Shown piece by piece: positions 1-64,000 of a DNA stretch of 64,000 nt; the first letter of the stretch is position 1, and each line of letters opens with the position of its first letter. The stretch is from an uncultured Chloroflexia bacterium (GTDB taxonomy: Bacteria; Chloroflexota; Anaerolineae; Anaerolineales; UBA4823): NCBI GenBank assembly GCA_963765565.1, contig CAVXWV010000010.1:197046-261045 (forward strand), given 5' to 3'. Below the pieces are notes generated by a model. It did no database searches, was not told where the DNA came from, and worked only from the letters and a program-made list of their open reading frames with translations. Both the position numbers and the translations under genes were made by a program.

Positions 1-690
1 GTGCGCGAGGTGCCGCACCAGACCTCGATCACCAAGGATAACGCCTCCATCTCAATCGACTTCCTGTGGTATTTCAAGGTGGTTGACCCGGCGGATAGCG
101 TGCTCCAGGTGGGCAACTTTGAGTCTGCTGCGGCTGGTATGGCCACGACCACGCTGCGCGCCGTCATCGGCGGCATCCCTCTCGACGATGCCCTTTCGGA
201 ACGCGAGCACATCAACAATATGCTGCGCACCCGCCTGGACGAGGTCACCGAGCGCTGGGGTGTCAAGGTGACCAATGTTGAGATTCGCGAGATCATCCCG
301 CCGCGCGAGATCCTGGATGCCATGAATCGCCAGATGTCGGCAGAGCGCATCCGCCGCGCCGTCGTGACCGAATCGGAAGGTTCGCGTGAAGCCCAGGTGA
401 ACGTGGCGACCGGCGAGAAGCAGGCCAATATCCTGCGCGCCGAGGGCGAAAAGCAGGGCGCCATCCTGCGCGCCGAAGGTGAAAAATTGAGCCAGCTCCT
501 GCGCGCCGAAGGTTACTCGGCTGCCCTGGATAAGATCTTCTCGGTGGCTCAAAATATCGACACCAAGACCATGACCCTGCAGTATTTTGAAGCCTTGAAG
601 GGTATCGGCGCCAGCCCGTCCACCAAGTATATTTTCCCGATGGAGTTCACCAGCCTGCTGCAGGATTTTGTCTCGAAGATTAAGTCCTGA
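1..690 (+). CDS. SPFH/band-7 (stomatin-prohibitin-like) protein, N-terminus cut by window edge
   Basis: ORF 1..690. SPFH core (ITKDNASISIDFLWYFKVVDP...LRAVIGGIPLDDALSEREHIN) followed by Ala/Glu/Lys repeats (ANILRAEGEKQGAILRAEGEK) typical of the family. Confidence 0.85.
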   Translation: MREVPHQTSITKDNASISIDFLWYFKVVDPADSVLQVGNFESAAAGMATTTLRAVIGGIPLDDALSEREHINNMLRTRLDEVTERWGVKVTNVEIREIIPPREILDAMNRQMSAERIRRAVVTESEGSREAQVNVATGEKQANILRAEGEKQGAILRAEGEKLSQLLRAEGYSAALDKIFSVAQNIDTKTMTLQYFEALKGIGASPSTKYIFPMEFTSLLQDFVSKIKS

Positions 691-697
691 TCGCGGT

Positions 698-1198
698 ATG
701 AGTCCCGGAAATGAACCTGCGCCAGGTAGCCGTTTCAACATCGAAACGGCGACTTGGCGTGATTTAAATGCACTGCGTCACCTCGAGCAGGTCTGCTTTC
801 CGAAGGATGCCTGGCCAATCTGGGACCTGGTGGGTGTGCTGACGGTCTCGAATGTGGTGCGCTTGAAGACGGTCCTCGACGGCAAGATGGTCGGTTTTAT
901 TGCCGGGGATTGGCGCCGCTCCGACAATGTGGCCTGGATTTCGACGGTGGGCGTCCTGCCGGAGTACCGCTGCCAGGGTATCGGCCGGGCGTTGATCGCA
1001 GCCTGCGAGCAGCGCCTGGGCGGTCGCATCATCCGTTTGAGCGTGCGCAGTTCAAACCAGCAGGCGATCCGCCTGTACGAAAGCCTGGGCTACCATCGCC
1101 TGGGTACCTGGCCGGAGTATTACCAGGGGGGTGAAGACGCCCTGGTGATGGAGAAGGGGAACGGCGTTGCTGGCGAAAGCTTCCCCGAAGAGGTTTAA
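698..1198 (+). CDS. GNAT N-acetyltransferase, RimI-like
   Basis: Track ORF 668..1198; in-frame ATG at 698. Acetyl-CoA-binding region VGVLPEYRCQGIGRALI and C-terminal AIRLYESLGY are GNAT hallmarks. Confidence 0.8.
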   Translation: MSPGNEPAPGSRFNIETATWRDLNALRHLEQVCFPKDAWPIWDLVGVLTVSNVVRLKTVLDGKMVGFIAGDWRRSDNVAWISTVGVLPEYRCQGIGRALIAACEQRLGGRIIRLSVRSSNQQAIRLYESLGYHRLGTWPEYYQGGEDALVMEKGNGVAGESFPEEV

Positions 1199-1235
1199 CC
1201 GGGTTTTTTTGGGGTTATCCGCTATAATTCAAACG

Positions 1236-2390
1236 ATGGAGTTTCCAAGTAATGTCGAGCAACTACCTCCTGCCAGCCTGATCACGCGCCAGGCAGACCT
1301 GGCGCAGCTTGTTGAGCACCTGCTGGGTGAGGCGATCATCGCTGTGGACACCGAGTCCAACAGCCTGTATGTCTACCGCGAGCGCGTTTGCATGCTGCAG
1401 TTCTCAACGCACCAGGGCGATTTCCTGGTGGATCCGCTGGTGCTCAAGGACCTCTCACCCCTGGCGCCGGTTTTTGCCAGCCCTGCCCTCGAGAAAGTCT
1501 TCCACGCCGCCGAGTACGACGTGATCTGTCTGAAGCGCGATTTTCACTTCCAGTTTGCCGGCCTTTTCGATACCATGATCGCCTCGCGCATCCTGGGGCG
1601 CAGCGCTTTTGGACTGGGCGACCTGCTGCAGTCTGAGTTCGGCGTGCAGATCGACAAGCATTTCCAGCGCGCCGATTGGGGTCAGCGCCCGCTGCCTGCC
1701 GGCCTGCTGCAGTACGCCCGCCTGGATACGCATTTCTTGATCCCGCTGCGCCAGCGCCTGGCGGATGAGCTGGATGCGCGCGGCTTGCGGCCCCTGGCTC
1801 AGGAGGATTTTGCGCGCCTGGCCAGCCTGGAGACCAACGGGCGCAATGACCAGCCCAAAAACAATGACTTCTGGGGACTACGCGGTGCCAGCGACCTGAC
1901 CCCGCAGCAGGCAGCCGTCCTGCAGGAGCTGTGCCGCTACCGTGAGTCCAGGGCTCGCTCTATGGATCGCCCGTTATTTAAAGTCATGAACGACCAGACG
2001 CTGGTGTCCATTGCCGCGGCCTGCCCGGCCACCTTGAGTGAGTTGGGTGCGCTTCCGGGGATGAGCCGCGGCCAGGTGGATCGCCACGGGTTCCAGCTTT
2101 TACATGCCGTGCAGCGCGGGCTCAAGGCTAAACCATTACAGTACAGGCGCTCGCCTCGCCCGGAGGAAGCCTACCTGGAGCGCCTGGACCGTTTGCGCCG
2201 CTGGCGCAAGACTGCCGCTGCAGCCATGTCCGTCCAATCGGATGTGATCCTGCCGCGCGACCTGATGGAAGTGCTCGCCCAGCAGAATCCAGATACTGCA
2301 GAATCCCTCGCCAGGGTCATGGCCAGCGCGCCCTGGCGCTTCCAGCAGTTTGGCGAGCAAATCCTGCTTCTTTTGAAAGGACCAACATGA
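1236..2390 (+). CDS. rnd: Ribonuclease D-like 3'-5' exonuclease with HRDC domain
   Basis: Track ORF 1167..2390; ATG at 1236. DEDD exonuclease motifs (AVDTESNSLY, HAAEYD, ARLDTHFL) and a C-terminal HRDC-like segment (AVLQELCRYRESRARSMDRPLFKVMND). Confidence 0.8.
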   Translation: MEFPSNVEQLPPASLITRQADLAQLVEHLLGEAIIAVDTESNSLYVYRERVCMLQFSTHQGDFLVDPLVLKDLSPLAPVFASPALEKVFHAAEYDVICLKRDFHFQFAGLFDTMIASRILGRSAFGLGDLLQSEFGVQIDKHFQRADWGQRPLPAGLLQYARLDTHFLIPLRQRLADELDARGLRPLAQEDFARLASLETNGRNDQPKNNDFWGLRGASDLTPQQAAVLQELCRYRESRARSMDRPLFKVMNDQTLVSIAAACPATLSELGALPGMSRGQVDRHGFQLLHAVQRGLKAKPLQYRRSPRPEEAYLERLDRLRRWRKTAAAAMSVQSDVILPRDLMEVLAQQNPDTAESLARVMASAPWRFQQFGEQILLLLKGPT

Positions 2391-3788
2391 TAATTACTTT
2401 TCTCGGCGCTGCGCGCACCGTCACCGGCTCGCAGTACCTGCTTGAAATCAACGGCAGCCGCCTGTTGCTGGAATGTGGTCTCTTCCAGGGGCGCCGCCAG
2501 GACACCTACGAGCGCAATCGCAATTTTGCCTTTTCTCCCAGGAAGCTGGACGCCGTCATCCTATCGCATGCGCACATCGACCACAGCGGCAACCTGCCCA
2601 ACCTGGTCAAAAACGGCTACACCGGTCCCATTTACTGCACCGAAGCCACTGCCCACCTGGGCAACGTGATGCTGATCGATTCGGGTCACGTCCAGGAATC
2701 GGACGTGGAGTTTGTCAACAAAAAGCGTCTCAAGCGCGGTGAGCCGCCGGTAGAGCCGCTGTATTCACTCGAAGACGCAGCCCAGGTGGCCCAGTATTTT
2801 TCCCCCGTACCCTATCACCAGGAGTTTGAGCCGGTGCCCGGGGTGACCGCTCACCTGGTCGATGCCGGGCACATCCTCGGCTCAGCCGGCGTGATTCTGG
2901 ATGTTCGGGAGAACGGCCGCAAGTTTCGCTTCATGGTTCTCCGGTGATATTGGTCGTCCCGGCTGCCGCTGCTGCGCGATCCCGAGCTGCCGCGAAAAGG
3001 TCGATTACCTGATGATGGAATGCACCTACGGCGACAAACCCCACCGCGAGCCGCAGCTCGCTTACGAGGAAATGCGCCAGGTGATCGCCCGAACCATCGA
3101 GCGCGGTGGCAAGGTGATCATCCCGGCCTTTGCCGTGGGGCGCACCCAGGAGCTGGTCTACAACCTGCACCAGATGATCTCATGGCGGCGAGCTGCCGCG
3201 CATCCCGGTGATCGTCGATAGCCCGCTGGCGGTGAATGCCACCAACATCTTCCGCCAGCACCCCGAGTGCTTTGATGAGGAAACCCACGAATTCGTGCGC
3301 CAGGATAAGCACCGCCGGCGCTGGGCTTTGATATGCTGACTTACACACGCTCGGTGGAGGAATCCAAAGCGCTCAACGACCGCAAAGAGCCGATGGTCAT
3401 CATCTCGGCCTCGGGCATGGCCGAAGCCGGCCGCATTCTGCACCACCTGCGCAATAACATTGAAAATCCGCGCAACACGGTGATGATCGTCTCCTGGCAG
3501 GCGCCCTATACGCTGGGCAGGCGCCTGGCTGACCGCGAGCCAGAAGTGCGCATCTTTGGCGAGACCTACCAGCGCCGCGCCGAGGTTGCCACCATCGGCG
3601 GTTTATCGGCGCATGCCGGGCAAAACTTTCTGCTGCAGTACGCTGCAGCCTCTCGCAGCAGTCTCAAGAAAATCATCCTGGTCCATGGCGAGCCGGACGC
3701 TTCCGAGGCGCTGCAAGCCGAGATGCTGAGGCGCGACCTGCCCCCGGTGCAGTACCCGGAGATCAACTCAAAGATTGAAATTGGGTAA
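2387..3788 (+). pseudogene. MBL-fold / beta-CASP RNA-metabolising hydrolase, multiple frame breaks
   Basis: Track ORFs 2387..2947, 2901..3221 and 3333..3788 together give one protein (HAHIDHSGNLP, MECTYGD, GGLSAHAG). The conserved peptide RLPLLRDPELP is readable only in another frame at 2960-2992. At least five frame changes, near 2940, 2959, 2993, 3185 and 3325. Confidence 0.75.
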
Positions 3789-3804
3789 CCGGCGATTTTT
3801 AATC

Positions 3805-3843
3805 GCCGAGCCTAATTGCCGAGCCTAATTGCCGAGCCTAATC
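3805..3843. repeat. 13-bp tandem repeat x3 (gccgagcctaatt) in a convergent intergenic region
   Basis: Read directly: gccgagcctaatt gccgagcctaatt gccgagcctaatc. It is preceded by the small hairpin ggcgatt-ttt-aatcgcc at 3790-3806. Confidence 0.9.
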
Positions 3844-3850
3844 CCCATCT

Positions 3851-4958
3851 TTAATCGCCAAACGTGATCCCCAGGTCGCGGGCGGTCAGGACCGTGTCGC
3901 AGTCCAGCGGCACACCTTTCATGCGGCCGGCCACTTCTTCAAGCGGAACGTACTTCACCGTAGGCGGGTCGAGCGCGACCATCACGCCGCGCTGCCCTTC
4001 CTCGATGGCGCGCACCGCCGCCGCTCCAAAGCGCAGGGCAAGCAGGCGGTCGTAAGCAATCGGCGAGCCGCCGCGCAGCAGGTGCCCCAGCACAACCAGG
4101 CGCGTCTCCTTGCCAGTCAGCTCCTGGAGCTCGGCGGTGATGCGCTCGCCGACCCCGCCCAGGCGCTCGGCGCGGCCGACCTCGTGGCTGATCACGGAGG
4201 TCGCGCCGTCCTTGGGCATAGCACCCTCGGCGACGACTACGAGCGAGAAGTTCCTGCCCAGGCGCTCGCGCCCCAGGATGTATTCGGCGACCTTGTTCAG
4301 GTCGTAAGGAATTTCGGGGATCAGGATGGCATCTGCGGAGCCGGCCACGCCGCATTCCAGGGCGATCCAACCGGCGTAGCGTCCCATCACTTCGACCACG
4401 AAAACCCGGCGGTGCGAGGCGGCGGTGCTGTGCAGGCGGTCGAGTGCTTCTGTAGCGAAGTCCACGGCAGTCTGGAAACCGAAGGTGACGACCGTCTTAT
4501 CCAGGTCGTTGTCAATCGTCTTGGGCACGCCCACCACGTGCAGGCCCTTTTTTGCCAGTGCATAAGAGATGGCCAGCGAGCCATCGCCGCCGATGCTGAT
4601 CAGGGCGTCGATCCCGTGCATCTGGAAGGAGCGGATCAGCTCGTCCGATCGGTCGATTTCGGTGATGTTGCCCTGGAAATCTTTAACCGGGAAATGCCAG
4701 CGGGTTGCCGCGGTTGGTGGTGCCCAGGATGGTGCCCCCCAGGTGCGTGATGCCGCGCACACGGTCCCGCGTCAGCGGGATCAGCCCGCCTTCGATGTAG
4801 TTTTGAGGCATCATCAAGCCGTTGTAGCCGTCGCGGATGCCGTACACTTCCCAGCCGCGGTTGACCCCGGCCAGCGTGGCGGCCCGGATGACGGCATTCA
4901 AACCCGGCGCGTCGCCTCCGCCGGTGGAAATGGCAATTTTTTTGGTTGGAGTGGGCAT
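3851..4958 (-). CDS. pfkA: ATP-dependent 6-phosphofructokinase, one frame break near 4695
   Basis: Track ORFs 4683..4958 (KKIAISTGGGDAPGLNAVIR) and 3851..4762 (GIDALISIGGDGS, VGVPKTIDNDL, MGRYAGW) are the N- and C-terminal parts of one PFK. Confidence 0.85.
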
Positions 4959-5090
4959 GGAAACCTTCCAGATGGATGATTAATTAGGAAAATTGTTATT
5001 GACTATACCCAAGAGCCCTGGATTTGTCAAACCCACCTTTGTCTTGTCGTTGCGATTCTGGTTGAGATTGCTTCACTTCGTTCGCAATGA

Positions 5091-6620
5091 CTATTGATAA
5101 GGTCGATTGGCCTCTGCCAGGCGTTTCTTCACCATACTCAAATATTCATCGCGTACATCTTTTTGTGAATTCGCCAGGTTGTTCAGCTCTTCCGGGTCGT
5201 TTTCGATGTCGTACAGCTCAACCAGCTCCCCGCTTTCATCCAGTTCCGGATAGCCAAAGTAATTGATCAGCTTGTATTGGTCTTTGATATAGGCCACGGA
5301 ACCCGTTGTGATCGGAACCTCTTTCGGCGTGGACTTGGCTTCGACGACGAATATCGGGTGTTCCAAACTACCATCAGCATAGGGTGGCAGGACATACCCC
5401 TCGGACCATGCCGGGAGCGGGTGTCCCGTGACCTGCAGCAGGGTCGGCAGGATATCGACGGCACTCGTCTTTTGATGCACGTCCAGGCGCGCCGTCCGTC
5501 CCGGCTCCCAGATCACCAGGGGGATGCGGATGACTGCCTGGTTCAACAGCGGGGTGAGATGCTTGGCCACGCCTCGCTCGAACAGCTCGCCGTGGTCCGA
5601 GGTCAGCAAGACCCAGGTGTTCTCCAGCATACCGGCCGTCTCCAGGTTCTCGAACAGGCGCCCGAATTCGGCGTCGGCGTACAGGATGAACTCGTCGTAA
5701 GCCCGGCGCTGTTTATCCAGCTGCGCTTCCGGGATGTCCTGCGTAAACAGGTGCTCGGGCTTGCGGACGGGCTGGTAGCCGTCCTTCTGGAAGCGCTGGT
5801 AGAAATCCTTGCGCGTGTTGTAGGGGTTATGCGGCGGTAGCAGGTGGTAATAAGCCAGGAAGGGTTGGGGCAGCTCGGGGAACGCCCCCAGCATGTATTC
5901 GACGGCCTGCTCGAGCAGGTAATAATTGTCCTGGTTGGTGAAGGGAATTCCCAAGGGGAAGATCTTCTTCGTGTTTTCCTGGATGTCTTTCCGGAACTGC
6001 TTGTAGATTTCCGAAAAATAGAGCGAATACGCATGTCCTTCATCCTGCTTTTTCAGGGCGCGCCCCCACGCCAGCGAGGCAATGTCGTAATCCTGGTTGA
6101 ACAGGGTATTGACGACTTCGTCGTTGCTCAGGAACAATTTCTCCCGGGGGATATATTCCTGGATGCTGCCGGCAAACTGGTTGAACAGTGATGCCACCAG
6201 CGAGTTGTGGGTATAAACTGTGCGGTAATACTCGGGAAAAGCCTGGAAGATATTCTGGCTGGGATAGGGCTCAACTACCTTCCCGTTGTGCCGCAGCGCC
6301 CGGTGTGTCCACGGCAGCGTCCCGGTCAGCAGGGATGCCGTCCCCGGGGAGGTGAAGTTCCCACCGGAATAATGGTTGTGGAAGACCACCGCCTTCTGGA
6401 CCAGCTGCGACAGGTTCGGCATCGTCTCCCGGGGATAGCCGTGCAGGGACAGGTGGTGCGCCGACAGTGCGTCCAGGATGACGATTAAGATGTTCTTCTG
6501 CTCTGAAGGTCCCTGCTGGGTGAGTTCAACACCCCCGGCAGGATGTTTAAGCAAGCCTGGCGGCAGCACCAGCCCAAGCGAGGCGATTCCCATGAGTTTC
6601 AAGAAAGCTCTTCTGTCCAT
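5091..6620 (-). CDS. Sulfatase-like alkaline-phosphatase-superfamily hydrolase with Tat-type signal
   Basis: 509-aa ORF. N-terminal MDRRAFLKLMGIASLG; core ILIVILDALSAHHLSLHGYPRETMPNL and LLTSDHGE. T-S-P-G-T sits where formylglycine sulfatases carry C/S-x-P-x-R. Confidence 0.75.
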   Translation of the reverse strand: MDRRAFLKLMGIASLGLVLPPGLLKHPAGGVELTQQGPSEQKNILIVILDALSAHHLSLHGYPRETMPNLSQLVQKAVVFHNHYSGGNFTSPGTASLLTGTLPWTHRALRHNGKVVEPYPSQNIFQAFPEYYRTVYTHNSLVASLFNQFAGSIQEYIPREKLFLSNDEVVNTLFNQDYDIASLAWGRALKKQDEGHAYSLYFSEIYKQFRKDIQENTKKIFPLGIPFTNQDNYYLLEQAVEYMLGAFPELPQPFLAYYHLLPPHNPYNTRKDFYQRFQKDGYQPVRKPEHLFTQDIPEAQLDKQRRAYDEFILYADAEFGRLFENLETAGMLENTWVLLTSDHGELFERGVAKHLTPLLNQAVIRIPLVIWEPGRTARLDVHQKTSAVDILPTLLQVTGHPLPAWSEGYVLPPYADGSLEHPIFVVEAKSTPKEVPITTGSVAYIKDQYKLINYFGYPELDESGELVELYDIENDPEELNNLANSQKDVRDEYLSMVKKRLAEANRPYQ

Positions 6621-6686
6621 AAGCCAGGGGCTATTATACCCTCATAAAAAGAGAGTATAATTGCCGGGATTAAGGAGTGCCTGTTT

Positions 6687-6884
6687 ATGTATATTGATCC
6701 CAATACCGGTGGTGCGATCTTCCAGGCCCTGGCTGTATTCTTTACCGTTATCTCTGGATTCGTCCTCCTCTTTTCCGGCAAAATTCGCATGTGGTGGGCG
6801 CGTTTACGCCGCAACCGCACCGAGAAAAACCAGCCACCGGGCGAGGCGGGAAGCCCCGACCGCCCGGACGAGCCCAAACCGTAA
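6687..6884 (+). CDS. Small single-pass membrane protein (hypothetical)
   Basis: 65-aa ORF with one hydrophobic helix (GGAIFQALAVFFTVISGFVLLF) and a charged tail. Sits directly upstream of the phosphodiesterase-like gene. Confidence 0.35.
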   Translation: MYIDPNTGGAIFQALAVFFTVISGFVLLFSGKIRMWWARLRRNRTEKNQPPGEAGSPDRPDEPKP

Positions 6885-6908
6885 TCCGAGCAGAGGCCAG
6901 GTCAGCCG

Positions 6909-8748
6909 ATGAGGACGGTCATTTTAGGGCTGGATGCCTTCGATCCAGGCCTTTTTGAAAATCTGTCAGAACGCGGCGAGCTGCCCAACCTGGGCAAGCT
7001 CAGCCGCCTCGGGGGCTACGCCCGCTTCGAGGTTTCCAACCCGCCGCAAAGCGAGGTTTCCTGGACGAGTATCGCCACCGGGGCTGACCCGGGTGTGCAC
7101 GGCATGTTCGATTTCGTCCACCACGACCCGCGCACGTATGCCTTGATCCCCTCGCTGCTGCAAACCCGCAGCAGCGCCCTGGGCGTCCAGTTCATCCCTG
7201 CTTACACGGCAAAAACGCTCTTCGAAGCGACCACGGATCAGGGCTATCCGGCGATGGTCCTCTGGTGGCCTGCGCTCTTCCCTGCCCGGCCCGAGCTGCC
7301 GGTGGCGACCTTCCCGGGCTTGGGTACGCCTGACGTGCAGGGACGCCTGGGCGTTGGCGCCCTCTATTCCCCTGACCCCGAGCTGGCAAAGCTGCCCGTA
7401 AAAACGGCCGTCGAGCCGCTCCAAAAAGCCTCCGCCGGCGTTTACCGCGGCGCCCTCCAGGGTCCCCGCCGTCAGTCGCATGGCAGCGAGCAGCCGGTCA
7501 GCCTCGATTTCCAGCTTGAGATCAAAGATGAGAAGCGCGCCCGCCTCACCATCGAAAAACAGGTCATCGACCTGCAGGTGGGACAGTGGAGCCCGCTGGT
7601 TGAAGTTTCCTTCCGCATGGGCTTCCTGGCGACCGTGGGCGCCGTCACCCGCCTCCTGCTCAGCCAGGCTGGCAGCGAGCCGCGCCTGTATTTCCTGCCC
7701 CTGCAGATTCACCCGCTGCACACGCCCTGGCGTTACGCCACCCCGCCCGATTTTGTGCGTAAGGTTTGGAAAGAGTTCCGGCCCGTTCCTGACCCTGGGC
7801 TGGCCTCAGGACACCACCGCCCTCGAAGAGGGCTGGATCGATGACCAGCAGTTCCTTGACCTATGCCTTGCCATCGACGAGCGCCGCGAGCAGATCTTCT
7901 TCAACCAACTGGGGCGCTTCCGTGAAGGGGTACTTGCTAACGTCTTCGACTTCCTCGACCGCGTCCAGCACATGTTCCTGGCCAGCCGTCCGGACGTGGT
8001 CGAGGACTACTACCGCTGCCTGGACGCCCTGGTTGGCAAGGTCGTGGCTGCCCTGGCAGACCCAGGGCGCGCCGGGACGCGCCTGCTGGTCGTCTCCGAC
8101 CACGGCTTTTCCACTTTCCACACCAAGGTCAACCTCAACCACTGGCTGATCGAGCGCGGCTACCTGGCACAGGCAAGCCAGGATGGCGCCAGCGACCTCA
8201 CCAACGTCGACTGGTCCCGCAGCCGGGCTTACGCCCTCGGACTCAACAGCCTGTACCTGAACCTGCAGGGCCGCGAGGGGCAGGGTGCGTTACCTTTAAC
8301 TGAGCTTGAGACCTTCCGTCAAAACCTTGCGGACGACCTGGAGAGCTGGCAGGATGGCAGCGGCCGCCGCGTGGTCGAGCAGGCTTATCTGCGCGAAGAG
8401 GCGTTCAACGGCGGCTATTTATCCCAGGCGCCCGACTTGGTGGTGGGCTACGCACCCGGCTTCCGTGCTTCTGCGGATACCGGCCTCGGCAAGTGGGAGG
8501 GGCGCAGCCTGGTTCCAAATGACGACCATTGGGGCGCCGACCACTGCATCGACCCGCAGGCGGTGCCCGGCGTGCTCTTTTCCAGCGACGGCCTCAGCGG
8601 TTTCTCCAAACCGAGCTTCCGCGACATCCCCTTCCTGGCGACTGGCCGCGAGCTGCAGCACCCCAACCAGGCGCCGCGCACCCCGCAGGGTCGCCTGGAG
8701 GATCAAAAAGCCATCGAGGAGAGGTTGAAAGGTCTTGGCTACCTTTAA
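6909..8748 (+). CDS. Type I phosphodiesterase/nucleotide pyrophosphatase-family (AP superfamily) protein, one frame break near 7775
   Basis: Track ORFs 6909..7844 and 7480..8748 join at ...FVRKVWKEF / GPFLTLGWPQDT. Motifs: GLDAFDP, SWTSIATG..HGMFDF, VVSDHGF. Confidence 0.7.
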
Positions 8749-9286
8749 GAGCCGTTCAGCCAGGCGGGAGGATATCTTCCTGCTGTGGTGGACGTGCGTT
8801 TTCCTGGTCTTTATCTGGGCGTTCTTCCAGTTGTTTAACCAGATTCCCTCTTTGCTCCTACGCTTCGACCTTGCCGGGGTGATTGGGGTATCGGCCTACA
8901 TCCTGGCCTTTGCCTTGCTCGAAAGCCTCGTTTTTTTTCTCGTCTTGTTTGTGCCGTTTTATGGCCTCTCCCTGCTGCTGCCACCCCGCTGGCTGCAGGC
9001 GCAGTGGGGCGTGCTGGCCAGCCTGGCGGCGCTCCTTGTGGCCGTCTTCGTCATGCTTTACCAGCGCAATCCCGAATTCCTGAACCTGGTTGGCCCGCGC
9101 CACCGGCTGCTCTACCTGGGCCTGCTGGGGCTCGCCTGCCTGGTCGCTTATTTCCTGCTGCTGCGCTTTCCCAGGCTGGCTGGCGGTTTGCGTTCCGTCC
9201 TGCAGAAGCTCTCGATCCTGTCGGTTTTCTATGCAGGTCTGGGCGTCTTATCGGTCTTGATCATTATGGTTCGTAACATTTTTTAG
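8735..9286 (+). CDS. Polytopic membrane protein (hypothetical)
   Basis: 183-aa ORF with 5-6 hydrophobic segments. Only a TTG start (8735) is available, overlapping the upstream stop. Confidence 0.45.
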   Translation: MATFKSRSARREDIFLLWWTCVFLVFIWAFFQLFNQIPSLLLRFDLAGVIGVSAYILAFALLESLVFFLVLFVPFYGLSLLLPPRWLQAQWGVLASLAALLVAVFVMLYQRNPEFLNLVGPRHRLLYLGLLGLACLVAYFLLLRFPRLAGGLRSVLQKLSILSVFYAGLGVLSVLIIMVRNIF

Positions 9287-9298
9287 AGTTCATTCATC

Positions 9299-10876
9299 AT
9301 GACGAACGATCTAAGCAGGCGTGAGTTCTTAAAAGCAGCCGGGTTGTTTTCCCTGGTAGGGCTGCCCATCATCCAGGGCCTCGACCGGCTGTCGGGAGCC
9401 GTCGCCGCTCCAGGCCAGCCGAATGTGCTGAATTAGACGAACGTGCCGCATCAGACGAATGTGCCGAATCAGCCGAACGTGCTGATCATCACCTTCGATG
9501 CCCTTTCGGCTTTCAACATGTCTTTATACGGTTACCCCCGCCAGACCACGCCGAACATCGAGCGCTTTGCCCGAGGCGCCACCGTTTTTCACAACCACTA
9601 CGCCGGCGGAAACGCCACCACCCCCGGCACGTCTTCCCTTCTTACCGGCACCCTGCCCTGGACGCACCACGGCTGCAACCTGCTGGGCCTGGTCGCCGAT
9701 TCCTCGGTGCCGCACAACCTGTTCGGCGCCGTGCCGGAGGACGTCTTTACCAGCACGTACACCCACAGCTTGATCGTGCTCAAACTGCTTTACCAGTTTC
9801 GGGATTCTCTTGCCGAGTTTGTCATGCCGCGCAAGCTGGCCTTTGCCGACTTGCAGTTTGCCGACCGGCTTTTCAGCGAAGATTACAACGCGGCCTATGC
9901 CGGCGAGAATATCATCTTGCGCGGGGATACGGGCACTTCCTCCTCGCTCTTCCTCTCGCTTCTCTTTCGATCACTTGCCCGCCAGCGTGAAGCGGTCATA
10001 AATCAGGCTAACCACGATTCCTTCCGCAAGGGCGTGCCCAACCAGGATTATGTCTATTTCAACCTGGAGAACGGCATCGACTGGACGATCGAGCAGATGA
10101 AAACGCTGCCCAGGCCTTTCCTATCCTATTACCATTTCCTGCCGCCCCACGACCCTTACCTGCCGCGCCGCGATTTTACCGGTCACTTTGTCGACTCCTA
10201 CGAGCCGCTGGAAAAGCCGGAGAGCTTTGCTACCGAAGGCTTCGACTACGGACAGTTGAAGCGCAACCGCCTGGTGTATGACCGCTTTATCGCCTATGTC
10301 GACTCCGAGTTTGGCCGCCTGCTGGATGCAATGGAAGCCAGCGGGGTGCTGGACAACACGTACGTGATCCTGACCTCCGACCACGGTGAGCTCTTCGAGC
10401 GCGGCATCCGCGGGCACGTCACCCCGGTCTTGTACGAGCCGTTGGTGCGCATTCCCCTGGTCATTTCGGTGCCCGGCCTGCGCCAGCGCCGGGATGTCTT
10501 TGATCCGACCTGCGCCGTCGACTTGCTGCCGACCATCGCCCACCTCTACGGCCAGCCGCCTCCAACCTGGACCGAAGGCTTTATCCTGCCGACCTTCAGC
10601 CCGGCCCAGCCGGATCCGCTGCGACCGGTGTTCGTTATGGACAGCAAGAGCGCCCCCAGGTACGGCCCGATGACGGACGGATCGTTTACCGTCATCCAGG
10701 AAGGCTACAAGCTCATTCACTACATCCGCGAGCCCGCCGAGCCAGATGAGCTGTACGACCTGGAAAACGATCCGGATGAGATGCTGAACATCGTCGACCA
10801 GCAGCCGGACCGTGCAGACTCCCTCCGGCAGCTCATCGAACAGAAGCTGGCCGAGGCGAACGAGCCTTATTTGTAG
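9299..10876 (+). CDS. Sulfatase-like AP-superfamily hydrolase (paralog of 5091..6620), interrupted by in-frame TAG at 9434-9436
   Basis: ATG 9299 encodes the Tat-type signal MTNDLSRREFLKAAGLFSLVG. The same frame continues into track ORF 9443..10876 (VLIITFDALSAFNMSLYGYPRQTTPNI, ILTSDHGE; T-T-P-G-T at the nucleophile position). Confidence 0.7.
9416..9487 (+). repeat. 18-bp coding tandem repeat x4 (QPNVLN / *TNVPH / QTNVPN / QPNVLI)
   Basis: cagccgaatgtgctgaat tagacgaacgtgccgcat cagacgaatgtgccgaat cagccgaacgtgctgatc. Unit 2 begins with TAG where the other units have CAG. Confidence 0.9.
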
Positions 10877-10899
10877 ATCCAGGCAAGAAGGACCTGACC

Positions 10900-11523
10900 A
10901 TGGCGACCCATTCTTTACTTACCTACCTCCGGCGAATCTTCCGCCGCACCCCGCCCATCACCGTGGTTTCGGGTCTGCCGCGCTCGGGGACTTCGATGAT
11001 GGTGAAGATGCTGGCCGCCGGCGGCATCGAGCCGATGACCGATGGCCTGCGCCAGGCCGACGACGACAACCCCAACGGCTACTTTGAGCTCGAGCGCGTT
11101 AAGAAGCTGCGCGAGGGTGACGCCGCCTGGCTCCAGGACGCCCCCGGCAAATCGATTAAGGTCATCTCTGCGCTCCTGGAGTACCTGCCGCCAGGCTACG
11201 ATTATCGTGTCCTGTTTATGCAGCGCAACCTGGGCGAGGTCCTGGCCTCGCAGCGGCAGATGCTCGCCAACCGCGGTGAAGCTTCTGACCAGGCCAGCGA
11301 CGAGCAGATGGCGCGCCGCTACCTCAGCCACCTCGAGGAGATCGACGCCTGGCTGAAAACCCGCCGGGATATTGAAACCCTCTACGTGCCCTATAATCGC
11401 CTGGTGCAGGACCCGCTGCCGTACATCCAGCAGGTGAATGCCTTCCTGGGCGGCGGGCTGGACCTCGAAGCCATGGCGAAGGTCGTCGATCCGAAGCTCT
11501 ACCGCAAGCGCAGCGGGAGCTAA
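10900..11523 (+). CDS. Sulfotransferase family protein
   Basis: 207-aa ORF. The N-terminal VVSGLPRSGTSMM matches the PAPS 5'-phosphosulfate-binding loop of sulfotransferases. Confidence 0.65.
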   Translation: MATHSLLTYLRRIFRRTPPITVVSGLPRSGTSMMVKMLAAGGIEPMTDGLRQADDDNPNGYFELERVKKLREGDAAWLQDAPGKSIKVISALLEYLPPGYDYRVLFMQRNLGEVLASQRQMLANRGEASDQASDEQMARRYLSHLEEIDAWLKTRRDIETLYVPYNRLVQDPLPYIQQVNAFLGGGLDLEAMAKVVDPKLYRKRSGS

Positions 11524-12149
11524 GCAGTTTCTGTTGCATCAGGCTCGCGTACTTCGCGAGCTTGGCGCACTGCGCGTGCTTGGCGAACTGCGCGTCCTTG
11601 GCGCACAATATCAGCAATATGTCCCAGGTGGGAGTCGTCGTGGCCCAGCCCAGCGATGAAGCACAGGATGGCGTTGCGCGGCTTGGCGTTGGGATAGCTG
11701 GCGGTGTGGGTGACCTCCAGGTGTGGCTCGTCCGGCCAGGCGTTCAGGTAGGCGTGCCGTATGCGCCGGCTCTCCTCCAGGCGCTGGCGTAACTGGGCGA
11801 CGCGGTGCACGCTCTCCCAGGGCACCTCGTAGCGCGAGCGCCCCTCGTAAACGATGCCGCGCGCCAGCTCGGCTGCCTGGGCGGCTGACTCCTCCGCGGA
11901 AGCGGTGGCATGCACGATCACATGCCCCAGCGTCCAGGCCAGGTTGGCGTCAACCGCATCGGCGGCGTAGTCATCCTTGGCGTCCGGGTCGCATGGGACA
12001 AACACCACGTCGGCATCCTCGGTGTCCCGGATCAGGTCCAGCATCGTGTCGACCATCTCGTCGGTCAGCCGGTGCAGGTCCTCGACGGTCAATCCTGCCC
12101 CAAGCTGTGCCAGGGAAATTTTTTTCGCGCGCACGGAGTTAAAAGTCAA
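11520..12149 (-). CDS. DinB-family (four-helix bundle, metal-binding) protein
   Basis: 209-aa ORF with spaced His motifs (WTLGHVIVHATASAEE, HDDSHLGHIADI). The C-terminal tail is encoded by an 18-bp tandem repeat. Confidence 0.6.
   Translation of the reverse strand: MTFNSVRAKKISLAQLGAGLTVEDLHRLTDEMVDTMLDLIRDTEDADVVFVPCDPDAKDDYAADAVDANLAWTLGHVIVHATASAEESAAQAAELARGIVYEGRSRYEVPWESVHRVAQLRQRLEESRRIRHAYLNAWPDEPHLEVTHTASYPNAKPRNAILCFIAGLGHDDSHLGHIADIVRQGRAVRQARAVRQAREVREPDATETA
11543..11606. repeat. 18-bp tandem repeat, about 3 units (cttggcgcactgcgcgtg)
   Basis: cttggcgcactgcgcgtg cttggcgaactgcgcgtc cttggcgcac, with a degenerate unit before. Encodes AVRQAR hexapeptide repeats on the minus strand. 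Confidence 0.8.
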
Positions 12150-12226
12150 GCATGGGGATATTTTAACATATGGGATGGACTGGGATACCGTATAATTTCC
12201 AGAAACAGGTTTCCAATGGAGTCTTC

Positions 12227-15200
12227 ATGTCAAACAGCGAGCTGAGCATTCTGAAAATCAAGCCGACAATCTTTCTCAAAAAAGCGGATTCTGGTCTGGC
12301 GCAAAAAGTCGAAGTGACGCTGCTGAACTCCACGCCGCAATCGCTGAATGTACTGCTGGAGGTGCGCGGCCTGGGGCTGCCACAGGAGTTCCCCCTGAGC
12401 GCCTCGCCGGGTCCCTCCACCCACGAGATATTCCTCCCCGAGATCGCCCAACCTCAGCCAATCGAGTTCGTCCTGCGCCACGGAGACGGCCTTGCCGATT
12501 TCCACAGCCTCGACTACCAGCCTCCCCGGCGCTGGGTGGTCCACGTCGTCCAGACTTCGCACCACGATGTCGGCTATACCGACCTGGCTTCGACCGTCCT
12601 CCAACAGCACGACCGCTGGCTGGACCAGGCCCTGGACTACGCCGCCCAGGCGGACTCTTTCCCCGAGGATGCCCAATTCCGCATCGTCATTGAGCAGGCC
12701 TGGTCGCTCGACCACTTCCTGAAGCGGGCCTCGCCTGGTCGCGCCGCCAAAATGCTCGAGCTGCTGCGCCAGGGGCGCTTCGAGCTGGCGGCGCTCTTCG
12801 GCAATCTCACCAGCGAGCTCTGCGGTCACGAGACGCTCGTGCGCGCTCTCTCCCACAGTTTGCGCCTGCAGCGGCTGCACGGCATCCCCCTGACCTCGGC
12901 AGAGCACAACGACATCCCCGGCATGAGCTGGGGTCTGGCGCGCCTGCTCAGCGACGCCGGCATCAAGATCTTCATCCCCGGGCTGCCGCTCTACTACAAC
13001 TGGGGCAACCTGGGCATGCAATCCTTCTGGGACCAGCAGGCGATCTTCGGTCACGACGGGCCGGGCGCCTTCTGGTGGCAGGCGCCCTCGGGCAAGAAGC
13101 TGCTCTTGTGGTGCAACAACAGCGGCTGCGGCGGCGACTGCCGGGCGGACCTGCCCGGGCTGGCTGAGAAGCTTCAGGCCTGGGAGGACACCGGCTACCC
13201 CTACTCGGTGATGCGCTGGCCCGTCATCGGCGCCGAGCGCGACAACTCGCCCTATATCGCCGGGTACAGCGAGCACATTAAAGTCTGGAACGCGCAGTGG
13301 GCCTTCCCACGCCTGGTCTGCAGCACCAATGCCCGCTTCTACCAGGACTTCGTGCAGCAAATCCCTGGCGACCTGCCGACCTGGCGCGGCGAGCTGCCCG
13401 GGCAGGATTACCCGGTGGCTGCGGCCTCGACCGCGAAAGCCACTGCCGTTAACCGTGGCAACCATGTTGGCGCGCCCGCTGCCGAGAAGCTGGCTGTTTT
13501 GGCGGAGCTGCTGGCGGGCAGCGAATACCCGAGCGAGCTGCTCTTCGACACCTACGCGGAAATCCTCTGGCACGACGAGCACACCTGGGGGTTCCTCTTC
13601 CCTGCAGGGCCTGCAGTGGACGTTGCTGAAGCCGAGAAAGCCCTGCACGCCTACCGCGCCGCTGCCCACATCCACCAGGTCTTCGACAAAGCCCTCGCCC
13701 GGATTGCAGACCAGGTCAGCCTGGGGACGGGCGATTACCACCTGGTGGTCTTCAACCCCGCCGGCATGCCGCGCACGGGCCTGGTGCGCGCCCCGCTGCG
13801 CGAGAACGACAACTGCGGCGGCTCGATCCACGCTGTCCCGCCTGAAATTGACTCGCACGGCTCAGGCTACCTGAAAGGTGTGCTCCTGACCGATCGCTGG
13901 CACCTCAACCTTCCGCTAGAGCTGATCGCCGGCAACTTCGACCTGGTGGATGTCACGAATGGGCAACCCGTGCCCTTCCAGGTCATCGAGCTCGAGCCGG
14001 GCGATCCCGTTCCCTTTGCCAGCCAGCGTGCAGGATTGGGAGCGGGCACTGCCCGCCTGGGGTCGTTCGAACAGCCCGCCGGCATCCGCCGTGACCTCTG
14101 CTTCGTTGCCCGCGACCTCCCGGCCCATGGCTACAAGACCTATCGCCTGGCGCCTCGTCCTGCCGCAGCGTCCCCCAGGGCGACTACGGCTCCGGGTGAA
14201 CCGGACAAGCTCGTCATCGAGAACGAGTTCTACCGCGTTTCGGTGGACAGGCAGAGTGGACGTGTGTTGCAGGTGTTCGACAAGATGAACAGCCTCAGCC
14301 TCCTCGATCCCGCCTGCCCGCATGGCCTGGGCGAGCTGGTGGTGCGCTCGCCGCTGCATCCCGGCGAGTTCCTGCTCGAGCGTAGCGGGGCGCGCCTGGT
14401 CCTGGATGGTCCCATTGTTTCAGCGATCGAGATCACCGGCAGGGCGCACGGTCACCCGCAGGTGACCGTGCGCCTGAGCCTCTACGCCGGGTTGGCGCAT
14501 CTTTATCTGGATGTGCGGGTACTCAAGGACGCCTCGCCGCTCCTGGACGCCCAGCTTGCCTTCCCCTTCCAGGTCGACCAGCCGGCGTTCCGCTATGAGA
14601 GCGCTCTCAGCGTCATGAGCCCCATCCGCGACTACTTGCCCGGCTCGTATTCCGACGCGGTCACCGTCCAGAACTGGGTCAAGGTCAGCGGCGCCGGCAG
14701 GAGCGTCCTCTGGTCGAGCCTGGACGCCCCGGTGGCGGGCCTGGGCGGCCTGTGGCCGGGCTACGTCTCACCGGCGCACCGGGCGCTGGTCGACCCGGCT
14801 ACCTTTCACCCGCCCCTGGCCGAGCAGGATTTGAGCCGTGGCTGGATCTATTCGAAAGTCTTTTACAATAACCTGGGCACCAACTTCGCCGCCTCCCAGG
14901 TCTGCGATGTCCTCTTTCGCTACGTGATCGCCTCTGCTGAGGGGGATGTCGGTGATGCCCAGGCGGCAGCCTTTGGCTGGGAGGCGGTCACACCCTTCCA
15001 CCAGGTCTTCACCGGCGGCAAGCCCAGGCAGGGGACCCTGCCGCCCTCCGCCAGCCTGGTCGAGCTGCAGAACCCGCAGGTTGTCCTGCTGGCTTTAAAG
15101 AAGGCCGAGGACGGTGCAGGCTACGTCCTGCGCCTGTGGAACCTGGCGGATACACCACAAACCACGCGCCTCCACTTCCCCAACTTGAAGTTGAAAGCTG

Positions 15201-15253
15201 CCTGGCACTCCAACCTGGCCGAGGGCGAAGCTGGAATCTATCCAGATCCATGA
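12227..15253 (+). CDS. GH38-like alpha-mannosidase family protein
   Basis: Track ORF 12170..15253; ATG at 12227. N-terminal metal-site-like VVQTSHHDVGYTD and a later WHDEHTWG, with size of about 1000 aa, fit GH38-type mannosidases. Family call is from memory of motifs only. Confidence 0.55.
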   Translation: MSNSELSILKIKPTIFLKKADSGLAQKVEVTLLNSTPQSLNVLLEVRGLGLPQEFPLSASPGPSTHEIFLPEIAQPQPIEFVLRHGDGLADFHSLDYQPPRRWVVHVVQTSHHDVGYTDLASTVLQQHDRWLDQALDYAAQADSFPEDAQFRIVIEQAWSLDHFLKRASPGRAAKMLELLRQGRFELAALFGNLTSELCGHETLVRALSHSLRLQRLHGIPLTSAEHNDIPGMSWGLARLLSDAGIKIFIPGLPLYYNWGNLGMQSFWDQQAIFGHDGPGAFWWQAPSGKKLLLWCNNSGCGGDCRADLPGLAEKLQAWEDTGYPYSVMRWPVIGAERDNSPYIAGYSEHIKVWNAQWAFPRLVCSTNARFYQDFVQQIPGDLPTWRGELPGQDYPVAAASTAKATAVNRGNHVGAPAAEKLAVLAELLAGSEYPSELLFDTYAEILWHDEHTWGFLFPAGPAVDVAEAEKALHAYRAAAHIHQVFDKALARIADQVSLGTGDYHLVVFNPAGMPRTGLVRAPLRENDNCGGSIHAVPPEIDSHGSGYLKGVLLTDRWHLNLPLELIAGNFDLVDVTNGQPVPFQVIELEPGDPVPFASQRAGLGAGTARLGSFEQPAGIRRDLCFVARDLPAHGYKTYRLAPRPAAASPRATTAPGEPDKLVIENEFYRVSVDRQSGRVLQVFDKMNSLSLLDPACPHGLGELVVRSPLHPGEFLLERSGARLVLDGPIVSAIEITGRAHGHPQVTVRLSLYAGLAHLYLDVRVLKDASPLLDAQLAFPFQVDQPAFRYESALSVMSPIRDYLPGSYSDAVTVQNWVKVSGAGRSVLWSSLDAPVAGLGGLWPGYVSPAHRALVDPATFHPPLAEQDLSRGWIYSKVFYNNLGTNFAASQVCDVLFRYVIASAEGDVGDAQAAAFGWEAVTPFHQVFTGGKPRQGTLPPSASLVELQNPQVVLLALKKAEDGAGYVLRLWNLADTPQTTRLHFPNLKLKAAWHSNLAEGEAGIYPDP

Positions 15254-15317
15254 TCCACATGTCCTGGCATCCGAGATCGACTCTGATGCTGTCGATACCA
15301 TTCGAATTCAGTTGTTT

Positions 15318-15369
15318 TAAACCTTGCGAAGGTGTGCACCGCTCTTTGGTGCACACCTTCGCAAGGTTA
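15318..15369 (+). terminator. Perfect 22-bp inverted repeat with 7-nt loop between GH38-like gene and isomerase gene
   Basis: taaccttgcgaaggtgtgcacc gctcttt ggtgcacaccttcgcaaggtta. No T-tract follows, so it may instead be an operator or RNA-stability element. Confidence 0.4.
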
Positions 15370-15385
15370 TAAATAAGGAGCAACC

Positions 15386-16360
15386 ATGCAACGAAAATAC
15401 GCTTTCATCCTGGGCAACCTGGGTAACACCAAGGACCGCTTCTGCAGTGGCTACAAGGACAACCCCTCCACCGCCGAGATGCTCAAGCAAGCGGCTGCCA
15501 TCCCCCACGTGCGCGGCGTCGAGCTGGTGGGCACCTGGGACATCCGCACCGACAACGCCGCCGAGATGAAGACCGCTCTGGGCGACCTGGGCCTCGAGTG
15601 TGTCTCCATCATCCCCGACCTCTTCGCCGATCCCATCTACTGGAAGGGCAGCTACACCAGTCCCGATCCCAAGGTGCGCCGGCGCGCCATTGAGGATACG
15701 CGTGCGATGTGCGAGATCGCCCTCGACCTGGGCTGCCAGATCCTCAATCTCTGGCCTGGGCAGGACGGCTACGACTACCTGCTCTGCGCCGACTACGCCG
15801 CCCAGCGCCAGTGGATGTGCGAGGCTGTGGCCGGCCTGGCGCAGCAATATCCCTCCTTGCAGTTCGCCCTCGAATACAAGCCCAAGGAACCGCGCACCCA
15901 CTCGACCCTGGCGCGCATGGCCGACAGCCTGCTGCTGGCGCAGGAGACGGGCTGCACCAACGTCGGCGTGACCATCGACACCGGGCACGCCTTCGTCGGC
16001 GGTGAGGTCGTCGGCGAGGCCATCGTCCTGGCAAAACGCGCCGGGAACCGCCTCTTCCACATGCACTTCAACGACAACTTCGGGCAGTGGGACGACGATA
16101 TGATCGTCGGCTCGGTGCACAGCGCCTGCTTCCTGGAGCTGCTCTACTGGCTGGATCGCTGCGAATATGCTGGCTGGCTTTCGATGGACCAGTACCCCTA
16201 CCGCGAGGACGGCCCAGGCGCCATCACCGAGAGCATCCTCTGGCTGTGCCGCTTTGACGAGATCCTCCAGGCAAACCGCACCGAGATCGACGGGTTGGTG
16301 GCTCAGGGCGACGCCGTGGCCACCTCGCGCTTCCTGCGCAAGGCGTTGTCGGGAGGCTGA
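15386..16360 (+). CDS. Sugar phosphate isomerase/epimerase (xylose-isomerase-like TIM barrel)
   Basis: 324-aa ORF preceded by aaggag. Family-typical segments LNLWPGQDGYDY, ALEYKPKEPR, TIDTGHA, HMHFNDN. Confidence 0.75.
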   Translation: MQRKYAFILGNLGNTKDRFCSGYKDNPSTAEMLKQAAAIPHVRGVELVGTWDIRTDNAAEMKTALGDLGLECVSIIPDLFADPIYWKGSYTSPDPKVRRRAIEDTRAMCEIALDLGCQILNLWPGQDGYDYLLCADYAAQRQWMCEAVAGLAQQYPSLQFALEYKPKEPRTHSTLARMADSLLLAQETGCTNVGVTIDTGHAFVGGEVVGEAIVLAKRAGNRLFHMHFNDNFGQWDDDMIVGSVHSACFLELLYWLDRCEYAGWLSMDQYPYREDGPGAITESILWLCRFDEILQANRTEIDGLVAQGDAVATSRFLRKALSGG

Positions 16361-16421
16361 GGGGCCAGGATTTCCTGGAACAGTCACAGCCCCCCTCTTT
16401 GCCTGGCTGTTGAATTACCGC

Positions 16422-17291
16422 TTAGGGCATTTCTTTGAAAGCCTGCATCGGAGCGTAAGCGACCCCAACCATACTTGGACCGGTATGCGCGCCCAGGACA
16501 AGCGACATCGGACCGACGGGTAACCAGGTGCATTGAAAGCGTTGGTCCACTTCCTGGCGCAGCATCTCGGCGCCCTCCGGGTTGTCTGAGTAGAGCACCT
16601 GGGCTCTTAAGGCAGTTCCAGGCGGGTGCTGTTTGCTAACCAGGTCCGACAGCCCTCTGACTGCCGCCTTGAAAGTTCTGGCTTGTCCTTGTTGTGTATA
16701 AGTACCCTTGATTTTCTCCACGCCGATCATGGGTTTTAAATTTAACAGGGAAGCAATCAATCCTTTAAAATGGCTGATCCGCCCGCCGTGGATCAGGTAC
16801 TTCAGCTCATCCAAGGTGTACAGGCTGTCGCTGGCGTCTCCAATACGAGCCAGCAGGGACAGAATTTTCTCCTTGCTCCAACCAGCCCGGACGCCTCGCA
16901 AGGCCGCCTCGACCTGCCATCCGGCTGCGGCTGACAAGGTCTTTGTATCAACAATGGTTACATTGGCCTCCGGGACTTCCGCGGCCCCGGCCTTGGCAGC
17001 ATTCACCGTTCCACTCAGCCCTGAGGATATGTGAATCGAGAGAATTTCCGGGTCAGTGGCTGCCAGCCGCCGGTATGTCTCGGCAAAGGTTCCCGCCGAG
17101 GGTTGTGAAGTCACCGGAAGGCTGTCTGTGGCAGCCAGGAGTTTATAAAATTCTTTTGGCTGGATGTCCACCGCTTCGCGGTAAGACTTGCCATCCAGGG
17201 TAACCACCAGGGGCACAATATGCACTTCCAATCCTTCGGCTTTCAACACGGGCAGGCATACATCGGTTCCACTATCCGTTACAATTTGCAT
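16422..17291 (-). CDS. DegV-family fatty-acid-binding protein
   Basis: 289-aa ORF. MQIVTDSGTDV..., TSQPSAGTF, SIHISSGLSGT and LKYLIHGGRIS are classical DegV blocks. Confidence 0.85.
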   Translation of the reverse strand: MQIVTDSGTDVCLPVLKAEGLEVHIVPLVVTLDGKSYREAVDIQPKEFYKLLAATDSLPVTSQPSAGTFAETYRRLAATDPEILSIHISSGLSGTVNAAKAGAAEVPEANVTIVDTKTLSAAAGWQVEAALRGVRAGWSKEKILSLLARIGDASDSLYTLDELKYLIHGGRISHFKGLIASLLNLKPMIGVEKIKGTYTQQGQARTFKAAVRGLSDLVSKQHPPGTALRAQVLYSDNPEGAEMLRQEVDQRFQCTWLPVGPMSLVLGAHTGPSMVGVAYAPMQAFKEMP

Positions 17292-17443
17292 GTTTATCTC
17301 TCCTTTTACGTTATTAACCCATACTTGGGCTGACAGTTACAGCCCGACCTTGGAGACAAGTGGAACTCAATCTCACTGGCAAGGATTATAATCAATTATG
17401 GGGGCATTCTTGATCACTTTAGTCCTAGAGGAGAAGGAACGAA

Positions 17444-18650
17444 ATGATTAAACAAGCATTTGAACAAGGCGAAGGAATTCTGCGCCTGTCTCCCACCTGG
17501 GTGCCGCGCGCCTTTTGCATCCCCGGCAAGCGCATCAAGCTGCATCCGGCGGATACGTATGCTTTTGGGGCAAACCGCGGCGGCATCGACGAGCGCTGGT
17601 TTTCCTCCACCACCAAAGCCGACAACGGTCCGCTGACCACGCCCGACGAAGGCTTGAGCTACGTCGTCTGCGGGGACTCGGACTCCGCCCCGAAAGTGCT
17701 GCTGGCGGATGCGGTGACCGAGCTGGGGGCGCAGCTTCTGGGTGAGGCAATGTGGCGTAACTATGGGAAATGGCCCATCTACTCCAAGTTTTTTGATAAC
17801 CGCGCCCCGCTGCCGCACCACCTGCACCAGCGGCCCGAGCACGCTGCTCTGGTGGGTATGGAGGGCAAACCCGAGTCGTATTACTTCCCGGCGCAGTTAA
17901 ATAACTACGGTGCCGAGTTCCCGCACACCTACTTCGGCCTGGAGCCTGGGACCAGGCCCGAACAGGTGCGCCGCTGCCTGGAGGTCTGGAACCAGGGCGA
18001 CAACCGCATCACCGACCTCTCCAAAGCCTACCGCCTCGAGCCGGGTACCGGCTGGTACGTGCCCGCCGGAGTATTGCACGCCCCGGGCAGCTACTGCACC
18101 TACGAGCCGCAGTGGGCCAGCGACGTCTTTGCCATGTTCCAGTCCCTGGTCAGCGAGGTGCCCATCGCCTGGGACCTGCTGGTGAAAAATGTTCCGGATG
18201 ATAAGCGCAATGACCTGGATTTCCTGGTCTCGATGATCGATTGGGAGACCAACACCGTCTCAAACTTCAAAGAGCGCTTCTTCCGCCCGCCGGTGCCGGT
18301 GAAAGATGCCGTGGAGATGCAAGAGGCAGGCTACGTTGAGAATTGGATCAGCTACGGCAACCCCTACTTTGCCGCCAAGGAGCTGACCGTCCTCCCTGGG
18401 CTGCACCGTTACGGTTCACGACAGTGGCCCGTACGGCATGATCATGCTCCAGGGGCACGGCAGGATGGGCGCCTGGCAGGTCGAGACCCCGGCCTTGATC
18501 CGCTTTGGCCAGCTCACGCACGACGAGTTTTTCGTCTCGGCCCAGGCGGCTGCCGCTGGGGTCAGGATCAGCAATCCCAGCCCCAGCGATCCCATCGTCA
18601 TGCTCAAGCACTTCGGCCCGCACGCCGAGGCTGAGAAGGTCAGCGCCTGA
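17444..18650 (+). CDS. Cupin-fold sugar isomerase-like protein (mannose-6-phosphate-isomerase-related), one frame break near 18400
   Basis: Track ORF 17444..18634 loses protein-like character after ...KELTVLPG. Track ORF 18438..18650 (MIMLQGHGRMGAWQVETPALIRFGQLTHDEFFV) supplies a cupin-like C-terminus. Confidence 0.45.
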
Positions 18651-18659
18651 GGTCGCCGG

Positions 18660-19254
18660 ATGGATCCTTTCCAGCTCGATCCTCCCACCGGGTTCACTTC
18701 CGAGCGCCTGGTTTTACGCGCCTACCGTCCGGACGATGCCCCTCTATACTTCCGTATGGTTCGTGAGAACTGGGACCATCTCTACGAGTTCCTGCCCTCC
18801 AACCTCGAGACCCTGCAGGGCGCCGCGGATGCTGAGGCCTTCATCCGTTGGCAGAATTCCGAATGGCAGCAGCGGCAGCCTCTTCATTTTCAGTGCCTGG
18901 GAAAAAACCTCCGGCAGGTATGTTGGCGAGACCTACCTGGCCAATCCCGATTGGCACGTGCCGAGTCTCGAGCTGGGGTATTTCGTGGTCCAGGCCAGCA
19001 CCGGCATGGGATATGCCACCGAGGCGGCGCGCGCCACTGTGCGTTATGCTTTTGAGCAATTCCAGGTGAGCCGCGTGGATCTGCAGTGCCGGGCGGACAA
19101 CCTCGCCAGCCAGCGCGTCGCCGAACGCTGCGGTTTTCGTCTGGAAGGCAGCCAGCGTCTGCGCCACCGCCGCAAAGACGGCCTCCTCGTCGACCGCCTC
19201 TGGTACGGCTTGCTGCGTTCGGAGTGGCAGGCAAACTCGGCAGCAGCCACCTAA
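18660..19254 (+). CDS. GNAT N-acetyltransferase (RimJ/RimL-like), one frame break near 18885
   Basis: Track ORF 18660..19055 gives the N-terminal part (TSERLVLRAYRPDDAPLY). The frame of 18505..19254 gives the C-terminal part (LELGYFVVQASTGMGYATEAARA...AERCGFRLEG). Confidence 0.7.
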
Positions 19255-19282
19255 TTTATGCTATAATCCCTGGCGCGTAACA

Positions 19283-19373
<91 letters not shown>

Positions 19374-19403
19374 AACATACGAAGGCTGCGATCGCTCAGT
19401 GCA

Positions 19404-19441
19404 AGCTGGGCGATTTTGCTTTTAATCGCCCAGCTTTTTTT
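19404..19441 (+). terminator. Rho-independent terminator after tRNA-Ser
   Basis: 12-bp stem agctgggcgatt / aatcgcccagct with an 8-nt loop, followed by a T7 run. Confidence 0.8.
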
Positions 19442-19484
19442 AGTTTTTAATGTATCATGAGATCCTATTTTTATATGAAACCTC

Positions 19485-19515
19485 TTGACTTGGAGTCAAC
19501 TCCAGGTGGTAAACT
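19485..19515 (+). promoter_or_regulatory. Candidate promoter with 19-nt spacer containing a dyad (MerR-type architecture)
   Basis: TTGACT (19485-19490), 19-nt spacer tggagtcaactccaggtgg containing TGGAG-N4-CTCCA, then TAAACT (19510-19515). Lies 90 nt upstream of the aldo-keto reductase ATG. Confidence 0.3.
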
Positions 19516-19605
19516 GATATTTGGAGGTGAAACGATGAGGATTGGGGAAGTGAGTGAAAGAAAATGAGATTTCAGTCGGGTTAATTTCACCAAAGGAGTA
19601 ACTCC

Positions 19606-20589
19606 ATGGAATACGCACGACTTGGCAACACCGGCATGAAAGTTTCCCGTTTCTGCCTCGGCTGTATGGGTTTCGGTGACGCGCAGCGTTGGGTTCACAA
19701 ATGGGTGCTTAACGAGGAAAGCAGCCGTCCAATTATCCAAAAAGCGCTCGAACTGGGTGTCAATTTCTTCGATACTGCCAACGTTTATTCGGTTGGGGTA
19801 AGTGAAGAAATTCTTGGCCGGGCCTTGAGGGATTTCGCCAGGCGAGACGAGGTCGTTATCGCCACCAAGGTGCATGGCAAAATGTTCGAGGGGCCAAATG
19901 GCTCCGGTCTTTCGCGCAAGGCGATCCTCAGCGAGATCAATAAAAGCTTGAAGCGGCTCGAAACCGATTATGTGGACCTGTACATCATCCATCGTTGGGA
20001 TTACGAGACCCCTATCGAGGAGACGATGGAAGCATTGCATGATGTGATCCGGGCTGGCAAAGCGCGTTACATCGGCGCATCCGCCATGTGGGCCTGGCAG
20101 TTCCAGAAGGCGCAGCGCGTTGCCGAAAAGAATCACTGGACTCGCTTCGTCTCCATGCAAAATCACCTGAACCTGATCTACCGCGAAGAAGAGCGCGAGA
20201 TGCTGCCATTTTGCTGCGACGAAAAGATTGGTGTGACCCCCTACAGCCCGCTTGCTTCAGGCAGGTTGACCCGCGACTGGTCATTGGAGGGCACGCTACG
20301 CTCCGAGACCGATCAAATCCAGAAAATGAAATATGACGCATCCACGGAAAGCGACCGTCCCGTTGTGGAACGTGTGGCCGAGCTTGCGGAAAAATACGGG
20401 GCGTCGCGCGCTCATATCGCGCTGGCCTGGCTGCTGCAAAAAGAACCCGTGACAGCGCCTATCATTGGGGCGACCAAGATTTCGCACCTGGAAGAAGCCA
20501 TCGGGACGTTTTTCGTGAAGTTGACCCCGGAAGATGTCACTTACCTGGAAGAACCCTACATCCCGCATCGCATTGTGGGGCATCAGTAA
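19606..20589 (+). CDS. Aldo-keto reductase
   Basis: 327-aa ORF. GLGCMGFG, FFDTANVYS.G.SEEILG, DYVDLYIIHRWD and IGASAMWAWQ are AKR family blocks. Confidence 0.9.
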   Translation: MEYARLGNTGMKVSRFCLGCMGFGDAQRWVHKWVLNEESSRPIIQKALELGVNFFDTANVYSVGVSEEILGRALRDFARRDEVVIATKVHGKMFEGPNGSGLSRKAILSEINKSLKRLETDYVDLYIIHRWDYETPIEETMEALHDVIRAGKARYIGASAMWAWQFQKAQRVAEKNHWTRFVSMQNHLNLIYREEEREMLPFCCDEKIGVTPYSPLASGRLTRDWSLEGTLRSETDQIQKMKYDASTESDRPVVERVAELAEKYGASRAHIALAWLLQKEPVTAPIIGATKISHLEEAIGTFFVKLTPEDVTYLEEPYIPHRIVGHQ

Positions 20590-20707
20590 ATAAACAGGAT
20601 GCCCAGGTAATTCTCCGCGCGTTCCCAGCTATTCAGGAATATCTGGCTGGTCAGACTGCTGGCAGGATGAAACAAGTTAATGACCCATATCGAATAGGAG
20701 ATTAATC

Positions 20708-21592
20708 ATGTACATTGGATTGCAAATTCCGTCATTCAAATATCCCGGCGGCACGCCTGCCATCCGCCCCAAACTGAAAGAAATCGTCACAACCGCCGAA
20801 GAAGCCGGGTTTTATAGCCTCTGGGTGATGGATCATTACTATCAAATCCAGGGATTGTTCGGAGAAGCCTATACCGACCCGATGCTGGAAGCCTACACCA
20901 CGCTCGGATACATTGCCGGGTTAACTGAAAAAGCCTATCTTGGTGTACTGGTAACGGGCGTCATTTATCGCCATCCCTCCGTTCTGATGAAAATGGTCAA
21001 CACGCTCGATATCCTCTCCGGTGGCCGCGCTTATTTTGGCATTGGCGCCGCCTGGTACGAAGAAGAAGCCAGAGGCTATGGGATTCCCTACCCTTCCACT
21101 TCCGAGCGCTTCGAGCAATTGGAGGAAAACCTGAAACTGGCCAAGGCCCTTTGGGCCAGCGATGAGACATCCTTTGAGGGCAAGCATTTTTCTGCACCGG
21201 CAATCACCAACAATCCCCGCCCGCTCTCGAACCCGCACCCACGCATCATGGTTGGCGGTTCGGGTCCGAACAAAACGCTGCGAATGGTTGCTCAATATGC
21301 GGATGCCTGCAATATTGGGGATTGGGTCGGCGCAGAAAATATGCAAAAAGCCCTCGACATCCTAAAAAAACATTGTGAGACTTTGGGACGCGATTACGCC
21401 ACCATCGAGAAAACATCCCTTTGCACCGTGCATCTTTCAGGGGACGATACTGTAGATGGCACCATTCATCGCATCCAGGAACTCTCTGAGATGGGCTTCA
21501 CGCATGCGATATTCAACATGCCGGATGTCTACAAAATCACCCCGCTTGAAACTTTTGGAAAAGAAATTATCCCAAAAGTAGCCGGACTTTAA
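20708..21592 (+). CDS. LLM-class (luciferase-like) F420-dependent oxidoreductase
   Basis: 294-aa ORF. FYSLWVMDHY, SGGRAYFGIGAAWYEEE and PHPRIMVGGSGPNKTLRMVAQYADACN are typical of the F420-dependent LLM subgroup. Confidence 0.8.
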   Translation: MYIGLQIPSFKYPGGTPAIRPKLKEIVTTAEEAGFYSLWVMDHYYQIQGLFGEAYTDPMLEAYTTLGYIAGLTEKAYLGVLVTGVIYRHPSVLMKMVNTLDILSGGRAYFGIGAAWYEEEARGYGIPYPSTSERFEQLEENLKLAKALWASDETSFEGKHFSAPAITNNPRPLSNPHPRIMVGGSGPNKTLRMVAQYADACNIGDWVGAENMQKALDILKKHCETLGRDYATIEKTSLCTVHLSGDDTVDGTIHRIQELSEMGFTHAIFNMPDVYKITPLETFGKEIIPKVAGL

Positions 21593-21638
21593 GAAGAGGA
21601 TTTTGCAACCCGGCGCTCAAACTGACACCGGCAGCCTG

Positions 21639-21953
21639 CTAGAACGGCGCCTGGGTCTGCGTAAACAATCCCGATACGTTTCCTGAAAGCTCAATACTGT
21701 CGGGGTCCAGCGCCAGCACAGGTGCGCCGGGCACCAGGTCAAACCGGTCGAGGTCGGCCCACACCACATTAGGGCTGGTGGTTAGCTCGAAGTAATAGCG
21801 GCGGCAGGTCAGGTTCATCACCGTACGGTACTCGGTGTTATAGATGCCGAAATCGCCATACGGCGCCCCGAACGGCACAGGGCAGTTCCGGATGACAGCC
21901 AGCGTGCTGGCCACCGCCTGGCACTCCCCTTCCGGCTCGGGTAGCACGCTCAT
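21639..21953 (-). pseudogene. C-terminal remnant of a linear amide C-N hydrolase (choloylglycine hydrolase family)
   Basis: Only the last ~100 aa of a ~350-aa family are present (NCPVPFGAPYGDFGIYNTEYRTVMNLTCRRYYFELTTSPNVVWADL). The N-terminal nucleophile region is absent and the regulator gene starts 28 nt away. Confidence 0.6.
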
Positions 21954-21980
21954 GAAGTAAGCCTGGTATATAATTGCTCT

Positions 21981-24768
21981 ATGCCTGCGCCTATTCTGGC
22001 CACTAAGCTCTACATTCCCCCGCACCGGCCAAAAATCGTCCTCCGGCCTCACCTGGTCGAGAGGCTGAACGAGGGCCTGCACTTCAAGCTGGTCCTCATT
22101 TCCGCTCCCGCCGGCTTTGGCAAAACCACCCTGGTCAGCGAATGGGCAGCCCGTAACGGCTGCCCGGTCGCCTGGCTGTCGCTGGATGAAGGGGATAACG
22201 ACTTCGTCCGCTTTCTGACTTACCTTGTGTCGGCGCTGCAGAAGCTTGCCCTGAGCAACGTTCGGTTACGAACGAAAGCCGAAGGAATGGTGCCGAATCT
22301 TGGGGAAGGGCTACTGGCTGCACTCCAGTCCGCTCAGCAGCCGCCCGCTGAACTGCTTCTGACAACCCTGCTCAATGAAATCGCCGCCGTACCGAACGAT
22401 TTCTTCCTCGTTCTTGACGATTACCATCTGATCGAAGCCCAACCCATTGACTCTTCCCTCGCCTTTTTGCTTGAGCGCCTGCCTCCACAGATGCACCTGG
22501 TCATCACCACTCGTGAGGATCCCTCTCTGCCCCTGGCTCGCTTGCGTGCTCGGGGCCAACTGACCGAGCTGCGCGCCGCCGATCTTCGTTTCACCCCCGC
22601 CGAAGCCGCCGAATTTCTCAACCAGGTGATGGGGCTGAACCTCTCGGCGGAAAACATCGCCGCGCTGGAAGCCCGTACCGAAGGCTGGATCGCCGGCCTG
22701 CAGCTGGCCGCGCTCTCAATGCAGGGGCGGTCAGACGCCGCCAGTTTTATCCAGGCCTTCACCGGCAGCCACCGCTTTGTGCTGGATTATTTGGTAGAGG
22801 AGGTTCTCCAGCGCCAGCCAGAAGGTATTCACAGCTTCTTACTGAAAACTGCGATTCTCGATCGGCTAAGCGGTTCTCTATGTGATGCCGTTTCAGGTCG
22901 AGAAGACGGCAAAGGAATGTTGCAAACACTCGAGCGTGGCAACCTGTTTATCATTCCACTTGACGACCAGCGCCAGTGGTACCGCTATCATCCCCTCTTC
23001 GCTGAAGTATTGCAAGCGCGTTTACTAGACGAGCAGCCGGATCAAGTATTCAGCCTGCACCAACGGGCGAGTGAGTGGTACGAGCACAATGGTTCAGCGT
23101 CCGATGCGATCCGCCACGCGCTGGCGGCAAAAGATTTCGAGCGAGCAGCGGTCCTGGTTGAATTGGCAGTACCAGAAATGCGCAGGAATAGACAGGGAAC
23201 CACGGTCACGGAGCTGGGCTGGCTAAAGGCGCTACCCGACGAGCTGGTCTACTTCAGGCCGGTGCTCTGCGTTGACTATGCTTATGCATTATTTGGTGGC
23301 GGAGAGCTAGAGGCTGTTGAGGCCCGACTGCGGGACGCCGAACGCTGGCTGGACACGGCGGGGACTCGTCCTGAGCCAGGCCGAAGGATGGTTGTCGTGG
23401 ACGAAGAGGGATTTCGCCGTCTGCCGGGTATGATCGCCCTTCTGCGTACCGCGCAGGCTCTGGCCCGGGGCGATATGCCTGAGACTGTGAAAAATGCTCG
23501 CCGGGTGCTCGATCTCGCACCCGATAATGATTATCTGATGCTCGGTGGGGCAGCCTCAGACTCTGGGGCTTGCCGCATATGCGAGCGGTGATCTTGAGAC
23601 GGCGTGCCGGATGACTGCCGGGGGTATGGAGAATGTCCGGCTGGCCGGGTACATCTCTCCCGCCATCGGTGGCGCCATCGTCCTGGCGGATATCCAGATT
23701 GCGCAAGGCCGTCTTCACGAGGCCATGGCCACCTATGAGCGGGCCTTGCAGTGGGCGATGGCGCCGGGTGCGCCAGTCTTGCGTGGCGCGGCAGATATGT
23801 ACGTGGGCCTTAGCTACCTTCACTACGAATATAACGATCTGAAGACCGCCACGCAGCACCTGCTCACAAGCCAGGCTCTGGGTGAGCTTGCCGGGTTATC
23901 CCAAAACCCACATCGCTGGCGCGCGGCGATGGCGCGCATCCGACAGACCCATGGCGATTTCGATAGTGCGCTTGACCTTCTCGACCAGGCAGAACGCCTA
24001 TATGTTGCCAACTTTTCCCCGAATGTGCATCCGATCGCGACGCAGAAGGTACGGGTGTGGGTGGCTCAAGGCCGTTTGTACGACGCCTTGGGCTGGGCGC
24101 GTGAGCAGGGGTTGCCCGTTAAAGACGATCTAAGCTACTTACACGAATTCGATCACATCACCCTGGCCAGGGTGTACCTGGCCTCTTACCAGCATGGTCG
24201 TCCAGAGGGCTCCATTGCAGGGATATTGGATCTATTGGAGCGTCTGCTGAAAGCGGCGGAGGAACGCGGAGGGAAGGGGAGCGTGATCGAAATTCTGGTA
24301 TTGCAAGCGATCGCCTATCACGCACAAGGTGACCTGCCTGCAGCTCTCCTGCCTTTGCAGCGTGCTCTTGCGCTGGCCGAGCCGGAGGGTTACGTCCGCA
24401 TTTTCCTTGACGAAGGCCCAAGCATGATGCAACTGCTTGCAGCGGTCCGCCGCCTGCCCGAAGCTTCCGCGTGTGGGATTTTGCCAAACTACACAGGCAA
24501 GCTGCTGGCAGCATTTGAAGCAGAGAAGCGCAAAAACGAGGACAAACCTGAACTACCTCCTACTCAGCCCCTTATTGACCCATTGAGCCAGCGCGAGTTA
24601 AAAATACTGCAGCTCATTGCCCAAGGTCTCTCGAACCGTGAGATCGGCGAGCGGCTTTTCCTCGCCCTGGATACGGTCAAGGGGCATAACCGCAAAATAT
24701 TTGACAAACTGCAAGTTCAAAGCCGCACCGAAGCTGTCGCCCGTGCCCGCGAACTGGGTTTGTTGTAA
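21981..24768 (+). CDS. MalT-like STAND ATPase / LuxR-family transcriptional regulator (copy 1), one frame break near 23560
   Basis: Track ORFs 21981..23591 and 23545..24768. N-terminal [10 protein letters not shown], Walker A SAPAGFGKTT, TPR-like middle, C-terminal LuxR HTH (LSQRELKILQLIAQGLSNREIGERLFLALDTVKGHNRKIFDKL). Confidence 0.85.
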
Positions 24769-24925
24769 GGTTCAATTTTCCTCAACATTTCCCCGCAATA
24801 ACTAAAAACAACACCCATAACCAACACGAAAGTGTCTGGTCGTTAACACTGTGTGGGGGATATTATCCTTGTACATTGAGCAAGTGGTCCGGACTATAAA
24901 GACCGACCACAAAAGGTACAAGGTG

Positions 24926-25198
24926 ATGTCAAACGAACTTAACCTAAAAACGGCTCCAGGTCAACCCATGCTCTATCAGATCAGGGTCAAAGGCCATCTG
25001 GGCCATCAATGGACAGACTGGTTTGAGGGCCTGACCATCACGCTGGAAGAGGATGGGGACACGCTTTTAACCGGCCCGGTGATCGACCAGGCCGCGCTGC
25101 ATGGCTTGCTCAAAAAAGTGCGTGATTTAGGTATGCCTTTGGTCTCTGTCAGTCCTGTTGAATCCGGCCAGGCAGATGAGTCAAATGTCAAATCGTAA
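24926..25198 (+). CDS. Conserved ~90-aa protein of unknown function (module copy 1)
   Basis: Track ORF 24851..25198; ATG 24926 after aaggt. Core YQIRVKGHLGHQWTDWFEGLTITLEEDGDTLLTGPVIDQAALHGLLKKVRDLGMPLVSV recurs at 30468.. and 44299... Confidence 0.7.
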   Translation: MSNELNLKTAPGQPMLYQIRVKGHLGHQWTDWFEGLTITLEEDGDTLLTGPVIDQAALHGLLKKVRDLGMPLVSVSPVESGQADESNVKS

Positions 25199-25251
25199 AT
25201 TGGCGTGAGCATCTTATTTACGCCAAAATCAATCACAATAAGGAGAAAAAA

Positions 25252-26005
25252 ATGAATACCACCAAAGAAAGTCCATATGGGACAGACAGAAAGACCGCAG
25301 CAGTTGTGGGCGTGTTATTTATTATTGGAACGGTTTCAGGCGTACTGGGCGCTGTTATTGGAGCACCTATTTTGGGTGCTCCGGATTATCTGAGTAAGCT
25401 TTCTGCAAATGAAGGCCAGATGCTCATCTATACGCTGCTCATTTTTATCATGGGCGTTGCCTGTGCCGGTATTGGCCTTGCGCTGTATCCAATTCTAAAG
25501 AAATATAACGCAGGCCTGGCGATTGGCACGGTTGGTTTCAGGGTTATCGAAGGCGTGCTCGATATTGTTGCCGCAATCAGCATAATAGCCCTATTGGCAT
25601 TAAGCCAGGAATTTGTAAAAGCGGGATTCTCCGGATGCATCGTATTTTCAAACCGTAGGTGTAGTAATCAACGCAGGAACCGATTGGCTGAACCATGGCG
25701 CCGCGTTGCTGTGCTGGTGCATCGGCGCTTGCATGTATTACTCGCTGTTTTATCAATACCGGCTTGTCCCGCGCTGGCTCTCCGTCTGGGGGTTCGTTGG
25801 CATTACCTTAGCCACCATCGGCGGCGTACTGGTCATGCTGCATGTCATCCCCGGCTTGGGTACCGTGCAGATGCTTCTCAATCTGCCGATATTCCCGCAG
25901 GAGATGGTCTTGGCGGTCTGGCTGATCGCCAAAGGTGTCAATTCGTCGGCAGTCGCTTCTCGGTCTGCGGAACCAGCGACGAACGAGCTTCTGAGCGCGG
26001 CATAG
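25252..26005 (+). CDS. DUF4386-like membrane protein, one frame break near 25640-25700
   Basis: Track ORF 25252..26025 is protein-like up to about aa 125. Track ORF 25706..26005 supplies the C-terminal helices (YQYRLVPRWLSVWGFVGITLATIGGVLVML). RBS aaggag is present. Confidence 0.6.
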
Positions 26006-26129
26006 ATTTGCACGATAGGGATTAGGGAGGGCTGAAGACCCTCCCTCACCTTCCCCACACCGCTACATGTAAATTCTCGTGGAATAGACCTTAAAAAACG
26101 GACACAACACACCACAAGGAGAAAGCAAA

Positions 26130-26562
26130 GTGTTAAAAAGAGGTTCGATCGTTCTTTCAATATGGTGCGTCATCAACTTTATGCTCGCCTTTACCATTTT
26201 GTGCTATGTCATCGTCCTCCAAGAGGACTCGCCAATTTTGCAGGTGGCTTCTTTCTCAGAAGTCTGAAATTGCCAGCCTCAGTGCCAAGACTATTGCAGC
26301 GCTCAATTGTTTTACGATCCTGTACAACTCTTGCTCACTGGTTATCTCGGTGCTGACGTGGCCGCTCATCCGTAAAAACCTGGTCGCCGGTCAAAAATCG
26401 GCTTTCTGGATGTTACTGTTTGTGATCGGCTTTATGGAAGTGATGGCATTTTTGGCTTCTTCATATATTGGGCATGGGCGCTGGCAGGTGAATGTCCTTC
26501 AGAGCGTTTTATACCTTGTGGGCATTGGCTTGGCGGGCTGGTCCCTATTCAATCGTAAATAG
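26130..26562 (+). CDS. Small four-helix membrane protein (hypothetical), one frame break near 26262
   Basis: GTG 26130 after aaggag gives VLKRGSIVLSIWCVINFMLAFTILCYVIVL..., which continues in the frame of track ORF 26206..26562. Confidence 0.4.
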
Positions 26563-26638
26563 GCGTGAGTGTCTTGTTTGCACCAAAATCAATCACAACA
26601 ATGAAACTCATCCATACCGTTCAATAAAAGGAAAAGAA

Positions 26639-27346
26639 ATGAACACAAACAAAAAGACCGCAAGAATGGCAGGGTTGCTGTACCTGATTTACATCGTAAT
26701 TTCCATCTTCGCAGACGTGCTGGGTCGTTCCAGGCTGATTGTATTGGGAGATGCTTCGACAACTGCCGGGAATATCATCGCATCTGCATGGCAATTCCGC
26801 ATCGGCTTTGTGGTTGATCTGGTTTCTGGTGTGCTTTTTCTATTGACAGCCTGGGCTTTGTACGTATTGCTGAGGCCGGTAAATAAGAACATCGCTTTGC
26901 TTTTCCTGTTATTGAACCTGGGCGGCGTCGCGGTATGGTGTTTTAGTGATCTTTTTCTAATTGCCAGCCAGTTGCTTTTGAGTGGCGCCGATTACTTGAA
27001 AGTATTCCATGCCGATCAATTGCAAGCCCTGGCAATGTTATCCCTGGTGATATACAAATATGGGTTCCTGGGGATTGCCCAGATATTCTTTGGCGCCTGG
27101 CTCTTTCCGCTGGGTTATTTAGTTTTCAAGTCGGGCTTCCTTCCCAGGATTTTGGGCGTAATCCTGATGGTGCATAGCGTGGTCTGGCTGATGGGTGCTC
27201 TTCAATTCTTTCTTTTCCCAGGATTCATTGGAACACCCTTCGTTGGAATAACCTATATAAGTTATCCGCTTGGATTTATTTCAGAATTTGGACTTGCATT
27301 GTGGCTTTTGATCATGGGTGCAAAGGATCAAAAAGAAAATGGATAA
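26639..27346 (+). CDS. DUF4386-like membrane protein
   Basis: Track ORF 26492..27346; ATG 26639. ARMAGLLYLIYIVISIF, LLRPVNKNIALL and FLPRILGVILMV fit the DUF4386 pattern. Confidence 0.7.
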   Translation: MNTNKKTARMAGLLYLIYIVISIFADVLGRSRLIVLGDASTTAGNIIASAWQFRIGFVVDLVSGVLFLLTAWALYVLLRPVNKNIALLFLLLNLGGVAVWCFSDLFLIASQLLLSGADYLKVFHADQLQALAMLSLVIYKYGFLGIAQIFFGAWLFPLGYLVFKSGFLPRILGVILMVHSVVWLMGALQFFLFPGFIGTPFVGITYISYPLGFISEFGLALWLLIMGAKDQKENG

Positions 27347-27547
27347 AAGGGGAATCAACCCATCTATAGTTGCAGCAAAACCTGCCGGGTTGAAATAAGG
27401 AAGCTGCGATTGAATCCCTGTCATCGAAATTGGGGGCTATGTAAAAAAAATATCGATAAGGAACAATCATCGGGATTTTAGCGTCTATCAACCACTAATA
27501 AACTGTAATTGACAGAGGGCAGAGTCGTCTTAGTATATAATGAAGCC

Positions 27548-30316
27548 ATGGCTGTGCCAATTTTAGCGACGAAACTTTATATTCCTCCACCTCGAGCTAA
27601 AATTATCCTCCGCCCCCGCCTGATCGAGCGGCTGGACATGGGATTGTCTGGCAAGCTGACCCTCATCTCAGCCTCTGCCGGCTTTGGCAAAACCACCCTG
27701 GCCAGCGAATGGCTCGCCAACTGCGAGCGACCCGCGGCCTGGCTGTCGCTCGACGAAGGCGACAACGATCCGACCCGCTTTCTGACTTACCTCGTCGCCG
27801 CGTTGCAGACGCTTGCCCTGAGTGACGGTCGTTTACGAACGGCAGCAGGTAGGGAACGCGGCAAACGTGGGCGCAGGTGCGCTGGCGATGCTCCAGTCTC
27901 CCCAGCCCCCGCCGGTCGAAACCATTCTGACCTCCCTGCTCAATGACCTCGCCGCTATTTCGGACAACTTCATCCTGGTGCTGGATGACTACCATCTGAT
28001 CGATTCCCAGGCGGTGGATGCGTCGACATCCGTCGAGGCGCCCTCACCTTTCTAATCGAACACCAGCCGCCGCAGATGCACCTGGTCATCGCCACCCGCG
28101 AAGACCCACCCTTGCCTCTGGCCCGCTTGCGCGCCCGGGGCCGACTGACCGAGCTGCGCGCCGCCGATCTGCGCTTTACCCCCGCCGAAGCCGCCGAATT
28201 TCTCAACCAGGTGATGGGACTGAATCTTTCGCCGGAAGATATCGCCGCCCTGGAAGCCCGCACCGAAGGCTGGATCGCCGGCCTGCAGTTGGCGGAGCGC
28301 TCTTGTGCCATCTCCATGCAGGGGCAGCACGATGCTGCCAGTTTTATCAAATCGTTTACCGGCAGCCACCGATTTCGTGCTCGATTATCTGATCGAAGAA
28401 GTATTGCAGCAACAGCCAGAAAATGTTCAGGCATTCTTGTTGCGCACATCGATTCTCGATCGCATGTGCGGACCCCTGTGTGATGCTGTTCTGCTCACCT
28501 CTGTGCCCGGCAAAGAAACGGCGTCCGGACAGGAAACCCTGGAGTATCTCGAACACGCCAATCTATTCATCGTCCCACTCGACAATGAGCGGCGCTGGTA
28601 TCGCTATCACCATCTCTTCGGTGATTTGCTGCGCCAGCGTCTTGGCAGATCCCAAGAACTACCCACTTACCATCTTCGCGCCAGCGAGTGGTATGAGGCC
28701 CACGAGGACCTGGCCGAAGCCTTTAACCACGCCCTGGCGGGCGGTGATTTTGAGCGCGCTGCAGGCCTGGCCGAAGCGGCCTGGCAGGATATGAATCGCA
28801 ATTTCCAGACCACCGCCTGGCTTGGCTGGGTAAAAAAACTACCCAATGCAGTCATTGGCTCCCGGCCCCGGTTATGCGTGCAACTTGGGTGGGCGTTTTC
28901 GGATTCCGGAGAGCTGGAGTCGAGTGAAGCTCACTTGCAAAACGCCGAGCGCGCTCTGGCTGGCGCAATGGACCGGGATGAGTATCAGACTTTACCAGGA
29001 AATATCGCCCTGATCCGCGCCGATAACGCTCAGATACTGGGCGACCTGGCCGAAACGGTGAAATACGCTGAATTATCTCTTCAACTCATCCCCAAAGATG
29101 ACATTTACCTTCGAGCCTCAGCCGCCATCACGCTGGAATTTACCCATTGGGCTGCCGGGGATCTGGAAGCCTCCCTGCGAGCCATGCATGCCTGGATCGA
29201 GGAGATGCAAAGATTGGGCAACCAGATGTTTGCGATTGCCAGCGCTTTTGCCGTGGCTGATATGCAAGTGATATTAGGGCGCCTGGGCGAAGCCGAAAAG
29301 GCTCTCCAGCAAGCCCTCCAAAGGGCTGCCGAGTATGGTAAGGAAGCTGAAACCATCACCGCCCATCACCACCTGGGATTGGCCTTGCTGGCTCTCGAAA
29401 GAGGCGATGATGCCGCGGCTGCACGGTATCTTCAAAATGCTGCCGACCGGGGCCAACACACTACTCTTGTGGATTGGCCTTACCGCTGGAATCTGGCACA
29501 AGCCCGGTTCAAAGAAGCTGCCGGGGAATGGGAGGCGGCGCTCGACCTGCTCGATGAAGCCAGGCGGGTCTACGTTAAAAACCCAATTCCCATGCTGCAG
29601 CCGGTCGAAGCCCATCATGCACGGGTCTATCTCAAACAAGGGCGGTTGGAAAAAGCCGTATCCTGGCTGCAGGAACGCGGCCTGTCCGTGACTGACGTCG
29701 TGAACTACCTGGGTGAGTACGATTATCTCACTCTGGCGCGGGTACGGCTGGGCCAGGGCGTTTTTACCGGGGTCAATGAACTGCTGGATCGCCTGCTGGC
29801 GCTGGCTGAGACGCAAAAACGGACCGGGAGCGTGATCGAAATCCTGCTAACACAGGCGCTTGTTCACCAGGCGCAGGGCAACCAGCCTCAGGCGCTCTTC
29901 GCGCTTGAACGCGCCCTGACGCTGGCCGAACCGGAAGGTTACGTGCGCATCTTTGTAAATGAAGGCAAAGCGATGCGGTCGCTGCTGCGAAAGTTGATTG
30001 AAAATCTATCGCGCAATCGAGACCATCCACTGGGCGGTTATGCGGAAAAACTCCTGGCTGCCTTTACCCAATCTGCAGCCGCGCCAAAATCAACGATCAT
30101 GCATCAAAAATCAGACAGGTCGTCGAACCTTTGAGCGAACGCGAGCTGGAAGTACTCAGGCTGCTCCGCAGCGAATTGAGCGGCCCAGAAATTGCCGGAC
30201 AACTGATCGTGTCGCTCAACACCTTGCGCACTCACACCAAAAATATTTTCACCAAGTTGGGGGTCAACAACCGACGGGCAGCCATCCGTCGCGCCGAAGA
30301 ACTCGGTCTGTTCTAG
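27548..30316 (+). pseudogene. MalT-like STAND / LuxR-family regulator (copy 2), about five frame breaks
   Basis: Pieces in track ORFs 27509..27946, 27822..28055, 28076..28483, 28305..30134 and 30131..30316 reconstruct a full paralog of 41460..44123 (same [10 protein letters not shown] start, [10 protein letters not shown], LuxR HTH at the end). Confidence 0.75.
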
Positions 30317-30339
30317 TAGTCTGAAGTATCTCCAACCCG

Positions 30340-30375
30340 ACTCCAGTTTCACCAGCTGGAGTTCTTTTTTGTTTT
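30340..30375 (+). terminator. Rho-independent terminator after regulator copy 2
   Basis: Stem actccag / ctggagt with a 9-nt loop, followed by tcttttttgtttt. Confidence 0.65.
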
Positions 30376-30382
30376 CCGCCAT

Positions 30383-30442
30383 CAATCACCACCTCAATCA
30401 CATCATCTGGTGATGACGCCTCACCACCTCCAACTGTATCCT
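30383..30442 (+). promoter_or_regulatory. Conserved leader: ATCAC repeats/dyad plus -35-like ATGACG and -10 TATCCT (copy 2)
   Basis: caATCACcacctcaATCACatcatctgGTGATgacgcctcaccac...TATCCT. Near-identical block with identical spacing at 44198-44257. Confidence 0.5.
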
Positions 30443-30467
30443 ATGGGCAGATAACCGAGAGAAAACG

Positions 30468-30717
30468 ATGATTGACAAACCGCCCCCAAACGTGCAAGGT
30501 CTACGAAATCCGCCTCAAGGGACACCTGGATGCCCAGTGGACCACATGGTTCGACGACCTGACTATCACGCTGGACGATAACGGCGACACGCTTCTTTCT
30601 GGACCTGTGGCGGATCAGGCTGCCCTGTACGGATTGCTCCGAAAAGTGCGTGATCTTGGAATGCCTCTCGTCTCGGTTGTTCAAGTCCAATCCGATCGTT
30701 CTGAAAAAGGAGAAAAA
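30468..30717 (+). CDS. Conserved ~90-aa protein of unknown function (module copy 2)
   Basis: The core is in the frame of track ORF 30472..31128 (YEIRLKGHLDAQWTTWFDDLTITLDDNGDTLLSGPVADQAALYGLLRKVRDLGMPLVSV). ATG 30468 is one base out of frame across a C5 run. No stop precedes the next gene. Confidence 0.6.
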
Positions 30718-31128
30718 ATGAACACAAGCACAACCCCCACGAAAAAGATCGACACGAAAGTCCTGCTCTCCACCCTGTGGATCGTGGTCATGATCAATAT
30801 GCTGAAAGCAGACATCCTTTCGCTGAACATCCCTGGCGCAGCGGAAGAGGTGGCGAAAACCGCCGCCAGCGCTGGCGCATCCATTCCCCAACTGATGTTG
30901 GGCGGTGCGATCATCGGAGAACTCGCCATCGCCATGATCATCCTGTCCCGCGTGTTGAAGTACGGCATCAATCGCTGGGTCAATATCGTGATGGGCATCA
31001 TCACGATTGCCTACATCTGGGGCGGCATGGCGTCATACCCCCACTACCTGTTCATTGCCGGCGTCGAGACGATCAGCCTGCTGCTCATCATCTGGTATGC
31101 CTGGAAATGGCGCATTATCGAAGCTTGA
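30718..31128 (+). CDS. Small membrane protein ending WYAWKW (module copy 2)
   Basis: ATG 30718 after aaaggag. About 136 aa and 4 helices. Homologous to 44740..45192 (shared SRxLKYxxxRWxN and C-terminal WYAWKW). Confidence 0.6.
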   Translation: MNTSTTPTKKIDTKVLLSTLWIVVMINMLKADILSLNIPGAAEEVAKTAASAGASIPQLMLGGAIIGELAIAMIILSRVLKYGINRWVNIVMGIITIAYIWGGMASYPHYLFIAGVETISLLLIIWYAWKWRIIEA

Positions 31129-31149
31129 TCAAACAAAAAGGAGATAAAC

Positions 31150-31811
31150 ATGAAAACCTTGCAGAAATTCGGCGGTATTCGCCGCCCTGTACCTGGCAGT
31201 CGCTTACCTGGTCGGAATGGTCATCTTTCTCGCTGTCCTGGATTACCCCAGTATTACGGATCCGATGCAAAAGGTGGACCTGCTCGTCGAAATGCAGGCG
31301 GTCACCTTTGCGACCAACCTGCTGATGTACGTGTTCTTTGGCGTTTTTCTGGTCGTCCTGGCGTTGGCGCTGTTCGAGCGGTTGAAATCCGGTGCGCCGG
31401 CCATTATGCAGGTGGCGACCGCGATCGGCATCATCTGGGCTGGCTCGCTGGTCGCCAGCGGCATGGTCGCCAATGCCGGGATTGCCCCTGTCGTCGCGCT
31501 TTATACGCGTAGACCCGGCCCAGGCTGCGCTGGCCTGGCAGGGGATTGAAACCGTGGCCAGTGGGCTGGGCAACGGCAATGGCGAAATTCTGGGTGGTCT
31601 TTGGGTGCTGCTGGTCAGCATCGCCGCGCTGCGGGCTGGCGGGCTTCCCAGGGGTCTGAATATCCTGGGCTTGCTGGTCGGCGCGGTGGGCATCCTTTCC
31701 ATCATCCCGGGCTTGACCGGCTTGACAGGTATTTTCGGCTTGAGCCAAATCATCTGGTTCGTCTGGTTGGGGATCGTGCTGCTGCGCAGCAATCCGGGAA
31801 AAACAGCGTAA
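31150..31811 (+). CDS. DUF4386-like membrane protein, two frame breaks (near 31180 and 31505)
   Basis: Hydrophobic protein reconstructed from ATG 31150 and the frames of track ORFs 31217..31549 and 31392..31811 (...GLNILGLLVGAVGILSIIPGLTGLTGIFGLSQIIWFVWLGIVLL). Confidence 0.5.
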
Positions 31812-31859
31812 AATCTAAATGAATTCGCATAACAAGGCAAATCGAAAAAGGAGAAAAAG

Positions 31860-32546
31860 ATGAAAATCGGCATTGTAGGCGCATCTGGAAAACTGGGCAA
31901 ATACATGGTGCAGCACGCGCTTGACCGGGGCTATGAGGTGGTCGGGGTCTGCCGGGAGCGCAGCGTGAACAAACTCGAAGCCTTCAAAGGACGCATCACT
32001 GTCATTCCTGGCGCGACGAACGATCGTGAGGTGATCCAGAAGGCGGTCGCCGGATGTGATGGAGTGCTTACCGTGCTGGTCCCGTGGGGTAATCAGCAAT
32101 ACGCATCAGGAACAGCCCAGGCGGTTCTCGACAATGCCAGACCTGGAGCGCGCCTGATCTTCTCCTGCGGTTGGCATATCACCCGGGATGGCCAGGATGT
32201 GTACCCGCCATCCTTAGCAAGAGAGGAGAAGATCGTCCGCTGGCTCACGCGGATTGCTCCCTTTGTGGATATTGACGACCAGATCGAAGCCTGCCGGCGG
32301 ATATTTGCGAGCGACACCCGCTGGACGGTTGTGCGCGGCAGCGATCTTGAAGAAGGCGAGAGCCAGGGTTTGCCCGTGTGGAGTTGCCATGTAGGCGATC
32401 CCGTTCTTGCTAGCAATATCACCCGCCGGGTGGACTATGCTTTGTTCATGGTCGAGGCGCTTATGAACGACGCCCTCATCCACGAAGCCCCGGCAATTGT
32501 CGGCTGCCGGACAGCTTCGGCGCAGGCTCATGCCTCAGCTCAATAA
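31860..32546 (+). CDS. NAD(P)H-binding atypical SDR (NmrA-like)
   Basis: 228-aa ORF with the N-terminal Rossmann motif MKIGIVGASGKLGKYMV. Confidence 0.7.
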   Translation: MKIGIVGASGKLGKYMVQHALDRGYEVVGVCRERSVNKLEAFKGRITVIPGATNDREVIQKAVAGCDGVLTVLVPWGNQQYASGTAQAVLDNARPGARLIFSCGWHITRDGQDVYPPSLAREEKIVRWLTRIAPFVDIDDQIEACRRIFASDTRWTVVRGSDLEEGESQGLPVWSCHVGDPVLASNITRRVDYALFMVEALMNDALIHEAPAIVGCRTASAQAHASAQ

Positions 32547-32784
32547 AGTGGAAAAGTGTTGCCCGTTCATCGCCTATCCACCTGGCCTGGCCAACCCTGA
32601 CCAGGCGGATAAAACTGACTCCCCGTGGCGGGGGAGTTTTTATGAAGGGTACTGCCATCCGGCTGGCCAGAGAATTGTTTTGCAGCCTTGATAATTGTGT
32701 TGTGGGGCTGCTGACAGGCGTTTATAATGAGAAGACCAATCATCTCGCGGCGTGGGGCGCGAGTGAACTCAGGAGAGTAAGCCA

Positions 32785-33158
32785 ATGACAACCTGGACGA
32801 AAGATGAGCTCAATAAAGTCGGAAAGGCCGAAGAGTTACAGATTGCCTCCCTCCGCCGGATGGCACGCTGCGCAAGCCGGTGATCATCTGGGTCGTGCGC
32901 CTCGGCGACGACCTCTACGTCCGGTGTGTAAACGGGCGCGCCGGAGCCTGGTTCCGTGGAACGCTAACGTGCCACGAAGGTCGTATCTGGGCTGGAGGCA
33001 TCGAAAAAGACGTCATCTTTGTAGAGGAGACCGATCCCGGCATGAATGAAAAGATTGATGCCGTCTACCTCACCAAGTACTCCCGCTACCCGCAGGATGT
33101 TGCTCCGATGGTCACCCCCGAGGTGCGCGCAGCAACGATCAAATTGGTACCGCGCTGA
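32785..33158 (+). CDS. DUF2255-family protein, one frame break near 32855
   Basis: ATG 32785 after aggag gives MTTWTKDELNKVGKAEELQIASLR. This continues in track ORF 32880..33158 (IIWVVRLGDDLYVRCVNGRAGAWFRGT...ATIKLVPR). Confidence 0.6.
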
Positions 33159-33163
33159 CAGCG

Positions 33164-33283
33164 TCCACCATCGGGGCAACGCAGATCACGCATCTGGAAG
33201 ATACCGTCGGTGGGCTGTCTGTAAAACTAACTTCTGAAGAGGTCTCATACCTGGAAGAGCTGTTAGTGCCGCCCCTGAAATAG
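33164..33283 (+). pseudogene. C-terminal 39-aa remnant of an aldo-keto reductase
   Basis: STIGATQITHLEDTVGGLSVKLTSEEVSYLEELLVPPLK* parallels the C-terminus of the intact AKR at 19606..20589 (PIIGATKISHLEEAIGTFFVKLTPEDVTYLEEPYIP). No upstream part exists. Confidence 0.65.
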
Positions 33284-33345
33284 TATGATATCCTCTGCTC
33301 CATTGGTAAACGATCGTTATTTCAAAGATCACGAATAACTCGGAG

Positions 33346-34967
33346 TTGAGCATGAATCAAAACGACATCCAAAAAGCAATTGCAAATGGAAAGACCGTCC
33401 TTGGCATTGAGTTCGGCTCGACGCGCATCAAGGCGGTGCTGATCGGCGAGGACCACCATCCGCTCGCCTCGGGCAGCCATGAGTGGGAAAACCGCTACGA
33501 AAACGGCGTCTGGACCTACCGCCTCGAGGACGTCTGGACCGGCTTGCAGGAAAGCTACCGCAAGCTCAGCCAGGAGGTCCTCGAAAAATACGGCGCCCCG
33601 CTCCAGACCATTGGCGCCATCGGCTTCAGCGCCATGATGCACGGCTACCTGGCCTTCGACAAGGACGGCAAGCTGCTCGTCCCGTTCCGCACCTGGCGCA
33701 ACACCATCACCGGGCCGGCCGCCGAGGAGCTCACCGAGCTGTTCCAGTTCAACATCCCCCAGCGCTGGAGCATCGCCCACCTCGACCAGGCGATCCTGAA
33801 CCAGGAACCGCACGTCAAGGACATCCGCCTCCTGACCACGCTGGCCGGCTACGTCCACTGGAAGCTGACCGGGCAGAAGGTGCTGGGCGTGGGCGAAGCC
33901 TCGGGCATGTTCCCCATCGACAGCCAGACCAACGACTACGACGAGCGCATGCTCGACCTGGCACAACCAGCGCTTTGCTGCGGCGAGGATCCCGTGGCAG
34001 CTCCGGGACATCCTGCCCAAGGTGCTCGTGGCCGGGCGAGCCGCCGGCGTCCTCACCGCGCGAAGGCGCAAAGCTGACTCGACCCCAGCGGGCAGCTGCA
34101 GGCGGGGATCCCGCTCTGCCCGCCCGAGGGCGACGCCGGCACCGGCATGGTCGCCACCAACAGCGTGGCCGCGCGCACCGGCAACGTCTCCGCCGGCACC
34201 TCCGTCTTTGCCATGATCGTTCTGGAAAAGCCGCTCTCGCAGGTCTACCCCGAGATCGACATGGTGACCACGCCCCGCGGCAAGCCGGTGGCCATGGTGC
34301 ACAGCAACAACTGCACCTCCGACCTCAACGCCTGGGTCGACCTCTTCGGCGAATTTGCCGAGGCGCTGGGGGTGGAGGTCAGCCAGTCCAAGCTCTTCGA
34401 AATGCTCTACCGGCAGGCGCTCAGGCGGTGACGCCGAGGGCGGGCGGCCTGCTGGCCTACAACTACTTTTCCGGCGAGCACATCACGCACCTGACCGAGG
34501 GCCGCCCGCTGTTCGTGCGCACGCCCGAAAGCCGCTTCACGCTCGCCAACTTCATGCGCGTCCACCTGTTCTCGGCGCTCGGCGCCTTGAAGATCGGCCT
34601 GGACATCCTCTTCGACAAAGAGCAGGTGAAGATCGACCAGATCCTCGGCCACGGCGGCTTCTTCAAGACCCCGGAAGTCGGTCAGAAGGATCATGGCCGC
34701 GGCCATGAATGTCCCCGTCTCCGTGATGGAGACCGCCGGCGAGGGCGGCGCCTGGGGCATCGCCCTGCTGGCCGCCTACATGCTGCGCAAGGCAAAGGAT
34801 GAGCCCCTGGAAGCCTATCTCTCCAATAAGGTCTTTGCGGGCGAAAATGCCGGCTGACCATCGCGCCCGATCCGGTGGACGTGGCCGGCTTCGCCGCGTT
34901 CATGGAACGCTACAAAAAGGGACTGCCCATCGAAAGGGCTGCCGTCAAGTCTATGGCCGCGGCTTGA
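33346..34967 (+). pseudogene. FGGY-family carbohydrate kinase (xylulokinase-like), at least four frame breaks
   Basis: N-terminal part in track ORF 33346..34077 ([15 protein letters not shown]). Later conserved pieces: [15 protein letters not shown] (34147..34431), [13 protein letters not shown] and [13 protein letters not shown] (frame of 33483..34802), then [25 protein letters not shown] in a further frame of its own. End at 34967. Confidence 0.7.
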
Positions 34968-34997
34968 AGTCCGCTTGAGTATCTGAAGGGTTAATAA

Positions 34998-35667
34998 TTA
35001 TCTGTTAGAGTCCTGCCTGGTCTTTCCAGGCAGGTCTTGTTCGACGAGATGCTGTGCCCAGGAGGCTGCAGCCATCGTGCTTCGCCATTCGGGACGAGAG
35101 TCGCCAATGCCGGTGGCGCTCGTACCCCCATTGGATAACCTGTCCAGGAATTGCATGACCTCCTTTAGCGAGCCTTCGATGAGGTTCGCCGCTGCAGGCC
35201 TTCCTACGTCTGTGAGACCGAGTGTGGAACCCGTGAATTAACTGGTCGATCAGGAGCATTTTTGCATTGGCTGCCCTGGCTTGCGGAAAAGCTTCATGGT
35301 ATGCGCGGAAAACCTCGACAGCGTTGGCGCCAAAAAGCTGCTTACCTCGAAATGTCTGATGATACTCTGACCATAAGATTTGCCAGCCGCAAACTGCGCA
35401 GGCAATGAGCTCGTCCTTTGAGCTGTTATCCTGTGAGCTGTGATCCATACATTCAATGGTTGTCTTACAGGATGGACACTGCACGTGACCATGATGCGCA
35501 GCCGTAACCGCCAGGATGCTGTCGCAGCGATCCCAAAGCGCCCAGCCCACGGAGTCGATCATCTCCGGATCGACAATCCCTTGAGCGTCTGTTTCATACA
35601 GGCGTTGAATTTTCGCCCGGGGCACTTTTGACGCCCAACGAGGCATACCCTCAGGTGGATTGCTCAT
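34998..35667 (-). CDS. Hypothetical protein with CxxC...CxxC zinc-ribbon, one frame break near 35235
   Basis: Track ORF 35005..35667 (HVQCPSCKTTIEC...CAVCGWQILW). After ...LIDQLIHGFHT a neighbouring frame reads more protein-like (GRPAAANLIEGSLKEVMQFLDRL) and ends at 34998. Confidence 0.45.
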
Positions 35668-35683
35668 TCAAACCATATCCACC

Positions 35684-36952
35684 TTACGGCCGAGCCAGGC
35701 TGGGCTGGCTGCCCTCGGCAAGTACCGTGACCGTCCCGTTCACCAGGTCGTAGCCGTACACCTGCTGCGCCTCGTACGGGCCGGCGCTGAAGACCAGCGC
35801 TCTGCCGTCCGAGGACCATTCCAGGTTCCAGACCGATTCGTAGCTGCCCAGCTCGCGGGTTTCGCCAGTGGCCAGATCCTGAACAATCAATGTGTTCTGG
35901 AAGCTCTCCGGGCCTCCTGGGTTGACCAGGTAGGCGATCTGCAGCCCGTCGGGGGAATAGGCCGGCAGGAAGGCGTAGCCCTGTTCGATGCCGGTCGAGA
36001 CCAGCACCTCGGCGCCGTCCACTCGAGCACGGGCGAAGATACGTTCCGTTCCCTGGGCGCTGTAGCTCAGCTGGTCGTAAGCGATCTGGCTGCCGTCAGG
36101 CGACCAGTCGTACTGCCCCAGCGGTTCGCCCCAGCTAACGTACTCCTGGGCATCGAAATCATAAAAGGCGAACGGCCCCCTGCCCTCCATGTAAACTAGC
36201 TCGTCGATGCTGATGAATCGCCCGTCCGGCGACCAGGTGGGCTCCATCAGGCTGTAGCCGTTCCCGGGCTCGACCAGGGTGCTGGTTTCGCCGGAATCCA
36301 GGTCGATGGCGAAAACGCCCTTCACCAGCGCCGGGTCCGGTTTTTCTCCGCGGGCGGTAAAGTAGTTGGGGTCCGGGCCAATGCCGTACGCCAGCAGGTG
36401 CGTGCCCGGTTTCCAATCAAAACCGGCAGGCGGGGAGTCTGGGCCCTCAAAGACAGCGCGGGCCTCTCCCGTTTCGGTGTCGTAAACCCAAAGGCCGAAC
36501 TCGTAGCGCACGCCCTCCGAGACGGGCACGCCGGCATCCCGCCGGGCAGCAATGTAGCGTCCATCGGCTGTAATTTTCGGGAAGTAGTAGCTGATGACGT
36601 CACCGCCGGCCTCAAATGGGGCCGCGTCGCTGGTCATCTGGCGCGGGGGACCGCCGGAAGCGTCCGCGATCCACAGGTTGCCGTCTGCCCCAATGAAGGC
36701 AAAGGTCAGGCCCAGGTTTTCTACTGGTATTGGCTCGGATGATAGGGTCGCCGTCGGTTCCGGTGATGCTGTCGGTGTTGGCTCCTGCGCCGCCGCGGTT
36801 GCTGTGGGTTCTTCTGGTGCAGGTAACGGCTGGGCCGTGGCCTCAGCCAGTTCAGATGGGGTAGGGGTTGCCAGGTCCGCGCACGCAGCCAGGACCAGGG
36901 CCAGCAGGACTGAGAGCGTCCCGATTTTCATAATAGACGATTTTCCAGGCAT
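35684..36952 (-). CDS. TolB-like PD40 beta-propeller lipoprotein
   Basis: 422-aa ORF. Signal plus lipobox LLALVLAAC, a Pro/Thr/Ala linker, and repeated WSPDG/YSPDG blades. Confidence 0.8.
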   Translation of the reverse strand: MPGKSSIMKIGTLSVLLALVLAACADLATPTPSELAEATAQPLPAPEEPTATAAAQEPTPTASPEPTATLSSEPIPVENLGLTFAFIGADGNLWIADASGGPPRQMTSDAAPFEAGGDVISYYFPKITADGRYIAARRDAGVPVSEGVRYEFGLWVYDTETGEARAVFEGPDSPPAGFDWKPGTHLLAYGIGPDPNYFTARGEKPDPALVKGVFAIDLDSGETSTLVEPGNGYSLMEPTWSPDGRFISIDELVYMEGRGPFAFYDFDAQEYVSWGEPLGQYDWSPDGSQIAYDQLSYSAQGTERIFARARVDGAEVLVSTGIEQGYAFLPAYSPDGLQIAYLVNPGGPESFQNTLIVQDLATGETRELGSYESVWNLEWSSDGRALVFSAGPYEAQQVYGYDLVNGTVTVLAEGSQPSLARP

Positions 36953-37148
36953 GGTTTCTCCTTAAGGGTGAAAGAGTATAACCATCATGTATATAAGGCC
37001 TTTAGCCGCAATCTAGATAAATATTATCATAATATTCGGCTTTTTGCCACATAGTGAGAATGAGCATTAATCACTGGATGCAAATGAGGATTTCACTGCC
37101 CTCACCTCCAGAGATCTCGAACCAGGGCAGGTCTTGATTAGGAATTCT

Positions 37149-38351
37149 TCACTGCATTTCATCCACAAGCGCTCGAATGACATAAGTCCAGATTACGTTG
37201 GAGTCTGCTTCGCCGCCAAGGCGCACGACCACCATGTTCTTGCGCGGTGCTACATAAATAATTTGGCCTAGATGCCCGCGTGCCATGAAATCGTACGAGC
37301 CATCCGCATTTTTCAGTCCCCACCAGTGATAGCCGTAGTAGCCGTTTTGCTCTTTCCACTCTGGATAGACTTCAAAAGGCCGCGTGTCGTCAGGATCAGG
37401 GCTGGTCGATTCGGCGACCCAGGCAGCGGGCAGGATTTGCTGCCCGTTCCAGAATCCGTTGTGAAGGTAGAGCAGGCCGAAGCGGGCATAATCCACAGCT
37501 CGGGCGTTGATGCCGCTTTCCATTTTTTCGAAGCCCGAAGCTTCGCTGTCCAGGCTCCACGAAGCCGGAAATTCTGCCCCCATCGGTTTCCAGATGCGCT
37601 CCTGCAAATATTCCGCCACGCTCATGCCCGTAGCGCGCTCGATGATTAATCCTTCGAGCAGGGGGTAGAAGTTATTGTAGTGGAAAGCCGCGCCAATGGG
37701 GGTGGAACTCGGCAGGACACCGAAAGCAACCTGGCGCAGGTCAGGCGAATAATAGGTCAGGGCGTCGTCGCTGAAAGGAGCTAAAATGTCATCTTCGCTG
37801 CGGTAGCGGATACCCGTATCCATGCGCAGCAGGTTGCGGATGGTCAGGGTATCCAGACCGCGCCCGGCAATCTCAGGCACATATTGACTCACCGGGTCGT
37901 CCACCGAGCCGATGTAACCATCGGCAATCGCCGCCCCAATCATCGCCGAATCGAAGGATTTGGCGACAGAGAAGGAGGTGTTAATTGCCTTGCGGGATGA
38001 CTCGAGGTAGGTCTCAAAGATTAATTGGTCATCCTTAACGATCAGGAAAGCCCGTGTGTCAGTGCGCTTGAGCAAATCATCGAGGATTTCCGTGCGCATC
38101 TGGTCTTGATAAGGATATTCGATCTCGTAGGGGGTAGCCTGGCTTCCTCGCCCAAGTCGGGAGATGGTGTCACCTTTTTGGATTTCCCGGCTGGGAAAAA
38201 CCTGGTAATCCTGTGTGTCCGAAGAAAACAGGGTCAGCACGCGCCAGGCGTAGCCGGGTGAGTCGAAAATGCTCAAAGCTATGAACAAGGCGCTGACGAC
38301 TACAAGAACCAGCCCCAGAAATACAGGCAATATTTTTAAAATAGTTTTCAT
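37149..38351 (-). CDS. Membrane-anchored serine hydrolase (beta-lactamase/transpeptidase-like)
   Basis: 400-aa ORF with an N-terminal TM helix and the S-x-x-K motif FSVAKSF. Confidence 0.7.
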   Translation of the reverse strand: MKTILKILPVFLGLVLVVVSALFIALSIFDSPGYAWRVLTLFSSDTQDYQVFPSREIQKGDTISRLGRGSQATPYEIEYPYQDQMRTEILDDLLKRTDTRAFLIVKDDQLIFETYLESSRKAINTSFSVAKSFDSAMIGAAIADGYIGSVDDPVSQYVPEIAGRGLDTLTIRNLLRMDTGIRYRSEDDILAPFSDDALTYYSPDLRQVAFGVLPSSTPIGAAFHYNNFYPLLEGLIIERATGMSVAEYLQERIWKPMGAEFPASWSLDSEASGFEKMESGINARAVDYARFGLLYLHNGFWNGQQILPAAWVAESTSPDPDDTRPFEVYPEWKEQNGYYGYHWWGLKNADGSYDFMARGHLGQIIYVAPRKNMVVVRLGGEADSNVIWTYVIRALVDEMQ

Positions 38352-38527
38352 AGGAAGGTATATTTCTCCAGGTGCATTTATAGCCGGGTGCAGATAAAAG
38401 CACCCCCCAAAGGAGGTGAGTCTTATACTGGTCAGGTGGATAGGTTAGGGTTGCTGGTGTTGTCCCTGTGATTGGCTTAAAAACCGTCCCACTGCCAGTA
38501 TAATTCCAGGTGAAAAGGAAATTAACC

Positions 38528-39559
38528 ATGGAAAAAGGAATCCACACTCACAACGAGATTTATTCCCAGCCCGATGCCTGGGCGCAGGCGCTGGATGTCG
38601 TCAGCCAGGCCCGCCCCCGTCTGCAGACGCTTTTAAGCGCTGACTACGACCAGGTGCTCTTCACCGGCTGCGGCTCCACCTACTACCTTTCCCTGGCCGC
38701 CGCCGCCCTCTTCCAGGAGCTGACCGGGCGCATCGCCCGCGCCGTCCCCGGCGGCGAGCTGCTGCTCAATCCCCGGACCGTCCTCGCTGGAGCGGGGAAA
38801 ACCCTCCTCGTCGCGGTCAGCCGCTCCGGCTCGACCACCGAGACGGTGCGCGCCGTCGAGCAGTTCAGGCGGCAGGGAGGCGGCCCCGTCCTGACCATCA
38901 CCAATTACGGCGACCAGCCGCTGGCTGGCCTGGCCGATCTCGCCCTCGTCATCGACAAAGGCCAGGAGCATAGCGTCGCCCAGACCCGCTCGTTCGCCTC
39001 GATGTACGTGGCCGCGGCTGCCCTGGCGGCCGTGGCCGCCGGGGATGAGAACCTGCTGCGGGCGATGACCGGCCTGCCGGAGGTTGGGCGCAGGCTGCTG
39101 GCTGCCGGCGAGCCGCTGGCGCGCCAGTTTGGCGAAAACCTGGCCGTCGACCGCTACTACTTCCTGGGCAGCGGCGCTCGCTACGGCCTGGCCTGCGAGG
39201 TCAACCTCAAGCTCAAAGAGATGACCCTGACCCATAGCGAGCCCTTCCACTTCCTGGAGTTCCGCCACGGCCCGATGAGCATGGTCACTGTCAGCACGGT
39301 GGTCGTCGGTCTCCTGTCCGAGAAAAACTTCATGCACGAATCCGCCGTCCTCCAGGAAATGCAGGCCAAGGGAGGCCAGATCCTGGTCCTGGCAGAGGCA
39401 GGAGCCATGCTGTCCTTCGGCTCCGGCATTCCCGAGAACGGGCGTGGCGTCCTCTACCTCCCTGTCCTCCAGTTGATGGCCTTTTACCGTTCTTTGGCCA
39501 AAGGGTTGGACCCCGACAGCCCGCACAACCTCTCCGCCGTCATCCAGCTCGATCTCTAG
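38528..39559 (+). CDS. SIS-domain sugar-phosphate isomerase (AgaS / GlmS-isomerase-like)
   Basis: Track ORF 38510..39559; ATG 38528. Two SIS units (FTGCGSTYY...VAVSRSGSTTET and YFLGSGARYGLACEVNLKLKEM). Confidence 0.75.
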   Translation: MEKGIHTHNEIYSQPDAWAQALDVVSQARPRLQTLLSADYDQVLFTGCGSTYYLSLAAAALFQELTGRIARAVPGGELLLNPRTVLAGAGKTLLVAVSRSGSTTETVRAVEQFRRQGGGPVLTITNYGDQPLAGLADLALVIDKGQEHSVAQTRSFASMYVAAAALAAVAAGDENLLRAMTGLPEVGRRLLAAGEPLARQFGENLAVDRYYFLGSGARYGLACEVNLKLKEMTLTHSEPFHFLEFRHGPMSMVTVSTVVVGLLSEKNFMHESAVLQEMQAKGGQILVLAEAGAMLSFGSGIPENGRGVLYLPVLQLMAFYRSLAKGLDPDSPHNLSAVIQLDL

Positions 39560-39594
39560 CTGGCCAGCTCGATTTGTAGCTGGTCAGCCATCCC

Positions 39595-40873
39595 ATGAAC
39601 GAGCTTGATCGCATCGTTGCAGCCCAAAAAGCTGGCCAGCCCCGCGGCCTGGCCTCGGTCTGCTCGGCGCATCCCTTCGTCCTCGAAGCCACCCTGCTCC
39701 ACGGCCTGGCGCAGGGCTCCCCGGTCCTGATCGAAGCCACCTGCAACCAGGTCAACCAGTACGGTGGTTATACCGGGATGCGCCCGCAGGACTTCGTGCG
39801 CTTTGTGGATGGTATAGCCGGCCGGGTCGACTTTCCACGTCAGAACCTGCTCCTGGGTGGCGACCATCTGGGCCCCCTGGTCTGGGCGCACGAACCCGCC
39901 GCGGCTGCCATGGAGAAAGCCAAGAGTCCTGGTGCGCGACTACGCCCTGGCCGGCTTCGGCAAGCTTCACCTCGATTGTTCATTGCCCTGCGCTGACGAC
40001 CTGGATTTACCGGTTGAAACCGTCGCCCGCCGGGCGGCGGAACTCGCCGCAGTTGCCGATTCTGCCTGTATCGATACAGGCTTGCCGCTGCCGCGCTACG
40101 TCATCGGCACCGAGGTCCCGCCGCCCGGCGGCGCCAGGGTGGGGGAGGGCGAGCTCGCTATAACCAATCCCGCCGACGCCGCCCAGACGCTGGAATTGAC
40201 CCGCCAGGCGTTCAACGACCAGGGACTCGAGCCTGCCTGGGAGCGCGTCATCGCCCTCGTCGTCCAGCCCGGCGTCGAATTTGGCGGCGCCGACATCCAC
40301 GAGTACGACCGGGCCGCTGCTGCCGGTCTGGCCGGCTTCATCGAAACCGTTCCAGGCCTGGTCTACGAAGCCCACTCCACCGACTACCAGTCCCGTGCCG
40401 CGCTGCGTGCCCTCGTCGAGGACCATTTCGGCATTCTCAAGGTCGGCCCCTGGTTGACATTTGCCTTTCGCGAGGCCGTTTTCGCCCTGGCAGAAATGGA
40501 AGAAATCCTGGTTGAGGCCGAGACCTCCCAAGTTCGCGCAGTCCTGGACAGGAGAATGCAGGAAAATCCCGCCCACTGGCACAAGCACTACGACGGCTCG
40601 CCCCGTCAGCAGCAGATGACTCGCTTTTACAGCTTCAGCGACCGCATCCGCTACTATTGGACTGATCCTGAGGTCCAAGCCGCTTTTAAGCGGCTGCTGG
40701 ATAACCTTGGCAAGGCGCCCTTGCCTTTATCGTTGCTCAGCCAATATCTGCCGCGCCAGTACGAAAAAATCCGTGGCAGTAAAATCAAAAACCAGGTGCG
40801 TGCGCTCCTCCTGGACCGTGTTACCAATGTGTTAGATGATTATGCTTTCGCTTGCGGGAATGATCTTGTTTAG
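39595..40873 (+). CDS. GatZ/KbaZ/AgaZ-family tagatose-bisphosphate aldolase subunit-like protein, one frame break near 39920
   Basis: Track ORFs 39595..39996 ([14 protein letters not shown]...[17 protein letters not shown]) and 39857..40873 ([12 protein letters not shown]...EAHSTDYQ...[10 protein letters not shown]). Confidence 0.75.
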
Positions 40874-40918
40874 AAGACAATCAAAGAGTAAAGCCAGAGA
40901 TCTTTCAGGCATTTGAAC

Positions 40919-40962
40919 GTGGGGCTGGTCCCCACCGTGGGTTCTAATCCCACCCTCTCCGC
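40919..40962 (+). repeat. Direct repeat of the 3' 44 nt of tRNA-Ser (att-like)
   Basis: gtggggctggtccccaccgtgggttctaatcccaccctctccgc matches 19328-19371 at 42/44 positions, in the same orientation. Confidence 0.85.
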
Positions 40963-41459
40963 AGGTCGGAAGATCCTCGTAGCAGCAAAAGCTGCACATT
41001 ATCGCCAGCCTCAATCGTTTGGTGATATGGTCCTAACCGACCGAGGGCTTACGACAGAGATCGTTCAGTTCCAGCTGAGCGATCTCACTTTTAAGGTGCA
41101 TACTCCTCATTATATATACTCATCTGCTCTCGTCAAGGTCTTGTGGGACATCTGCAGCACGATTTCGACACCGACACTCACAAGTCCGATATCTTTTTCT
41201 ATGTCACCAATGTCCAATATTCCCATATCTTCCCTGGTCCAGCGTCAGCTGTCTGTCTATCCATCAGCCGGAAGAGAATCTCGTAGTCCGGATTGACCTT
41301 CACCCACACTATGCGCTTTGTGTTGAAACGGTTGTAGAAACGTAATGCAGTTTCAACCCAATGATGATGCATTCGTGAACATAACCAGGGCTGGTCTGGG
41401 CGGTTTTTCAGATACTTTTATTAAAGTCCATTAGATGTGATTTATCTTATAATTGATCT

Positions 41460-44123
41460 ATGCCCACGCCAATTTTGGCCACGAAACTGTATATTCCCCC
41501 GCTCCGGCCTAAAGTTGTCCTCCGCCCGCGCCTGATCGAGCGGTTGAACGAGGGCATGCACTGTAAACTAACCCTCATCTCTGCCCCCGCCGGCTTTGGT
41601 AAAACCACGCTGGTCAGCGAATGGATTGCTGGTTGTGGGCTACCGGTCGCCTGGCTATCACTGGACGAAGGGGATAACGACCCCACCCGGTTTCTGACGT
41701 ACTTCATCGCGGCTTTGCAGACGATTGCGGCGAATATTGGAAAAGGGATGTTGAGGACGCTCCAATCCCCTCAGCCACCGTCAAACGAATCGATTCTGAC
41801 GGCCCTGCTCAATGAAATCACGACCATCCCGGACCATTTCATCCTCGTCCTTGACGACTACCACGTTCTTGATTCCAAACCGGTTGACGAAGCCCTCACC
41901 TTTATGCTCGAACATCTGCCTCCACACATGCACCTGGTCATCGCCACCCGTGAGGATCCACATCTGCCCCTCGCTAGGTTACGCGCCCGGGGTCAGTTGA
42001 CAGAACTGCGTGCCGCCGACTTGCGTTTTACCCCCTCCGAAGCCGCCGAGTTTCTCAACCAAATGATGGGCCTGAACCTCTCGGGGGAAGACATCGCCGC
42101 ACTCGAAGCCCGCACCGAAGGTTGGGTTGCCGGCCTGCAGCTGGCCGCGATTTCCATGCGGGGATATCCAGACACCGCCAGCTTCATCCAATCCTTCACC
42201 GGCAGCCACCATTTCTTGTTGGACTATCTGATTGAAGAAGTCCTGCATCAGCAGCCCGAAGACGTTCAGACTTTTCTGTTGCGCACATCCATTCTTGACC
42301 GCATGTGCAGCCCGCTGTGTGACGCTGTTTTGGGTTCTCCTTCTCCTAACGGGCAGGAAATCCTGGAATATCTCGAACACGCCAACCTGTTCATTGTCCC
42401 ACTGGATGACGAGCGGCGCTGGTATCGCTATCACCATCTCTTTGTCGATTTGCTGCGCCAGCGCCTGGGAAAACCCAAAGAATTAGCCGAATTCCACTTG
42501 CGCGCCAGCCAGTGGTATGAAGAGAACGGCGACCTGGGCGCGGCGTTTCACCACGCCATCGCAGCCGGGGATTTTGTCCGGGCGGCGTGGTTGGCAGAAG
42601 CGGCCTGGCAGGGGATGAATGAAAGTTTCCAGTCTGCTGCCTGGCTTGGCTGGGTGAAGAAGCTGCCAGACAAGCTGATACGCACCAGGCCTGTGCTCTG
42701 TACCCAGATTGCCCAGGCATTTACGGATACCGGCGAGCTGGAGGCCAGCGAGTTGCGCCTGCAGGACGCTGAACGATGCTTGGATGGTTCGGAATTAGCG
42801 AACGAAGCGCAGCTTAAGCCCCTGCCAGCGATGATCGCTTTGACCCGCGCCTACAACGCTCAGGTTCAGGGCGATCCCGCCACAACGGTGAAATACGCCG
42901 AGCTGGCGCTCCAACTCATCCCCGATGATGACTTTGACTGGCGCGCCCGGGCAACCACCATATTGGAGGTCATCCACTGGGCCAGCGGCAACCTGGAGTC
43001 GGCCATCCGGGGGATTGGTGATTCGATGGAGAGATTGACCCAGCTGGGCAATCACGTCATGGTGGTTGCCAGCGCCTTTGCTGTAGCCGACCTGCTGGTG
43101 GGCCTGGGGCACCTGAGCGAGGCCAAGCGGATCTATCAGGATGCCTTGCAGCTGGCGTCCCAACACGGCCCGGAGGCTGAACACATCACTGCCCACCATC
43201 ATCTCGGCCTGTCCATGATCTACCGTCAGCGGGGAGATGACACTTTCGCCGCTGATCACTTGAACCAAGCCGCTGAATTGGGTCTTCAAACCACCCTGGT
43301 GGATTGGCTGTACCGCTGGAATGTGGCCCAGGCCCAACTGAAAGAGGCCGCAGGCGATCTGGAAACCGCCCTGGCCCTACTCGACGAGGCCAATCGGGTC
43401 TATATCCAAACCCTCGTGCCTGACCTGCGCCCTATTGCGGCCCTGAAAGCACGCATCTATCTCAAACAGGGGCGGCCCGATAAAGCCCGGGCGTGGGCGG
43501 CAGAACGCGGGCTTTCGCTGGTAGATGAAGTCAGCTACTTGCATGAGTTCGAGCACCTCACCCTGGCCCGGCTGGAAATCGCTAACCCGCTGGTCAACGC
43601 CCTACTCGCACGCCTGTTGCAAGCCGCCGAAGCGCAAAAACGCCGGGGCAGCGCGCTCGACATCCTGCTGGTGCAGGCGCTGGCCCACGAGGCGCAGGGC
43701 AATCGCCCCCAGGCTCTCGCCGCGCTGGAACGCGCCCTGGCCCTTGCCGAGCCGGAAGGCTATGTTCGCATCTTTGTGGATGAAGGCGAAGCGATGCGAT
43801 TGTTGATTGAAAAAAAATCGCGCAATCGAGACTATCCGCTGAGCGATTATGTGGACAAACTCCTGGCAGCCTTTACACAACCGGTGGCTACGCCAAAATC
43901 AGCAATCATCCATCAAAAATCAGACATGATAGAGCCTTTGAGTGAACGCGAATTAGAAGTGCTCAAGTTGCTCCGCACCGAATTAAGCGGCCCCGAAATT
44001 GCCGGCCAATTGATCGTCTCGGTTAACACCTTTCGCACCCACACCAAAAACATTTTCAACAAACTGGGGGTCAATAATCGCCGGGCGGCTGTCCGCCGGG
44101 CCAAGGAACTCGATTTGTTCTAA
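41460..44123 (+). CDS. MalT-like STAND ATPase / LuxR-family transcriptional regulator (copy 3, intact)
   Basis: 887-aa uninterrupted [26 protein letters not shown]-like repeats, C-terminal LSERELEVLKLLRTELSGPEIAGQLIVSVNTFRTHTKNIFNKL. Confidence 0.9.
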   Translation: MPTPILATKLYIPPLRPKVVLRPRLIERLNEGMHCKLTLISAPAGFGKTTLVSEWIAGCGLPVAWLSLDEGDNDPTRFLTYFIAALQTIAANIGKGMLRTLQSPQPPSNESILTALLNEITTIPDHFILVLDDYHVLDSKPVDEALTFMLEHLPPHMHLVIATREDPHLPLARLRARGQLTELRAADLRFTPSEAAEFLNQMMGLNLSGEDIAALEARTEGWVAGLQLAAISMRGYPDTASFIQSFTGSHHFLLDYLIEEVLHQQPEDVQTFLLRTSILDRMCSPLCDAVLGSPSPNGQEILEYLEHANLFIVPLDDERRWYRYHHLFVDLLRQRLGKPKELAEFHLRASQWYEENGDLGAAFHHAIAAGDFVRAAWLAEAAWQGMNESFQSAAWLGWVKKLPDKLIRTRPVLCTQIAQAFTDTGELEASELRLQDAERCLDGSELANEAQLKPLPAMIALTRAYNAQVQGDPATTVKYAELALQLIPDDDFDWRARATTILEVIHWASGNLESAIRGIGDSMERLTQLGNHVMVVASAFAVADLLVGLGHLSEAKRIYQDALQLASQHGPEAEHITAHHHLGLSMIYRQRGDDTFAADHLNQAAELGLQTTLVDWLYRWNVAQAQLKEAAGDLETALALLDEANRVYIQTLVPDLRPIAALKARIYLKQGRPDKARAWAAERGLSLVDEVSYLHEFEHLTLARLEIANPLVNALLARLLQAAEAQKRRGSALDILLVQALAHEAQGNRPQALAALERALALAEPEGYVRIFVDEGEAMRLLIEKKSRNRDYPLSDYVDKLLAAFTQPVATPKSAIIHQKSDMIEPLSERELEVLKLLRTELSGPEIAGQLIVSVNTFRTHTKNIFNKLGVNNRRAAVRRAKELDLF

Positions 44124-44152
44124 CTGACCCAAAATCCCAACTCCGACCCTAA

Positions 44153-44191
44153 CAGGTGGCCTCTAACCATCTGCCGGGGTTTTTTGTTTTT
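44153..44191 (+). terminator. Probable terminator after regulator copy 3
   Basis: Stem caggtgg / ccatctg (one G-U pair) with a 7-nt loop, then ccgggg and ttttttgttttt. Confidence 0.45.
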
Positions 44192-44197
44192 CACCAA

Positions 44198-44257
44198 CAA
44201 TCACAACCTAAATCACATGATTTGGTGATGACGCCTCACCACATCGGGCGGTATCCT
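44198..44257 (+). promoter_or_regulatory. Conserved leader: ATCAC repeats/dyad plus -35-like ATGACG and -10 TATCCT (copy 3)
   Basis: caATCACaacctaaATCACatgatttgGTGATgacgcctcaccac...TATCCT. Same element order and spacing as 30383-30442. Confidence 0.5.
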
Positions 44258-44298
44258 TTGGGCAGATAAACAACGAAAGGATAAACGCGAGGCGCATA

Positions 44299-44592
44299 AT
44301 GAGTGACAAACAAACACTCGACGAAAAACATAACCAGCATCAGTACTACGAAATCCGCCTCAAGGGACACCTGGATGACCGGTGGGCTGACTGGTTTGAG
44401 GGCCTGACCATCACGCTGGAAGAGGACGGCGACACGATTTTAACGGGTCCTGTGATTGACCAGGCCGCGTTGCATGGCTTACTCAAAAAAGTGCGTGATT
44501 TAGGTTTGCCGTTGCTCTCGGTCAGTCCTGTTGAACCCGGACCTCTGACTACACTCGGGACCGGCCAGGCGGATCAGTCAGATGTCAAATAG
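44299..44592 (+). CDS. Conserved ~90-aa protein of unknown function (module copy 3)
   Basis: 97-aa ORF. YEIRLKGHLDDRWADWFEGLTITLEEDGDTILTGPVIDQAALHGLLKKVRDLGLPLLSV. Confidence 0.75.
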   Translation: MSDKQTLDEKHNQHQYYEIRLKGHLDDRWADWFEGLTITLEEDGDTILTGPVIDQAALHGLLKKVRDLGLPLLSVSPVEPGPLTTLGTGQADQSDVK

Positions 44593-44739
44593 TAAATGGA
44601 TATAAGCTACTTGGAAAGGAGATTTGCTTTTGATAACATTTCCAGCTTATTTCAACTCCCGGTAATCGGGTGGCGACCACAATTTTATTCAAGTCCAAAT
44701 TTATAAACCCATCCATATCGTTCAAAAAAGGAGACAAAA

Positions 44740-45192
44740 ATGAATACGATCAAAGGAAGTCCCCTTGGGACAAACAAAGTGACTGCAAGAAATCTGCTAG
44801 ATGTGAGGATAATCCTTGCAGTGTTATGGGTAGCTGAAGTGTTAAGTTCTTTAAACGGGGATACGTACCGCTTAAGTGATTCGGTTGCGTTAAAGTCTTT
44901 ACTTGAGAATACCGGATCTATCAAAGCAACCCCAGAATTATTATTGGTCATGTCGATAATATTTGTGTTTCCCATACTTATGAGTGCCTTAACCCTGATA
45001 TTGAAGTATTCCGTGAGTCGTTGGGCAAACCGCATCATAGGCATACTCTATGCTGTGATTATTCTTGCATTTTGGGTTTTAGGTTTTGTATTGCAATCTG
45101 CTGGTTATGAGTTCGTTTGGTCAACTGCACAACTTGTGTTTGTCTTACTGGTTGTTTGGTACGCCTGGAAATGGACTAACCCTGAAGGTTAA
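44740..45192 (+). CDS. Small membrane protein ending WYAWKW (module copy 3)
   Basis: 150-aa ORF after aaaggag, 4 helices, homologous to 30718..31128. Confidence 0.65.
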   Translation: MNTIKGSPLGTNKVTARNLLDVRIILAVLWVAEVLSSLNGDTYRLSDSVALKSLLENTGSIKATPELLLVMSIIFVFPILMSALTLILKYSVSRWANRIIGILYAVIILAFWVLGFVLQSAGYEFVWSTAQLVFVLLVVWYAWKWTNPEG

Positions 45193-45235
45193 TCCTAATT
45201 TATGATGCCGGTCAAAGGAATTTAAAGAAAATACC

Positions 45236-46258
45236 ATGAAAGCGATTGTATGCACAAAATACGGCACTCCTGACGTTCTTGAACTAAGAGAGGTAGAAAA
45301 ACCTACTCCCAACGAGGATGAAGCACTGGTAAAAGTTCATGCGACATCCTTAAATGCAGCTGACCTTGAAATCCTGAGAGGTACATGGAGTGCGCGTCTC
45401 ACGGGGCCTCTAAGACCAATGCACAATATACTAGGATCTGATATCTCCGGACGCATAGAAGCAGTTGGCAGAAACGTAAAGCATTTTCGGCCAGGTGATG
45501 AGATTTGGGGGGACTTGTCTTTCCCATTGAGCTTTGGTGCTTTTGCCGAGTATGTATGTGTTCCTGAAAATGCATTAAGGCTGAAACCGGCCAGTATGAC
45601 ATTCGAGGAAGCAGCGGCCGTACCTTCAGCGGCAGTTGTCGCCCTGCATAATCTTCGAGGTGTTGGCTCATCTTCGCCCAGTTTTCTTCTATCGGATAGA
45701 GGACAAATTCAGCCAGGAAAAAAGGTTTTGATCAATGGTGCGGGTGGTGGTGTGGGTACCTTTGCAGTGCAGATTGCCAAATCTTTCGGGGCTGAAGTGA
45801 CTGGCGTGGACGGTCCGAGTAAATTGGACATGCTGCGCTCGCTTGGTGCAGACCATGTCCTTGATTACACTCAAGAGGATTTCACCAAAAGTGGGCAGCG
45901 GTATGACTTTATTCTTGATGTTGTCGCATCTCGTTCGATTTTCGATTACAAGCGGGCTTTAAGTCCCAAGGGGATTTTTGTTATGGTCGGAGGTTCTGGG
46001 GCTTCAATTCTTCAAGCGTTTATCCTAGGACCATTGATTTCAATGACCGGGAGTAAGAAAATCGGAATCGTGATGTGGAAACCCAACAATCAAGAAGATT
46101 TGGTGATTTTGGAAGAGCTTTTTGAGGCCGGCAAAGTCGTGCCTGTTATCGGTAGACGTTACCCGTTAAGTGAGATTCCAGAAGCTCTGCGATATCTCGA
46201 AGCAGGACATGCCAAAGGAAAAGTAATCATCAATGTGGAATATAATCACATAACCTGA
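45236..46258 (+). CDS. Medium-chain (zinc-type) alcohol dehydrogenase / quinone oxidoreductase family
   Basis: 340-aa ORF. Nucleotide-binding VLINGAGGGVGTFAVQIAK and the MDR layout, with the C-terminal GHAKGKVII typical of quinone-oxidoreductase-like members. Confidence 0.8.
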   Translation: MKAIVCTKYGTPDVLELREVEKPTPNEDEALVKVHATSLNAADLEILRGTWSARLTGPLRPMHNILGSDISGRIEAVGRNVKHFRPGDEIWGDLSFPLSFGAFAEYVCVPENALRLKPASMTFEEAAAVPSAAVVALHNLRGVGSSSPSFLLSDRGQIQPGKKVLINGAGGGVGTFAVQIAKSFGAEVTGVDGPSKLDMLRSLGADHVLDYTQEDFTKSGQRYDFILDVVASRSIFDYKRALSPKGIFVMVGGSGASILQAFILGPLISMTGSKKIGIVMWKPNNQEDLVILEELFEAGKVVPVIGRRYPLSEIPEALRYLEAGHAKGKVIINVEYNHIT

Positions 46259-46339
46259 CAAAGCAATGATGATCTCCATCAAAAAGCCTGTATCCGTCCT
46301 TAATTTGGACGAGTACAGGCTTTTGTTTATTATTATCCT

Positions 46340-46367
46340 CACCGTGGGTAGGGCACCCACCCTCTCC
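46340..46367 (+). repeat. Degenerate second copy of the tRNA-Ser T-arm/acceptor 3' segment
   Basis: caccgtgggtagggcacccaccctctcc versus tRNA caccgtgggttcgaatcccaccctctcc: 23/28 identical, with all mismatches inside the T-loop. Confidence 0.5.
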
Positions 46368-46564
46368 ACAGAGCGGATAACTTTTAGAGCATCTTCGCCG
46401 GCAGCAACGCTTGGTGAACGAATGTTAAGGTTGGCACGGTTCCAGGTCGGGCACCTCCAAGAACTCCAGGATGGAAGCAGGAGCTGGCTTGAGGTGGTTG
46501 GCATCATAACCCTTTTTTAGCCTATTTTTATATCCACTTTTGGGAAACAGGTGTTAACGATGAT

Positions 46565-48208
46565 TTACGGAGTGGTGGTATATTCCGCCTCTTCAAAGGG
46601 TATGGCCTCGGCCCATTTTTCCTCAAACATCGTCTTGTACTCAGATATGGCTTTGGAATCGTCGCTTGAGAGACTGTACTCATTCAAGCCCATATCGCCC
46701 CAGGAAGAATAGTGCAAGTTTTGACTCCCAATAATCAACAGCTCATCGTCAATCAACATGGATTTGGCGTGCAGCTTGCCGTTATAAAACCGCAGCTCGA
46801 CCAGATCGCTAAGTCCAAGCCGGCTGAGCTCTTTCATTAACACCTCAGTGGCAATGCGGTTTTCCAATCCATTGCTGTTGCTGTTCTCCATAATAACTCG
46901 CACCTGGGTATGATTTTTCTCAACGCTCTCGAGCAAAGCGTTCATCCAGGGTAATGCATTCTCGATTGTGCACACATCCGGAAAGATGAGATTCAACATG
47001 CAGATCATTTCTAATGAGAAATTGACCTCCAGGATATCGATGTGGCTGGTGGCAGAGGCGATGCTCGTTCCAACGAATTCATCTGCTTGCTTATAAACAC
47101 TATTGCGGTAGAGCGAAAATGAGTTTGTATCGCCTTCGGGCGGCAAGAAGTAGCGCAGCGTTTCCGGCACGTGGTCGCTGGTGGCTTTTTTCTCATAACA
47201 GGTGTCTTTCCAATCCGACTGGTCGGCCGGGAAAAACTCCTCGCAGTAGATCTGATTTGCCCCTGTCCACATATCATCATAAACACTCACCGCCTCCTGC
47301 GCGATAGGTCCCGCCATTCCCAAGCCGAGGTCAAACATATCATAGCCCTGGCCTGAAGGATGATCTTTCGGCAGGTGCAGATAGCCGTAATTGAAACCGA
47401 CCCCGGCTACATGACTCCCGTCTAAAACGATAAATTTCGTATGGCTATGTGGGTAGACGCCGGGGTAGTTGGCAACTTCAAGACGCCAGCCGATTTCAGG
47501 ATCCACCATCTTTTCAACCCCCGCCTCTCGAAGGTCTGAAATAGCATCATAGATTTGGGTGCCCCATTCCAGGTCGGAAACTACCGGGTAGTTCCCCAAC
47601 ATGATGCGCACGGTCATGCCGCGCGGGTATTTCTCAGGATTCGCTTTTACGATTTTATACAGTCCAGCCACCCCCTCTGCTAATACGCTTCCAGGGCTGG
47701 GTGATGCTGTATTGGGGTCATACATCATCGTCGTAAAGAGTACCTCGTATTGAACGGTTTTGGGATCCGCAAATACCCAGTCGAAGGCGCCGTTAGGAGT
47801 TGGGGCATCCGAGCTGTATTCTGGTTCTGGATTGGGTGTGTATAAAATTTTTCTGAATTCATTCCGACAATAAGGAATTGTCGTGCCTTCGGGGTAGAAG
47901 CTCCCGCTTAGAATACTCTCGAGCCCGGCACGCTCCAACTGGTTGAGCGCCTGTGGGTCGCAGTGATACGCTTCCTGCAGAGAATAATATGGGTTCTGCT
48001 CAGTATCGGTCCATATCAGGATCAAGCTTCCAGCGGCGTCGGTGGTCAGGTAAGGTATTGCGACTCCTTCAGTTTGAGCCGCAATCGCGGGTTCGCTCCA
48101 GCCATTTGCACCGCGGATGCTCTCGACCAACAGGCTGACCTTACGGATCACACCGTTCGTGTCGTCGATTTCCTGGGTGTACCAGACGATGTGCGGCGCC
48201 CCATCCAC
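46565..48208 (-). CDS. Phospholipase D-family phosphodiesterase (two HKD motifs)
   Basis: 547-aa ORF. HTKFIVLD and HAKSMLIDDELLIIGSQN are HxKxxxxD(+GSxN) motifs. The only canonical start is GTG 48208, and the frame stays open up to the upstream gene's stop. Confidence 0.8.
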   Translation of the reverse strand: MDGAPHIVWYTQEIDDTNGVIRKVSLLVESIRGANGWSEPAIAAQTEGVAIPYLTTDAAGSLILIWTDTEQNPYYSLQEAYHCDPQALNQLERAGLESILSGSFYPEGTTIPYCRNEFRKILYTPNPEPEYSSDAPTPNGAFDWVFADPKTVQYEVLFTTMMYDPNTASPSPGSVLAEGVAGLYKIVKANPEKYPRGMTVRIMLGNYPVVSDLEWGTQIYDAISDLREAGVEKMVDPEIGWRLEVANYPGVYPHSHTKFIVLDGSHVAGVGFNYGYLHLPKDHPSGQGYDMFDLGLGMAGPIAQEAVSVYDDMWTGANQIYCEEFFPADQSDWKDTCYEKKATSDHVPETLRYFLPPEGDTNSFSLYRNSVYKQADEFVGTSIASATSHIDILEVNFSLEMICMLNLIFPDVCTIENALPWMNALLESVEKNHTQVRVIMENSNSNGLENRIATEVLMKELSRLGLSDLVELRFYNGKLHAKSMLIDDELLIIGSQNLHYSSWGDMGLNEYSLSSDDSKAISEYKTMFEEKWAEAIPFEEAEYTTTP

Positions 48209-48289
48209 ATCCAGAACGATGGCGGGAGCGCTGCTGCAGCCTGGAAAGTCGATTTCCTCAACAGGCCCACTTCCCTGCTGGTAAAGTTT

Positions 48290-49165
48290 TTACTCATCGC
48301 CAGCGATCACGATCTCAGCCCATACAGGAAAGTGGTCGCTGGCATCCGTCCGGCGGTAGACGCCGGCCTCGTATGGTATCTGGGTATTGCTGAAGATATG
48401 ATCTAATGTGAGCTTCACACCTGCCCAACGAAAGGTGTAGCCAGTCCCCTGTGTCAACCGCTCCAAACCAACTTGATCCAGGCGTTGATCGAAACTCCTC
48501 ACGCTGCCAGGTGTCCAGGTATTGAAGTCACCCCCCATGATGATCATATGACCCTTCTCTTCAGCTTCTCCAGCCAGGAATTCCCCTTGAGATTCATGAC
48601 GCATTAAAAACATCCAGGTGAGATCCAGATGGGCGCTGTAGACAGAGATATCCCTTCCACCGATCGTAATGGTGGCATTGGCGCTGTTACGACTTTCAAG
48701 CCAACCGGGAATAAAATTAGGCAATACGATTTTCGTCGGATTTTGCAGAGGCCATTTTGCCAGGATTGCGTTGCCAAATAACTTCTGGCGCTGGGGGTTA
48801 AAGGCAGCAGGATAGAATACGTAGTTATAGCGCAATCTTTTGGCTATGGTCTCAACCCCCGCAGCATCTATTTCCTGCAGGAGCAAAATTTCCGCATCAC
48901 GCAATTCGTCCACATCTTCGAGGGTCTCTATGGCCTGTTCAACTTGATCCGCATAGTGCATATTCCAGGTCACGACTCGAAGACTCCCATCGAAATTGTT
49001 CAACTCGCCGGCATAGGAGCCTTCGAAGAATGGCCCTACCGGATTTGAATAATTGCCCTTGGCTCTCTGTTTGGCCAGGTACGCAGCAGCCAGTAGAACC
49101 ATTATAAGAAAAACAATCCATAGTATGATCCACTTATTTTGCAGCTTAACCTCAACTTTTTCCAT
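48290..49165 (-). CDS. Membrane-anchored endonuclease/exonuclease/phosphatase (EEP) family protein
   Basis: 291-aa ORF with an N-terminal TM helix. EEP blocks: LRVVTWNM, ILLLQE, IMGGDFN, LDHIF, SDHFPV. Confidence 0.8.
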   Translation of the reverse strand: MEKVEVKLQNKWIILWIVFLIMVLLAAAYLAKQRAKGNYSNPVGPFFEGSYAGELNNFDGSLRVVTWNMHYADQVEQAIETLEDVDELRDAEILLLQEIDAAGVETIAKRLRYNYVFYPAAFNPQRQKLFGNAILAKWPLQNPTKIVLPNFIPGWLESRNSANATITIGGRDISVYSAHLDLTWMFLMRHESQGEFLAGEAEEKGHMIIMGGDFNTWTPGSVRSFDQRLDQVGLERLTQGTGYTFRWAGVKLTLDHIFSNTQIPYEAGVYRRTDASDHFPVWAEIVIAGDE

Positions 49166-49298
49166 CCATGTCTTGAGTCATAAATTGTACACCCCTACGA
49201 TTTTATCATTCCCGTTATAATGAGATATCTTCACGTCCTGGCTTTTGTTTTACCCGTTGTCCGGTCGTCGTGAGACCGGGTTTGAAAAGGATAATCCT

Positions 49299-50939
49299 AT
49301 GGATCCAAACCTGCTCGACCAAGCCGAATTTGCTGATAATCCCGAACCGCGCTGCCCGGTTGTACTTTTGTTGGATACCTCCGGCTCGATGCAAGGTGAT
49401 CCGGTGCGGGAGCTGAACGAAGGCCTGCGAGCCTTCAGCGATGCACTGAAGAGCGACCGATTGGCATCCCTGCGAGTCGAGGTGGCCGTCATCGCTTTTG
49501 GGGGCAAGGTGCGCGCCCTGGACGTGCGCGGCGAGCCTCGCAAGGGCAACGAATTGATCGCCTTCAACCCGAATGCCCTGGCGCCGCGCAAAATGACCAC
49601 AGAGGTACCCTTCGACGCCCACCAGGCATTTGTCACCGTGGACCAGTTCCAGCCTCCATTCCTGGAGGCCGACGGCGGGACCCCGATGGGCGAGGCCATC
49701 CAGCGTTCGCTGGCCCTGCTGCGCGAGCGCAAGGAGATTTACAAGCAGAACAGCCTGGACTACTTCCGGCCGTGGATGTTCGTGATTACGGACGGCAAGC
49801 CAACCGACCGCAACTGGGAAGCTGCGGCCGACCAGGTCAAGCAAGAAGAGAGCCGCCGGGGGGTGATCTTTTATGGGGTCGGGGTCGAAAAAGCGGACAT
49901 GCAGGTGCTCGGTCGCTTCTCCGATGCCCGCCAGCCGCTCAAGCTCAAAGGCCTGGCGTTCGGCGACCTGTTCATGTGGCTGTCGAAGAGTCTCTCCGTC
50001 ATCGCCCATTCACGGCCAGGGGAGCAAGCTCCCCTGCCGCCTGTAGATTGGGGTTCCGTCGACACCTCGCATGGAGATGCTGAGCCTGCCCCAGTCCTGA
50101 GTGCGCCGCTGGGCGGCGAGGCTGAAGCCGTCGCCCCGTCTGTTTCCAAATGGCGTGTGGTCGGCGCCCTCGCCCCGGGTACCTCGCACGCGCGCCTCGG
50201 CTTGCCTTGCCAGGATGCCCTGGCGTACCAGGCGGGCGAGCGCAGCCTGCTGGTGGCGCTGTCCGATGGAGCCGGGACTGCCGAGTACTCGCAGGTTGGC
50301 GCGCAGACTGCCGTGCAGGCGGCCCTGGATTCGCTGGCTGCTGCCCTGGAGTTGCGCTGGCCTGCGGAAGGAGCCGGCTGGCAGGAGGCTCTGTGCGCAG
50401 CCTTCACGGATGCCCGCTCCGCTTTACAAAGCCTGGCAGAAATCGAGGGGCAGCCCTTGCGGGAATACGCGGCCACCCTGATCCTGGTGGTGGCCACTGC
50501 AGATCGACTGGCTGTCGCCCAGCTCGGTGACGGAGCTGCGGTCGCCGGGGAAGCGCCGGATCGATTATTCCTGGTGAACCGGCCTCAGCGCGGCGAGTAC
50601 GCCAACGAGACCTATTTCCTGACCCAGGAAGACGCCCTGGAACAGGTGCAGGTATCGGTGCATGAGAAAGCAGTGAACTACCTGGCGGTGATGAGTGATG
50701 GCCTGACTCGCCTGGCGCTGCAGCTGCCGGCACACGAGCCCTACCTGCCCTTCTTTCAACCGCTGTTTACCTTTGCTTCTCACGCGGATGAGGAGCAGCA
50801 GGCTGCCGCTCACCTGCTGGAATTCCTGACCTCTGAACGGGTGTGCGCCCGCACGGATGATGACAAATCGCTGGTGCTGGCGGTTCGCATGCCGGACATG
50901 GATCGAGCTCCGCAAGCTGAAGAGACGGTTGTAGAATAA
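49299..50939 (+). CDS. vWA (TerY-like) domain fused to PP2C-family phosphatase domain
   Basis: Track ORF 49245..50939; ATG 49299. vWA MIDAS VVLLLDTSGSM...GGTPMGEAI...FVITDGKPTD. The C-terminal half carries PP2C_2-like blocks (GTSHARLGLPCQDA, VALSDGAGTAEYS, MSDGLT). Confidence 0.75.
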   Translation: MDPNLLDQAEFADNPEPRCPVVLLLDTSGSMQGDPVRELNEGLRAFSDALKSDRLASLRVEVAVIAFGGKVRALDVRGEPRKGNELIAFNPNALAPRKMTTEVPFDAHQAFVTVDQFQPPFLEADGGTPMGEAIQRSLALLRERKEIYKQNSLDYFRPWMFVITDGKPTDRNWEAAADQVKQEESRRGVIFYGVGVEKADMQVLGRFSDARQPLKLKGLAFGDLFMWLSKSLSVIAHSRPGEQAPLPPVDWGSVDTSHGDAEPAPVLSAPLGGEAEAVAPSVSKWRVVGALAPGTSHARLGLPCQDALAYQAGERSLLVALSDGAGTAEYSQVGAQTAVQAALDSLAAALELRWPAEGAGWQEALCAAFTDARSALQSLAEIEGQPLREYAATLILVVATADRLAVAQLGDGAAVAGEAPDRLFLVNRPQRGEYANETYFLTQEDALEQVQVSVHEKAVNYLAVMSDGLTRLALQLPAHEPYLPFFQPLFTFASHADEEQQAAAHLLEFLTSERVCARTDDDKSLVLAVRMPDMDRAPQAEETVVE

Positions 50940-50948
50940 ATTATTGAG

Positions 50949-52456
50949 ATGAACGTTTACGACGCGCAAGGGAAATCAATCGGGCTCGCTGAAAGCGTCG
51001 GCCGTGGTGGGGAGGCCACTGTTTACCGCGTGCGCGGCCAGACGGGCTGGCTGGCAAAGATCTACGAGCAAGGTCCTCGCCCGAATTACGCCGAAAAGCT
51101 GGCCTGGATGATCGACCACCCGCCCGAGAATCCCACTCGCGCGATCGCCCACTCCTCGCTGGCCTGGCCCACCGGCTTGCTGTACGATTCGAAAGACAGG
51201 CTGGCCGGGTACATGATGCCGCATATCCACGCCGCCGTTCCCATGCTGGACGTCTTCAACCCGCGCCGCCGCCAGGCGACCCTGCCGCGTTTCGACCGGC
51301 GCTACCTGCACCGCACCGCCCGCAACCTGTCTGCCACGCTCAGCGCTCTGCATGCGCGCGGCTACGTGGTCGGCGACCTGAATGAGAGCAATGTGCTCGT
51401 CACCCCCTCGGCCCTGATCAGCCTGATCGACACGGACTCGTTCCAGGTTCAGGAAGTGCTTCCAGGTACAGGCAGGCATGGCAAACAAATCGTGTTTCAC
51501 CCTTGCCCGGTCGGCAAGCTGGAGTACACCCCGCCTGAGCTGCATGGCCAGGCCATCGGCAGCATCGTGCGCCAAGCCAGAGCACGATGCCTTTGCCCTG
51601 GGCGTGCTCATCTTCCAGCTCCTGATGGAGGGCAGCCACCCCTTCCGCGCCCAATGGCTGGGCAGCGGCGACCCGCCGCCCGTCGAAGCTCGCATTAGCC
51701 AGGGCATTTTCCCTTACGCAGCGATCCCCGACTCAAGGGTCCGCCCGCCCAAAGGCGCCCCGGACCTCAACCGGCTGCATCCGGCCCTGGTCGAGTTGGT
51801 CTTTCGCTGCTTCATAGACGGGCATACGGATGCGCGGCAGCGCCCTCTTCCCGAGCAGTGGGAGCAGGCTCTGGCCACGGCTGAAATTGCCCTGGTGCAG
51901 TGCCCGAACAGCCACCTGTACTCAAATCACCTGAGCGTGTGCCCGCATTGCCGGACAGCAGCAGCCACCTCGAAGACAGATGCTGCCAGGCAGCCGGCCT
52001 CTGCGCCCGCTGGCGCCCCCCAGAGCACTCCTAGGGCCTCTTGGCGCTCTCCTGGCGTCTCCCAGCGTTCTTCTGGGACAACCCAGCGATCTCCTGGGAC
52101 CCCTCCTGCAGGACAGAAGCCTCCAAAACAACAATCAAAGCCACGGACGCAACCTCGGACGCAACCGCGTCCGCAATCACGCCCAGCAGGACCAAATCCA
52201 GCTTTCCGCAGCCGCCGGTCCTCTTCAACCAACCCGGGTTTCAACTGGCAGGCATTTATCGCTTCACGCATGAATGCTCCCTGGCCCCGGGCTTCTTATC
52301 CCTCCGGGGTAGCTTACCCCACCGGGGCACCTTACCCATCAAGCCCGCCTTCACCCCCACCTTCCCGGCCGTATCCTGGGGCTCAGCCCTGGCGCGGGTT
52401 CACATACCATCCTGGAAGCGTGCAGAGCCTGGGTCAGCCCGCGCCTCTCGAAAAGC
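50949..52456 (+). CDS. Ser/Thr protein kinase-like protein with zinc-ribbon and Pro-rich tail, one frame break near 51575
   Basis: Track ORFs 50949..51698 and 51478..52935. GRGGEATVYRV..WLAKIY, GYVVGDLNESNVLV, IDTDSF, then KPEHDAFALGVLIFQLLMEGSHPF. CPNSHLYSNHLSVCPHC follows, then P/Q/S/R-rich sequence to about 52450. Confidence 0.7.
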
Positions 52457-52459
52457 GTT

Positions 52460-53092
52460 TTGGTTGGCGGCGGGCTGGGCGCCCTGATCGGAGCCTTGAT
52501 CGGTGGCCTGGCCGGGTTGGCAAGCGCCTCGCTGGGCGAGATCGCGGCCTGGACCCTGCTGTGGGCGCTGGGCGGGGCGGCAGCCGGCGTGTCGCGCGGC
52601 TGGAAGCCCGGTTACAGGATGAGCATGTGGGTCGACCGGAATATTGGCTGGCACCGCTTGCTGCCGGTATTTGGTTTGCTGGCGGGCGCGATGCTCGGGA
52701 TGCTCTTAGGATTTATCATTGGCTGGTGGGCGATCATACCGGTGTTTGTGGGTATGTTCTACGGGGCGCGCCTGGGGAAGCGGGCCGGGCACAAGGTAGT
52801 CGTAATGGGCAGCCGCATTGGCTGGGACCGCCTGTGGGCCGGGTTCAGCGCGGGGGTTGCCGCCCTGGTTGGATTGAGGATAGCCGTCTGGCTGGGTGGG
52901 GGTCCCGTGGGCAGCCTGGTCGCTCAGGGCGCTGATTCGCTATCCGCCTGGCTTTTAGGAATGCTTTCAGGGAGCGCACCAGACATGCTGATAACTGCCG
53001 TGGTCAGCGGCGCGTTGTGCGGTGGGCTGGCCGGCGCCGTTACGGGTGTCCTCACCGATCTCGTCGCTCGCCTCTCCGGCCTGGTGGATTGA
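52460..53092 (+). CDS. Glycine-zipper-rich membrane domain (separate gene or C-terminus of the kinase via a frame break near 52455)
   Basis: 210-aa ORF with only a TTG start. GGGLGALIGALIGGLAGLA and several further G-x3-G helices. Its frame is open from 52313, and the kinase frame loses protein-like character exactly here. Confidence 0.55.
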   Translation: MVGGGLGALIGALIGGLAGLASASLGEIAAWTLLWALGGAAAGVSRGWKPGYRMSMWVDRNIGWHRLLPVFGLLAGAMLGMLLGFIIGWWAIIPVFVGMFYGARLGKRAGHKVVVMGSRIGWDRLWAGFSAGVAALVGLRIAVWLGGGPVGSLVAQGADSLSAWLLGMLSGSAPDMLITAVVSGALCGGLAGAVTGVLTDLVARLSGLVD

Positions 53093-53332
53093 AATCAGGC
53101 AGCATTCCCGGCGGTAAAAGAGGAACAAATAAAACAATGAGGGACAAATCCGGGGCACGGGTGAGGGGGTCGAGGAGGCCAGCAAGCTGACCGTAAGCAG
53201 CGCCAGCGCCATCACATCCTGCTTTGCGCGCTTGTCCAGGTTCTCGTACCAGCCGGCGACCCCCGGGAAGTACTCAAACAAGATACTCAGCACAATACCG
53301 GCAATCACAGAAATATCCAGGTTATTCTCCAT
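52967..53332 (-). CDS. Possible small membrane protein (hypothetical)
   Basis: ATG 53332 after ggagg gives MENNLDISVIAGIVLSILFEYFPGVAGWYENLDKRAKQDVMALALLTVSL. The distal part overlaps the previous gene and is probably not real. Confidence 0.25.
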   Translation of the reverse strand: MENNLDISVIAGIVLSILFEYFPGVAGWYENLDKRAKQDVMALALLTVSLLASSTPSPVPRICPSLFYLFLFYRRECCLISIHQAGEASDEIGEDTRNGAGQPTAQRAADHGSYQHVWCAP

Positions 53333-53527
53333 TTTTCCTCCATTTTCATCACTAATCCAACTAAATCGAACGCTCAAAGGAGTTTTAGCAGGAAACAGGA
53401 ATAATTCCACCCATCTGTACACTTTTGCTTGAAGTCCGGAGATGGATTGTGAAAATCATCATTAACTTGACTCCACCCTCTTAATTTACTACCCTTGAGT
53501 CGTACAGGTTTCCCAAGGGAGGGTAAA

Positions 53528-54604
53528 ATGAACACCTTAAATACCAGGATGAAGATCATCCTCATATTTGCTTTGATTCCGCTGCTGGCCCTCGCCGGCT
53601 GCCAGCCTGCCCCTGCCTCAGCGCCGCCAGCTACTTCAACCCGCTTGCCCACCGACACGCCAACTCCAGATCCTACACCCACCCAAGGGGCAAAAGCTAC
53701 GCAGCCTGCCCCTGCTTCTTTCCATGTTGAATGTCAACCTGGCCTGAAAGGGAAAATTATTTTTAGTGTGTATATTAATCACCTCGCGTCGTGGTACGAA
53801 GTCAACGCCGATGGTACTGGGCTGAGAGGGTTGCCTGGCCCGTGGGGAGATGATATTTACTGGTCGCCAGATGGCAGTCAGGTCGCATTTACCGATGGCG
53901 ATCTCTACGTTAGGCATATCGATAGCTCCGAGCCAACCTTGCTGATGGAAAAAGCCGAATTCCCGAGCTGGTCGCCGGACAGTCGCAGGATTGCCTTTCA
54001 AAAGGATGATGCCATCTATGTCGTCAACATCGATGGAACGGGGCTGACCGAGTTGGTACCGAATGGGTATTGCCCGATCTGGTCGCCAGATGGTGGGAAG
54101 ATTGCCTTTTCTTCGATATATGCAGCTGTTTGTGGATCTAAGTTTTATGTTGATCTATATGTCATGAACGCTGACGGCTCTGGAAAACCCGTATTGGTCG
54201 TACCAGGGCAATCGATGCTGATTGCTTGGTCACCGGATGGGAAACAGATTGCCTACCTTATTGATGATCTGATCGTGGTGAACGCTGATGGCTCGAACAA
54301 AACCTTTGTAAAAGAGGATTTAAATTCTATCAATGTATTTTCCTGGTCGCCGGATGGCTGCAAGATCGCTTATGCGGGAGGTAATGGGCTTTCTGTGATC
54401 ACTCTCGACGGTTCTGGCGAAACCGAAAAGGTAGATAGTTTTCCTTATTTTGCCTGGTCTCCCGATGGCGAGAAGATCGTCTATTCTTTAAATTCACATA
54501 CACTCGGGATAATTGGCGCTGATGGCAAAACCAGGATTAATAACTTTATTATTACTCCCGGGGGTGGGAGTACTCAAATCGGCGGCTATATCTGGCTTCC
54601 ATGA
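53528..54604 (+). CDS. PD40 (TolB-like) beta-propeller lipoprotein
   Basis: Track ORF 53495..54604; ATG 53528. Lipobox LLALAGC and six WSPDG-type blades (WSPDGSQVAF, WSPDSRRIAF, WSPDGGKIAF, WSPDGKQIAY, WSPDGCKIAY, WSPDGEKIVY). Confidence 0.85.
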   Translation: MNTLNTRMKIILIFALIPLLALAGCQPAPASAPPATSTRLPTDTPTPDPTPTQGAKATQPAPASFHVECQPGLKGKIIFSVYINHLASWYEVNADGTGLRGLPGPWGDDIYWSPDGSQVAFTDGDLYVRHIDSSEPTLLMEKAEFPSWSPDSRRIAFQKDDAIYVVNIDGTGLTELVPNGYCPIWSPDGGKIAFSSIYAAVCGSKFYVDLYVMNADGSGKPVLVVPGQSMLIAWSPDGKQIAYLIDDLIVVNADGSNKTFVKEDLNSINVFSWSPDGCKIAYAGGNGLSVITLDGSGETEKVDSFPYFAWSPDGEKIVYSLNSHTLGIIGADGKTRINNFIITPGGGSTQIGGYIWLP

Positions 54605-54658
54605 CTGCACGGACGACCGGACGTACGGACGATCTTTGTCCGCAGTGTCCGCCTTGCC

Positions 54659-54934
54659 TTATTGGCAATCCGTGCACAGCTTCCAGACCTGGGCGCCGGC
54701 GGGTTCATTTCCTCCGCCAAAATACAGGTCGCCCTTGAATTCGACCGTTGGGTTAAAGTTTATTAAATCTGGGTTGCTATTGCCGTGGCTGTCAGCCTTC
54801 ACCTGGCTCCAGGTCTCGCCATCCGGGGAATAGTACAGGTTGACCCCGGATGCCTCGGATACATTCGCAAACAGGTTGCCGTCGTATACGAACAGGGCGC
54901 TGAAGTTTAAGATTTGAAACGCGAGTTCAGACAA
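54659..54934 (-). pseudogene. Possible C-terminal fragment of a beta-propeller protein
   Basis: 91-aa ORF with no credible start or upstream part. YYSPDGETWSQV...GDLYFGGG resembles propeller blades. Confidence 0.25.
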
Positions 54935-55014
54935 GAGTTCGGACTAAGTGTAGATGTTTCCTCCGTGTTCGTCAATTGTCCGAAAAAGACCCCTCTTGAT
55001 TAATAGTATCGTTT

Positions 55015-55026
55015 TATGATATCATA
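55015..55026. promoter_or_regulatory. Perfect 12-bp palindrome TATGATATCATA just upstream of hicA (candidate HicB operator overlapping -10)
   Basis: Read directly. Preceded by TTGATT at 54997-55002. Confidence 0.4.
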
Positions 55027-55031
55027 TACTT

Positions 55032-55286
55032 GTGGATAACAGGCATCGCAGGACATTAGCTGCCATTTATGAGAGACCTGATAGAGCAAATATTGCCTGG
55101 AAGGATATTGAAGCGCTTCTTAATGGGTTAGGTGCTGAAATATCAGAAGGCAGCGGTTCCAGAGTGCGGGTTTCTCTCAGGGACGTCAGGGCCGTTTTTC
55201 ACCGGCCTCATCCACACAAAGAAACAAGTAAAGGAGCCGTGAAATCCGTTCGCAGGTTCCTGGAAGCAGCAGGAGTAAAGCCATGA
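55032..55286 (+). CDS. hicA: HicA-family type II toxin
   Basis: 84-aa ORF (GTG start). IAWKDIEALLNGLGAEISEGSGSRVRV...FHRPHPHKE matches the HicA pattern. Its stop overlaps the hicB ATG (ATGA). Confidence 0.75.
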   Translation: MDNRHRRTLAAIYERPDRANIAWKDIEALLNGLGAEISEGSGSRVRVSLRDVRAVFHRPHPHKETSKGAVKSVRRFLEAAGVKP

Positions 55287-55612
55287 TGGAGTATAAAGGG
55301 TATATCGGTAAAGTTGAGATCGACGATGAAGCCGGGATTTTATATGGGGAAGTGATTAATATTCGCGACGTCATCACGTTTGAAGGTGAAAGCGTCGAGG
55401 ATGTCCAGAAAGCATTCCATGAGTCGGTGGACGATTACCTGGCCTTCTGCGCGGAGCGCGGTGAAAGCCCAGAAAAACCCTTCTCAGGCAGGTTTGTGGT
55501 GCGGTTACCGGCCGAATTGCACCGGAAGGCCTATATCAAGGCAAAATTGGTCGATAAAAGTCTGAACGGTTGGGTAAATGAGGTGATCGAAACAGCGCTC
55601 CGAGGTGAGTAG
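55283..55612 (+). CDS. hicB: HicB-family type II antitoxin
   Basis: 109-aa ORF. YKGYIGKVEIDDEAGILYGEV...FEGESVEDVQKAFHESVDDYLAFC plus a C-terminal RHH-like FSGRFVVRLPAELHRKA. Confidence 0.85.
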   Translation: MMEYKGYIGKVEIDDEAGILYGEVINIRDVITFEGESVEDVQKAFHESVDDYLAFCAERGESPEKPFSGRFVVRLPAELHRKAYIKAKLVDKSLNGWVNEVIETALRGE

Positions 55613-55729
55613 GGCACCTTTCGAGTTGCCTCAGCGCGTCCAGGAATAAATACCGAGTAGCCATCCACCCGCAATAGTTATCGCCTGCTAAAGCAAATAT
55701 TCCACAATCGATGGATGGTAAGGAGAGCG

Positions 55730-55966
55730 ATGGACTTTGAGAACTGTATTGGTGCTGACTTCGACAATGTCTCACAGCGGCTGGTCTACAACTACATTGC
55801 CACTCAGCCCGACTTCCGCTCCATCCCCACGGTTTACCGTGGCAAGCTCGTCAAGATGTGCTACTATTTCAAGTACATCCACACGCGCGAGCTGACCCAT
55901 ACCATCCTCGAGGCGGCGACGGCACTGTACGCCTGGGTGGACAACCACTACGAGGTTGCCACCTGA
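55730..55966 (+). CDS. Hypothetical cassette ORF
   Basis: Track ORF 55715..55966; ATG 55730 after aaggag. Its 3' end overlaps the attC-like site at 55939-55999. Confidence 0.4.
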   Translation: MDFENCIGADFDNVSQRLVYNYIATQPDFRSIPTVYRGKLVKMCYYFKYIHTRELTHTILEAATALYAWVDNHYEVAT

Positions 55967-55999
55967 GCCCCAGACCGCCGCTGAACCCGACCGTTAGCC
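55939..55999 (+). other. attC-like recombination site 1
   Basis: GGACAAC...GTTAGCC, 61 bp. The right arm ccgccgctgaacccgaccGTTAGCC is nearly identical to that of the 57993 site. Confidence 0.55.
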
Positions 56000-56043
56000 C
56001 GCTGCCTCCGTGCGGGGATCTCGAGAGTACAAGAGGAGTCAAG

Positions 56044-56697
56044 ATGAGAGTGGGTCCAGGCGAATCCCAGGTTGGCCGGTGGAAGGTCATTCGGATAAGC
56101 GAGTTGATCGAACAGGTCCTTGGTGCAAATCCCGCGACGACGCAGGGCGCAAGGATTGTGGCTGTTGATGGCCGTAGTGGCGGGGGCAAGTCCACATTGG
56201 CAAACCAGCTGCATAGGTATCTGGCCAATTCCACGATCGTACACACAGACGACGTAGCCTGGCATCACTCGTACTTTGGCTGGAGCGAGTTGTTGATCGA
56301 CGGCGTGCTGCGACCCGTTCGCTCCAATCAACCCGTGAACTTCCGCCCGCCGGCCTGGGACAGTCGTCGACGCCCGGGTTCGATCTCAGTAGACGCAGGC
56401 TGTGAAGTCGTCATTGTTGAAGGTGTGGGTGCGAGTCGCCTCGAAGTCTGGCCATGGCTGACGGCATCTATCTGGATCCAATCGGACATGGATGAGGCGG
56501 AACGTCGCGGCATTGCCCGCGACGGAGGCACTGAAGAGGCCAGACGGTTTTGGATGGATTGGATGAGAGAGGAAAACGAGTTCTTGGCGGAGCAACAGCC
56601 GTGGAGGCGTGCGTCGGCGATTGTGAACGGCACGCCAGCCATGGATTATGACACCGAGCAGGAAGTTGTCGTGGCTGATACGAGCCGTCAGGCGTAG
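56044..56697 (+). CDS. P-loop NTPase/kinase (uridine-kinase-like) cassette ORF
   Basis: Track ORF 55858..56697; ATG 56044 after aggag, 45 nt after the GTT core of attC 1. Walker A VDGRSGGGKSTLA. Confidence 0.65.
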   Translation: MRVGPGESQVGRWKVIRISELIEQVLGANPATTQGARIVAVDGRSGGGKSTLANQLHRYLANSTIVHTDDVAWHHSYFGWSELLIDGVLRPVRSNQPVNFRPPAWDSRRRPGSISVDAGCEVVIVEGVGASRLEVWPWLTASIWIQSDMDEAERRGIARDGGTEEARRFWMDWMREENEFLAEQQPWRRASAIVNGTPAMDYDTEQEVVVADTSRQA

Positions 56698-56714
56698 TAG
56701 GAAAGGAGTAGATC

Positions 56715-56951
56715 ATGGTGGTTACGCACTTGATAACACATGGACTATTCTTCGCGGTCATTTTTAATGGCTATCTCCTGCTTGTCATGGTCTTGACCAG
56801 CCCGCGCGTTTGGGGCTATACCGATTATCCAGAAGTGATAAAAAACAAATATAGGATGGTATTTCTAAAGTTGTGCCAGATGGCAAACACTTTATTCAGA
56901 ATCCGCCTAACCAACCCGTTAGCCGGACAGACCAAGTCTATTATCCTATGA
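56715..56951 (+). pseudogene. Truncated small membrane ORF
   Basis: The first ~45 aa look like a TM protein (HGLFFAVIFNGYLLLVMVL...WGYTDYPEVIK). The remainder runs through an attC remnant and looks non-coding. Confidence 0.25.
56905..56924 (+). other. Collapsed attC remnant (GCCTAAC-N6-GTTAGCC)
   Basis: Inverse core and core are separated by only 6 nt. The next ORF starts 43 nt downstream. Confidence 0.4.
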
Positions 56952-56966
56952 CCAGGAACGGCACAG

Positions 56967-57518
56967 TTGGAAACCTTCACAGAAACTAAAGCATTGGTAG
57001 AAAACCCGCATTACCAGGATCAAAGGCAGAAAAGCCTGGCTGGTCTCCACGATGGAATGATCGATAAACCCATAATTGAAGTGATCAACGCTTTTAACAA
57101 ACTGCCTTGTTGTTTCACACTACAATGCTGCTATGGACATTTTGTCTACGGCGGCCAGAATGATCCTCATAACCTCGAACCCTTGCCACTGACAGATACC
57201 ATTGCCAGAGTGGAGTACAGGATAGCTTACATCGCCCTCTGCATTGAAAACAGTGATTTGGGAAGGATGCTTTTTGATGCTTTGAAGGGAATTGCGGTTA
57301 TTGACCCAGAGAACATCCAGTTCTGTTGTGCAGAATGGTTTTGGGAAAGACAGCTCAATTCTTATGCGTTACAGGTCGAACCAGACAGGTTCAAGTTTGA
57401 AGACAAGGCTATCGTTGATTACGAAGAGGCTTTGAAAATTGAAAAGATACGAATTGAGTTCTTTGTTCGGTTAAAGGAGTTGCTTCAAAAACAGCAATGG
57501 AGAGATATGTCCGGCTAA
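56967..57518 (+). CDS. Hypothetical cassette ORF (183 aa, Cys-rich)
   Basis: Uninterrupted ORF (TTG start). No family recognised. Its stop lies inside the inverse core of the next attC. Confidence 0.45.
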   Translation: METFTETKALVENPHYQDQRQKSLAGLHDGMIDKPIIEVINAFNKLPCCFTLQCCYGHFVYGGQNDPHNLEPLPLTDTIARVEYRIAYIALCIENSDLGRMLFDALKGIAVIDPENIQFCCAEWFWERQLNSYALQVEPDRFKFEDKAIVDYEEALKIEKIRIEFFVRLKELLQKQQWRDMSG

Positions 57519-57572
57519 CAACGGGTTGCAGCCGACGTTGCTCCGCTATGCGGCTGAAACCGACCGTAACTA
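57513..57572 (+). other. attC-like site 3 (core degenerate: GTA instead of GTT)
   Basis: GGCTAACaacgggttgcagccgac...gcggctgaaaccgaccGTAACTA. The left arm is almost identical to the 57993 site. Confidence 0.55.
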
Positions 57573-57574
57573 GC

Positions 57575-57697
57575 GCCCAACAACGGCTCCACCTGACCGC
57601 CTCCGGCGGATGTACGGGTCGGCACTTTACCAACTTTCATGCTATGATGATTTTGTCGTCCCGTCAATCCGGCGGCAGGTGATCCAAACCGTTAGGC
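57575..57697 (+). other. attC-like site 4 (long, 123 bp)
   Basis: GCCCAACaacggctccacctgac...ggcaggtgatccaaaccGTTAGGC. Both arms are paralogous to the 59786 site. Confidence 0.55.
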
Positions 57698-57751
57698 GTC
57701 ACGGTGCCGTTACACGAGAATTCGAACGACAACCACAAAGGAGAACTTGCG

Positions 57752-57991
57752 ATGAAGACAATGACCTGCAGAGAGCTGGGCGGAGCGTGCGACTTGGAGT
57801 TTCATGCAAACACCTTCGAAGAGATGGCTCAGATGAGCCAAAACCACGGCAAGGAGATGTTTCAGAAGGGCGACAAGCCACATATACAGGCCATGGGCGA
57901 AATGAGAAACCTTATGCAATCTACGGACGGAATGGCCAAGTGGATGGAGGGCAAGCGGAAAGAGTTTGAAGCCAAGGCCGACAACAAATGA
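57752..57991 (+). CDS. DUF1059-family small protein (cassette ORF)
   Basis: ATG 57752 after aaaggag. MKTMTCRELGGACDLEFHANTFEEMAQMSQNHGKEMFQKGD is the DUF1059 pattern. Confidence 0.7.
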   Translation: MKTMTCRELGGACDLEFHANTFEEMAQMSQNHGKEMFQKGDKPHIQAMGEMRNLMQSTDGMAKWMEGKRKEFEAKADNK

Positions 57992-57992
57992 C

Positions 57993-58056
57993 GCCTAACA
58001 AACGGTTGCAGCGGACGGTCCGCTGCGCGTCCCGCCGCTGAACCGGAACGTTCGGC
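57993..58056 (+). other. attC-like site 5
   Basis: GCCTAACaaacggttgcagcgg...ccgccgctgaaccggaacGTTCGGC. The arms pair (cggttGcagcgg / ccgctgaaccg) with one bulged base. Confidence 0.7.
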
Positions 58057-58089
58057 GGCTTGAAGTCGACTTATAGTCTGGAGATGAAC

Positions 58090-58500
58090 ATGCCACGAAA
58101 AGCGAACAGTAAATTCAATGACATCCTGCCTGGTGGTGTTGACGAATACATAGAAAAATGCCCGAAGGACGTACAAGCCCGATTGACGGACATTCGGATT
58201 GCGATACAGGCGGCAGCTCCTGGTTCCACTGAAACGGTCAGCTATTTTCAGATGCCTGGATATTTTTATGAAGGATACGATTACAACGGAATGTTCGCTT
58301 GGTTTAGTTTTAAGAAACCCCATGTGCGTTTGCATGTTCGACCTCCAGTGCTGGAGGACAATAAGAAAGACCTTGGGGATTACGCCTATACAAAAGCTAT
58401 TATCAGCTTTCCGGCGAACAGGGCGATACCAAAGACATTGGTTAAGAAGCTGGTGAAAGCAAGCATTAAGGCAATGAAGCAGAAAAAGGAATCCGCATAA
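58090..58500 (+). CDS. DUF1801 (YdhG-like) protein (cassette ORF)
   Basis: Track ORF 58060..58500; ATG 58090 lies 8 nt after ggag. VDEYIEKCPKDVQARLTDIRIAIQAAAPGSTETVSY is the DUF1801 N-terminal pattern. Confidence 0.7.
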   Translation: MPRKANSKFNDILPGGVDEYIEKCPKDVQARLTDIRIAIQAAAPGSTETVSYFQMPGYFYEGYDYNGMFAWFSFKKPHVRLHVRPPVLEDNKKDLGDYAYTKAIISFPANRAIPKTLVKKLVKASIKAMKQKKESA

Positions 58501-58554
58501 CAATTCGCTCAAGCCGACACGCCTACGGCGCGCGGCTGAGCTTTTATGTTGGGC
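58495..58554 (+). other. attC-like site 6 (aadA-type 59-base-element look-alike)
   Basis: GCATAACaattcgctcaagccgacacgcctacggcgcgcggctgagcttttatGTTGGGC, 60 bp. Confidence 0.75.
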
Positions 58555-58557
58555 TAG

Positions 58558-58686
58558 GCGCAAAAACATGATGCTGCCCATTCATACATCCAGGTGATGG
58601 AAGACAACGCCCCGGCCCTGGCGCTATATGCTAAACTGGGCTACATAGTTGCTTATGATTACTGGTACCGAGTACCGCCAACCTGA
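58558..58686 (+). pseudogene. C-terminal remnant of a GNAT acetyltransferase
   Basis: Only ...[32 protein letters not shown] is present, immediately after an in-frame TAG. Confidence 0.55.
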
Positions 58687-58715
58687 ACATTCCTTCTTCA
58701 ATCAGGAGATTTCCC

Positions 58716-59660
58716 ATGGCCTTCTTGTCCTTACCCCAAAACCTGCGCGAACGCCGCCTTCAACAGCCTTCCGGAAAAATTCGCATGGTGCTGGATACCG
58801 ACACTTACAATGAAATTGATGACCAGTTCGCTTTGGTGTACGCCCTGCGCTCCCCTGAAAAACTGAGCGTAGAAGCCGTTTACGCCGCTCCATTCACCAA
58901 CGATCGCTCTACCGGCCCCGGCGACGGCATGGAAAAGAGTTACGACGAAATTTTACGCCTACTCGACCGGCTGCACCTTTCGCCCAATGGCTTCGCCTAC
59001 CGCGGTTCAACCGTCTACCTGGGGAGCCAACCCGAAGAAAGCCCCGCCGTTCTCGACCTGATCGAACGAGCGCTGGCCGCCCCCGAGGATGACCCGCTCT
59101 ACGTGGTAGCCATCGGAGCGATCACGAACGTCGCCTCGGCGCTGATGTTAGAACCAGAAATCATCCGTAAGATCGTAGTTGTCTGGATGGGTGGTCACCT
59201 CCAGGCCCTGCCCCATACCATCGAGTTCAACCTGATGCAAGATGTCCCCGCTGCCCGCGTCATCTTTGATAGTGGCGTACCGTTCGTGCAGGTGCCAGCC
59301 TTGGGGGTAGCATCACACTTGTTGACCACAAAAGCCGAACTGTTCGAATCCATTGCCGGGCGCAACCCCGTGTGTGATTTCCTGTACGAGCGCTTCTGCG
59401 AATACAGCATCGATCACTTCGCCTGGGCCAAAGAAATCTGGGATGTGGCTGCCGTCGGCTGGATGATCAATGAAAGCTGGGCACCTTCCCGCCTCGTCCC
59501 CAGCCCACGCCTGCTCGGTGAATGGCAGATGGATACTGGGCGAGGCCACCTGCACTTTGAGCCGGCCCCCGAACGCCACCTAATACGTGAATTATGGTCC
59601 TTACAACGCAACCCGATCTTCCGCGACTTGTTCATCAAGTTACAGGCAATCCCCGCGTGA
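58716..59660 (+). CDS. Nucleoside hydrolase (IUNH family)
   Basis: 314-aa ORF with the N-terminal aspartate cluster VLDTDTYNEIDDQFAL. Confidence 0.8.
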   Translation: MAFLSLPQNLRERRLQQPSGKIRMVLDTDTYNEIDDQFALVYALRSPEKLSVEAVYAAPFTNDRSTGPGDGMEKSYDEILRLLDRLHLSPNGFAYRGSTVYLGSQPEESPAVLDLIERALAAPEDDPLYVVAIGAITNVASALMLEPEIIRKIVVVWMGGHLQALPHTIEFNLMQDVPAARVIFDSGVPFVQVPALGVASHLLTTKAELFESIAGRNPVCDFLYERFCEYSIDHFAWAKEIWDVAAVGWMINESWAPSRLVPSPRLLGEWQMDTGRGHLHFEPAPERHLIRELWSLQRNPIFRDLFIKLQAIPA

Positions 59661-59785
59661 TAAAAAAATCACCTTTGCCAAATGTGGTCCTCTCTTTTTC
59701 TAGAGCAAATCATGCTCAAATAGTGAATTGGTGTTCCAGCGAAAGTAACCGAATGCCTGATAACCACAGTACAAAAGCAAAACCC

Positions 59786-59897
59786 GCCCAACATCGGCCT
59801 CCACCTGACGCTGGGGATTCTCCCGGTTTTTGTGTATTTATGGCGTCTCGAATTTGGTTCGCATCCCACCCAGCGCAGGTGAAGCTGGGCGTTAGGT
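59786..59897 (+). other. attC-like site 7 (long, 112 bp)
   Basis: GCCCAACatcggcctccacctgac...gcaggtgaagctgggcGTTAGGT. Confidence 0.55.
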
Positions 59898-60038
59898 GCT
59901 TGACACTTGTTATAGTAGAAAATTCATTCCGAGTCCAATAGATATTACCCCCGAACAGGTTTCCCAAATCACAGAAGTGCTCTCCATGTTTCTGCAAAGT
60001 TCCGGCAAGAAAAATTCAGTAAACAAAGAGGAATAATC

Positions 60039-60657
60039 ATGAAAATAGCGATATTTGGTGCAACAGGTGGAACCGGCGTCGAACTTGTCAAACAGGCTCT
60101 CGAGCGGGGGCATTCGGTCACCGCACTGGTGCGCAACCCTGCGCAATTGGCAGATAAAAGTGATGGTCTTACGGTCATGACTGGAGACATCCATGATTTA
60201 GCGAGTGTTGAACGCTGCATTCAGGAGCAGGACGCAGTGATCTGCGCTTTGGGTGCAAGAGACTTGAAGAAAACGATGATCCGCACCGAGGGCACGGTCA
60301 ACATCATTAGAGTGATGAAGAAGAACAATGTCAGGCGCTTGTTCGTTGTCTCTGCGATGGGTGTTGGGGAAAGTTGGGACAACCTTTCGATGTTCAATAA
60401 ATTTCTATTTGCCATCTTGATGAAAAGCACGCGGGAAGATCATGAAGCGCAGGAAGCCGCAGTGAAAGAAAGTGGCTTGGATTGGACGATCATCCGCCCC
60501 AGTGGACTGGTAAATACGCCCCGCACCGGTGTTTACAGTGTTGGGGAAAATATCGCCGCCAAGACTTCTAAAATCCCCCGCGGATGTGGCTGATTTGATC
60601 CTGAACGATCTGGAAAAGCGGGCACTGGTTCACAAAGCCGTCACGATTACGAATTGA
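60039..60657 (+). CDS. NAD(P)H-binding protein (flavin/biliverdin-reductase-like atypical SDR), one frame break near 60575
   Basis: Track ORF 60039..60593 (MKIAIFGATGGTGVELV). After a C5 run the neighbouring frame continues ADVADLILNDLEKRALVHKAVTITN*. Confidence 0.7.
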
Positions 60658-60697
60658 GAGAACCATTATCGGAAAATACGATATTCGGATGGAAGAG

Positions 60698-62338
60698 CTA
60701 TGCAGCCGGCACGGCGCCGTTTTTCGCCAACCTCCGCTCGATGTTTTTGGACGTGGGCGTGATCGACAAACCGCCCAGGGCAGTGCATCTCAGCTCAGCC
60801 GGCAGACTCTTGCCGACCCTGTCCATCGTTTCGATCACTTCATCCAATGGGATAACCGCATCATAATTCGCCAGTGCCATATTCGCACAAGCCAGCGCAT
60901 TACTGGCGGCCAACACATTTTTGCCCAGACAGGGCACTTCTACCCGGTTCGCTACTGGATCGCAAACCATTCCCATGATATTTTGCAGTGCCATGGATGC
61001 GGCATCGAGAGCTTGTTGGACGGATCCATTGGCTAAAGAGACCAGTGCGGCTGCCGCCATGCCGGAGGCGGATCCGCATTCCGCCTGGCATCCACCGACC
61101 TCCGCCGCAAAAGTTGCGTGAGCCGCAATGAATATTCCTACCATGCCTGCAGCCAGCATGGCTTTCGCCATATCGTCTACGGATAATCCCATGGCACTGG
61201 CTGCGCCAATGCAGGCGCCTGGAAGCCCGCTGCAAGATCCGGCAGTTGGCGCTGCAACGATTACGCCCATCGAACTTTTTATTTCCATCATGGCGGTCAC
61301 ATACAGGATGATTTGGTTCAGGATCCCGCCATCCAGGAGGCGGTGGTGATTGAGCTGTGCCTGGAAAGAGCCCGATTGGCATCCCAAGATACGATCCTGA
61401 TAGGTGGTGCCTTCAATGCCGGCCAGGATCGACCTTTGCATAATCAGGATTATTTCCCTCATTCTTTCCTGCACTTGCTCCTGAGATATGTTTCCCCGGG
61501 CGCTCTCATAAAGGCAAGCCAGTTCCCACAGACACATATCCTTCCCGGCATTATATCGAAGCATTTCGTCACTGGTTATAAACGGCACCGACATTTGGCG
61601 GCGTGACAATACGGGCAAAACTGGTGAGAGCAACTTCAGATACTTGATTCTTTGTCGAGAATACAACCAGGAGACGGCTTCCTCATCCAGGAATTTCCGG
61701 GCTTTGATCTCGATAATCTGGCCCTCCGTCACATTCAGTGAAAGAATATCGTCAAACTCGATAAGTTTTTTTAGTTCCTCAAGGTGTATCTTGCTCGATC
61801 GATCGAAATAGATCAGGGTTTCATAATAATCGCCTGCGATTGACACCGCTGCGCCGTCAATTTCCCGTATTTCGATCATTCCGCCGCCTGTGGAAATGGC
61901 AGTAAGTGTGTGCTGTTCGTCCAAATTCTTGAGTGTCAATTTGTAGGTATTAGGGTGTTCAGCGCCAATATCATGAATTTCAAGGGTTATCTTAATTCCA
62001 GCTTCTCGGAGCGCCTGGTCAGATTGTGCCAGCCTGTCATCCGTGGTATCCCATCCAAGTAGTCCTCCCATCAAGCCCATATCAGACCCCTGACTGAGGT
62101 GGGTGGTGGCCAATGAGCCATTCGTATCATATTCGACCAGTACTTCCTTGATCATTCCACCCATCAAATCCCTGGCAATCCGGCCGATCCTCAGAGCCGC
62201 AGCACAGTGCGAACTCGAAGGTCCGCGCATCACGGGTCCGATCACATCATTGAAGATACTGGGATAACTGCCTCGGAGCTCTTTAATAGGCTTGTTCGAG
62301 TCGTCTGCCCGTGGATTTTTTTTGCGATTTTTCAGCAT
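60698..62338 (-). CDS. sdaA: Iron-sulfur L-serine ammonia-lyase (single-chain beta+alpha)
   Basis: Track ORF 60698..62422; ATG 62338 lies 1 nt after the upstream stop. SIFNDVIGPVMRGPSSSHCAAALRIG and the C-terminal alpha domain are present. Confidence 0.85.
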   Translation of the reverse strand: MLKNRKKNPRADDSNKPIKELRGSYPSIFNDVIGPVMRGPSSSHCAAALRIGRIARDLMGGMIKEVLVEYDTNGSLATTHLSQGSDMGLMGGLLGWDTTDDRLAQSDQALREAGIKITLEIHDIGAEHPNTYKLTLKNLDEQHTLTAISTGGGMIEIREIDGAAVSIAGDYYETLIYFDRSSKIHLEELKKLIEFDDILSLNVTEGQIIEIKARKFLDEEAVSWLYSRQRIKYLKLLSPVLPVLSRRQMSVPFITSDEMLRYNAGKDMCLWELACLYESARGNISQEQVQERMREIILIMQRSILAGIEGTTYQDRILGCQSGSFQAQLNHHRLLDGGILNQIILYVTAMMEIKSSMGVIVAAPTAGSCSGLPGACIGAASAMGLSVDDMAKAMLAAGMVGIFIAAHATFAAEVGGCQAECGSASGMAAAALVSLANGSVQQALDAASMALQNIMGMVCDPVANRVEVPCLGKNVLAASNALACANMALANYDAVIPLDEVIETMDRVGKSLPAELRCTALGGLSITPTSKNIERRLAKNGAVPAA

Positions 62339-62339
62339 G

Positions 62340-63362
62340 CTAGAGTTCCACCGCCGATCCTGACCCTTGCTGCCGGGCCCGTAGATAGACCAGGTTCGCA
62401 GCAGCAAGGTCTTCAATTGCATGACCCATGGATTTGTATAGGGTTATTTCTTCCTCGGTTTTGCGTCCCGGTTTTATTCCTAACAATATCTCACCCAGCT
62501 CTGTCCCAGTCGATGGATCCAATCCGGCCAATTCGCAGCATCCCGCTGGAGGCGGTTCGAAGGATCGCCGGGTTTCCACGATGAGTCTGGCGCGAGGAAT
62601 AATTTCCACTGGCAGTTCGCTGCCTGGCGGGTTGTAACCTACTGAAGTAATATGCGTCCCCGGAGAGATCCAGGCTGCTTCGACAACCGCAGTGTTTGAT
62701 GCAGTACACAGGCACACCACATCCGCGCTCCTCACCGCATCCTCGAATGACTCAACTGGGCGCGCCTTAGGATGTTCCCCTGCCAATTTTTGGGCATCTT
62801 CAAAGAAAAGGGAAGCAATCCTAATCTCCTCGAAGTTTCTGACACGAGACAAGACCCGTAAATGGGATTGGCCTTGAACTCCTGCGCCAATAATGGCCAG
62901 GACCCGGGCATCCTTTCGCGCCAGGTGACTGACCGAGAGTGCTGATGAAGCCGCTGTCCTCATGGCCGTGATATATGTCCCATCCATTATCGCCGCCAGC
63001 GTTCCGCTGGTTGGATCGAAGACACAAATCAAGGCCTGGTGACCAGGCAAGCTCAATTTGTGATTCTCGTGAAAAACAGTAATGAGCTTAACCCCCAGTA
63101 TGGAACCCGGCTGCCAGGCCGGCATGGCCATGAGATAGCCGGTATCCGGGATGATTACCTGGTTGCGGTCTGGAACTATCGCATTGCCTTTACTGAGGGT
63201 CATGAAACCCTCAGCAAGCGCAACCAGGAGATCATCCAGATCCAATAGTTCCTGAACATCATTCCGATTAAGAATTAGCATATCCTTGAGGTCTCCTGAA
63301 TCAAGTGGTTCTCTCAGCGTATTTGATAGATTATACTTCCTGTGCCGGCTTAGCTTGTCCAT
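62340..63362 (-). CDS. Ornithine cyclodeaminase / mu-crystallin family protein
   Basis: 340-aa ORF. ITAMRTAASSALS, LAIIGAGVQGQSH and TLYKSMGHAIEDLAAA are family blocks. Confidence 0.8.
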   Translation of the reverse strand: MDKLSRHRKYNLSNTLREPLDSGDLKDMLILNRNDVQELLDLDDLLVALAEGFMTLSKGNAIVPDRNQVIIPDTGYLMAMPAWQPGSILGVKLITVFHENHKLSLPGHQALICVFDPTSGTLAAIMDGTYITAMRTAASSALSVSHLARKDARVLAIIGAGVQGQSHLRVLSRVRNFEEIRIASLFFEDAQKLAGEHPKARPVESFEDAVRSADVVCLCTASNTAVVEAAWISPGTHITSVGYNPPGSELPVEIIPRARLIVETRRSFEPPPAGCCELAGLDPSTGTELGEILLGIKPGRKTEEEITLYKSMGHAIEDLAAANLVYLRARQQGSGSAVEL

Positions 63363-63545
63363 TGGGTTTTAATCGCTACTGCAAAACTCATTTTTTGACT
63401 TTCTGGAAACCCACTGGAATATACCCATGTCTGGGCTATATGAGCGTATGGAAGCCTTTTAGCCTATATCAGGTATATGTTAAAGGCAGCGCTGAACCGG
63501 TGTCCCGCTCCCGGCAAGTGATTTTGGGCGTTAGCGGGTAACATT

Positions 63546-63743
63546 TCAACATGAATAATGCGCCACAACATCCGTGGCTAACTTCAATACGCTAACTCGC
63601 AACTCTTCGGGTGCAATGACATCTACGGATGCGCCCATTCCCAGTACATATGTTTGAGCCTCTTCAATCCTTTCAAAGGTATAGTCCACTACTCGCCAAC
63701 CTTCCGAAGTCCGGCTGGGCTTGTTCAACAAGCGACCGGACAT
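63546..63743 (-). pseudogene. C-terminal fragment of a WYL-domain (YafY-like) regulator
   Basis: The 65-aa ORF resembles the C-terminal extension of WYL regulators (AQTYVLGMGASVDVIAPEELRVSVLKLA). The upstream part is not readable in one frame. Confidence 0.35.
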
Positions 63744-64000
63744 CGTCTCCTAAAATATAGGGCAAAACAAAATCCACGCCCGCCCACACGCAGGTAACGC
63801 AATCCGTTGGGCGCTAGATTGAGATTGTGATGCTGAAATTCCCAATCAAAGCAAACTCCCCGGCAATCAAATCGTACAAGCTATCCGATCGATGAGTTAC
63901 TTGACTGGGAGAGCACCGAACCGTACAATTTGATCAACTAATCTAGTAAGGCGGTGGGTAGGTATGTCGCCAAGTCTACCCGTCCCCGCATTCCAAAGGA

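Follow-up and report, generated by a model that had tools for sequence, protein, structure and literature searches.

The stretch at about 55975-59897 of the 64-kb window (the whole 64,000-nt stretch of DNA that was analysed) is, with a probability that we put at roughly 90%, a chromosomal integron gene-cassette array without a neighbouring integron integrase, i.e., a CALIN. The earlier note, made from the sequence alone, had read the region as CALIN-like, and our results support that reading: an independent covariance model detects at least five attC sites on the same strand within 2.4 kb, in a window that holds no integrase. CALINs are an already well-known kind of element, and the present array is partly decayed; its host is an uncultured bacterium, probably Anaerolineales-like. 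Its extent had been given as 55730-60657; the demonstrable part ends at 59897, because the last reductase gene has no attC behind it. All ORFs and sites described below are given on the + strand.

The attCs were detected with two roughly calibrated covariance models built without window sequences: R1, a home-built model trained only on 18 genuine attCs that come from class 1 and class 2 integrons on plasmids, and R2, a broader model for which 31 R1 matches, drawn from plasmid loci and metagenomic ones, were used; these include a few duplicates or wrong-strand matches and exclude the window sites. R1 found five + strand attCs in the 64-kb window, scoring 19-40 bits, and R2 recovered the same five at 22-38 bits; all lie within 57513-59897, where the definition of a CALIN asks for at least two attCs on the same strand with less than 4 kb between them. 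Genuine attCs outside the training set score comparably (23-36 bits), and no attC match came from the unrelated control loci (92 kb). At E < 1 or above 11 bits, on either strand of the 64 kb, nothing was found beyond these five and a collapsed site at 56905-56924 (R1 14.4 bits, E = 0.25). Significant matches to an attC model, the outcome on which the earlier note had staked its reading, were thus obtained for five of the six full sites that it had listed, at the same coordinates and on the same strand; the sixth, 55939-55999, was not recovered. The single orientation ascribed to the elements likewise holds for the five full attCs, while the collapsed site was scored on both strands.

The attC architecture comprises an R'' core RYYYAAC and an R' core GTTRRRY, a paired L''/L' box and a variable loop, over about 57-141 nt. 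All five sites, 59-123 nt long, give full-length alignments to the 60-position model. The consensus cores do not fit every site, owing to deviations at 57513 (R' GTAACTA), 57993 (R' GTTCGGC) and 58495 (R'' GCATAAC). Across the cells of the R and L boxes 89% pair, with compensatory changes in four pairs, and the covariation score exceeds that of all 500 shuffles and of all slid controls. In the in silico model alignments, single unpaired bases occupy both canonical bulge positions in every site, and the minimum-energy bottom-strand folds predict two bulges on the 3' arm at 57993 and 58495. Folding of the bottom strands, a check proposed at the outset, gave structures more stable than those of shuffled sequences for the sites at 57575, 57993 and 58495 (z -2.4 to -3.4), not clearly so for those at 59786 (z -1.7) and 57513 (z -1.2), and not for the segment 55939-55999.

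The 58495 site had been likened to the aadA-type attC, and this resemblance is real: blastn against plasmids matches only cassette 3' ends (e.g., sat2, dfrB2 and a gcu cassette), and global identity reaches 75% to the dfrB2 attC and 68% to that of aadA1. For the other four sites, no primary-sequence similarity to plasmid attCs was detectable; these are recognised only through sequence and structure jointly.

A reading of the palindromes as REP/BIME-like repeats or as intrinsic terminators, following ORFs by chance and unrelated to integrons, is highly improbable. They are indeed GC-rich imperfect hairpins at ORF ends, and the loop of the 59786-59897 site holds a terminator-like hairpin (59810-59827) followed by a T-run; however, the region holds fewer terminator-like sites than shuffles predict (3 versus 7.5 expected). 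REP/BIME elements occur as many dispersed copies in both orientations, whereas the present sites form a single-strand cluster of 2.4 kb with no other copies on either strand of the 64 kb, and none in the 92 kb of control loci, so that the genome-wide scattering envisaged by the earlier note as the contrary outcome was not seen in the sequences covered. In addition, the sites were detected by a model trained on real attCs only, one of them shows the identity to the dfrB2 attC given above, homology with other loci begins and ends at core sites, and a related array adjoins an integron integrase.

Comparisons with other loci, which the earlier note had recommended, reveal cassette behaviour directly. 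The ORF183 and DUF1801 cassettes recur in unrelated metagenomic arrays with different neighbours, and in both the homology extends from the upstream core site, or close to it, to the cassette's own attC; at least two of the cassettes are therefore discrete units, present in other arrays as well. The ORF183 cassette, taken from the R' GTTAGCC up to its attC, is 93.6% identical between the window and locus L007, as against 29-32% outside it. For the DUF1801 cassette, nucleotide identity to L027 is 84% inside and 33-38% outside, and the 91% (amino acid) DUF1801 homolog there is likewise followed by an attC, of 35.9 bits. A related contig, L030, shares 96-98% identity with the window, and the point of divergence lies exactly behind CCGACCGT, in R' of the 57513 attC. 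Toxin-antitoxin genes are present in all related arrays. The best protein matches are 93-96% identical. Homologs of ORF183, the DUF1801 gene and the P-loop gene were also found without attCs (L010, L012, L018-L020, L028, L031), and these genes are accordingly not exclusively cassette-borne.

On the left flank, the hicA-hicB toxin-antitoxin pair (55032-55612) reported earlier was borne out by Pfam (HicA_toxin, E = 1.7e-12; HicB, E = 1.9e-18). It is preceded by a truncated gene fragment at 54659-54934 and a promoter-like site at 54996-55025; no attC match was obtained in 54600-56100, and hicAB is not bounded by a recognisable attC. ORF83 (55730-55966), a small ORF without assigned function for which 7 homologs were found, is probably the first cassette gene: its homolog in L033 begins about 60 nt past a 33.7-bit attC, and in L030 it is conserved at 98% nucleotide identity. 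Behind it, 55975-55999 is the 3' half of an attC (L'-R', ending GTTAGCC), of which 55978-55995 is an exact match, over 16 specified bases, to the L'-R' arm of the 57993 site, with a match count equalled by none of the shuffles. The imperfect palindrome that had been drawn over 55939-55999 did not hold up (fold z -0.33; 3.4 bits as a whole attC), the segment being attC-like only in this half. The P-loop kinase assignment of the next ORF (56044-56697) is consistent with sub-threshold matches to Pfam AAA_18 and other P-loop families, and with a match to the kinase-like NCBIfam PRK06547 (E = 4e-24) that falls under its curated cut-off; the gene is 96% identical at the nucleotide level in L030, and L031 carries a 77% homolog that has no attC. 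ORF78 (56715-56951), which has no Pfam match and overlaps the collapsed attC, is a probable remnant ORF, and 56719-56941 is missing from L030 (a 223-bp indel in the alignment). This left part (ORF83, the P-loop gene and ORF78) is delimited solely by remnants.

The collapsed attC (R''-N6-R', GCCTAAC CAACCC GTTAGCC) is present as had been described, with a score that is marginal on both strands. Its R' is the 5' boundary of the ORF183 cassette, the homology with L007 starting exactly at its GTTAGCC. ORF183 (56967-57518) is a Cys-rich, widely shared cassette gene with no assigned function and 2335 homologs, the best 120 of which are 72-93% identical in amino acids; the similarity of its cassette to L030 (96% nucleotide identity), like that to L007, is confined to the cassette. 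Its attC (57513-57571; R1 30.6 bits, E = 1.6e-5; R2 33.9 bits) is homologous to those behind the ORF183 gene in both of these loci, and its R' is decayed, ending in GTAAC in place of the GTT-type core that the earlier note had ascribed to every site. The attC that follows, at 57575-57697 (R1 20.2 bits; R2 24.9 bits, E = 8e-4; fold z -2.4), is 123 nt long and has no ORF, making an ORF-less cassette of about 126 bp; a promoter-like site (57619-57648) lies inside its loop. For this site and the 112-nt one at 59786-59897, the R1 E-values are modest (0.008 and 0.017, respectively).

Next in the array, an ORF at 57752-57991 carries a weak DUF1059 match below the Pfam cut-off (E = 0.0018; 18.9 versus 21.1 bits) and is followed by the attC at 57993-58056 (R1 36.6 bits, E = 4e-7), whose bottom strand has a predicted fold of -20.3 kcal/mol (z -3.3) in which the L'' arm carries two bulged bases rather than the single one proposed earlier. 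The DUF1801 ORF (58090-58500; Pfam E = 6.7e-11; 1862 homologs) precedes the attC at 58495-58554 (R1 39.9 bits, E = 6e-8). Directly adjoining R' of that attC is a fragment of a GNAT acetyltransferase gene (58558-58686), truncated at its 5' end; this assignment is weakly supported, by an alignment to the C-terminal 27 positions of the Acetyltransf_1 profile (E = 0.009).

A junction of this kind is what would be expected if a cassette had entered a GTT within a resident gene, and off-target insertion by a transient integrase at secondary chromosomal GTT sites, without an integron platform ever having existed here, is a recognised route to CALINs (PMC4889954). We consider such an origin unlikely for the present array: a matching 5' GNAT fragment was not seen upstream of it, and the backbone common to L030 is a stable multi-cassette array, not a set of isolated insertions.

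The array of cassettes continues with an inosine-uridine-type nucleoside hydrolase ORF (58716-59660; Pfam IU_nuc_hydro, E = 1.3e-21) and the final recognisable attC (59786-59897; R1 18.9 bits; R2 22.0 bits, E = 0.004), which shares its R''/L'' type with the 57575 site. An NAD(P)H-binding reductase gene (60039-60657; NAD_binding_10, E = 1.5e-46 for 60039-60593) comes next and is frameshifted, its C-terminus carrying on in another frame at 60529-60657. It had been counted as a member of the array; it adjoins the array, and because no attC lies 3' of it (no match in 59900-61400), it is not demonstrably a cassette. The cargo assignments made earlier were thus confirmed by Pfam for hicA, hicB, DUF1801, the nucleoside hydrolase and the reductase, and less firmly or not to threshold for DUF1059, the P-loop ORF and GNAT. 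Decay is visible at several junctions: there is a half-site at 55975 and a collapsed site at 56905, the core at 57566 reads GTAAC, GNAT has lost its 5' end, and the adjoining gene is frameshifted. The array is therefore partly fossilised.

The absence of an integrase gene, as described before, was borne out by tblastn with IntI1 and environmental IntI and by a search of all six frames with an IntI profile: no tyrosine recombinase, intI or intI fragment was found in the window, which covers 55 kb to the left of the array and 4.1 kb to the right (best match, E = 0.04 over 15 aa). Without intI the window does not contain the set that makes a complete integron (intI with its IntI-specific domain, an adjacent attI, and Pc ahead of the first cassette); attI is not recognisable from sequence alone. 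By contrast with the window, L007 encodes an integron integrase 2.6 kb from its ORF183 cassette (TIGR02249, 331 bits versus a cut-off of 265), which is 45% identical to IntI1 and ungapped across the IntI-specific segment.

The array might be a piece of a complete integron, either its distal part or one that became detached, with intI and attI elsewhere in the same genome, separated by a rearrangement or on another replicon, and still serving the cassettes in trans, a possibility that we hold tentatively and at less than even odds. IntI is encoded in the genome or replicon of about half of all CALINs according to Cury et al. (PMC4889954), who also list rearrangement among the origins of CALINs; the truncated gene fragment on the left flank marks a rearrangement scar, and the cassette content departs from that of L030 precisely at an attC core, suggesting that integrase-type events took place fairly recently in the lineage. 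Set against this are the lack of intI or a fragment of it within 55 kb upstream and 4 kb downstream, and the several decayed attCs, which argue against continuing selection for recombination.

For the CALIN itself, the following mechanism can be proposed. Each unit consists of an attC behind a promoterless ORF, or behind no ORF at all, and the bottom (-) strand of the attC can fold into an imperfect hairpin in which the R''/R' and L''/L' boxes pair and two bases stay extrahelical. The folded hairpin would be the substrate of the tyrosine recombinase IntI and would be cleaved in the conserved AAC/GTT triplet. The array was presumably built by an IntI that was once adjacent and later lost or rearranged away, or that acted in trans from elsewhere in the genome. 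The intact sites at 57575, 57993, 58495 and 59786 could still allow excision or capture by IntI in trans. As a Pc promoter is absent, the genes would presumably be expressed by read-through from the hicAB promoter or from promoters inside the array.

Compared with known systems, the array shares with sedentary chromosomal integrons (e.g., the Vibrio cholerae superintegron) a chromosomal location, cassettes of unknown function and an associated toxin-antitoxin pair, hicAB. Sedentary integrons have tens to hundreds of homogeneous attCs (more than about 19 that are highly similar and conserved within a species), whereas the array has five, of at least three sequence types, has no intI, and its hicAB is itself not attC-bounded. 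With the mobile class 1 and class 2 attCs of the aadA1/sat2/dfrB2/catB3 type (about 60 nt), the 58495 site shares the R''-spacer-L'' TAACAATTCGCTCAAGCCGAC, the 60-nt length and the placement of the bulges; its cargo is a DUF1801 gene rather than a resistance gene, and its context chromosomal and environmental. The collapsed site has the same 20-nt 7+6+7 R''-N6-R' form as the reduced attCs of fused class 1 cassettes in the plasmids compared (L003 3316-3335 and two sites in L005; e.g., after blaOXA-10, aadA1 and aac(6')-Ib), although by itself it scores under significance. With CALINs as defined in IntegronFinder (2016, PMC4889954), 83% of which have fewer than six attCs, the array shares its small size of five attCs, all on a single strand at distances under 4 kb, and the absence of IntI nearby; its cargo is mostly without known function and free of resistance genes, and it differs from CALINs in nothing essential, several of its junctions being visibly decayed.

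Between 52.8 and 61.5 kb, the sequence and its ORF list bore out the arrangement described in an earlier note, in which GC-rich imperfect palindromes separate consecutive + strand ORFs, and the palindromes lie where that note had placed them. Pfam confirmed five of the gene identities proposed there, all on the + strand: hicA (55032-55286), hicB (55283-55612), a DUF1801 ORF (58090-58500), an IU-type nucleoside hydrolase (58716-59660) and an NAD(P)H-binding (NmrA/SDR-like) reductase (60039-60593). For two others, the DUF1059 ORF (57752-57991, +) and the P-loop protein (56044-56697, +), matches exist but fall below the Pfam cut-off. The GNAT fragment is a 42-residue ORF directly 3' of the palindrome at 58495 that fits the last 27 positions of the profile (E = 0.009).

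Rfam holds no attC family, and a gathering scan of the window returned one tRNA only; we therefore built our own model from genuine attC sites. In a blastn comparison with plasmids, every match of the palindrome at 58495-58554 fell at the 3' end of an integron cassette: sat2 in class 2 integrons of the Tn7 type, or dfrB2 or a gcu cassette in class 1 integrons. Eighteen different attCs from these matched arrays and from three further intI1-linked arrays were aligned (alignment A1), with the R-box/L-box pairs annotated with two canonical bulges, and the resulting covariance model (R1) was run over the whole window with filters off. This independent model recovered five + strand sites at the positions proposed from sequence reading: 58495-58554 (39.9 bits, E = 6e-8), 57993-58056 (36.6 bits, E = 4e-7), 57513-57571 (30.6 bits, E = 1.6e-5), 57575-57697 (20.2 bits, E = 0.008) and 59786-59897 (18.9 bits, E = 0.017). 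The top match outside the array scored 11 bits, and 92 kb of control sequence from five unrelated loci yielded zero matches at E ≤ 1. Genuine attCs outside the training set scored 23-36 bits, in the same range as the sites found here. When 31 R1 matches from plasmids and metagenomic contigs, none of them from the window, were used to build a second model (R2), it found the same five sites and added none.

Across the five sites, standard pairs fill 89% of the R/L cells, with compensatory changes in four pairs, and the covariation score is higher than in any of 500 shuffles or any slid control. The bottom strands of the sites starting at 57575, 57993 and 58495 fold more stably than shuffles, and in the folds of the latter two the L'' arm has two bulges of one base each. 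An inverted-repeat search of the window missed the attC arms because they are imperfect and bulged. Plasmid comparison of the 57993 and 57575 sites by blastn gave noise, save one weak match to a Methylocalor plasmid.

Several junctions depart from this pattern. The proposed site at 55939-55999 failed as a full site (fold z = -0.33, 3.4 bits) and stood only in its 3' part, 55975-55999, where positions 55978-55995 agree with the L'-R' arm of the 57993 site at all 16 specified bases, well above what chance would give; this part is a half-site remnant of an attC. As decayed attCs, 55939-55999 and the spacer between hicB and ORF83 were supported by neither R1 nor R2. An R'-like GTTATCG at 55676-55682, 54 nt before ORF83 begins, aligns with the R' (GTTATGC) of the attC preceding an ORF83 homolog in a metagenomic array (L033). 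It may mark where a since decayed cassette boundary separated hicAB from ORF83, with support from neither attC model. The 57513 site ends in GTAAC, not GTT, and the 57575 site follows it after 3 nt and so makes up a cassette of about 126 bp that has no ORF. The collapsed site at 56905-56924 (20 nt) scored 14.4 bits with R1 (E = 0.25, both strands); its R''-N6-R' architecture is shared by genuine class 1 plasmid arrays, after blaOXA-10 in one (L003, 3316-3335) and after aac(6')-Ib and aadA1 in another (L005, - strand). A literature check for "collapsed attC" as a term returned nothing usable. At the right end, the last reductase gene had been counted as a cassette, but we found no attC 3' of it, and it is thus not demonstrably one. 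Its C-terminus runs on in another frame, to 60657, so the gene is frameshifted; it is a pseudogene, with the frameshift near 60580, and lies between the last attC and a serine dehydratase gene.

No intI was detected in the window by tblastn with IntI1 and environmental IntI, nor by searching a two-sequence IntI profile against six-frame fragments of the whole window, which upholds the earlier note on the absence of an integrase. A - strand fragment at 54659-54934 was ruled out as an integrase; it is a 5'-truncated, 91-aa piece of an F5/8 type C (discoidin) gene immediately left of the hicAB promoter region, and has the look of a scar, left by rearrangement or insertion, on the left side of the block formed by hicAB and the array. 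The stretch at 51478-53092 is very GC-rich (64-69%), with a long Pro/Arg/Ser-rich ORF, overlapped by ORFs on both strands, and then a Gly/Ala-rich membrane-like ORF without a Pfam match. Judged by the flanking serine dehydratase, the closest genome is an Anaerolineales MAG, in which no array was found at the corresponding place; with the array missing there and the dehydratase only 68% identical, the synteny comparison is uninformative and the taxonomic placement tentative. The best protein matches are 93-96% identical, and the nucleoside hydrolase itself was not on record. Cassette movement would follow the standard mechanism, in which IntI acts on folded bottom-strand attCs, and with no local IntI it could therefore occur only in trans. 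Candidate origins of the array are loss of intI, rearrangement and off-target insertion; the 5'-truncated GNAT abutting an attC core is compatible with the last.

The loop of the ORF-less attC (57575-57697) contains a sigma-70-like promoter match at 57619-57648 (TCGGCA, an 18-nt spacer and a TG-extended TATGAT), some 100 nt ahead of the DUF1059 ORF, and might serve as a promoter cassette. The variable loop of the last attC (59786-59897), downstream of the nucleoside hydrolase, contains a terminator-like hairpin (59810-59827) and, after it, a T-run. Neither promoter-like nor terminator-like matches in the region exceed shuffle frequency. On a broader alternative, the array would be still in use and not fossil, with this element driving the downstream cassettes without a Pc and an integrase elsewhere in this probably Anaerolineales-like genome swapping cassettes with distant phyla. 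We consider this improbable. Given the decay at several junctions, the array is partly fossil.

The cassettes themselves have relatives in other arrays. ORF183 (56967-57518) has 2335 homologs, the best 120 of which are 72-93% identical and include, among named organisms, Chloroflexota, Anaerolineales and Desulfobacterales. The family is Cys-rich, has named homologs across several phyla and matched nothing in Pfam or NCBIfam. In two metagenomic contigs (L007 and L008), a 90% identical homolog (aa) lies inside a + strand array of small ORFs, toxin-antitoxin genes among them. DNA identity between the window and L007 (93.6%) sets in precisely with the GTTAGCC core at window 56918 and extends through ORF183; beyond it, the attC is 66% identical and both flanks about 30%. 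About 2.6 kb from this cassette, L007 encodes an integron integrase (TIGR02249, 331 bits; cut-off 265) that is 45% identical to IntI1 and ungapped across the IntI-specific segment. In this region (L007 13158-14605) the integrase is short (263 aa), with a separate 216-aa ORF bearing a SAM-like N-terminal domain directly upstream, and the gene may therefore be split. The array that L007 has in common with the window is found 3' of intI; on the 5' side, L008 has an attC-like match (14951-15000) and L007 an IS630-type transposase. In Chloroflexota MAGs (L018-L020), ORF183 occurs without attC in an operon with Mrp-like FeS_assembly_P/ParA, DUF364, MoeA, NifU and radical SAM genes. The cassette may have originated in this operon, which may also hint at a role involving a metal or a cofactor.

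Cassette-limited homology recurs in L027, where a 91% identical DUF1801 homolog (aa) is followed by a 35.9-bit attC. At the nucleotide level the ORF183 and DUF1801 cassettes are 84-94% identical to their counterparts in unrelated arrays; named homologs of the proteins come from Desulfobacterales, Verrucomicrobia and Proteobacteria. ORF183, DUF1801 and the P-loop gene have homologs in ordinary operons without attCs as well (L010, L012, L018-L020, L028, L031), so these genes are not exclusively cassette-borne. ORF83 is rare (7 homologs); one begins about 60 nt past a 33.7-bit attC in L033, whose array has HigBA and a PIN gene. Toxin-antitoxin genes were present in every related array (MqsA-like/PemK, HicB-like, BrnT/BrnA, HigBA + PIN; L007, L021-L024, L025, L033), a parallel to the hicAB pair adjoining the window array. 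Cassette content among related strains, a check suggested by the earlier note, does differ: a 2-kb JGI contig (L030, Ga0209254) is 96-98% identical to window 55766-57566, sharing ORF83, the half-site, the P-loop gene and ORF183 with its attC, but lacks 56719-56941 (ORF78 and the collapsed attC). The two split immediately after CCGACCGT in the R' core, 3' of which L030 has a SnoaL-like ORF and the window the ORF-less attC and the DUF1059 cassette.

The CALIN-like interpretation (a cluster of attC sites without a neighbouring integrase gene) is thus supported, and the feature is real. It adds one small integrase-less array from a poorly studied uncultured lineage, tentatively Chloroflexota/Anaerolineales. 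Its modest value lies in cassettes of unassigned function, ORF183 and DUF1801, that circulate among unrelated arrays at high nucleotide identity, in cassette gain or loss between strains captured at an attC core, and in array decay illustrated by a half-site, a collapsed site and a mutated core. It is also a clean example that attC arrays can be picked out by reading raw sequence, and opens no new question. Integrons are already on record for Chloroflexi/Chloroflexota (PMC4889954, PMC8618304), and the taxonomic range of CALINs is known to be broad; the locus fits the published CALIN definition (PMC4889954) and is an ordinary case of an already known type of element.
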